The translations under genes and the position numbers were made by a program. A DNA stretch of 31,339 bases, from positions 1-31,339 of IMG/VR virus record IMGVR_UViG_3300025036_000356, one strand, 5' to 3'. The stretch comes from a virus. Lineage: Duplodnaviria > Caudoviricetes. This document shows, one piece after another, positions 1 through 31,339 of the stretch; positions within the stretch are counted from its first letter, which is position 1; each line of letters starts with the position of its first letter. The notes under the pieces are model-generated. The model did no database searches, was not told where the DNA came from, and saw only the letters and a program-made list of their open reading frames with translations.

Positions 1-2
1 AG

Positions 3-389
3 GACGGAATATGCTGCTGGTGCGGAGAGCAGATTGTGAATGAACCGCGCCGCCGCTGGTGGCACGCCCGATGCAGCAATGAATATCTGGTAATCAGTTC
101 GAATGCGTCTGCTCTTGATGCCCTGATTGAGCGAGACGGGAACAGGTGTGCCATCTGCGGAAGAAATGATTTACGGCTTGAAGTTGACCATATTGTCGCG
201 CTTCAATCGGCACCACGGGAGTTACGGTTCTGGACGCTTGCAAACCTTCAGCTTCTATGTTCCGTCTGTCATCGGCTCAAGACGACAGTCGATAACCGTG
301 AGGCGCGTCAGGCAAAGTTAGACCCGCCTAAGTTAGCGCCAGTAGATGATGCCGGCTTATATCCGCTGACTGAAAAGGACTTGGCTTGA
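3..389 (+). CDS. HNH endonuclease (5'-truncated at window edge)
   Basis: Frame is open from position 3 (DGICCWCGEQIVNEPRRRWWHARC...), so the start lies before the window. Motifs RDGNRCAICG...LEVDHIVAL...NLQLLCSVCHRLKT match a CxxC + HNH + CxxC nuclease. Confidence 0.85.
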   Translation, partial: DGICCWCGEQIVNEPRRRWWHARCSNEYLVISSNASALDALIERDGNRCAICGRNDLRLEVDHIVALQSAPRELRFWTLANLQLLCSVCHRLKTTVDNREARQAKLDPPKLAPVDDAGLYPLTEKDLA

Positions 390-393
390 GCTG

Positions 394-2460
394 ATGCCTG
401 ACGAGCAGGAGAATTGGGGTCGCGTGATACTCGGCGATTGCATTGACGCGATGCGAGAGATGCCGCCGGCATCAGTGGACGCGGTTATCACCGACCCCCC
501 GTATGGGTTAGAGTTTATGGGAAAGGAATGGGATAGGCTGAGCGGTAAAGGTAGATACCAGAAGGCGGATGTTTGGCAGGATGTCCATGGCTATTCGCCC
601 CCAAGCTATGTCGGCGGTTTCGCCGCACAGGAGTGGCATACTGGCTGGCTGTCCGAAGCGTTCCGCGTCCTCAAGCCTGGCGGCACACTGTTCGCGTTTG
701 CGGGCACTCGCACCTTCCACCGCCTAGCCTGTGCGATTGAGGACGTGGGGTTTGAGCTGAGGGATACTTTGCTATACCTTTACGGTTCAGGCTTCCCGAA
801 ATGTCAAGACCTCGGCGCGATGTATGACAAGGACGCCTGCCGCAAGGAGCTAACGGCGCAGCTTGGTAGAGCGCCCACCAGTGCAGAGTTCAAGGCGGCG
901 TGGAATATATTTAGGACGGTGGTGGGAATGGAGAAGGTTGATATCGGCATACAAGGCGGCTCAATGCACGCGGGACGGTCTAGCGAAGTGATAGAACGCC
1001 CAATCACCGCCCCGCGCACCGCCCTTGCTTGCGAATGGGATGGCTGGAAGGTGGGGGGGCTGAAACCCTCACATGAAGAAATCCTATATGCCCGCAAACC
1101 CTTGCCAATAGAGCTAGAAATGGGTATAATGGTTCGTAAGATATTATTGTATTGGAGTGAACTATGCCGGAACTCAAATGCACTAAATGTGGTAAACTCT
1201 TTACCGTCAAGCCCTCCCGCGTTAGGCAAGGCGCTCGGTATTGCAGTATCCAATGCCGAAGTGTTGATAGAGACCAGACGGGCGCTAACAACCCAATGTG
1301 GGGTAGAAAAGGCAGCGCCAATCCTGCCTGGAAAGGCGGACGCTTTAAGCGGACAGATGGCTACATTGCCGTCTGGACTGGCAACACCTATGAGCTTGAG
1401 CATCGGCTTGTTGTTAGCCGAAAGATTGGGCGGCCTCTTAGGCGCGGAGAAAACACTCACCATCTCAACGGCGACCGCGCTGATAACCGACCTGAGAATC
1501 TTGTCGTTATGGCTACGGGCGCTCATACAAGCCTGCACCATCGGGGCAAAGACCCAACCAAATGGAGGCGGGTTAAGTGCCTCACTTGCGGAAAGTATTT
1601 CCAGAAGCGCGTTGGCGAAGCTAGAGTTCATCGGTATCACTTCTGCTGCCGCGCCTGCTACATCGCCGGAGCGCATCTCACTCCTGGTAGAAGCCGGGCT
1701 GGTGTCGCCTGAAGCGGTCCCCAGCTACGAGCCAATCCTCTGGGCACGGCGTCCTTGCGAGGGCAGCGCGAGTGCCAATGTGCTCAAGTATGGCGTGGGA
1801 GCTTTCAATGCGGATGCGGGGAGGGTAGGGCTGACGGCAGAATGTAACCCTGACGCGATGCACAGCCAGCATAGCCAAGCTTCAATCAACAAAGGCGGCG
1901 CACAACCAGGGGACGAACAGCAAATGTTCAATCCCGCAGGACGATTCCCACCGAATCTACTTCTCAACGACCAAGCAGCCGCAATGCTGGACGCGCAGAG
2001 TGGAGAGAACGGTGCCTCCCGCTTCTTTCCCCGCTTTTCATACACGAGTAAGGCGATACATTGGGAACGCGAGGCGGGGCTGAAGGGTATGCCGTTGGGC
2101 GGTGCTCCAGAATCCGGTAGAAGTTCACCAGCAGCAGGGCGTAAAAGCGCACTAGGAGCGCCACGAATGAACACTAATCCTTGCGTGAAACCCATCCGCC
2201 TGATGCGTTGGCTGATTGAGCTGGTAACGCGAGAAAATGATACGGTCCTCGATCCTCTGGCAGGAAGTGGGAGCACGGGTTGCGCTGCCGTCTGGTGCGG
2301 GCGTGAGTTTATTGGAATCGAGAAAGAGGCTGAATACCATGCCATAGCTGTTGCCCGTGTGAAGTGGTGGGCGAAGCATAGGGGTAAAGAATATGACGCG
2401 ATTCAGCGCCAGTGGAACGCGGCGTCTGGCGATGCGCCATTGTTCGAGGAGATGAAATGA
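394..2460 (+). CDS. Beta-class N4-cytosine/N6-adenine DNA methyltransferase carrying a 218-codon in-frame insertion
   Basis: N-terminal GDCIDAM...VDAVITDPPYG (motif IV), FRVLKPGG, YGSGFPK; C-terminal NPCVKPIRLMRWLIELVT...VLDPLAGSGSTG (motif I)...FIGIEKE. The segment at about 1066-1719 is non-MTase sequence. Confidence 0.9.
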   Translation: MPDEQENWGRVILGDCIDAMREMPPASVDAVITDPPYGLEFMGKEWDRLSGKGRYQKADVWQDVHGYSPPSYVGGFAAQEWHTGWLSEAFRVLKPGGTLFAFAGTRTFHRLACAIEDVGFELRDTLLYLYGSGFPKCQDLGAMYDKDACRKELTAQLGRAPTSAEFKAAWNIFRTVVGMEKVDIGIQGGSMHAGRSSEVIERPITAPRTALACEWDGWKVGGLKPSHEEILYARKPLPIELEMGIMVRKILLYWSELCRNSNALNVVNSLPSSPPALGKALGIAVSNAEVLIETRRALTTQCGVEKAAPILPGKADALSGQMATLPSGLATPMSLSIGLLLAERLGGLLGAEKTLTISTATALITDLRILSLWLRALIQACTIGAKTQPNGGGLSASLAESISRSALAKLEFIGITSAAAPATSPERISLLVEAGLVSPEAVPSYEPILWARRPCEGSASANVLKYGVGAFNADAGRVGLTAECNPDAMHSQHSQASINKGGAQPGDEQQMFNPAGRFPPNLLLNDQAAAMLDAQSGENGASRFFPRFSYTSKAIHWEREAGLKGMPLGGAPESGRSSPAAGRKSALGAPRMNTNPCVKPIRLMRWLIELVTRENDTVLDPLAGSGSTGCAAVWCGREFIGIEKEAEYHAIAVARVKWWAKHRGKEYDAIQRQWNAASGDAPLFEEMK
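1102..1130 (+). promoter_or_regulatory. Sigma70-type promoter for the nested HNH gene
   Basis: TTGCCA (1102-1107), 17 bp, TATAAT (1125-1130); followed by GGAG (1154-1157) 6 nt before the ATG at 1164. Confidence 0.8.
1164..1712 (+). CDS. Nested HNH homing-type endonuclease with N- and C-terminal zinc fingers (different frame from the MTase)
   Basis: CTKC...YCSIQC zinc finger; NNPMWG/NPAWKGG NUMOD3-like motifs; EHRLV...HHLNGDRADNRPENL...H HNH core; CLTC...FCCRAC finger; own RBS and promoter. Confidence 0.9.
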   Translation: MPELKCTKCGKLFTVKPSRVRQGARYCSIQCRSVDRDQTGANNPMWGRKGSANPAWKGGRFKRTDGYIAVWTGNTYELEHRLVVSRKIGRPLRRGENTHHLNGDRADNRPENLVVMATGAHTSLHHRGKDPTKWRRVKCLTCGKYFQKRVGEARVHRYHFCCRACYIAGAHLTPGRSRAGVA

Positions 2461-2467
2461 AGCGAGC

Positions 2468-2641
2468 CTATCTTCTCGGCGGCGGCACATCATAGCCCTT
2501 AGAGCGGGCGTGCCCCATATTCAGCGCCGTCGCATACTTCCGCGCCTGGCTCGCCGCCTGGGGTCCCCTATAGCGCTTCTTGAGCACCCACTTGCCGTTC
2601 TTCTTGTGATAGACTGCGCCGCCTTTAGCACGGTAAGGCAT
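2468..2641 (-). CDS. Small basic protein (57 aa, MPYRAKGGAVYHKKNGKW...), not in the ORF track
   Basis: ATG at 2641 overlaps the upstream TGA (TGATG coupling); frame is open to TAG at 2468-2470; fills the gap up to the convergent MTase gene. Confidence 0.7.
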   Translation of the reverse strand: MPYRAKGGAVYHKKNGKWVLKKRYRGPQAASQARKYATALNMGHARSKGYDVPPPRR

Positions 2642-2931
2642 CACTCGCCTCCTTCGCGTTGCCCTTCTGTTGCCTTCTTCACCTCTCGCACCACGTCCTG
2701 CCCCGCGTAGCCGAAGCCGAAGCCCATCAGGCTATAGCTCATCGGCTCGCCGCCGCTGGACGGCACTGCGGCGATTGTCGCCCCGACACCCAGCACCCCC
2801 GTGAGCAGCGGCTCGAATAGGAACTTCAGCTTGAAGGGTTCCTTCCGCTTGTTCATTATCCAAGGATAGAGTGTGCGGGCGGCTATCCCGATGAGGAAAC
2901 CGCCTAGGAACATGCCCTTGTTGTCCAGCAT
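2641..2931 (-). CDS. Holin-like membrane protein
   Basis: 96 aa with three hydrophobic stretches (MFLGGFLIGIAA, LLTGVLGVGATIAAV, LMGFGFGYAG) and a charged C-terminus; AAGGAG RBS. Confidence 0.55.
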   Translation of the reverse strand: MLDNKGMFLGGFLIGIAARTLYPWIMNKRKEPFKLKFLFEPLLTGVLGVGATIAAVPSSGGEPMSYSLMGFGFGYAGQDVVREVKKATEGQREGGE

Positions 2932-2943
2932 CAATGTTCTCCT

Positions 2944-3177
2944 TTACTTGATGAGAGATATGATAACGCCCGTCAAGGCACTCGTAGTCGGCACCGCTAG
3001 CCCGATGAGCCAGTAGAGAACATCGACCCGCGACTCCGTTCTCCCGACCCGCTCTCCGAACTTCGACAGGCTGCTGTAAATCCCATCGAGTTTAGCTTGA
3101 ATCGCCCCGATGTCGCGCCCTAGGTCAGCCAGCTTATACTCGGTCAGTTGGTTCGCTTTGGGTGAATCATTCGTCAT
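2944..3177 (-). CDS. Coiled-coil protein with C-terminal TM helix (XhlA-like/holin-associated)
   Basis: Heptad-like LGRDIGAIQAKLDGIYSSLSKFGERVGRTE followed by hydrophobic VLYWLIGLAVPTTSALTGVIISLI; ATGA overlap with the upstream gene. Confidence 0.6.
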   Translation of the reverse strand: MTNDSPKANQLTEYKLADLGRDIGAIQAKLDGIYSSLSKFGERVGRTESRVDVLYWLIGLAVPTTSALTGVIISLIK

Positions 3178-6100
3178 GGTGCTCTTGCTCCTTTGTATTG
3201 ACGTCTGATTGTTTCGAGCTTGCGTTGCTTGAGCAGTTGCTGCTCCTCGCTGATAGCCTGGAGAATCGGGAACAGCCGATGCGTATTGCCCCGTTTCTGT
3301 TCAACTCGATACAGCTTGCGCAGCATCAGTATCTTGGTCTCAGGGTCGTTCTTAATGGTCTCGAACTGATTCAGGCTGATGATGTGCCGGTCGGACTGGA
3401 TAGCATCATAGGTCTGCTTCCAGCGTTCCCGTGCCGCCTTGTCTTGCGGGTCCAGCAACGCCTTCATCCACTGGTCTCGCACTGCCTCGCGGCTGCTCCG
3501 AACCAGGCGCTGCGGAATGTCGGTGCGCCTCGTCGCTCCCGGAAGACCGGTCCAGAAGCCTATCTGGCGATAGAGGCTGGAAAACGGAGTGGGCAGGAGC
3601 CGATTGATAGTCTGCTTGCCTATCCGTCGCGTCCATTCTTTCATCGTTCCTGCCTGCCCGTATGGCGTAGGCTCGGGCCGGTAGGCGATTCCGCCTAGCA
3701 TATTGACCAGGTCAGAACCCGTGGGTCCGAGAATCAGCGATGACATGCCGCCGGTGCCAGCCGAAACCGCCTCCTGAATATCGCCCAGAATGCCGAAAGT
3801 TCCGCCCCTTTGCACATCCTGCCACAGGCGCTTGCTCAGATTGCTCATCAAGGCTTCGTCCCACATGTATTTCAGCGCAAGTCCTTGATGAACCGACATC
3901 GCATCCAGCAGGCGGTCGATATGCGGGTCTTCATCCTCCCCCAGCGGCCAGCGGAATTGCCACTTCACGATTTTGCGGATGGGCAGAATCACTTCACCAA
4001 CTACAGCCGCTGCACCGGCAAGTTGCACAAAGCGTCCGGCAGCGGCCAGCCGGGGCAAGTAGATATTGTAATGTCCGAACAACGACAGCATGGGCACGAT
4101 GTTGTGATTGCGATAGGCTTCATCCAGCACGTTACGCTTGATGAACTTGCCAGCCATGAATGCAAACTGCTTGTATCGCATCGCCGTCTTGGCGATTGGA
4201 GTCTGCCAGAAGGGCGGAAGCTGCTCTTTGCCAATCACAAACTGCGTCTCGCGGGAATGCCACTCGAAGACGCGGTCGTAAATCGCACTTTTCACATCAT
4301 CGGTTATTGTGTTCCAGCCCCTGACCTCACGGGGCAGCATCTGCCGATGTTCCAGCTGCGACATCACCATCTTCGCCTCGGCGGTCTCCATGCCACCGGC
4401 GGCTTTCACCAAGCGGCGATAGCGACCGATGAGGCGGGTTACATTCAGCACCCCGGCTTCACCGCTCACATAGCGGGCGATAGCATCAGTCGCCTTGAAG
4501 CCGGTGACTGTCAGCACCTTGTTGTTCCAGGCGGCAGCCCAGCCCGGGTCTGCCAGATGCGCATATAGATACTCTCCCAGCACCCGCGAATACTGAGCAC
4601 GCTCGATAATGGCACGGCGGAAAGCCGGATTGGTGGCGAACTTCCCCAGGGTTTCCAGGGTATTGCGATAGCCCGAAAGCTCGCCCGAAAACAGTATCAT
4701 CTGAGAAATGTTCCAGACCTGAGCCAGATTGAGCTTGAGCGGATTCTGGATGGCGCTATCGACCTGACTGACCTTCGACATGAACGAATTATCTACCGCC
4801 GGACGCAGCACCATCCGGTCAACCATATCGAGATACCCGGATACGAACTCTGCATGTTCAGGCGACTTCGCCGCCAGGGCACTTATAGCTTTAGCGGCAG
4901 TCGTGTGCCACTTGCTGTAATGCTCACCGAAAGCCACGGTCTCGCCGATGTAACGGTATACGCTATTGAAATACGAATAGAGCGCCATCGGCACATCATC
5001 ATCGACCCAGCCCGGCAGATTGAGCACCCGGGGCAGGAAGTGGGCGCTGAAAACATCCGGTCGTGCCGCCGACCTATGGGTTACTCCCAATGCCATCCGC
5101 ATAATCCCCATCCAGCCCTCGGCCTCAAACGCGGTGCGCGCCTGCCCCATCATCGCTTGCGGGATTCCCTGTGCCCCAATGTCGGGACCCCCGATGCGGG
5201 CTACGAGCGAGCGATAGACGCCCCACTTGACCGGGTCCTGAATCGTCTTGAGAACATGCAGCATCTGCTCGGTGTAGAGCTTATCGCTGAACTTGCCGAT
5301 TGCCGCCATCAGGGCTTCCCGGTCCTGAACCAGCTGCAAATAGCCGGCCTCTCCCAGCTGTTTGCGTAAGCTCGTAGCAATGATGCTCAGATGATTCATC
5401 GTCTTCTGAATCTTATCGGCATGCTGCACATGGGGGAAGAAGTTAATGCGTGGACGCAGAACCTCCGTATGATGCACGAGTTGCCAGTAACTCTCACGCA
5501 GCGATTCCGTGAGTGCCGGGTTGTTTATCGCCTTGAAGAAAGCAGTTTGCTGAGCCTCGGGTGAAAGTTTCAAGAAGGTAGGGGCATCCATGCCGAAGAC
5601 TTCGCCGAACTTCGGGTCCCCCAGTGCCTCCGCATGAAGGAAATGCCGCACCCGCTTAACGTTAGCTGCGATTTGAGGAATGATTTCCTTGAGTTCGGCG
5701 CTTACATCACTAGCTACCCGTTTTGCCAGTGCGGTCTCGCCAGCCGTCAGTCCCTGGAGCGCTTCTTCCTTGCCGCTATCTAGAAACGCGATGACAGCTC
5801 TATGCACGTGCTTGCCAGCATGGCGTCCCTCTCCCCTGATGATTAGCTTGGCGGCATTCACATAGGCTGCTCCCGCCATCCGCCCGACAATCTTGTTTGT
5901 GAGGTCAAGCATATTGGCGAGGTCATAGAGCGGCTCGGCGGCTCTCGGTGCGATTTTGCCCAAGTCTCGGGCAAGCCCACGCAGCCCCGATTCCACACCG
6001 CTCAACCCATAAGCAACGATACGGCGCATCCAGAGGGCAGTCTTGTCGAGGCTGTTTCGGCTAAGATGTTTCAGACCCCTATCTATCTCGGCATTAAGCC

Positions 6101-9100
6101 CGGAGACAAGAGCCGAGGCTGCCTCTTTGTTCGCCTCTTCTTGCTGAAGCATCCCGCGATATTCCTCGGGGATGTTTTCAAGTGCGAGCTGACCGTCCTT
6201 ATATGCTTGTCGCAGCCCAGCGAACTCTGCCCAATTCTCATCCGACATGCCAGGCGGCGGCTCCTCAAGCACCGAGGGAGCGCCTTCCTCACGAGGCAGA
6301 CGCCATTGCTCAAAATCTTGATTCTGTTTATTCAGGATACGCTCGATAGCTACGGCTTGTATCTGTGCGTTACGGTCGGCAACCGGCGTCTCCGGGGGCG
6401 CTCCGCCTTCCGGCGGGCCAGGCTCTGGCGGGATTGCTTCTGGCGGCACTGCCTCGCCACCTGCCGCCGGCGGAGGAGGCGCTGGCGGACCCTTGCCCCC
6501 TGGTTTCGGAGGCTCTATGGGCGGTCTAGGGGCTATGGCTTCGCGGGCTGCCTGCTGCCCTGCCCGCTGCCCTGCCCACTCCATTACCGCCTCATCGAGA
6601 ATCTCGCCAGTTGGACTCACATAAGCGGTGCCATCACGGATACGGGCATAGGCTTCTTCCGCTATCTGTGCAGCCGCCTCGTCTCGCGGCAGTCCTTCAA
6701 CTACCGCATGGCGCTCAATGAGTTTGTCGAGATTGACGGTTCCGAAGGGGTCTTCAGCATACGCCTCCCGCATCAGCTTATCAATCTTGGTAGGAGGCAG
6801 CCTGCCGCCACGTCCGCGAGCCCGGGTAATCCAGGGAAAACTCTCCGTCCGCATCGGTCGCTGTTCTCGGACTAGTCCGAGCAGCTCATTGGCGTGCTCG
6901 GCGATTTTCTCCGATACCCTGCTGGCACCAGGCACCGCCGCCCAGTCTCGGGACAGATAGCCGAGCTGGAGGTCCGCCAGTTCGCCGGGGGGCATTCGGA
7001 AGTCCATCAGCGGTATATCCATGCCCTCTTTGGTCATCGCGTTCAGATAGTTCTCAAGGTTGCCCAGCTTGATAATCGAGCCTTCTTGCTCCAGCTTGCG
7101 GAACCAGCCCAGATAATCCGAGGGCTTGATACCAACAGCGAATCCAGGCTTGACCATGCCCTGGTCGAGCCAGAGCGCTTCAAGTTGCTTCCGCGTTAGC
7201 TGGAGCTGCACATTGCCATATCGCAGTGTTTTTTCGATATGAACGATTTCATTCTGGAGAGTCTTGTAGACCAACTTGGCTTCCTCGTCCCCATAGAGGT
7301 CGCGGAGCAGCCGATAACCAATGCGCGGGACATCTATGTCGGGCTTGCCCGTAAGTCCTCTGATAGCCCCACTGCGTTTCGCCAGCACTCCCACAAGGTC
7401 GATATACCCGCCATACTCGCCAGCCTGGTAAATCTCCACGATTTGCTTGAAGACCTGCTCATCGGCGGCGGCGGCGAACTTCAGCAATTCTTCGTGCCCA
7501 ATCTGCACCGCGACCTGGCGGGCATGGAAGCTGTCGGGAAGGGGCACCTTTCCGGTTTGGAGCTTCTTCAACATCCCGTTAGCCAGTGCCCAGCCCTTGA
7601 TGTTATCGAAGATTACAATCTCTTTGCCCGGAACCGAGTAGTCGATAATCTGGTATGGTCCTTCTCCTTCGAGAGGTTTGATGTCGAACCACCGAGGAAC
7701 CGAGAGCTTGCCCCATTGCTCCGGCGGCACATCCCATATGTCTTCAGCCTCCAGGATACGTGCCAGCTTGGGCATTTTACGCTTGACCGCTTCCCAGGCT
7801 GGCTTGTTACGCCGCAGCGTTTCCAGCACTGCCAGCATGTTCTGCCGGAAAGCACCCATCTCCTGCCCCTCTATAACCCTATAAACTGCCTCAAGGGGAA
7901 ACGGCGTCGTCTTGCCTTCGCCCTTCCGGGGTAGCTTCTTCCCGAGGATTTCATCCACGATGCCATAACGGCGAGCTACCGCTTCAGCGAGTGAATACCG
8001 CACCTCGTGACCAGCAACAGTAATAGTCTTCCCGGGCTTCAGTCTGCCCGCACGACTCAACATGCTGGTGAGCTTCTCGAATACACGCTTGGCGATTGGC
8101 TCATAGAGATACCGGTTCACGCCCGTCAGACCCTCGGTTATGGCGTTCGCCAACTCCTTGATAGCCGGACTCTTTGCACCTTCGGAACCGCCCACGACAC
8201 GGACAATCGTTGGAATCTGTCCTTCGTCTAGCACCTTGGCAAGCGCCTTTTCAGCGGCAGAGGCATCCAGGCCCAGATTGAGGGCAAACGGATTGCCTTC
8301 GCGGACGATGTTCATTCCTGCGAGTGCAGCCTTCCCCTCGGGCACGCTCCCATACACACGTATGAGTTCCGCATCGTCTACCATGAGATTCATCTTGCTC
8401 GGCACCAGCGCTTCAGTGAGCTGGTCGAACTTGCGGACTATGCGCCCCCACTCCTTGCGCTGCGCCGCTGAACGTCCAGCCATCCCCTTCCCTATCTGCT
8501 CCGGGCTGTATCCCAGCTTCTTCAGCACATAGGCCCGCATGTTAAGCCGTTCAGCATGCCACAGGATAGGCTCCGGGGTGATTTTCGGTAACTGAGCCTC
8601 ACGACCGCCCCGTAGCTCCGCATACAGGTCACCGGGGATGGTGTCCGCGAGTTCGCGGGCCTCCTCGGTTTGACCCTTGTCCACAAGGTCACTAACCTTC
8701 TTCACGGCGCGCTTGAGCTTCTGCTGTGTCCAATCGCCGAACACTGATGTCTCGACCTTCACCGGCTCGCCTTCCCGCGCCAGCTTATTGTTCTTGTGCA
8801 GCCAGTCGACAATCGCCGAGGCGACCTTATTTTGCATCTGGACATCAGCGGCCCGCTGGGCAATCAGCCCGCTGTGTTTCACCAGGTGCTCCAGCCTTTG
8901 TGCCAAGCGATGCCCTTCGCCTGGAAGCAGCACATTGGTTACATAGCGCATGTTGCTAGGCGTAAGCTCGCCACCAGTATGCTCGAAGATATAACCGACC
9001 ACGCCGTGGCGGCTCTGCTGCACCGATATGAGATATTTGCTCCCCTTGGGCATGACTATCTGGAGTTCTTTATGCGCCGTTGGATTGAGCGACCTCAAGC

Positions 9101-11174
9101 GGCCAGTCGCCTGTCCGATTCCGAAGTGCCGAAATCCCGAAAGCCATCGCGTGAGTTTTGCACTACCAAGTCCATCGAACACTGGCGGTATCTTGAACTT
9201 GCGGGCGAGAGCTGCCATCGGCTCATCCATCTCGCCGGTGAAGCCCTCGCCGGCCAGGGTTTCAATCACGTCATTCACACCGGTATCGTAGAACCGATAG
9301 AGCTTCCTGAACATCTCATCTGTGGCGTTGGGCTTGGTTAAGTCGAGCTCTTTGACCCCGGCGAGTTTCCCGTTACGATAATAGGCCCACGCCATCTCAT
9401 CGCCCTTGCCCGGCACCGGTATGAGAATATCGCCTGAGCGCTCCCCGATAGCCCGCTCCACTATTGGAATGGCAAGTCCACTCTCATCGACCATAAAGAG
9501 CTCGTATGAATCCGCCCCCTCCGGACGAGGCCGGAAGCCATGGTGTAGATTCAATTCTCGCTGAGTCTGCCCGCGTGCACTCAGTTCGTCAAAGAAGGCA
9601 TCGTATTTGCCCTCCAACGCTATCTCGGCTTCGGGTGAAAGGTCTTGCGCAAATTCTTCAGCCGCTACCCTAAGCTGCTCGCCATAACCGAGAAGACGGT
9701 CTCCATGGAGCCGGCCAAACACTACCGCATCCTCTCCGGGCACAAGCTCGAAAACCCCTCCGTCAAGAGCTTGCTCAAGCAGTTTGGCATATCGGTCAGC
9801 CTGCCCGCGCCCGGTGATGTAGTCGCGGCTTAGCTTGAACATCTCCTCGAAGCTAATCTTGTCGTTGCCGTATGTCTTGGCGAGCTCGGTGAGGAAGGCA
9901 ATTTCCGACGATTCACCCCGCTCTACTAGCTGCTCCAGGGGTGAAGTCTTCGCCCGGCCGTGAGACCATAATGCCTTTTCTACCCCGCCCCGTGCCCTTT
10001 CAAGATAACTGGGATAACCGTAGGTTTCTACCACTTCGCCAGTCAGGGGGTCAACCTCAAGGCCGGTTCCGATTTGCACGGCTTCTGTGGTGCCCGTAGC
10101 CGCATCGTCAGCAGCCTGTGAAGCCGCGCTCTCTTGGGCGTTCAGTTGCTTGACTGGATGCACGTCCCCGGCGCCGTCGATGACCTTGTCGACATACTTG
10201 CCAACCCGCGCCCAGGGAGCGCCGATGGCATAATAACCGGTCGTCGCTCCCAGCTCGAAAGCGCCCCAGATAAGCCCCGTCTTGTGCATGGCTTCCCACA
10301 TGTTGCGAGCCTGGGACTTATCCGGTGTGCCCGTGCTCGCATAGAGCGCACCTAGCCCATAAGCGTGCCCTGCACGCTCGTAGGTGCTCGCTCGCGCAAG
10401 GTGCGAGAGCGCACTGTAACCCCACTGTCCGAACCTATCAGTTCTGCCGGCGAGCTTGGTGAGGCCGCTAACGCGCTGCACGAATCCCTCGGCATTCTTG
10501 ATAACCCGCTCGGCTTTGTATAGGAACTTGCCAACGCTGGCACCCTTGTATAGCGTCGGATACGCCCTACCGGTGGCGGTTAGCATTTTGCCCGCGACTG
10601 CCCCGGCCCTCGCCAGTCGCGCTGCTTTGGCACCAGCCCCAATCAGTCCCCCGCCAAGAAGCAAGGTGCCAATGCTGGTCACAGCTTCGGCTCCGAACGG
10701 ATGGACTTCGCCCAGCACGGGCAATGTAACGCCTGGACCCTTGGCGTAAGCCATGCCCAAGCCCGTCGCCGGTCGCATAAATCCTTCCTCGCCGAAGCCT
10801 GGTATGTATTCGCCAAAGGGCAGACCGCGCATGCCACCGTAAACACTGCCGATTACTCGCTCCGAAAAGCGCTCCCCGGCTCCCGTGGGTTCATAGCCTT
10901 TCCCATATATCAGACGGCCAAACTCCTCCACGGCCGGGCGCTCTACTGGTGGCGCAACTCTCTCTCCGGTCGGTGTCCGCTCGATTCGCGGATAGACCGC
11001 CTCCGCCATACCCTGAACACGACGGTATTTGGCGAGAGCCGCCATCTCATAGGGAGTCAGACGGCGGGCGGGAATATCCCTGCCCAGGGCTCGCAGTTTC
11101 TGATATACCCGCTGTGCGTCCAGCGCGTGTATCGCAGCCCGCTGCTCTTCCGGCGTTAGGATTTCTTCAGGCAT
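3174..11174 (-). CDS. Giant internal virion/DNA ejection protein (2666 aa)
   Basis: Last and largest of three consecutive genes after the tail nozzle and GNAT; mostly helical Ala/Gly/Glu-rich sequence; hydrophobic N-terminal segments; central Pro-rich linker. Function inferred from gene order. Confidence 0.7.
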   Translation of the reverse strand: MPEEILTPEEQRAAIHALDAQRVYQKLRALGRDIPARRLTPYEMAALAKYRRVQGMAEAVYPRIERTPTGERVAPPVERPAVEEFGRLIYGKGYEPTGAGERFSERVIGSVYGGMRGLPFGEYIPGFGEEGFMRPATGLGMAYAKGPGVTLPVLGEVHPFGAEAVTSIGTLLLGGGLIGAGAKAARLARAGAVAGKMLTATGRAYPTLYKGASVGKFLYKAERVIKNAEGFVQRVSGLTKLAGRTDRFGQWGYSALSHLARASTYERAGHAYGLGALYASTGTPDKSQARNMWEAMHKTGLIWGAFELGATTGYYAIGAPWARVGKYVDKVIDGAGDVHPVKQLNAQESAASQAADDAATGTTEAVQIGTGLEVDPLTGEVVETYGYPSYLERARGGVEKALWSHGRAKTSPLEQLVERGESSEIAFLTELAKTYGNDKISFEEMFKLSRDYITGRGQADRYAKLLEQALDGGVFELVPGEDAVVFGRLHGDRLLGYGEQLRVAAEEFAQDLSPEAEIALEGKYDAFFDELSARGQTQRELNLHHGFRPRPEGADSYELFMVDESGLAIPIVERAIGERSGDILIPVPGKGDEMAWAYYRNGKLAGVKELDLTKPNATDEMFRKLYRFYDTGVNDVIETLAGEGFTGEMDEPMAALARKFKIPPVFDGLGSAKLTRWLSGFRHFGIGQATGRLRSLNPTAHKELQIVMPKGSKYLISVQQSRHGVVGYIFEHTGGELTPSNMRYVTNVLLPGEGHRLAQRLEHLVKHSGLIAQRAADVQMQNKVASAIVDWLHKNNKLAREGEPVKVETSVFGDWTQQKLKRAVKKVSDLVDKGQTEEARELADTIPGDLYAELRGGREAQLPKITPEPILWHAERLNMRAYVLKKLGYSPEQIGKGMAGRSAAQRKEWGRIVRKFDQLTEALVPSKMNLMVDDAELIRVYGSVPEGKAALAGMNIVREGNPFALNLGLDASAAEKALAKVLDEGQIPTIVRVVGGSEGAKSPAIKELANAITEGLTGVNRYLYEPIAKRVFEKLTSMLSRAGRLKPGKTITVAGHEVRYSLAEAVARRYGIVDEILGKKLPRKGEGKTTPFPLEAVYRVIEGQEMGAFRQNMLAVLETLRRNKPAWEAVKRKMPKLARILEAEDIWDVPPEQWGKLSVPRWFDIKPLEGEGPYQIIDYSVPGKEIVIFDNIKGWALANGMLKKLQTGKVPLPDSFHARQVAVQIGHEELLKFAAAADEQVFKQIVEIYQAGEYGGYIDLVGVLAKRSGAIRGLTGKPDIDVPRIGYRLLRDLYGDEEAKLVYKTLQNEIVHIEKTLRYGNVQLQLTRKQLEALWLDQGMVKPGFAVGIKPSDYLGWFRKLEQEGSIIKLGNLENYLNAMTKEGMDIPLMDFRMPPGELADLQLGYLSRDWAAVPGASRVSEKIAEHANELLGLVREQRPMRTESFPWITRARGRGGRLPPTKIDKLMREAYAEDPFGTVNLDKLIERHAVVEGLPRDEAAAQIAEEAYARIRDGTAYVSPTGEILDEAVMEWAGQRAGQQAAREAIAPRPPIEPPKPGGKGPPAPPPPAAGGEAVPPEAIPPEPGPPEGGAPPETPVADRNAQIQAVAIERILNKQNQDFEQWRLPREEGAPSVLEEPPPGMSDENWAEFAGLRQAYKDGQLALENIPEEYRGMLQQEEANKEAASALVSGLNAEIDRGLKHLSRNSLDKTALWMRRIVAYGLSGVESGLRGLARDLGKIAPRAAEPLYDLANMLDLTNKIVGRMAGAAYVNAAKLIIRGEGRHAGKHVHRAVIAFLDSGKEEALQGLTAGETALAKRVASDVSAELKEIIPQIAANVKRVRHFLHAEALGDPKFGEVFGMDAPTFLKLSPEAQQTAFFKAINNPALTESLRESYWQLVHHTEVLRPRINFFPHVQHADKIQKTMNHLSIIATSLRKQLGEAGYLQLVQDREALMAAIGKFSDKLYTEQMLHVLKTIQDPVKWGVYRSLVARIGGPDIGAQGIPQAMMGQARTAFEAEGWMGIMRMALGVTHRSAARPDVFSAHFLPRVLNLPGWVDDDVPMALYSYFNSVYRYIGETVAFGEHYSKWHTTAAKAISALAAKSPEHAEFVSGYLDMVDRMVLRPAVDNSFMSKVSQVDSAIQNPLKLNLAQVWNISQMILFSGELSGYRNTLETLGKFATNPAFRRAIIERAQYSRVLGEYLYAHLADPGWAAAWNNKVLTVTGFKATDAIARYVSGEAGVLNVTRLIGRYRRLVKAAGGMETAEAKMVMSQLEHRQMLPREVRGWNTITDDVKSAIYDRVFEWHSRETQFVIGKEQLPPFWQTPIAKTAMRYKQFAFMAGKFIKRNVLDEAYRNHNIVPMLSLFGHYNIYLPRLAAAGRFVQLAGAAAVVGEVILPIRKIVKWQFRWPLGEDEDPHIDRLLDAMSVHQGLALKYMWDEALMSNLSKRLWQDVQRGGTFGILGDIQEAVSAGTGGMSSLILGPTGSDLVNMLGGIAYRPEPTPYGQAGTMKEWTRRIGKQTINRLLPTPFSSLYRQIGFWTGLPGATRRTDIPQRLVRSSREAVRDQWMKALLDPQDKAARERWKQTYDAIQSDRHIISLNQFETIKNDPETKILMLRKLYRVEQKRGNTHRLFPILQAISEEQQLLKQRKLETIRRQYKGARAP

Positions 11175-13420
11175 CAGGCTTTACCTTTGCCCTGCCCTTT
11201 GTCCTGCCCTCTGCCCTGCCCGCTGCCCTGCCTACTTTGCCGGGAAGGGCGATGGCGGAAGAGGAATAGACCACTGATATTTTTGCGTGTGATGCCCTTG
11301 GAGGACGTGCGCAGAAACGAACCGCCGGCCCGTGGAATGGCGGGCCATATCCTGTCGTAAACGTAGTCCTTGCTGGGTGGCACGAGCTTGAGACGCTCGG
11401 CGATAAACTTCGCTAGGTCTTTTCGCGTATTCGATTGCAGCATCAGGGTTCCAGTCTTATCGTCCCTCACGACCATCCCCATATGGTCACGCTCATCATA
11501 ATTCGGCGAATAGACATAGGCTACAATGTCGCCTTCGCGGAGTTCGTCCGGGTCATTCAGAAGCTCATAGCGTGGGTCTCCAAGCATACCGATAGAGCGG
11601 TCTTCTACCCTTCCAGGGTTGCCGTTTCCTCCAACTGGCATCGGCTTACCGGAGACCTTCTCCTCAGCATAGGCAGTTATGTTGGCGCATTGATTCTTCT
11701 CCCCGCCATATTTCGCTTGGCCTTCCTTCATCGTCTGCTGCAACTGGCGATGCGCCTCGGCAGGGTCTTGTGCCGCGAGCCTGTCTCGACCGAATACCCG
11801 CTCAGCGCCTGCGACGTTAAGTTCATCGAGCATTGACAAGGCGTTGTTGATGGTAGCAACCCTCTCGTTTTCAGGCAGCCCGTTGAGGGCAATCTCGAGG
11901 TCGCTAACCGCTCGTGCCAGGCTTTGGTTCGCGGTCATCGTCTTTTTCCCTTCCACCGTGTCCGTCAAGCCCTGCTGATATAATGTCTCCAGGTCTTGTG
12001 GCTCCTCACCGCCCGCAGTCAGTAGCTGGTAATTATAGTATACCTCCTTCAGTGGCTCCTGTATGTCCTTGGGCAGACCTGGCAGGTTCTCTTCCTCTTG
12101 CTTCTGGAGCAGCTCTCGATACTTGGTCACGGCTGCCGACATTTCAGGCGGAATCGGGAATCCCAGCTTGCGCAGCTCAGCTTCCACCGCCGCCTGTCCC
12201 TCAGCACTGGACAGACTGAGTGGACTATACAGTGACTGCTGTATCGCTTGAAAATCGCTTAACTGCGCCCGCTTATCTTGCTGGTTCGCGCGCTTCTCGG
12301 CGTTTTCGTAAGCCGTGCTGAATGCTTTGACTGAGTCCTGGAATTGTTCTTCGGTTAGCGGTGGCAGACCAGACCGCCTCGCAAACCTGTTATAGTTCTG
12401 TCGCAGCACATCACCAAAGGGGCCTGTAAGAGCATCGGGACCAGCCTGAAATACAGCGTTAGCCCCCTGCATGAGGGCATTTGCCATCCCGACCTCGGCT
12501 TCCCCTGGCGTTATTGGCAGCTCAACATTGAGGTCGGCAAGACTATCCTCAAGAGCATCGATGGCCTTAGCCGGCTTAATAACCCCGTCATCCAACCCCT
12601 GCTTGACTCTGTTTCGGGCTGTGTCTATATCTGCGGATGGACCCAATTTCCCGTGCAACCATTCGGCATAATCATCGACCCCGCGCTTCGCGGCTCGAAT
12701 CTGCTCATTGCCAATCTTAGCATCATAAGAGCGTCTTATCTCTTCTGCTTTTGCGTCGCCGAGATGCTGCGCCGTTACCGGGTCTACAGGTATGCCTCCA
12801 GGCGTAGTCTCGGCTTCTTCGTATGCAGCTTCAATCTTCTGCTCCCGTTCATCTATAAGCTCTGCGACCCTAGAATAGTGTTCCGGAGACGGCACTGGCG
12901 GTCCTTCCGGGGCAGCGGATACTGGCTTTGTGGGAGGCGATAGGGGACCCCAGATGGGCGCTCCAGCGGGCACTAGCCCAGCCTCGGCTTCGGGCAGCCC
13001 GAACGCTTTTTCTACTTCCTGGCGGGTGCGCATTCGCCCTTCCCCGAGCGCCGGGCCAGCTGCAACCTCCGGCGGGCGGCCGAATGCCTCACCGAACGAG
13101 CGTTGGCTCACCGGGGAGATTCCTACCTTCTGGCCGCTCGAGATGAGATTGCCGATTCGAGATTCGGGCGATGACATCCCGGGAGCTGCTGGCTGGTCTG
13201 GCTGGTTTTGTTGCTCGAACAATCCCAGCGCCGAGGGCCACTTGAGCCGTCCAGCCAGCTTCGGACTATAGCGGCCGGTCTGCTCATAGAGCTGTCTTTC
13301 CTGCTGCAGCATCCCCAGCGTTCTCTTGCGCTGGCGTGATTCTTTGGCTTTCTTGCCGCCAAACATGGCGGCGAACATCTCAAAGAGGTCATTAACATCA
13401 GTTTGGATGGTTATGGGCAT
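11174..13420 (-). CDS. Internal virion/ejection protein with C-terminal CHAP/NlpC-P60-like peptidoglycan hydrolase domain
   Basis: KYGGEKNQCANITAY...LREGDIVAY...DHMGMVV shows the Cys, GDIV and His-x-G pattern of papain-like amidases; lies in the ejection module. Confidence 0.65.
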   Translation of the reverse strand: MPITIQTDVNDLFEMFAAMFGGKKAKESRQRKRTLGMLQQERQLYEQTGRYSPKLAGRLKWPSALGLFEQQNQPDQPAAPGMSSPESRIGNLISSGQKVGISPVSQRSFGEAFGRPPEVAAGPALGEGRMRTRQEVEKAFGLPEAEAGLVPAGAPIWGPLSPPTKPVSAAPEGPPVPSPEHYSRVAELIDEREQKIEAAYEEAETTPGGIPVDPVTAQHLGDAKAEEIRRSYDAKIGNEQIRAAKRGVDDYAEWLHGKLGPSADIDTARNRVKQGLDDGVIKPAKAIDALEDSLADLNVELPITPGEAEVGMANALMQGANAVFQAGPDALTGPFGDVLRQNYNRFARRSGLPPLTEEQFQDSVKAFSTAYENAEKRANQQDKRAQLSDFQAIQQSLYSPLSLSSAEGQAAVEAELRKLGFPIPPEMSAAVTKYRELLQKQEEENLPGLPKDIQEPLKEVYYNYQLLTAGGEEPQDLETLYQQGLTDTVEGKKTMTANQSLARAVSDLEIALNGLPENERVATINNALSMLDELNVAGAERVFGRDRLAAQDPAEAHRQLQQTMKEGQAKYGGEKNQCANITAYAEEKVSGKPMPVGGNGNPGRVEDRSIGMLGDPRYELLNDPDELREGDIVAYVYSPNYDERDHMGMVVRDDKTGTLMLQSNTRKDLAKFIAERLKLVPPSKDYVYDRIWPAIPRAGGSFLRTSSKGITRKNISGLFLFRHRPSRQSRQGSGQGRGQDKGQGKGKA

Positions 13421-13422
13421 GG

Positions 13423-14316
13423 CTAATCGGCACCCCCTCCTGCTGTCGCGACGCCGGTGAGTCCGATGTTCAGCATTGCCTCACGAGACCTTGAACTCGT
13501 GCCGACTTCACCGCGTAGGAGTTGCAGCAGGGCGATACGCTCCTGCTTGATGAGTTGGGTCATCTCGATACGGTCTTTCTGCGTCAGGTTCTGCGCCCTT
13601 GAATACTCATCAATCATCCGGTCAATCTCGCGCTCGTCCAACTCGGTAAGTTTATATAGTGCCTCCACATAAGCCTTCTGGGCTTCTAGTCGTTTTGAGA
13701 CCTCCGATTCGCCCCGTTGTTCGGCTTCATGTATGGCGGTTGCATAACCCTGCGTGAGCGCGCTCATCTTCGTCTGAAGGAATTTGGTTTCCAGTTCACG
13801 CCGCTTCGCCACATCTTCATAGCGCAGTGCGGACTCGAATTCGCCAATGCTGCCCGCCAGGTTCGCCCGCCCGATGTCAGTCTCCAGCATCTGGGCGCTG
13901 CCGCCTGCATACCCGCCTTTCCGTGCCTCCAGTGCGCCCTTACCACGAGCCTCGCCGTAGAATCGCTCGGCGCTGGCACGGCTTGATGCCAGTATGTTTT
14001 CAATCTCGGCGGGGCTGCCCTTGCCCATCCAGCCGGGCGCGATTTCTCCGATAGCCCGTTTCCATTCCTCCGTTACATCACGGGTATAGCCTGGAACCGT
14101 CGGGTCGAATATTTTCAGGTTCCCGAGGGCGCTCTCATAAGACGGTTTGCTGGCGGCTCCGTAGGCACCGCCATATGGCTCATAGACGCCGGTCTGTGCC
14201 TGCTGCTCGCGCCGTAGCAGGTTCTGCATATACTGATAGCTTTCGGGGTCATAAAGCTGAGCGGCGCTTACGACTTCAGGTTTGCTGTCGCTTCTCGAGG
14301 TGCACCAGTTACCCAT
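13423..14316 (-). CDS. Internal virion/pilot ejection protein (start MGNWCTS)
   Basis: ATG at 14316 with GGAGAG RBS overlapping the end of the GNAT gene; Ala/Gly/Gln-rich helical sequence; first gene of the ejection trio. Confidence 0.65.
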   Translation of the reverse strand: MGNWCTSRSDSKPEVVSAAQLYDPESYQYMQNLLRREQQAQTGVYEPYGGAYGAASKPSYESALGNLKIFDPTVPGYTRDVTEEWKRAIGEIAPGWMGKGSPAEIENILASSRASAERFYGEARGKGALEARKGGYAGGSAQMLETDIGRANLAGSIGEFESALRYEDVAKRRELETKFLQTKMSALTQGYATAIHEAEQRGESEVSKRLEAQKAYVEALYKLTELDEREIDRMIDEYSRAQNLTQKDRIEMTQLIKQERIALLQLLRGEVGTSSRSREAMLNIGLTGVATAGGGAD

Positions 14317-14818
14317 TTGACTCTCCTGATTCGGACAAGTCTGCCTCAGACAAGTCCAGCGAATACTGAACAGATATTTCACGGAATCCTGCGGTCTTGA
14401 GCAAGTTCATCAGACCCTGATTCTCCGGCTGAGATTCTCGCTTGAGTCCGACCTCGATAGCATCGCAGTTTTCCGCCTCCGCCCAGTTTATCACTTCGCG
14501 CAACATCAGGCGCGGAATACCCTGACGCCGCGCCTTGGGCACCAGCAGGAATTCCTTGATGGTCGCTACCTTCCGCTCGGCTTCCCGGTAATGATAGAGC
14601 AGCATATATCCGATGACGCCGCCCTTCTTTTCGTTGAAAATCACGACCAGGGTTGCATTCGGTCTCACAACATAAGCCGCCATCTTCTCATAGGCTTCAT
14701 CATTGTCCAGCTCGGGGTAGCCCTGCGACTCGTTGTAGATGCGGAACTGCTCCGTGAGCTCATCGCGCAGCTCGGCTGTTACCGCTTTGAGCCGCTTGAT
14801 TTCATAGAACTTGGTCAT
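14309..14818 (-). CDS. GNAT-family acyltransferase
   Basis: VIGYML...ATIKEFLLVPKARRQGIPRLMLREVINWAEAENCDAI...LLKTAGF includes the acetyl-CoA binding RxxGx motif A and the C-terminal GF. Confidence 0.85.
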   Translation of the reverse strand: MTKFYEIKRLKAVTAELRDELTEQFRIYNESQGYPELDNDEAYEKMAAYVVRPNATLVVIFNEKKGGVIGYMLLYHYREAERKVATIKEFLLVPKARRQGIPRLMLREVINWAEAENCDAIEVGLKRESQPENQGLMNLLKTAGFREISVQYSLDLSEADLSESGESNG

Positions 14819-15084
14819 AGCAGGCTGTTCACCTTGTCGATGATTTCATTCAGCTTCTGACGGGTCAACTCCAACTCGTGCTTGAGCGCCGCAAACAACC
14901 CCAGGTCATGCTTCTGCATCGCCGCCAGCTCCTGGTGCATGCGCATGGTCTCCTGCGGATTGCCCGTAAAGCGTGCTCGCCCACCCACGACACCGAACCC
15001 GGGCGAGACTACGCTCGGAACGGGCGCACGGTGAGGCGATGGCAGATTCACCTGCTCGCCCAATTTCTCAATCTGAACCGCCAT
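14815..15084 (-). CDS. Hypothetical tail-module protein with C-terminal coiled coil
   Basis: Translationally coupled on both sides; LKHELELTRQKLNEIIDKVNSL heptads. Confidence 0.65.
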   Translation of the reverse strand: MAVQIEKLGEQVNLPSPHRAPVPSVVSPGFGVVGGRARFTGNPQETMRMHQELAAMQKHDLGLFAALKHELELTRQKLNEIIDKVNSLL

Positions 15085-16799
15085 CAGAATTCGCCCTCCT
15101 GAGTGAAATCAGCCTCGTAACGATGCGCCTTGGTCACGCCATAAACATTTTTCAGCGTTATCTTGATGGAGAACAGCTCGCCCACAGCATCTGGGGAAAG
15201 GGCGAAACTGCTCGCCGCACCGCCGGCGGTCAAGATATTCAGGTTGCGGTCGTATCCAGTCATTTCCCACTCTGGCACGGCATCGCTCTCATGCTTCTCA
15301 TACAATAGCCGATGTGCCTGAAGCCGTGCAATTATACCCGGACTTGGCTCCAGTAGATTCATGCGAAAGCTCGGAGCATGAGCAAGATTGGCACTTGTTC
15401 CCCCGGCTGTTGCCGGGTCTGGATAATACGTCCGATGGGTTTCCAGGGGCACTTCCCAATAAATCGCCGCAATCAATCTGGGATGGGGTCCACCGACCCG
15501 CCCCACATCATCGACCGTCGCGTAATTGGGGCATCCCGGCGCGGCACTTGATAGGTTATCGATGGTCGGGCTGCAAGCGCCGGTGAAAACCGTGTGCAGA
15601 AGGTCGATGGGCACATAACCGGCATGCATCGCCCATCCCAAAGCCGAGGTCGTGGGCACGCCCGTTATCCGAGACCACGCGCCCTTGTTGTTGCGCACCC
15701 AGAAATAATCCGAGGCGGTTCCGGGTCGTGAAATCCATATCTCGTCGGTGTCCGGACGATAGACGATATACACATGGTCAGCCCGCTCCCAGTCGAAACC
15801 GGCATAGAAGTCTTCGGCGATTTCCAGTCCGATGTTCTCGAAGTTATAGCCGTCGAAACGCCAGACCCCATGCCGTCCCACGAAAATATGCTCACTCTGG
15901 AGCGGCAGCACAGCATGACGACCCACTGCCCCGTCGGAAAAGCCGCTCTGCTCGATAAGTTCACGGGTATAAGGGACGGCGGTTCCGTTTGCAAGTATCA
16001 GCCCCTGATAGTAGTAGCGATAGATGCTGTCCGTCTTGTAGATGATGAGGTTCTTGCCCAGAGGCTCGGCGGCTTTAATCTCGCCCGGCGTATCATCAAG
16101 GTCAATATAGCCGGCGGCTTCAGCGGCATAGTCCCGTTTCCAGAGAAAGACCTGACGCTTATCCGAGTCTGGATTGTCCGGGTCTGGATAGAGATTCGAG
16201 CATCTGATGCGGCTTCCGTGCCAGACGCCGTTTTCCTTCGTGTTGAGCAGATGGAGCGCCCCCTCATACCACTTCACCAGCTTGCAGGTATCGAGGGTAA
16301 CCGGGTTGTCGTCGGTGCCGCCTTCGATGCTGTCGAGACCTTCTACGGTTGCGAATATCGGTGAAGTGCCGTCCCATTTGTAGGGTCTGCTTGCGCCGGC
16401 GGTCAAGAACAGCCAGCGGTCCGAATGGTCCCAGTAGCAGGACTTCGATTCATCGAATGCCCATGGGTTCTCGGCACTCGTGAGAAATGGGGGGTCGCTA
16501 TAGCTGCCGGTGCCATCTGGTCCTTCGCCGGTGATGACGAGCTCGAAAATCCCCAGTATGGAGGGCACGATGATATAGTCGTTGCCCAGAATATCGCGGT
16601 AGAAAATCAGTCCGAGTATGTTGAGAACGCCGTAAGTATCAACCCACTTGCCATTGAATAGGCTATGCAGCGAGTTATCGACTACTCGGACATCGTCAAG
16701 CTGCTCGCAGCTCATCGGGCTGGCATGCCGCCGGTCGCGCAGCTTGATGCCTTCGGGCCAGCCGGGGATGCGAATGCTTGTTAGCTGCTTGGATTTCAT
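15084..16799 (-). CDS. Tail nozzle/tubular protein (P22 gp10/T7 gp12-like beta-propeller)
   Basis: Start MKSKQL at an ATGA overlap (16796-16799); blade-like motifs IKAAEPLGKNLIIYKTDSIY and GAVGRHAVLPLQSEHIFVGRHGVWRFDGY; size and position fit. Confidence 0.7.
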   Translation of the reverse strand: MKSKQLTSIRIPGWPEGIKLRDRRHASPMSCEQLDDVRVVDNSLHSLFNGKWVDTYGVLNILGLIFYRDILGNDYIIVPSILGIFELVITGEGPDGTGSYSDPPFLTSAENPWAFDESKSCYWDHSDRWLFLTAGASRPYKWDGTSPIFATVEGLDSIEGGTDDNPVTLDTCKLVKWYEGALHLLNTKENGVWHGSRIRCSNLYPDPDNPDSDKRQVFLWKRDYAAEAAGYIDLDDTPGEIKAAEPLGKNLIIYKTDSIYRYYYQGLILANGTAVPYTRELIEQSGFSDGAVGRHAVLPLQSEHIFVGRHGVWRFDGYNFENIGLEIAEDFYAGFDWERADHVYIVYRPDTDEIWISRPGTASDYFWVRNNKGAWSRITGVPTTSALGWAMHAGYVPIDLLHTVFTGACSPTIDNLSSAAPGCPNYATVDDVGRVGGPHPRLIAAIYWEVPLETHRTYYPDPATAGGTSANLAHAPSFRMNLLEPSPGIIARLQAHRLLYEKHESDAVPEWEMTGYDRNLNILTAGGAASSFALSPDAVGELFSIKITLKNVYGVTKAHRYEADFTQEGEF

Positions 16800-17581
16800 G
16801 ATAGAGAGCCCGGCCACTTGGTGGCGAGGTCTGCGACTGCGACTTCCTGGACGGAAATATATTGATAGTCGTGGCCCGATACGCCCGTGGCGCAATACAC
16901 ATTCCGCGCCGCGCCGGAGTTCTGCCAGATTTCAAGCTGCAAGTTTGACGAAGCCTGTGCCACCGTATGGCGAATATAGAGACTGCCGTTTGCCTGCAAA
17001 TTAAAGTCCACAATCCCGGTCGCCACGCTCTGGATAGAATGCGCGAGCGTCTGGTTGTTCGTGGTATCGCGCAGTCGAACCGCATACTTGAACATGCTGC
17101 CGACTGCATCTTCGTTCCTGAAACTGAATTGGAAATTGTAGATATAGCCGAAGTTGGTCTGCCGGTCCGAAACTGTGAATGGTGAGGCTGGAAGGAGCGT
17201 CCAGGTCTGGTCTGGAATCACCTGCGTAGCTGGATTTACAGTAAATACCTTGACCCAGCTCCGCAGACTCAGAAGATTCTGGAGATTGACCGGCTGCCCG
17301 ACCGTTTCCTCGATGTTGGCGACTACCCGTTCCTGGTCGCTCACATACAGGAGCTTGCCCGCATTCGCGGTTGTCGTGTTCCCCGCAGGCAGCGCCGCCG
17401 CCAGCACCTTGTTGATGCGCCCGGCCCCAGGCAGGTGATATTCGGTCTCCGAGCCGCTCACGCTGTAATCGCGCACATGCTCGATATTGGCGCAGCGGTC
17501 CTCCACCACTCTCGTATCGGTTATCGCCTCATCGATGGTGTTGGGATTGGAAGTGCCTAAATAGGTCAAGCTGTATGCCAT
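16796..17581 (-). CDS. Tail needle/fibre-like virion protein
   Basis: Thr/Asn/Val-rich beta sequence between adaptor and nozzle; GGAG RBS. Confidence 0.55.
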   Translation of the reverse strand: MAYSLTYLGTSNPNTIDEAITDTRVVEDRCANIEHVRDYSVSGSETEYHLPGAGRINKVLAAALPAGNTTTANAGKLLYVSDQERVVANIEETVGQPVNLQNLLSLRSWVKVFTVNPATQVIPDQTWTLLPASPFTVSDRQTNFGYIYNFQFSFRNEDAVGSMFKYAVRLRDTTNNQTLAHSIQSVATGIVDFNLQANGSLYIRHTVAQASSNLQLEIWQNSGAARNVYCATGVSGHDYQYISVQEVAVADLATKWPGSLS

Positions 17582-17590
17582 GATTTTCTC

Positions 17591-18319
17591 CTATACCCAG
17601 CCATAAGCCCGGTCTGGGTCGCCATATGTTTCCTCCATGGATTGTTCGCCGAACTCACCCGTGATGAGGTTGAACGGGTCATCGAACTGCTTGATTGTAG
17701 CCTGCTGTTGGAACTCATCGACTTTCTTGTCCGCCATCGCCATGTATTCGAGTGCCTTATCCCACTGCTCCAGATAGAACTTACCCTGTGCGCAAGCCTG
17801 GAAGATAAGCCCATACGGCACTTCGTCAGTTAGCGGGTTGGTATCGGTAGGTCCCGAAAGCGCAGGCAGATACACATAGCAATAGAGATTGAACTTACCG
17901 GTGGCGGTGGTCGCGTTCGGAGACGGAAAGAGCTTGATAGCCTCGATTTTCTGACCGGTGCCGGTCTGCATGGCATAGTCCCAGTAGAGCGGCTGCTCGA
18001 CGCTGCTCGCATTCGCGTATGCCGCCTCCAGCCCCATGATGTGGCGCTTCTCCATCCAGGGGCGTTTCTGGTCGCCGTCCGCGTTCCGGTAGCGTATCTG
18101 GACGAGCTTGATAATCCGGTGCGTCGTCAGGGCGTAAATCTGCTGCCCATCAACCGGCGTCTCATCGTAAGTCCGCCGGAGGAAATAGAACCGATGCCGA
18201 CGGCAGAGCTCGTCCTGCGCCTCGTTGACGAACTCAGGAATAAGCGTGTCCGCAAGCGTAGTATCCCCGCTACGGCGCAGGTAGCTTGCGACCCTAGCTT
18301 TGACCGTCTGATAATCCAT
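17591..18319 (-). CDS. Head-tail adaptor (tail tubular protein A-like)
   Basis: MDYQTVKARVASYLRR...IPEFVNEAQDELCRR...IKLFPSP...DTNPLTDEVPYGLIFQAC pattern typical of podovirus adaptors; position after the capsid genes. Start uncertain (ATG 18319 or TTG 18328). Confidence 0.75.
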   Translation of the reverse strand: MDYQTVKARVASYLRRSGDTTLADTLIPEFVNEAQDELCRRHRFYFLRRTYDETPVDGQQIYALTTHRIIKLVQIRYRNADGDQKRPWMEKRHIMGLEAAYANASSVEQPLYWDYAMQTGTGQKIEAIKLFPSPNATTATGKFNLYCYVYLPALSGPTDTNPLTDEVPYGLIFQACAQGKFYLEQWDKALEYMAMADKKVDEFQQQATIKQFDDPFNLITGEFGEQSMEETYGDPDRAYGWV

Positions 18320-18332
18320 ATGCGCCAACTGA

Positions 18333-18371
18333 ACCCGGGGGTGCCGGTATGTCCGGCATTGCCCCCCGGGT
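18333..18371 (-). terminator. GC-rich stem-loop after capsid and decoration genes (possible terminator/attenuator)
   Basis: acccgggggtgccgg-tatgt-ccggca(ttg)ccccccgggt inverted repeat; only a weak U-tract on the minus strand. Confidence 0.5.
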
Positions 18372-18410
18372 CCTAATTACCAGATGCAGTTTCTAGGTGC
18401 CTACCTGGTT

Positions 18411-18842
18411 CTAGGTTCCTACCTGGTCGTAATCGTAACCTGGCGTGATGACGTAGCTGATGCCGAGGTAGACGAGTCCCGTGGTGGTGCCGCCGACGGC
18501 CGGAGTCTTGTGAATGAACTCCAGCATGGCGGCGGTGGTGATGTCGAAATTCACCATATTCGACTTGATGACGCTGCCTATCGGGCTCGTCACCCATGTG
18601 ATGGTGGCCTTTTCGACGCCTCCATATTTAAGACTGCTGACTGCCTTAGTGGTGGCATTCCCGACGGCCTCAGCACCCGCATAGCCCAAGAAATTGACGA
18701 TGGTAATGTTCCCACCGGTCGAAAGGCCTGCTGCGGCGTTAATCACCAACACGGGGTCAATCGCGGCTGCGCTCAGGTCAATCTGGATAGGACACCAGAA
18801 GAACTTCATCTCTGAATGCTTGCTGTCTGAGTAGATACCCAT
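18411..18842 (-). CDS. Capsid-associated decoration/cement protein
   Basis: 143-aa Ala/Thr/Gly/Val-rich beta protein directly after the major capsid gene; strong GGAGGA RBS. Confidence 0.6.
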   Translation of the reverse strand: MGIYSDSKHSEMKFFWCPIQIDLSAAAIDPVLVINAAAGLSTGGNITIVNFLGYAGAEAVGNATTKAVSSLKYGGVEKATITWVTSPIGSVIKSNMVNFDITTAAMLEFIHKTPAVGGTTTGLVYLGISYVITPGYDYDQVGT

Positions 18843-18851
18843 GTTGTCCTC

Positions 18852-19823
18852 CTAACTGTTGGATGTGATGTGCACGCCGTTCATGTGGTATTCGGTGGCG
18901 GTTGCGATGCGGATGCTATATCCGCCCGTGTAGAACCACGCCACCCCACGGTCCCGGCCATAGTCCGTCGGAATCTTCTGCACCACGCGGAACGGTATCG
19001 CCGTCGCCTTGAGCACGAAGTCCGGTCCGAAGCACACCCCCTGGCAGGGCGGCATGCTGTTTTCGGTGCCGGTGCCCGTCTTGTTCGGCAATATCTGCTT
19101 GTTGTTCGTGCCGAAGATATGGAACCCGAAAATGTCGCCAATGTAGGCATTGATGAGACCGCTCGACTTCTCCGCAGTCCGGATGTAGAGCTGGATGTTC
19201 TGCCAGAGTGCTGATTCTGCAAGCCCCTTCAGACCATGCAGATTCAGAATGCTCACATACTTCCCGTCAGGGAACGGTGGAATCGCATAGTCCCAGTCCA
19301 TGTGCTCCCGGATTTTGATGAAGTCGCCGGCCTGGACGTTGCGGGTTGCATCAGTTGCGAGGGTGGTTTCGGCGGTGATGGTCGGTGCGGCATCGCTTCC
19401 TGTGGGCACGAGCTTGAGCGGCGCGAGGATGAAGTTCGCACCGGCGATGTTGTCCAGGGTCTCGGCACTGTGCTGCCGCAGAACCTGCCCGATTCCGCTT
19501 TCAATGGGAATCTGCGACAGGTCGGCGAACTTCCCAGTCCAGGGGAATCCGCGACCATACTCGTCGATGGTCATGTAGAGCTTCTCGGGGGTTACGTTAG
19601 TCTCGGGCGTCATCTTCTTCTCGCTGATACTGGTGGTATCGCCTTCCACACGTGGCCAGTAGTCGTAGTAGAAGGTGTCGCCCTTCTGCTTCCCCTGAGC
19701 TCCTGGAAGTGGTATGGCATAGCGGTCGAAAAGCGTAGTCCGTCGGTTAGCCAGGAAAATCTTCTTCGTCAGAATTGGCTCGGTTACGCTGGCACCGCTA
19801 TCTGCCCAACTTGGTATAGCCAT
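18852..19823 (-). CDS. Major capsid protein (HK97 fold, N4-gp56-like)
   Basis: LFDRYA...GKQKGDTFYY...ISEK..TPET...MTIDEYGRG...KIPTDYGRDRGVAWFYTGGY; follows the scaffold; AAAGGAG RBS. Confidence 0.85.
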   Translation of the reverse strand: MAIPSWADSGASVTEPILTKKIFLANRRTTLFDRYAIPLPGAQGKQKGDTFYYDYWPRVEGDTTSISEKKMTPETNVTPEKLYMTIDEYGRGFPWTGKFADLSQIPIESGIGQVLRQHSAETLDNIAGANFILAPLKLVPTGSDAAPTITAETTLATDATRNVQAGDFIKIREHMDWDYAIPPFPDGKYVSILNLHGLKGLAESALWQNIQLYIRTAEKSSGLINAYIGDIFGFHIFGTNNKQILPNKTGTGTENSMPPCQGVCFGPDFVLKATAIPFRVVQKIPTDYGRDRGVAWFYTGGYSIRIATATEYHMNGVHITSNS

Positions 19824-19878
19824 GGTAACTCACTCCTTTCTGTGAGATTGCACAGCCCATCAAAGGACTGAGTTACCA
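19823..19878 (-). promoter_or_regulatory. mRNA hairpin sequestering the capsid RBS and the first base of the AUG
   Basis: tggtaactcactccttt (19823-19839) and aaaggactgagttacca (19862-19878) are 16/17 complementary; inner ctgtg/cacag stem. Confidence 0.7.
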
Positions 19879-19899
19879 AGTCTGCGTGCGGGATGGCGT

Positions 19900-20655
19900 T
19901 TAAGGTGCTGCCGGCTTGAATTGCTCGTGTGGCAGCATGCTTTCCTGCTCTATCCGACGCAGCTCTTCTTCAGTTGCTTTGACTTCCTCCTCGTATGATA
20001 AGGCCGGTGGCTGGGAAGGTGATGTCGGTAGAAATCTGCCTGGACCGCCAGTGGCTACGGCTGTTTCATGGGCGTGCATCTTGTCGCTGAGGTCTTTCAG
20101 GCCATCAACGCACGCCTGCGCCAATTCGTTCTTCATGCGGGGCACATCATCATCCCAGCCTTCGGCTTTCGCCCGGTGGGACACTTCCGCAAAAGTAAAG
20201 CCGACGAATCTCCGGCCCCGCTCATTCTGGAAGTAGGGATGTTGAGCCATGAAGTCCGCATAAGCCTGGCGAACTTCCAGCACCCGGCCCGCTTCTTCCC
20301 TGACCGTTTCGGGCAGCTTGTTGAGCTTGTCCTCCATGATGCGGATTTTGGCTTCGTAAGCCGCATCCCTTGCCCGTTGCCGCTCCTCCTGGAAGCGCTG
20401 ATAACCTTCCGGGTCAGTGAACATATCAGGTGCAGCGGCGGTTGGGGTTGAAGCTGGAACCGGTGCCGTAAGTGGCGGTTCTCCAAGCAGATTATATTCC
20501 GAATCCCTCTCCTCTTTAGCGGCCTCTTCAAGCGAGGAGTGAATTCGCTGTAAACTCTGTAAGGTCGAATCTATGGCCTGGCCCTGCTTATCGACTCGCT
20601 CTAGAATCTCGCGGGCAGTAGGCTCATTCTGTTTGTTTGCATCCAGTTCATCCAT
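19900..20655 (-). CDS. Capsid scaffolding protein
   Basis: Start MDELDANK at a TGATG overlap with AAGGAG RBS; acidic coiled-coil sequence with DMFTDPEGY; lies between portal and capsid. Confidence 0.7.
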   Translation of the reverse strand: MDELDANKQNEPTAREILERVDKQGQAIDSTLQSLQRIHSSLEEAAKEERDSEYNLLGEPPLTAPVPASTPTAAAPDMFTDPEGYQRFQEERQRARDAAYEAKIRIMEDKLNKLPETVREEAGRVLEVRQAYADFMAQHPYFQNERGRRFVGFTFAEVSHRAKAEGWDDDVPRMKNELAQACVDGLKDLSDKMHAHETAVATGGPGRFLPTSPSQPPALSYEEEVKATEEELRRIEQESMLPHEQFKPAAP

Positions 20656-20990
20656 CAGATTGCTCCTTCCGATGACCTGGCATCTTCGGCAAAGTCCGGA
20701 TACTCCAGCATCTCGGCAAGCTGCGTTTGGTGCTGAAGTTTCTGCATCCGAAGTGCCTGGGCCACAGTGCGTGCGAATGAGAGTCGTCCCCTGATGAAGC
20801 ACATGGTTTCATCAGAGAGCTGCGCATTGTCGAGCAAGGCTTCCAAGTCCTGCCGTAGCGTCTCCGCGCTCACGTGATACAGCAACTGCTCGGCTTCACC
20901 TATGACCTTGAGCGCATGGGCATAATCGCCCTCACCGGCATGCTGCCGGTTTATCGGTAGGAATCGCCCAAAGAAACTCATCAATCGCAT
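20655..20990 (-). CDS. Hypothetical head-module protein
   Basis: 111-aa helical ORF between portal and scaffold, coupled to the scaffold start. Confidence 0.65.
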   Translation of the reverse strand: MRLMSFFGRFLPINRQHAGEGDYAHALKVIGEAEQLLYHVSAETLRQDLEALLDNAQLSDETMCFIRGRLSFARTVAQALRMQKLQHQTQLAEMLEYPDFAEDARSSEGAI

Positions 20991-21001
20991 CGTCGTTGAT
21001 T

Positions 21002-21013
21002 ATTATACCATAC
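21002..21013 (-). promoter_or_regulatory. Extended -10 promoter candidate (GTATGGTATAAT) at the portal stop codon
   Basis: TGnTATAAT; an identical 12-mer occurs at 26992-27003. Confidence 0.5.
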
Positions 21014-22916
21014 CCGCAGGCGTGCCGCCAGCAGGCGGGAGAACACTCTCACTCGCACCAGCGGCAACAGGTGCTCCTGCCGTCGAGCCGGGCGGTCCTT
21101 GAAGCCCTCCTGCCGCCTCGCGCCTTGCAAGCAGTTCGGCTATTTGCTTCGCCCCCTGCGTGGGCGCCTCAACCCGCTCGATGAGCCTTGAAGTATCAAA
21201 CGGCATCCCTTCGGCGGCAATCCTGATGAGCTCGGTCAGGTTCAGGCGGGTTTGCTTGTCGGCATAGAACTGAATAGCGTCTTTCGGCAGGCTGCCGATA
21301 GCGCCCAGGAATGCCATCATATTCTGCAAGTTTTGCCGCGACTTAGCGGTGGCGCTCAACCCTTCGACACGGATTGCCCGCGTTGACTGGGCGATTGATA
21401 TGCGCTGCTCGGTCGTAAGTGCATCGAGGCTGCCGCAGGCATGCTCTCCCAGCAGGCTCAACATGTCGCTATCCTTCGAGAAATCATACTGAAACTGCGC
21501 CACCAAGCCCACCAGTTTCAGCACCAGCGGCTCCAGCAGGGTTTCTTCGAGGGTCTCGATGTAATCGATGCGGTTCTCATCCGTATAGCCACTCTTGAAC
21601 TTGATTTCAGTCGCCGTCGGCTTCCCCTTGGAAGTGGGCAGACCCTGCGTGATTTCGCTGACTCCCAGTTCTTGCAGCTTGCGGTCGAGTGCCGCCAGAA
21701 GCTGGAAGCCCTCGGAGGGCATCTGCTGTATATCGACCATTTGGGCGACTTTCTTGAGTCCGATGTTTGCATTCAGCAACGCCCGCCCAGGCCATAGATA
21801 GCGCGTGCTGCCGCCGGGCTGCGCTGGGTCGCCCCATACGCTTGGAGCGAGCTCATAGGGCTGTGAAATCCTGAGCGCGATGCCATCGACCATGAGGTTG
21901 TAAATCTCCGCCTGGTGCTGCGCGAAAGGCTGATAGTCCTCGAATATGCTCCGTGGATATGGATAGAAATCTTCAATAGCCGGGCTGCCGTAAATGTAAT
22001 CCGTGCCGCTGCCATCCCAGTAAGGACGGGGAAGCGGGTCCTCCAGCAGCATCAGATGACCCGGTCTCGTCTGGACGAGCGTAATTGCCGCCATCGTCAG
22101 TTTGGGGTCATCCGCTATCTGCGACAGATTCCCCTCGAATTGATAGAGCTCCACCGGCTGCCCACCGGCATAATAGACCTGCATCCGCGACAGCTCGCGG
22201 TCGCGCTCGGTTTGGATAGTCGGCTCCTCCGATTTGGATTCCTGGCTCAGCTCGTTCAAGAAATCACTCCTGCTCGCTCCGCCGGGCAGAAGGGGCAGCG
22301 CCTTGACGTATCGCTCGAACTCCTGCGGACTCATGGTGTAGCGGCAGATGCGCATATCGCCATCGGTGCTGACCCAGAAATCGTAGGGGCTGATATGCTG
22401 AATCCGAAAACCGAACCAATCCTCGTAGGTTACTTCATACTCAAAGCCCCGGGGCAGATAACCCATGAGCTCCTTTATCTGCGTAACCCGGGGGCGGAAT
22501 CTGAACTTCCGGTCGGGCCAGACGCGCACAATGTGATAGCTGGAGAAGTAGGCATGCTTGATGATTTTGGGCAGCAGCCGCTGGAATCTGTTCTGCGTCA
22601 GCCAGTAGTCTACCAGTTGCACCAGTGATTCCTGAATGATTTCACTGAAAGGGTAATTGGTGCCGAACTGTAGCTTATCGACGGTATCGCTGAACGTCCG
22701 CTTCATATGGCGGGCCAGCCGATAAGCTGTAATCGAAAGCTGCGAAGACCGTGCTTTGGCTTGATTCGCCCGCTTCGGTGAAATCGGCGTTTTTCCATCG
22801 GCATGCTGCTGCAAGGCTTTCCAGCGCTCCTCATGCGGACGCCGCATATCGCTCATCGCCTGGAGCGCTTTCGCAGCCTGACTGGCGATTTCCTTTGCTC
22901 TGGCGGATTCACTCAA
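21003..22916 (-). CDS. Portal protein (P22-like)
   Basis: 637 aa directly after TerL; motifs IQHISPYDFW, YPRSIFEDYQPFAQHQAEIYNLMVDG, GVSEITQG...TATEI. Confidence 0.85.
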   Translation of the reverse strand: MSESARAKEIASQAAKALQAMSDMRRPHEERWKALQQHADGKTPISPKRANQAKARSSQLSITAYRLARHMKRTFSDTVDKLQFGTNYPFSEIIQESLVQLVDYWLTQNRFQRLLPKIIKHAYFSSYHIVRVWPDRKFRFRPRVTQIKELMGYLPRGFEYEVTYEDWFGFRIQHISPYDFWVSTDGDMRICRYTMSPQEFERYVKALPLLPGGASRSDFLNELSQESKSEEPTIQTERDRELSRMQVYYAGGQPVELYQFEGNLSQIADDPKLTMAAITLVQTRPGHLMLLEDPLPRPYWDGSGTDYIYGSPAIEDFYPYPRSIFEDYQPFAQHQAEIYNLMVDGIALRISQPYELAPSVWGDPAQPGGSTRYLWPGRALLNANIGLKKVAQMVDIQQMPSEGFQLLAALDRKLQELGVSEITQGLPTSKGKPTATEIKFKSGYTDENRIDYIETLEETLLEPLVLKLVGLVAQFQYDFSKDSDMLSLLGEHACGSLDALTTEQRISIAQSTRAIRVEGLSATAKSRQNLQNMMAFLGAIGSLPKDAIQFYADKQTRLNLTELIRIAAEGMPFDTSRLIERVEAPTQGAKQIAELLARREAAGGLQGPPGSTAGAPVAAGASESVLPPAGGTPAGMV

Positions 22917-24627
22917 AGTAGTAACCTCCTACGACGGCTTCGCCCCGCTCGATGTCACTCTCGACATTATGCGCCCAGGGGTTGAATCCCTTCGGGGCTA
23001 TCATCATACGGTCTATGCCCGTAGTAACGCAGGCGGCAGCGTCTACCCAGTGGTCATGGAAATGGTCCTTCAGCACACGGCCATCTTCCCGACTTCGGTA
23101 TCCTGAAGCAAGCGCCTCGATGAGATTGCGGCATCGTGGATGGATTATCATGCTCGGCTTAGCGTCGATGATGGTGCTGAGCCGCTTGGAAAGGGTCGCA
23201 TTCCGCTCCGCCAGCATGCCTCCGATGGGGTCGATGACGACTTTGTATTGCATATAGATGCTCTCGATGTCGCTGGTGGCGCTGGTAGAATCGGTCTGTT
23301 TGCCCTCGGCGTCTCCCCAATCATAGAGCATTCCAGGCGTCCCCAGGGTAGTGTTGCTGGGCCAATCGGACACCAGTTCGACGATACGCTTATGAGTTTC
23401 GGCGAATACCCGGAGCGCGTATTTCGTTATGATTTCATTGTGCCCTCGCCACTCATGGATGAAATAGAGCAGCCCGTTGCCGAGCCAGAACGCCAGCAGC
23501 GTGACTGGGAAGTTGAAGCCGAAATCCCAGCCGCGCACCACGGCGGCAACATCTGTGCGCTTGATTGGCATCTCCAGCACATGCAAGCGCTTATCGAAGG
23601 TCCTGAAAAACGGCATGCCCTTGTGCGTGGCGTGGCTCGTTGAAAGCTCCATCTCCTGCTCCCAGCTCTCATCATCCAGCAGCGGGCGCGTAAGTTTATA
23701 CCAATCGGAGTCGACCTGCTTCTTGGGGTCGGCAGTATAGTGCAGCTCGACTCCATAGAATCGGCGCTCGTTCTTGAAGACGCTCATACCTCGCCTCAGC
23801 TTGAAGCGCCTGATTTTCGGCATCGCATCTATCTGGTCTGCCTTGACCGCATACATCAGCCGGTAGAATTCGTTGCGGCCGTTGAAAGTGCTGACGCCAG
23901 TGAAACGCCCGCCTTTCTGGATTGATGGGATGGCGCTGCGCACAAGTTCATCACATTTGCCGGGGTCGAGATGCGCCAATTCGTCGGCGAAGTTGGCTGA
24001 TGGGCTTCGGCTACGCGGGGCACTGGCGTCCTGCGAAAGCGCCTTGATGACCGAATCCTCGATGGCGGGGCGCTTGGTATGCTTATCCCCCACTCGATGA
24101 TGCACCATTATATCGCCGGTCCTGAATTCCACCTGTGGCAGGATAGCGACCAGCCACTCCGGGAGTATTTCATAAGTCCAGCGGATGCGTTGAAGCTGAT
24201 ACTCCGCATCCTCCGCCTTGCGGGAAATCAGGTGCGTGGTGCGCGATTCACGGAAAAGCGCCTCCCAGAAGTAGCAGAGGTCGAAGATATACGAGACGAA
24301 CATCTGGCGGCTCTTGGCAACGAGCAGGCAGTTATAGTTCAGCCAGAGCTGAACCATCACCTGTAGATACTCCAGGTGAGCCGGGAAGAGCTTGACCGGT
24401 TGGAGCTCATCGTTATCGTCCCGGGTCCTGATATACCCGCTAGAAAAGAAATACCAGGGATGCTTGGCGAACATATAGAGCAGTTGCTTCTTTTGGGCTT
24501 CGTTCGGCTCTTTCTCCGGGTCGATAGCGTCATTGAAGGCGCTGTATTCGCTCGGAAGGGTGGGTATGAACCCCAGTGCGACCTCTACGGTGTTGGGGTC
24601 ATTTTGCGGTTGTTTCTTCTTTGCCAT
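22909..24627 (-). CDS. terL: Terminase large subunit
   Basis: Walker A-type LVAKSRQMFVS, Walker B FADELAH, motif III VSTFNG, RNase H-like nuclease RGWDFGFNFP and DHWVDA. Confidence 0.92.
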   Translation of the reverse strand: MAKKKQPQNDPNTVEVALGFIPTLPSEYSAFNDAIDPEKEPNEAQKKQLLYMFAKHPWYFFSSGYIRTRDDNDELQPVKLFPAHLEYLQVMVQLWLNYNCLLVAKSRQMFVSYIFDLCYFWEALFRESRTTHLISRKAEDAEYQLQRIRWTYEILPEWLVAILPQVEFRTGDIMVHHRVGDKHTKRPAIEDSVIKALSQDASAPRSRSPSANFADELAHLDPGKCDELVRSAIPSIQKGGRFTGVSTFNGRNEFYRLMYAVKADQIDAMPKIRRFKLRRGMSVFKNERRFYGVELHYTADPKKQVDSDWYKLTRPLLDDESWEQEMELSTSHATHKGMPFFRTFDKRLHVLEMPIKRTDVAAVVRGWDFGFNFPVTLLAFWLGNGLLYFIHEWRGHNEIITKYALRVFAETHKRIVELVSDWPSNTTLGTPGMLYDWGDAEGKQTDSTSATSDIESIYMQYKVVIDPIGGMLAERNATLSKRLSTIIDAKPSMIIHPRCRNLIEALASGYRSREDGRVLKDHFHDHWVDAAACVTTGIDRMMIAPKGFNPWAHNVESDIERGEAVVGGYYFE

Positions 24628-25081
24628 AACGTGCCGCCGGGAAGACCCACTTGCGAGGCTCGATGTTCTCTGGGGACAGCGGCATCACATAATGAGCCAC
24701 CACCATAATTGTATCGGCTCCCGGCATTCCCAACGCCCAACGGGTTGGAATTTCCACCCGGCCGATTACAAGAGCCGCCTGTCCGGGCTCGCATCCGAGC
24801 ACGATTTGCTTGGCCTGCTCCTGGAAAACGCGCACATGAAAACACTGGTGCTGAATCGGGGGCACTTGATATGTCTTGACCTGGATGAGCAGAAAATCAT
24901 AGTATTCGTTCCCGTATCGGCTGATATGATGCTTCGGCTTGCTCAGGATGTAACCGCCCAGCATCACCGTATTGACCCAGAAGGGCAGCTTCTCGGATTG
25001 CGTGATGGGATAACGGCGATAGAACGGCTTGCCTGTCCCAGGTTTCGCTTCCGGCAGTTCTCTGGACGGTCGCTTCATCAT
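24599..25081 (-). CDS. Divergent SSB-like OB-fold protein
   Basis: VNTVMLGGYILSKPK...GNEYYDFLL...FHVRVFQEQAKQI...GQAALVIGRVE parallels the SSB consensus (vN.v.l.G....P...G....f.l...h.v.vf...A.......G..v.v.G.l); no acidic tail. Confidence 0.6.
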   Translation of the reverse strand: MMKRPSRELPEAKPGTGKPFYRRYPITQSEKLPFWVNTVMLGGYILSKPKHHISRYGNEYYDFLLIQVKTYQVPPIQHQCFHVRVFQEQAKQIVLGCEPGQAALVIGRVEIPTRWALGMPGADTIMVVAHYVMPLSPENIEPRKWVFPAARYGKEETTAK

Positions 25082-25455
25082 TCATCATAGGTCTTGAGCG
25101 CATAGACAATACTGAGGATGATGTTCTTGAACCGGCTGCGCATATAGTCGGGGGTTCCAGATTCGCGCAGGTGCTTATACATCAGATAGAGCGCTTTGGC
25201 GAAGGCTGCGGTGCCATAGAGCCGGTCCTTCGCTTGCAGGATTTCATCTACCGCCTTCTCCGCCGCCGCGATATACTTGTGGAAGTGGCCGCCCAGACCC
25301 TGATTGAGCACATTCACCAGCACATGCTGCGGAATCTTCACATAGGTGTTTCCATGCGGAAACTTCGGCATGCTTGGGCCTTTCAGATTCAGGTCCTTCG
25401 CCGTCACCTTCTTCGGGGATTCGCCCACAGCTTTTTCTTTTCGTTTGTTCGCCAT
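25078..25455 (-). CDS. Hypothetical basic protein (start MANKRKEK)
   Basis: AAGGAGG RBS before the ATG at 25455; coupled to the downstream gene. Confidence 0.7.
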   Translation of the reverse strand: MANKRKEKAVGESPKKVTAKDLNLKGPSMPKFPHGNTYVKIPQHVLVNVLNQGLGGHFHKYIAAAEKAVDEILQAKDRLYGTAAFAKALYLMYKHLRESGTPDYMRSRFKNIILSIVYALKTYDE

Positions 25456-25474
25456 CAATGCCTCCTTGTTGGGG

Positions 25475-25894
25475 TTAATACGAAGCCCGCTTGGGGAAGG
25501 CTTCATACGGAATGATGCAGACATTATCATCGACTGAAACCTTGCCCCACAGATAGTTGACCTTGCCGGCGGCATTTTTCTCGCCGATGAGGAGCGGCCG
25601 GGGCAACACAATGAGAATCTCATTGAGGTCCTGGTCGGCGGCGCCAAAGGGACAGTCGCCGCTCCAGATGAGTTGCTGCACCTCGGTGTCGGCGGTCGGG
25701 TAAGCGTCGCTTCCGTCGTTACCGGTGAGCACCAAGAAAGCCACCTTCGCAAGCGCGCTCTTGATTTTCACCTGGAAGCCGCCGAGGAAGAACGGATGGG
25801 CGTGCCCGCTGTCCAGCCGGGTTCCCGCCGCTTTGATAACGATGCCCTCGGTAAGGCTTGCGACCATCGATTTCAGATACCAATCTGTCATCAT
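25475..25894 (-). CDS. Hypothetical, probably virion-associated beta protein
   Basis: AAAGGAG RBS before MMTDWYLK (ATG 25894 or 25891). Confidence 0.65.
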   Translation of the reverse strand: MMTDWYLKSMVASLTEGIVIKAAGTRLDSGHAHPFFLGGFQVKIKSALAKVAFLVLTGNDGSDAYPTADTEVQQLIWSGDCPFGAADQDLNEILIVLPRPLLIGEKNAAGKVNYLWGKVSVDDNVCIIPYEAFPKRASY

Positions 25895-25901
25895 AGCTCC
25901 T

Positions 25902-26417
25902 TTAGCCGTGCCGATGATAGCGCAGCCACGGCGCATAGATATTAGACCTGATACGTGCTTTGCCTGGTGTCCAAGTGATGCGCACCGGCAGCCAATCGAC
26001 ATAGTAACTGCCTGCGGTGGCTGCCTTGGCGTTCACCAAAAGTCGGGCCTGGAAATTGACATCGGAGAGCTTGTCCCAATCCCAAATCGTATCGGCAGTT
26101 ACATCGAGCCATTCGACCGCATTGTCATCGGCTGGTTTCTGTGTCACCGGATGGGCCAGGGCCGACCAGCTAGTGCCGCCATCCCATGATACATCGATGC
26201 TCGCAAAGGGGGCCATATCCAGATTATCGTATTGCTCGACACCGACCTCGACCTGGTTGATGACTCCGGCCCCAACGATGCCATAGTTCATGCCGATGAG
26301 ATACTGTATCTGCCCAAAAGCCAGGATTGCATAGGCGTTATCGCTGGCCAAGATGTTCATGGGGTCGGTCCAAACGGGACCGACAGCGAGCGTCGGGCTG
26401 TATATCTGGATGCTCAT
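25902..26417 (-). CDS. Beta-sandwich virion accessory-like protein with Asp-box motif
   Basis: WTDPMNILASDNAYA, SWDGGTSW (Asp-box), YVDWLPVRITW; TGATG coupling to the peptidase gene. Confidence 0.6.
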   Translation of the reverse strand: MSIQIYSPTLAVGPVWTDPMNILASDNAYAILAFGQIQYLIGMNYGIVGAGVINQVEVGVEQYDNLDMAPFASIDVSWDGGTSWSALAHPVTQKPADDNAVEWLDVTADTIWDWDKLSDVNFQARLLVNAKAATAGSYYVDWLPVRITWTPGKARIRSNIYAPWLRYHRHG

Positions 26418-26875
26418 CAGTCGCGCTCCCAGCGGGCCGATGTGGAGCGGGTATCCACATGGATGAAGGTTTTATAGACGCCATAGCCATTGCGCGGCGG
26501 GTCATTCTTGGTGAGGTAGTTCCATATCTCGCGGGGACGGATGTAGTCCATATGCACATCGCAGGCGCGGAACTGCACATGCTGGCTTTTAGGAGCGCCG
26601 CCTATGGCTTTGTTGTAAGGCGAAGCCCGGTATCCCGAACCCACATATATCGGCTGATTGTCGAAATGCGCCCGCATGATTTCGAGAATCCCCAGCGTTG
26701 GGATGATGTGTGGCCACATAGACCTCGGAGCCTGCTTGTTGCTGATGGGACCCTGGGGACTGTAGACGATGGAGCACGGACTGATTTCGCGGGCGCTGAA
26801 ATGGACGATGTCCTGAGAAACCAGAAAAGCATCCAGCTCCGCCCAGTAACGCCGCCAATAGAGTTCAGGCACCAT
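26417..26875 (-). CDS. Peptidase M15A-family zinc peptidase (endolysin candidate)
   Basis: SGYRASPYNKAIGGAPKSQHVQFRACD (SxHxxxxAxD)...GYGVYKTFIHVDTR; likely start MVPELY at 26875. Confidence 0.85.
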   Translation of the reverse strand: MVPELYWRRYWAELDAFLVSQDIVHFSAREISPCSIVYSPQGPISNKQAPRSMWPHIIPTLGILEIMRAHFDNQPIYVGSGYRASPYNKAIGGAPKSQHVQFRACDVHMDYIRPREIWNYLTKNDPPRNGYGVYKTFIHVDTRSTSARWERD

Positions 26876-26881
26876 GGCCGC

Positions 26882-26890
26882 ATTATAACA
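26882..26890 (-). promoter_or_regulatory. Extended -10 promoter giving a probable leaderless mRNA
   Basis: TGT-TATAAT-gcggcc-ATG; no Shine-Dalgarno sequence before the ATG. Confidence 0.6.
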
Positions 26891-26991
26891 CAGATTGGGG
26901 CCGGCTGAGCAAGGACGCCTGGTTCCGCCAGTCCCTGTGCCCAGCCGACCCGCCATTCCGTGGAGGTATCGCCAAGAAAACTCGCAGGGTG

Positions 26992-27029
26992 ATTATACCA
27001 TACTTTAAGCCATACTTTAAGCCATACTT
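26992..27029 (-). repeat. 12-bp tandem repeat (ccatactttaag, about 2.7 copies) abutting an extended -10 element
   Basis: Copies at 26998-27009, 27010-27021 and partial 27022-27029; TATAAT on the minus strand at 26992-26997. Confidence 0.8.
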
Positions 27030-27406
27030 CCAGCAGAAGTTCCGCCGGTCCCTGCGCCCGCCTCTGGGTGTTTATACTTGCGGGCGCATTCGAGCATATA
27101 CTCGACGCTTGGATTATTATCTTCGGTAGCGACCTGAAGCCCATGCTTGATTGCATCAGCCTCAAGGTGCTCGAAGTGCATTGCGTCCAGAATATCGGTC
27201 GCCAGGGAGATTGCATGGCTCATTGTGATGAGCCCGTTGGGCTCTAGTGCGGCTATGGTATCCGTCCAGCGCCACCACTCCGGAGCCAGGCATGCCTCGC
27301 CAAGCTGGATGGTCAGCGACCCCAGGCGCCGTGCCAGCTCAGACGCCTTCTTGCTCCGCTCCTGGGCGCGTGATTCAGCGGTCTTTCGGGTATCATTGTG
27401 TATCAT
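27017..27406 (-). CDS. Hypothetical protein
   Basis: 129-aa ORF in operon order with its neighbours. Confidence 0.6.
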   Translation of the reverse strand: MIHNDTRKTAESRAQERSKKASELARRLGSLTIQLGEACLAPEWWRWTDTIAALEPNGLITMSHAISLATDILDAMHFEHLEADAIKHGLQVATEDNNPSVEYMLECARKYKHPEAGAGTGGTSAGSMA

Positions 27407-27917
27407 CGTTTCCCCTAGGTAGCGCCTTCCTGAAAAGGTCTATCTCTTTCGGGAGCTTTCCATCACCGAAAGCATCCGCCAACTGAGGTCGTAATTTGTC
27501 TAAGAGATTTTCGTTCTGTCCTGCCTGCAAGTATCCCCCGAGTGTTCTATACGCGCAATCCTGGCGTATGCCTTCCGGTGATTCCAATACGAATGTGATG
27601 AGATGCTCAATGTGTGTCTGCCACCTACGAGCGAGCACATCATTCTCATTGATACTAATGCGACGCCCACTATGCGTCGCCTGCTTCGCGTGTTCAGGCT
27701 TCTCAAGGAGTTTGGCGCGAATGATATACGGCAGCGAGTTGACCCAATCCTCGTTCGTTGAAAGTCGAAGTCTGAAGCAGAGCAGAAGTTCGTGTTGCTG
27801 CGGCAAATGCGTTGGCGGAAAATAAACCGCAATGAAGTTGGAGTAGGTGTCGAGAAACGTGGTGAGCTTCGCCAGACTCTCGACAAGCGGGATGATGGTA
27901 TGGTCGTATTTTGCCAT
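27393..27917 (-). CDS. Hypothetical protein
   Basis: 174 aa; TAATG coupling to the replication gene; GGAGGAG RBS. Confidence 0.7.
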   Translation of the reverse strand: MAKYDHTIIPLVESLAKLTTFLDTYSNFIAVYFPPTHLPQQHELLLCFRLRLSTNEDWVNSLPYIIRAKLLEKPEHAKQATHSGRRISINENDVLARRWQTHIEHLITFVLESPEGIRQDCAYRTLGGYLQAGQNENLLDKLRPQLADAFGDGKLPKEIDLFRKALPRGNDDTQ

Positions 27918-28786
27918 TAGTGATTATCTCTCTCCTCCGGTGTCTCTTGTGCGCATGGACCAGTGTAGGATATTTCTCGTTGGGCAAGCGCCTGCCGGGT
28001 CTCATCGGCGTGCTCCTTCTCCCACAGCCGTCGTTTACGGGTCGCCTCCTCGATTGCGGCGTCCGCCGCCGCCTTCGCGTCATAGTTCCCAACCTTATCA
28101 CCGTCTATATCCGCCGCCGCCTGCCGTTGTTTCGCTATCAGATTGTCGAACTTCCGAGGCGCCCCGGCGCTCTTGCGTTTTGCCAGGGGTGCGAATGCCA
28201 GGATGTTCGGTCGCCAGAAATCGTCATTGACCCCGAAGCCTATTGCCTCGATAATGTCATCTATGCTGTAATCTTTTCGCAGCGCCCGCCAGGCTTTGAT
28301 TTCGGGTCCCGTAGGCGCTCGCTCCTTGGTGTGAATGAGTCCCAGCGCCTTCCTAAATCCTGCGTCCTCGTCGGGCTTCAGCGCGCTTGCAGCTTCTCCG
28401 GCGCCAGCAGCTTCCTGTTTCGCTTTCGCTCGCGCATGCCTCTGATACGCCGTGTTATATGCTCGCGCTCGTTCCTCTCCCGCTATGGCATCGTATCTCT
28501 CGGCATTCACAATCCGCCAGTGGCGGGGACTGAGCTGGATTATCCTCGCTCCGTCGGCTTCTTGGGAATCGCTGTTCGGGTCGGGCGAAGATAGAATCAC
28601 CAGCGATTCCTCCGCATCCTTGAGGCTTATTTTGCAGATGCGCGAAATGAAATCGGCGTTCCCCTCGAAGATGCCCTCGCGGTTCTTCTGCACGAGCATC
28701 AGCAGAAACACGATTCGCGTATAGGGCGGCGTGTCTACTAAGCTTCCTGTGAAAAAGCCCTCTCTAACCATCGCATATCTGCCCAT
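27917..28786 (-). CDS. Phage replication initiator/replisome organiser (O-like)
   Basis: MGRYAMVREGFFTGSL...TRIVFLLML...LSSPDPNSDSQEADGARI...WRIVNAERY resembles the N-terminal domain of phage initiators; AAAGGAG RBS before the ATG at 28786. Confidence 0.65.
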   Translation of the reverse strand: MGRYAMVREGFFTGSLVDTPPYTRIVFLLMLVQKNREGIFEGNADFISRICKISLKDAEESLVILSSPDPNSDSQEADGARIIQLSPRHWRIVNAERYDAIAGEERARAYNTAYQRHARAKAKQEAAGAGEAASALKPDEDAGFRKALGLIHTKERAPTGPEIKAWRALRKDYSIDDIIEAIGFGVNDDFWRPNILAFAPLAKRKSAGAPRKFDNLIAKQRQAAADIDGDKVGNYDAKAAADAAIEEATRKRRLWEKEHADETRQALAQREISYTGPCAQETPEERDNH

Positions 28787-28818
28787 ACGAATACTCCTTT
28801 TGAGTGGGTTCACATCTG

Positions 28819-28847
28819 ATGCTAGCACCTTTTCAACCCCTTGTCAA
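28819..28847 (-). promoter_or_regulatory. Sigma70 promoter of the replication gene
   Basis: TTGACA (28847-28842), 17 bp, TAGCAT (28824-28819), with a TGn extension. Confidence 0.7.
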
Positions 28848-28992
28848 GCCCCCTTGACTCAGCCTTGATATGTCAAGCCAACTTGACTCGTCAAGGTTAG
28901 TGGGGAATGTCAAGCCCTAATTAGAATACGAATTAGAATACGAATTAGAATTAGAAAGAAGAAAAGAGATATAGGGGCGCAGAACGCCCCTT
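28841..28992. other. Putative replication origin: GTCAAG/CTTGAC iterons, AT-rich strand-biased repeat tract and hairpin
   Basis: GTCAAG-N4-CTTGAC at 28843-28858 and 28872-28887; further GTCAAG half-sites at 28890 and 28909; then aattagaatacg repeats and a purine run (28919-28972); then an aggggcg/cgcccct hairpin. Confidence 0.65.
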
Positions 28993-29138
28993 CTTCGTGC
29001 TCGCTATCGCTTCGCAGACGTCTCTACGCTTTCTTTTTCAATCCATTAGCCTTGCCCACACCCAGAAGCCAGAGCTTGCACAACTCCGCCCACCTGTTCG
29101 TAGAAATACCATACTTTAAGCCAACAGCACAATGAAGA

Positions 29139-29222
29139 TTAGGTGAAAAGAGGGGGGCGCCGGCGGGTCGACAGCATACGACTCTCCTCCTTGACGGTTC
29201 TGGATGCCGGCGCCTTCCCCCT
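29139..29222 (-). ncRNA. Candidate small RNA/leader: long hairpin with SD + AUG in the loop and a 12-codon ORF
   Basis: Stem ggcgccggc (29156-29164)/gccggcgcc (29206-29214), extended by G/C runs; loop has AAGGAGGAG...ATG (29177); ORF MLSTRRRPPLFT ends at 29139; U-rich tract after the stem. Confidence 0.4.
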
Positions 29223-29559
29223 AGTGTAACTTAATCCCCAAAATCCCAATTTTCTAATTTCTGCGTCTAAGTATGATTCCCATTGCCCCTAAGCAAGCTA
29301 GAACCCAGCCCAGATTGAATGAAACCCCCCGGCCCTGTGGAACCCACTAGGTATTTGCCTTTCGTGCGTTGTAGCCCCGTCTGTGCGCGTCTGACGGCAT
29401 CCCCTAATATGTTCAGAAAATACATGTCGGCAGGGAGCGGGTTCATCGTCTCCCTCGCGCACGCGGGGGGGTGGGTCGGGTTTGGCTGGCACGGTTAAGC
29501 TAGGGGCGCAGCGAGAGTCTAAGCGAGGGATAGCATAGAGTCTAGCAGGGAGCGGAGGT

Positions 29560-29609
29560 AAAAAAAAGGGTTGCAGCCCCGGGCGTTACATCCCAGGACC
29601 GCAACCCTT
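29560..29609 (-). terminator. Rho-independent terminator
   Basis: aagggttgcggtcctggg...cccggggctgcaaccc followed by T8 on the minus strand, just after ORF 29619-30020. Confidence 0.85.
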
Positions 29610-29618
29610 GCAGCGAGG

Positions 29619-30020
29619 CTAGAAGCTCATGCCCTTCAGCGCGTCGTCGTCGCGCTTCCTGATTCCACGCAGTAGCCGGTTCCCTTCGTCGGCGAGCTTG
29701 ACTGCTGCAACTGGCGCGAGTGGAGCGCCAACAGCGTTGGCAACCAGTCCGCTCACGTAAGCACGTGGGTCAAGGTATCCCTTCCCCGCCAGATGCTTTG
29801 TCCACACGGTCACGCTTCCGTCATCCTTAGTCGGGTCTTCCGGCGGCTTCCCGATAACGCAGTTAGCCTTGCCGCCAGCCAGCTTCCAGAAGTCCACCTC
29901 TCGCAGCGTGATTATCATAGAGAGCGTTACGAGCCCTTGCGCCTGCCAGTAACGGCACTTGCGCGGGACCTCGAGGAGCGGAACGCCGCCATTGCCAGTT
30001 GTAACCTTTGCCTTTGCCAT
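29619..30020 (-). CDS. Hypothetical early protein
   Basis: 133 aa; GAGG RBS; followed by a terminator. Confidence 0.75.
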   Translation of the reverse strand: MAKAKVTTGNGGVPLLEVPRKCRYWQAQGLVTLSMIITLREVDFWKLAGGKANCVIGKPPEDPTKDDGSVTVWTKHLAGKGYLDPRAYVSGLVANAVGAPLAPVAAVKLADEGNRLLRGIRKRDDDALKGMSF

Positions 30021-30313
30021 GATACACCTCTCGGAATGGATTTAGCAGGGTCAATCCCTACCACCTATAGGCTCGGATATGGCTGCCAGGGAGGCTGCAT
30101 CTCTAGCTGCAAGCTGCGCAGCTTCCCTAGTAGCGCGCTAACTGTTCGGGCGAGCAGAGCTACGCGCATAGCTACGCACACACCACGCACCGCCCATACG
30201 CGCTACACATGCCTTACGCAACGTGCCTTGCAGTCAGCATTACGCACTACGCGCACTATACACGCATACATAGCGTCGGGCGACCGCTACGCCCGCTCTT
30301 CATCCCCTCAGAT

Positions 30314-30610
30314 TCATACAGGAGAAGATTGAACACTCTTACTGCAATAACAGACTCCTTCTATGTTCCTAGTCGTGCGCAACGCCCTAGGCACACACGC
30401 GCAACGCAACGCCCTAGGCACACGGGGCGCGCTGGCTGCCTTACGCACGGAGCAGCTACTGTCCCGCCTGCCCGTCCCATCGCTATAAGCATCGCTGTGA
30501 GCACGCACGCAGCAGGCGTAGCAAGTCCCGCTGCCAATGAGATAGTCAACGGGATTCATCGGCTTAGCGCATATAGAGCACGGTTGCAGGATGCGCTTCC
30601 GGTATGCCAT
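30314..30610 (-). CDS. Small zinc-finger protein (CSIC...CYAC)
   Basis: GAGGA RBS; starts 2 nt after the upstream stop; the C-terminal half runs through a 19-bp direct repeat and is less certain. Confidence 0.5.
   Translation of the reverse strand: MAYRKRILQPCSICAKPMNPVDYLIGSGTCYACCVRAHSDAYSDGTGRRDSSCSVRKAASAPRVPRALRCACVPRALRTTRNIEGVCYCSKSVQSSPV
30378..30423. repeat. 19-bp direct repeat cgcaacgccctaggcacac (2 copies)
   Basis: Copies at 30378-30396 and 30405-30423. Confidence 0.8.
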
Positions 30611-30612
30611 TG

Positions 30613-30942
30613 CTACTTGTCCTCGCTCTTGCTAATAGGCTCTGGTTTAATCATGCGCAAGCCGCCAACAATACCGCAATCCGCTATCGCATCGCTGCGC
30701 TCACTAAGGTTCGATAGCTGCCGCTTAAGCCAGACCATAAGCTCCTCGCGGGTGGCTGCAAGCAGGCTGGTGTCAGCGCGACCATTGAACACAATCCCTA
30801 AGTCATAGACCTCGTCTCGAATGCTCACATAGAAGGGACATTCGGCGTGCTCATTACAACCCGCAATAGTCAGCACGCAGTTAAGCATGTCGACTCCTAG
30901 CTGAATGTCGAATCTAAATTGCACTACAATACTTGCAGCCAT
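30613..30942 (-). CDS. Hypothetical early protein
   Basis: 109 aa; AAGGAGG RBS. Confidence 0.7.
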   Translation of the reverse strand: MAASIVVQFRFDIQLGVDMLNCVLTIAGCNEHAECPFYVSIRDEVYDLGIVFNGRADTSLLAATREELMVWLKRQLSNLSERSDAIADCGIVGGLRMIKPEPISKSEDK

Positions 30943-30945
30943 ACT

Positions 30946-31173
30946 TTATACCTCCTTTCGCCACAAAGGGGTGGCCGTCTTAAGTGCCAGCTCCGTCGCC
31001 TTAACCTCGTGTCTAAGGTGCTCCAGCGCGAACTGCGCTCCGATGGTAAAATACTCGCTGCGCATCAACTCTCTCTCGCAGCGAGTCGCGCAAGCGTGAT
31101 ACGAGCGCAACGCCTTGTCGCTACGCCTGCGCAGTTCCAGAATGCGTCCACTCAGACGCTTCTCCACAGTCAT
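30946..31173 (-). CDS. Hypothetical early protein (start MTVEKRL)
   Basis: GGAGGT RBS before the ATG at 31173. Confidence 0.7.
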   Translation of the reverse strand: MTVEKRLSGRILELRRRSDKALRSYHACATRCERELMRSEYFTIGAQFALEHLRHEVKATELALKTATPLWRKEV

Positions 31174-31214
31174 ACGAACACCTCCAGAAGTGTAGTTAAA
31201 CTTGAAGCATCGCA

Positions 31215-31339
31215 AGGGACGCCCGGCGTGAGGGACGCCCGGCGTGAGGGACGCCCGGCGTGAGGGACGCCCGGCGTGAGGGACGCCCGGCGTGAGGGAC
31301 GCCCGGCGTGAGGGACGCCCGGCGTGAGGGACGCCCGGC
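31215..31339. repeat. Perfect 16-bp tandem repeat agggacgcccggcgtg, 7 full + 1 partial copies, running off the window
   Basis: Directly visible; each unit contains the inverted repeat ACGCC-C-GGCGT. Confidence 0.95.

Follow-up and report, generated by a model that had tools for sequence, protein, structure and literature searches.

A complete HNH endonuclease gene lies in a second reading frame of a DNA methylase gene on a 31,339-nt linear virus record (the window, meaning the whole stretch of DNA analysed here), and we consider it probable (roughly 0.8) that the inserted DNA is a homing cassette that carries its own promoter and does without splicing. By the homology of its HNH and by its insertion site, the insert belongs to the ShiLan domain family known from the literature, a hidden out-of-frame HNH in the mycobacteriophage methylase gp65 (Gosselin 2023, PMC9957025, in its available part; Arsenault 2025, PMC11855218). 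The principle itself is not new, having been in print as the ShiLan domain, and the novelty implied by the original prediction falls away, as both the element type and a family at this same site are published. Its dual-coding reading is supported; the prediction had not noticed an internal promoter and a Shine-Dalgarno (SD) motif, nor the part that the duplicated motif plays.

The window member and its at least 40 distinct relatives bear on two questions left by PMC11855218, namely how the HNH is expressed and whether the insert is retained. The answers offered are, for expression, a sigma70-type promoter inside the insert and a start led by an SD about 95 nt in, and, for retention, selection for read-through, the split strand being replaced by a recoded one. 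The family-wide tests and the revised start site are what the analysis adds, along with a locus whose natural empty siblings, together with its near-consensus promoter, should make it a good bench model for splicing-free homing.

The locus and the nested gene

The minus strand of the window encodes terminase, head-tail adaptor, virion and endolysin functions; 5 of 19 ORFs scanned gave matches. The features of the methylase locus are as follows.

394..2460, plus strand: beta-class N6/N4 DNA methyltransferase ORF, 688 aa including a 218-aa passenger (PF01555, phrog_67)
493..504, plus strand: catalytic motif IV DPPY, aa 34-37 (translation; D34, P35 and P36 invariant in alignment A3)
1063..1101, plus strand: 5' target-motif copy (copy 1), KPSHEEILYARKP, mostly element-borne and recoded (conservation, structure model)
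1066..1719 (equally 1069-1722), plus strand: ShiLan-type insertion, 654 nt or 218 codons, methylase frame open (duplicated-motif register)
1102..1107, plus strand: candidate -35 box TTGCCA, right after the last Pro codon of copy 1 (consensus match)
1125..1130, plus strand: candidate -10 box TATAAT after a 17-nt spacer, its TAA phased out of the methylase frame (consensus match)
1154..1157, plus strand: SD-like GGAG preceding the ATG at 1164
1164..1712, plus strand: ZnF-HNH-ZnF endonuclease gene, 182 aa, +2 (third) frame (PF13392 HNH_3, E 1.6e-7)
1717..1755, plus strand: 3' target-motif copy (copy 2), VPSYEPILWARRP, native methylase sequence from 1723 (insert-free sibling match)
2176..2277, plus strand: C-terminal motifs X and I, NPCVKP ... 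DPLAGSGST (translation, alignment A3)

The methylase ORF matches PF01555 with an E value of 4.7e-28, its closest solved structure is CcrM (6pbd), and its motif order is that of the beta class, with DPPY ahead of motif X and motif I. A check for the motifs of an active methylase found this order and DPPY present, with motif X reading NPCVKP where the pattern sought was HPTxKP, and motif I reading DPLAGSG where it was FxGxG; the SAM-binding motif occupies aa 620-628. The antisense ORF at 804-1676 was rejected as a gene, having no Pfam match and running in register with the HNH codons. An Rfam scan of the window returned four weak, unrelated matches.

As originally predicted, the insertion measures 654 nt (218 codons), sits between DPPY and the SAM-binding motif and has no stop in the methylase frame. 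The span first given to the feature, 1066-1755, extends over the downstream motif copy, which is native; the insert itself runs 1066-1719 or 1069-1722, an ambiguity that arises because the flanking motif is duplicated. Comparison with insertion-free alleles, the route proposed at the outset for mapping the junctions, supports the 3' boundary: empty siblings pick up again at 1723 or 1729. The two motif copies, KPSHEEILYARKP and VPSYEPILWARRP, are identical at 19 of 39 nt, and copy 2 keeps P5 and R10, as empty alleles do.

The complete 182-aa zinc-finger/HNH gene described at 1164-1712, on the same strand and wholly inside the methylase ORF, was likewise found, in the +2 frame, with a PF13392 domain flanked by two Cys4 zinc fingers. 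Its core His and Asn residues are intact, and H99, H100, N102, D107, N108, N112, H121 and H125 are invariant in alignment A1. The leader ahead of its ATG is 95-98 nt rather than the roughly 60 nt first estimated, and holds the recoded motif copy, the promoter-like site and the SD motif. The host-frame reading of the insert is a passenger peptide of 218 aa that is, as had been noted, rich in Leu, Ala and Ser (41% together).

Because single contigs span the insert in several groundwater runs (wholly or nearly in five of six, with X21 covering part only), it is no assembly artefact. A T>C variant at 1264, inside the insert, is common to four runs and is synonymous in the methylase frame.

Kinship with the ShiLan domain and other nested endonucleases

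The ShiLan domain has been described as 202 codons inserted into the methylase of a mycobacteriophage: the host frame stays free of stops, the third frame encodes a ZnF-HNH-ZnF protein, 11 residues of the flank are duplicated, and neither an intron nor an intein signal is present (PMC11855218). We assign the window insert to this family because its HNH is homologous and its site is the same. The window and ShiLan HNHs share 73 of 177 residues (41%, E 6e-44), and tblastn found the window HNH 41-44% identical, over 97-98% of its length, to HNHs inside methylases in 16 records, including those of ShiLan, Mantra, Starcevich, MISSy and cyanophage Cr-LKS3; for the ShiLan domain the values are 41-43% over 97%. 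Both inserts interrupt a PF01555 (gp65-type) methylase at an LK/PxxEP site, encode a ZnF-HNH-ZnF protein in the third frame and leave the host frame open over a multiple of three of about 200 codons. Both also duplicate a flank of about 11-13 residues, the first 11 or so residues of the window insert resembling the sequence downstream.

The two differ in length (606 nt, or 202 codons, in ShiLan against 654 nt, or 218 codons), in the residue at the junction (Thr or Ser against Pro) and in setting, the window element being from a groundwater phage and ShiLan's from a mycobacteriophage. They also differ in the proposed start. For ShiLan, translation was proposed to begin without a leader at a GTG 18 nt inside the insert, no ribosome-binding site having been found (PMC11855218), whereas the window has an ATG with an SD motif and a near-consensus sigma70-like promoter, and HNH-frame stops up to 1160. 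A leaderless GTG cannot define the family, because it also fails in Starcevich and MISSy, where the proposed GTG is followed by an in-frame TGA.

Among other systems, Pacc40 gp60 resembles the window in having an out-of-frame endonuclease ORF inside an open methylase frame, but is set apart by its published description, with another methylase, site and endonuclease (PMC11855218). According to the available part of bioRxiv 10.1101/2025.01.02.630785, some non-canonical inteins have out-of-frame or antisense endonucleases, and like the window insert they can hold a frame-3 endonuclease in an open host frame; they are carried by a splicing domain, whereas no intein family matched in the window insert. 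A search with the passenger peptide recovered the window's own cluster only, and a PDB search with the HNH profile gave two weak zinc-finger matches only. Nested nucleases are undercounted, because gene callers miss them, as in the annotated cyanophage Cr-LKS3.

The host frame is kept open across the family

Single-protein scans of viral contigs yielded two weak loci in one case and none in the other, and alignment-based scans were needed. Scans with the HNH alignment, keeping the best 80 of each, gave together with earlier loci at least 244 distinct loci with an HNH match. Among the matches listed, 60 were flanked by a PF01555-type methylase and 184 were not. The methylase-flanked loci among these listed matches had no +2 stop across the HNH match in 53 of 60 cases and none in +1 in another 5; the remaining 2 (L013 and L014) were broken. 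By comparison, 11 of 103 free HNH loci with listed matches of at least 100 codons were open in +2 (11 of 99 once four are set aside for lying within or across other long frames, of which three are PF01555 methylases).

The same-site set comprised 48 of the 60 loci, leaving out L014, two loci cut by contig ends and nine at other sites. Removal of the broken L013 left at least 47 elements, which form 41 clusters at 90% identity. Nested out-of-frame HNHs, for which a search of phage metagenomes had been suggested, are thus found at this site at least 47 times (at least 41 distinct), and ShiLan-type elements are, judging from these sequence matches, far more widespread than published.

Stops or frameshifts common in homologous inserts would have counted against the dual-coding reading, and we observed the opposite: 46 of the 47 same-site elements among the matches listed are stop-free over the whole insert, L015 having one passenger stop. 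Over the 41 distinct listed elements, 0 host-frame stops were observed against 197.5 expected, and at matched GC all 41 nested elements were open, compared with 11 of 99 free HNHs among the matches listed. The first 80 nt of the insert lie upstream of the HNH gene; there, 0 of 41 listed elements have a stop in the host frame, as compared with 37 and 30 of 41 for the remaining frames. For the window itself, when the HNH protein was held fixed and its codons redrawn synonymously, the host frame was open in 0, 1 and 1 of 5000 redraws under methylase, large-ORF and flat codon usage, respectively, and in 587 of 5000 when the codon usage was that of the HNH itself, which is already biased. The open host frame across the HNH exceeds chance. 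Lesions in the 5' exon of L090, L091, L019 and L100 were counted against intact read-through; they may be sequence errors or pseudogenes.

The passenger is therefore best read as a dual-coding loop, as first proposed, on the strength of stop purging, protein-level conservation and the want of any intron or intein signal. The alternatives offered alongside it, an unrecognised RNA or protein removal process or ribosome bypassing, found no support. Removal from the RNA by an unrecognised self-splicing intron is very unlikely. The duplicated 5' end does resemble a group I signature (PMC11855218), and 2 of 48 registers checked give the corresponding ends (U before the first boundary, G before the second), which is about chance level. 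An intron, however, does not need a stop-free host frame. The HNH ORF occupies 549 of the 654 nt, the remainder being motif copy, promoter-like site and untranslated region. Moreover, covariance models of the group I/II kind recognised no ribozyme core: no Rfam intron was matched in the window or in 15 related loci.

Post-translational self-excision of the 218-aa passenger, as a novel kind of intein or autoprotease, is slightly less probable still. It would require an open frame, as inteins do, and the ShiLan group has Asn followed by Thr across the 3' junction. No intein family matches the passenger, however, and the insert lacks the intein hallmarks (HINT fold, first Cys/Ser, terminal His-Asn and +1 Cys/Ser/Thr): in the register of the ShiLan paper the residue after the insert is Pro in the window and in 31 of 41 elements among the matches listed, the second residue after it is mostly Asn, Ala or Ser, and a conserved His-Asn is absent. 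Nor does the passenger family hold any conserved catalytic residue beyond those that the HNH codons impose, and its host-frame dN/dS is close to 1 (below).

Least probable of all is bypassing of the insert by ribosomes. In T4 gene 60, the take-off codon must be followed directly by a stop for bypassing to occur, and 50 nt are skipped. The duplicated motif of the window does supply matching codons, for example CCC at 1066 and 1720, but the gap is 654 nt, there is no stop and the frame is kept open. Straight translation through the insert remains our preferred reading: the ribosome would pass along the methylase frame without a break, and the cassette likely survives without splicing for that reason.

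A recoded motif copy may replace a split beta-strand

Over 14 pairs, dN/dS was 0.12-0.55 in the HNH frame and 0.85-1.63 in the host frame of the same DNA, and 0.05-0.31 in the methylase exons where computable. The HNH and the methylase exons are thus under purifying selection and none was seen on the passenger; with a host-frame dN/dS of about 1, the passenger is therefore tolerated rather than selected. In copy 1, A9, K11 and P12 are kept in 35, 41 and 39 of the 41 elements among the matches listed, with third positions free; K0, P1 and E4 belonged to the pattern by which elements were selected, so their 41/41 is no evidence.

In an AlphaFold model of an empty allele the motif forms a confident strand (residues 180-187, pLDDT about 96). 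The full-length model of the window protein, itself weak (pLDDT 57.5, pTM 0.49, 22 sequences, filled alleles only), places copy 1 in a strand at 224-234, copy 2 in a low-confidence coil and the passenger at low confidence. Foldseek with this model returned beta-class methylases at low TM scores, which does not discriminate which copy lies in the sheet. The beta-strand divided by the insert is predicted to be replaced by copy 1. The conservation seen in copy 2 as well is left unexplained by the strand-replacement model.

An unlikely alternative, though the strongest of those considered, is that homing does occur but filled alleles encode methylases that are inactive or not needed, the frame being open only against transcriptional polarity and the passenger fusion being junk. 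The gene is dispensable in the population, one contig of run X3 skipping 351-2430 and with it the whole methylase gene, and exon lesions occur in several filled loci. In addition, the window allele lacks the motif-X His, being the sole one of 31 filled alleles to do so among the matches listed (present in 30/31 filled and 66/66 empty alleles), and reads DPLAG in place of DPFxG. Because of the missing His and this Leu, the window methylase may be weakened. Against inactivity in general stand the exon dN/dS of 0.05-0.31 in filled alleles, the conservation of the element's own motif copy as protein, and catalytic motifs that are kept about equally in filled and empty alleles among the matches listed (DPPY in 29/31 and 66/66, DPFxGSG in 29/31 and 63/66). 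As for polarity, the methylase ends its plus-strand unit and faces minus-strand genes, which leaves little downstream to protect. Retention of a methylase that can still fold around the insert is the reading we favour.

Candidate expression signals in the leader

The candidate sigma70-like promoter at 1102-1130 (TTGCCA-17-TATAAT) scores 11 of 12. Among the listed matches, 15 of 41 leaders hold a promoter scoring at least 10/12, compared with 0/40, 0/40 and 0/41 control windows and with 0.4 leaders expected from codon shuffles; 22 of the 41 score below 9/12. The -35 box mostly lies 33-34 nt into the insert, after the last Pro codon of the motif copy. No promoter of the ShiLan insert is mentioned in the main text of PMC11855218, nor was one located in further literature searching, and the word 'promoter' has 0 occurrences in the available parts of PMC9957025 and bioRxiv 10.1101/2025.01.02.630785.

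The HNH start of the window is fixed at 1164 by an HNH-frame TGA directly before it. Across the family, an SD word of at least four letters precedes the start in 32 of 41 elements among the matches listed, compared with 113 of 932 control windows, an enrichment somewhat inflated because starts were chosen partly by their SD; 9 of the 41 listed elements have none. An HNH-frame stop lies beyond the proposed GTG position in 27 of 41 distinct elements among the matches listed, and Starcevich and MISSy have a GGAGG-led GTG 92 nt into the insert. These comparisons suggest that the HNH frame starts from an SD-led codon about 95 nt into the insert, contrary to the published leaderless start.

In the available part of PMC2988022, T4 I-TevI and mobE likewise have their own promoter and SD embedded in a host transcript, but these endonucleases lie in self-splicing introns or between genes, unlike that of the window. 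I-TevI has a homing-site-like operator that overlaps its promoter (PMC2988022, available part), where the window has a recoded motif copy abutting the -35 box. An SD-occluding hairpin of the I-TevI kind was tried and rejected, the mean unpaired probability being 0.57-0.61 in long and short transcripts alike. A broader proposal, which we hold only tentatively and think rather doubtful as a whole, is that homing endonucleases have, besides introns and inteins, a third route in ShiLan-type elements, and a widespread one. The 39-nt recoded target copy would replace a host beta-strand, remove the cut site and, abutting the -35 box, act as an autorepression operator, and the arrangement would have been invented at four or more sites, in both shifted frames, within one methylase family.

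Empty siblings and probable spread by homing

We propose that a sigma70 promoter and an SD of its own would drive transcription and translation of the HNH, which would nick or cut empty alleles at the conserved KPAxEPIxxARKP codons, the cassette then being copied into the cut allele by recombinational repair. Filled alleles would be immune, neither motif copy being a complete site. The 5' copy would supply the split beta-strand, about 200 passenger residues would loop out, and the 688-aa methylase could fold.

The motif copies fit such immunity. Empty alleles among the matches listed have K0 in 78/78, P5 in 77/78 and R10 in 76/78, whereas among the 41 listed elements P5 and R10 persist in copy 1 of 7 and 8, respectively, and K0 in copy 2 of 8. 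Each copy holds about half of the intact site, which would be consistent with immunity by site splitting.

Groundwater runs with the filled allele also contain empty ones. A sibling contig of run X4 joins 1059 to 1729 via 15 letters (IKPAF; depth 2), insert-free contigs of runs X1 and X2 read GGIKP into 1723 (depth 16-25), and contigs of three runs join 771 to 1723. The distribution among homologous methylases is patchy, as described for ShiLan: when relatives were ranked by the N-terminal half, the best 80 comprised 78 with an empty site (74 called by distance, 4 by motif reading) and 2 filled ones. A FastTree tree was built from 31 filled and 66 empty alleles (97 rows); the window allele sits on a long branch, and the filled/empty label needs 21 changes, at least 7 of them forced by well-supported branches. 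Label shuffles gave a mean of 26.4 changes and only 6 of 500 were as low as 21, that is, there is slight clustering. The identities of HNH and exons are also correlated (Mantel r 0.53, p 0.001, n=27). Because of this correlation and the label clustering, we read the spread as vertical in part, or as confined to near relatives.

The same partial co-descent, together with purifying selection on both genes and the common pairing of nucleases with methylases, could speak for an HNH domesticated with the methylase as a compact pair serving the phage in restriction-modification or marker exclusion, the site being no homing target. We regard this as improbable, on a par with self-excision of the passenger, given the absence of the element from 78 of the best 80 relatives, the coexistence of both allele states, the near-identical HNHs of diverged methylases (below), and the ZnF-HNH-ZnF layout and split conserved target, which fit homing. 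Spread by homing is likely on this comparative evidence. L004, L012 and L015 carry near-identical HNHs (pS 0.17-0.27) in diverged methylases (exon pS 0.55-0.85), which fits what would be expected after recent transfer.

Annotation and translation start of ShiLan-type genes

The published family of ShiLan-type inserts, in which a ZnF-HNH-ZnF gene lies out of frame within an open methylase frame (PMC11855218), extends to Cylindrospermopsis phage Cr-LKS3 (L004 in our survey of loci with HNH matches), where an unannotated HNH of this type occupies positions 2492-2989 inside the annotated DNA methylase gene g59 of the cyanophage record. At the 5' ends of the Starcevich (L006) and MISSy (L007) inserts, the proposed leaderless GTG start is followed by an in-frame TGA, and the 195-aa product therefore cannot be made in these two phages. 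Both carry a GTG led by GGAGG downstream of the published start.

Methylase allele and neighboring ORFs

Besides the nested gene, the window contains the following features:

3-389, + strand, free-standing HNH ORF (PF01844), 5' end cut off
804-1676, - strand, antisense ORF of 290 aa, in register with the HNH codons
2176-2193, motif X of the methylase, reading NPCVKP without the otherwise conserved His
3174-11174, - strand, ORF of 2666 aa

The methylase is directly preceded by the PF01844 HNH ORF, an arrangement shared with ShiLan (gp64), Mantra (gp62) and Starcevich (gp65), whose HNH genes also lie just upstream of the methylase genes. The NPCVKP reading is real, since a contig with 0 differences spans motif X. 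In the groundwater run X3, a contig of depth 10 lacks the entire methylase gene, passing over window positions 351-2430, which indicates that the methylase is variable in the local population. The antisense ORF has no Pfam match and is probably a shadow frame; judged by its position, the 2666-aa ORF probably encodes a large virion protein.

Nested HNH and endonuclease-like ORFs at other sites and in other subfamilies

Near the C-terminal KASxxER motif, several loci (coordinates are those of each locus) have an endonuclease-like ORF nested in the +2 frame, either as a second such ORF or as a separate one, and the host frame is open:

L019, 3524-4024
L024, 3626-4066
L026, 2016-2486
L171, 1933-2358
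L317

In L169, a second insert seems to sit immediately behind the first. Just after GFPK, HNHs are nested in either shifted frame, again with the host frame open:

+2 frame, L035, L098, L099, L110 and L306
+1 frame, L038, L048 and L108

Two further +1-frame HNHs accompany segments termed intein-like on the basis of motif resemblance:

L120, 2480-3106, HNH after GRWPAN, the methylase also having an intein-like insert
L167, 250-1185, HNH within an intein-like segment of the methylase

Other PF01555 methylase subfamilies also contain +1-frame HNHs nested in open frames:

L106, 2062-4323
L107, 2227-3288
L122, 1423-3156

Follow-up and report, generated by a model that had tools for sequence, protein, structure and literature searches.

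The ShiLan domain is an HNH endonuclease carried out of frame within mycobacteriophage methylases (Gosselin 2023, PMC9957025; Arsenault 2025, PMC11855218). In the part of PMC11855218 that was consulted, the insert is proposed to be retained in the protein and the HNH to be translated leaderless from a GTG 18 nt into the insert, the latter because its authors saw no ribosome-binding site; that part of the 2025 paper leaves open both the retention of the insert in the methylase and the route of HNH expression. As far as they were covered, the main texts of both papers hold no codon or selection analysis, and promoters go unmentioned in the main text of PMC11855218 and in the covered part of PMC9957025. 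A literature search, in which subscription papers were mostly not covered, found no other treatment.

We analyzed a locus of this kind in the window, a 31,339-nt stretch of viral DNA that constitutes a 31.3-kb tailed-phage contig with matches to terminase, head, adaptor and endolysin proteins; the public DNA runs that contain its methylase gene are labelled as groundwater or aquifer metagenomes, and none of the 24 runs listed is of RNA. The basic design, an out-of-frame HNH in a methylase, is already published; the contribution of the locus and its relatives appears to lie in support for selected read-through, for replacement of a strand and for expression signals inside the insert. It is in our view probable that a ShiLan-type HNH lies out of frame in the methylase, that the insert is not spliced but translated as a loop, predicted to be helical, which the methylase tolerates, and that the HNH is made separately.

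The methylase gene, its insert and the hidden HNH

The gene, its insert and the open reading frames that overlap them are as follows.

394..2460, plus strand: beta-class N6/N4 DNA methyltransferase, 688 aa, of which the insert makes up 218 (Pfam N6_N4_Mtase, E 4.7e-28)
493..504, plus strand: DPPY catalytic motif, 5′ of the insert (from the sequence)
2251..2277, plus strand: SAM-binding motif DPLAGSGST, 3′ of the insert (from the sequence; best Pfam stretch at residues 595-653)
1069..1722, plus strand: ShiLan-type insertion, 654 nt or 218 codons, stop-free in the methylase frame (alignment with the insert-free ChotaBhai gp99)
1164..1712, plus strand: out-of-frame HNH endonuclease, 182 aa, with a zinc finger, an HNH_3 core and a second zinc finger (Pfam HNH_3, E 1.6e-7)
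804..1676, minus strand: antisense ORF, 290 aa (no Pfam match)

The methylase has fold matches to CcrM, M.RsrI and M.MboII, and with DPPY ahead of the variable region and the SAM-binding motif behind it, it belongs to the beta class of N6/N4 methyltransferases. Since DPPY precedes the insert and the SAM-binding motif follows it, both halves of the gene are needed. Both motifs were found in 25 of the 30 complete invaded methylase ORFs among the matches listed, a count made with strict patterns and with the misses left uninspected. Related methylase alleles on contigs of the same runs differ in blocks (771-1723, 1826-1978 and 2084-2159 of the window), which describes a mosaic gene population. 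A separate free-standing HNH (PF01844) lies immediately 5′ of the methylase at 3-389 and, likewise, ShiLan has an HNH gene, gp64, directly upstream of gp65. Further along the window, a 2666-aa ORF on the minus strand (3174-11174) had no PHROGs match and occupies the place where a podovirus-like phage might encode an ejection protein, a guess from position.

The boundary of the insert can slide by a shared CCC codon. In runs X1-X3, another contig matches the window from 1723 on (33/35 nt) and is preceded there by codons ending in GGIKP, which makes it an insert-free relative; run X4 holds a second insert-free relative. Since the first relative rejoins the window at 1723, the insert comprises 1069-1722, or 218 codons, and of the two copies of a strand motif at its ends the 3′ one stems from the host and the 5′ one from the element. 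Single contigs span the insert in runs X1, X2 and X5, and it is therefore not an assembly artefact.

The ATG of the HNH is nt 96 of the insert and its TGA falls 10 nt short of the insert end, with only 105 nt of the insert outside the HNH ORF. Its Cys, His and Asn columns were invariant in 7/7 aligned sequences. Searching PDB sequences with the HNH yielded no match below E 0.1, a viral scan with the single HNH protein gave two weak loci, and a protein search gave 31 matches without genomic context. The methylase-frame product of the insert had no Pfam match and, used as a query, retrieved only the window's own cluster and matches to the flanks. The antisense ORF was rejected as a gene; it is most likely a by-product, open because it lies antisense to the HNH frame, where TTA, CTA and TCA codons are all absent.

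Stop avoidance and amino acid selection in the methylase frame

The first-pass annotation had proposed that codon choice in the HNH is selected to keep the overlapping methylase frame free of stops, and its description of the window was confirmed on recounting. HNH codons begin one base before methylase codons, which thus start at position 2 of HNH codons as claimed, and 25 of 26 Leu, Val and Ile codons have the form NTY (Leu CTC 5, CTT 4 and CTG 1, the last followed by CAC; Val GTC 4 and GTT 8; Ile ATC 2 and ATT 2), exactly as had been counted by hand. CTG and GTG are indeed common in the methylase flanks, at 12/32 Leu and 11/22 Val codons, respectively. When the HNH was recoded the frame seldom stayed open: there were 0 stops versus 6.0 expected from codon usage in 21 long contig ORFs (P=3.5e-4, exact), zero stops occurred in 5 of 20,000 simulations of the window, and the zero-stop probability with methylase-flank codon usage was 2.9e-5. 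The probability of at least 25/26 NTY in the window was 2.8e-7. The HNH at 3-389, put forward for comparison, had NTY at 16/30 codons and seven stops in the equivalent offset frame versus 4.9 expected.

Stop avoidance as the cause of the NTY bias held up in part, but NTY is required to avoid a stop at no more than 13 of the 26 sites; once stops are excluded, one would expect 19.8 NTY codons, and the observed 25 are still in excess (P=0.002), so that a further cause is needed. The rest of the window's T/C bias is selection on methylase-frame amino acids. Even within its family the window stands at the extreme: the median NTY fraction is 0.79, and one of the 44 other loci reaches 25/26 (among the matches listed).

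The family was assembled from three scans, keeping the best 80 matches each (viral 17 and metagenome 8 of 64 parts), which gave at least 238 loci; with the window and eight annotated phage loci this made 247 with an HNH match, of which 51 were nested in the +1 frame in the window's methylase family, 8 had another arrangement and 188 lacked a match to that methylase family. Loci beside or in a methylase but otherwise arranged (L016, L017, L041, L051, L111, L123, L125 and L170) were excluded from both sets, and collapse at 80% identity left 45 nested and 166 free-standing loci. The nested class was set by flanking methylase homology and not by frame openness, and the free-standing set includes at least L109 and L110, which are nested in other methylases.

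Among the matches listed, the methylase frame was stop-free over the matched stretch in 45/45 nested loci, which range in GC from 0.29 to 0.70 and for which a median of 4.7 stops per locus was expected from their own flank usage, versus 22/166 free-standing loci (12/98 of those with at least 100 codons). Free-standing homologues did not share the codon bias either, their median NTY fraction being 0.56 versus 0.79 in nested loci (among the matches listed), which favors the original proposal. The avoidance also depended on context: among the matches listed, Leu and Val codons carried G in the third position before A in 0/192 nested versus 148/508 free-standing cases, and Met before A accounted for 0/83 ATN codons versus 90/298, whereas before C or T the third-position G was as frequent in nested (82/285) as in free-standing loci (241/908, p=0.49). 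NTG avoidance is restricted to the context in which A comes next, the exact stop signature. The relatives have a median HNH identity of 50% (among the matches listed), and pooled p-values overstate their independence because they share ancestry. Two of the excluded loci, L016 and L017, have a 48%-identical HNH with one stop, next to a methylase whose N-terminal half is frame-shifted and whose C-terminal match is absent; such a decayed methylase implies that the element can outlast the host frame, and these loci may represent a decayed host or an escaped element.

Selection appears to reach beyond stops. Given no stop, Arg in the methylase frame of nested loci has an observed/expected ratio of 0.45 and lies under expectation in 45/45 loci, Trp (0.59) and Gly (0.67) are also depleted, and Glu (2.04), Gln (1.82), Asp (1.70) and Leu (1.56) are enriched, with a median net charge of the product of -4 versus +7; the deviations are much smaller in 137 free-standing controls (Arg 0.94, Trp 0.85, Glu 1.28, Leu 1.09, Phe 1.43), all among the matches listed. 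As a control that is independent of GC, we compared Lys, Glu and Gln codons, which in nested loci among the matches listed end in G in 107/350 cases (31%) where this creates Arg versus 360/634 (57%) where it creates Ser (p=2e-15; 32 loci lower and 12 higher of 45). The effect is absent from free-standing loci (869/1654 versus 701/1265, or 53 versus 55%) and from methylase flanks (761/1435 versus 526/905, or 53 versus 58%) among the same matches. The window alone has 8 Arg versus 19.5 expected, 31 Leu versus 11.3 and 1 Trp versus 4.8, and none of six context tests was significant in the window alone. Since a skipped RNA could not be selected for the avoidance of stops or Arg, the insert would be translated. 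The earlier preference for read-through over RNA splicing is thus supported, and by a stronger argument than the one first given, namely that methylase-frame amino acids seem to be selected beyond stop avoidance.

Fate of the insert and expression of the HNH

Two copies of the strand motif and two candidate expression signals bear on what becomes of the insert and its HNH.

1069..1101, plus strand: 5′ duplicate of the host strand, carried by the element, SHEEILYARKP (Glu kept in 31/31; modelled strand 224-234, pLDDT 71-80)
1723..1755, plus strand: host-derived 3′ strand copy, SYEPILWARRP (33/35 nt identical to the insert-free relative of runs X1-X3)
1102..1130, plus strand: predicted sigma70-type promoter, -35 TTGCCA (1102-1107), 17-nt spacer, -10 TATAAT (1125-1130) (11/12 consensus matches)
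1154..1160, plus strand: Shine-Dalgarno-like GGAG (1154-1157) and HNH-frame TGA (1158-1160) (from the sequence)

The Glu of the strand is present in 60/60 insert-free genes. In invaded loci among the matches listed it is kept in 31/31 of the 5′ copies versus 22/31 of the 3′ copies, and the strand Lys in 33/33 versus 26/33; the motif was scored in 31-33 of the 45 nested loci, with 12-14 left out. Exact removal of the insert would in many cases leave the strand defective, whereas its retention, with the 5′ copy in the core, accounts for this pattern. The element's 5′ duplicate is predicted to take the place of the host strand in the methylase. An AlphaFold model built from 38 invaded sequences (pLDDT 61.8, pTM 0.55, no contacts given) has a strand at 224-234 (pLDDT 71-80) and none at 441-449 (below 50), with long helices across 239-433 at pLDDT mostly 30-60; the model, albeit weak, is consistent with the 5′ copy lying in the core.

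An Rfam scan of 300-2600 gave three sub-threshold matches and no intron family even at E<=5. Neither a ribozyme core nor the sequence marks of group I or II introns (a U before the 5′ splice site with a terminal G, or a GUGCG start) were found; among the matches listed, the last base of the insert is G in 3/31 and the base before the insert T in 2/31. No intein match was found in the methylase-frame insert, which has no Hint domain and does not follow the intein pattern of Cys or Ser first, Asn or Gln last and Cys, Ser or Thr at +1: among the matches listed, its last residue is Pro in 25/33, not Asn or Gln, its first is Ala in 20/33, and the residue at +1 is Asn, Ser or Ala. A duplex of the two junction regions (-37 kcal/mol), computed without a shuffled control, was set aside as evidence.

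The HNH is likely made from an internal, leadered transcript, judging from signals at its 5′ end. The predicted promoter, whose bases also code for methylase-frame residues, is followed by a GGAG six bases before the HNH ATG. A methylase-HNH fusion by -1 frameshifting was rejected in the window, because the TGA two codons ahead of the ATG leaves few bases where a frameshift could fuse the two. Among the matches listed, 27/39 relatives have a stop in the HNH frame within 30 codons of the first Cys, and a promoter of at least 9/12 was found in 16/39 relatives versus 4/199 flank windows and of at least 10/12 in 13/39 versus 0/199, the remaining 23/39 scoring under 9/12, mycobacteriophage Mantra (6/12) included; 39 of the 45 nested loci entered this scoring and six were unscorable. 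A -10 box of at least 5/6 was present in 25/39 versus 19/199, mostly at a constant distance from the start, and a Shine-Dalgarno word in 25/39 versus a background of 178/1393, the former count being inflated because starts with the motif were preferred (among the matches listed). ShiLan and Mantra have no clear sigma70 promoter, and in both GGAGG precedes a GTG, which in ShiLan lies 26 codons downstream of the published start. A seven-row DNA alignment of hand-picked rows served as illustration only.

Taken together, translation would run through all 688 codons and leave the 218-aa insert within the methylase, where the element's 5′ duplicate would supply the core beta-strand and so shift the real interruption to a looser position after the strand. 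A short mRNA from about 1137, with its own promoter and ribosome-binding site, would yield the HNH, which would cut or nick alleles lacking the insert close to the KP|xxEP codons, after which repair would copy the element in. Neither junction rebuilds a full LKPxxEP site, and the invaded allele would therefore be protected.

Other readings start from the same open frame. If the insert were translated and then removed as protein, by splicing or a proteolytic route, an open frame would likewise be required, so that the stop data fit, and in the window a Ser follows the junction; we nevertheless consider this very unlikely, given that there is no intein match in the methylase frame, that the terminal and +1 residues described above are not those of inteins, and that precise removal would leave a strand without the invariant Glu in 9/31 cases (among the matches listed). 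Still less probable is an RNA intron or ribosomal bypass with an incidentally open frame. The duplicated flanking motif does resemble the exon mimicry of group I introns, a point raised in the covered part of PMC11855218, but the scan for intron families was negative at E<=5, the HNH ORF takes up all but 105 nt of the insert, the bases at the insert ends are rarely those of an intron, and a skipped RNA would escape selection for the avoidance of stops or Arg. Chance, or a third-position T/C bias inherited with the HNH gene, can practically be dismissed: the T/C-richness of other window codons (Ala 13/14, Gly 14/19) and the 22/166 free-standing matches that are stop-free by chance (among the matches listed) speak for it, but the avoidance tracks the next base in the exact stop pattern, purines are not depleted overall in four-fold families (0.487 versus 0.491, nested versus free-standing), the pattern holds over GC 0.29-0.70 (among the matches listed), and at family level such readings are already refuted.

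The insert might instead be a domesticated helical domain with its own role; it might, for example, bind or restrain the HNH or alter the methylase. The strong shift to Glu, Leu and Gln and away from Arg, Trp and Gly and the long helices predicted across 239-433 would agree with this, but these data are also accounted for by selection for a loop that is soluble and non-basic, the helices have pLDDT values mostly of 30-60, and 79/80 methylase homologues do without such an HNH insert; we regard this as unlikely. A broader proposal, which we hold to be doubtful though less so than any of these, is a self-accommodating, splice-free mobile insert in which about 100 5′ bases would serve as a Glu-bearing replacement strand, promoter and ribosome-binding site, and in which an acidic helical hairpin, evolved de novo in the other frame by way of the nuclease gene's synonymous positions, would be a functional folded domain, for example one that restrains the nuclease. 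The tolerated, translated loop with a separately made HNH, which we favor, would be a clean example from nature of how a parasite can spare its host gene with no splicing involved, and of how synonymous positions in one gene can mould a new polypeptide in the overlapping frame.

Mobility and relation to known systems

We infer a homing endonuclease function for the HNH, as suggested by its distribution and its intact HNH residues. Insert-free relatives are present in runs X1-X4, and one of 80 methylases fetched with the methylase N-terminus carries such an HNH (L270, at a site after GFPK). On a core tree of 62 rows, from which 25 of the 45 nested loci were left off for want of a complete core, the 20 invaded hosts need 10-11 changes versus 17 for shuffled labels, three supported sister pairs mix invaded and insert-free states, and a single clade of invaded hosts is rejected (AU p=1e-6); invaded hosts are more clustered than shuffled labels, and the tree cannot separate gain from loss. 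At the 5′ junction the Pro after Glu is lost in 27/33, and at the 3′ junction Lys precedes Pro in 4/33 (among the matches listed), losses that would follow from the intact site being the target.

Further hidden inserts were noted along the way. L038, L101, L102, L113 and L270 have close HNH relatives in the window's frame, at a site just after GFPK instead of LKP and without the strand duplicate, and here the element seems to have changed its site within the methylase gene. A second hidden-HNH class in the window's methylase family (L041, L051 and L111, after GFPK, GFSK and GMPK, and L123, after GRWPAN) uses the other offset frame and other sites and is also stop-free; it comprises independent origins of the out-of-frame HNH. 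L109, L110 and L125 hold hidden HNHs in the other offset frame of permuted or unrelated N6/N4 methylases. In L170 (250-1844), an intein-like insert that starts CLSDD and ends VTGN interrupts WVYG|SGFPK in the window's methylase family, without a Pfam intein match and with the HNH off-frame where ShiLan's intein has an in-frame endonuclease. The methylases of L172, L022, L174 and L107 seem to carry further Ser/Thr-rich or duplicated inserts, and possibly other hidden ORFs.

By sequence homology the window element is a new, divergent member of the published ShiLan domain family. A tblastn search of annotated phages placed the hidden HNHs of Cr-LKS3 (44%), Mantra (43%) and ShiLan (41%, E 1e-33) at the top, the last aligned over residues 3-178, and the window shares with the ShiLan domain the zinc finger-HNH-zinc finger homologue (41-43%), an N6/N4 methylase host, the site LKP|xxEP, the frame offset of 2 found in the window, ShiLan, Mantra and Cr-LKS3, the stop-free host frame, the patchy spread among methylase alleles and the absence of an intron or intein signal. 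The duplicated start is shared too: the first 11 or so insert residues resemble the next 11 after the insert (SHEEILYARKP versus SYEPILWARRP), with 16/33 nt identical. Details of mycobacteriophage copies, the GTG at nt 18 and a terminal TAAC, are lacking in the window; they are not defining, since Mantra and Starcevich copies in the covered part of PMC11855218 itself differ. The window insert has 218 codons versus 202 in ShiLan and a non-mycobacterial context, and its HNH has an ATG with a Shine-Dalgarno sequence, a stop in frame upstream and a sigma70 promoter close to consensus, whereas the ShiLan paper saw no ribosome-binding site. Absent from the papers found are an internal sigma70-type promoter and Shine-Dalgarno sequence enriched across relatives, and a 5′ strand duplicate in which the invariant Glu persists as it disappears from the host copy. 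Among the matches listed, the 45 diverged copies give sequence-level answers, in the form of selected read-through, an internal promoter with a ribosome-binding site and a changed start codon for ShiLan.

The ShiLan family reaches far past mycobacteriophages, and gene callers miss members, as in Cylindrospermopsis phage Cr-LKS3, whose g59 (OM373202) is annotated only as a DNA methylase; its hidden, unannotated HNH is 44% identical to that of the window and has the same site and frame, although it is shorter and the recorded host is a cyanobacterium. Inteins whose endonucleases are out of frame or antisense, as described in the covered part of bioRxiv 2025.01.02.630785, resemble the window in that the endonuclease is off-frame and the host frame open, but they splice out as protein, whereas the window has neither a Hint domain nor splice residues. 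Group I introns with HNH homing endonucleases, like the window, place an HNH within a phage gene and make homing likely; unlike them, the window has no ribozyme core or terminal G, and its host frame is open and selected.
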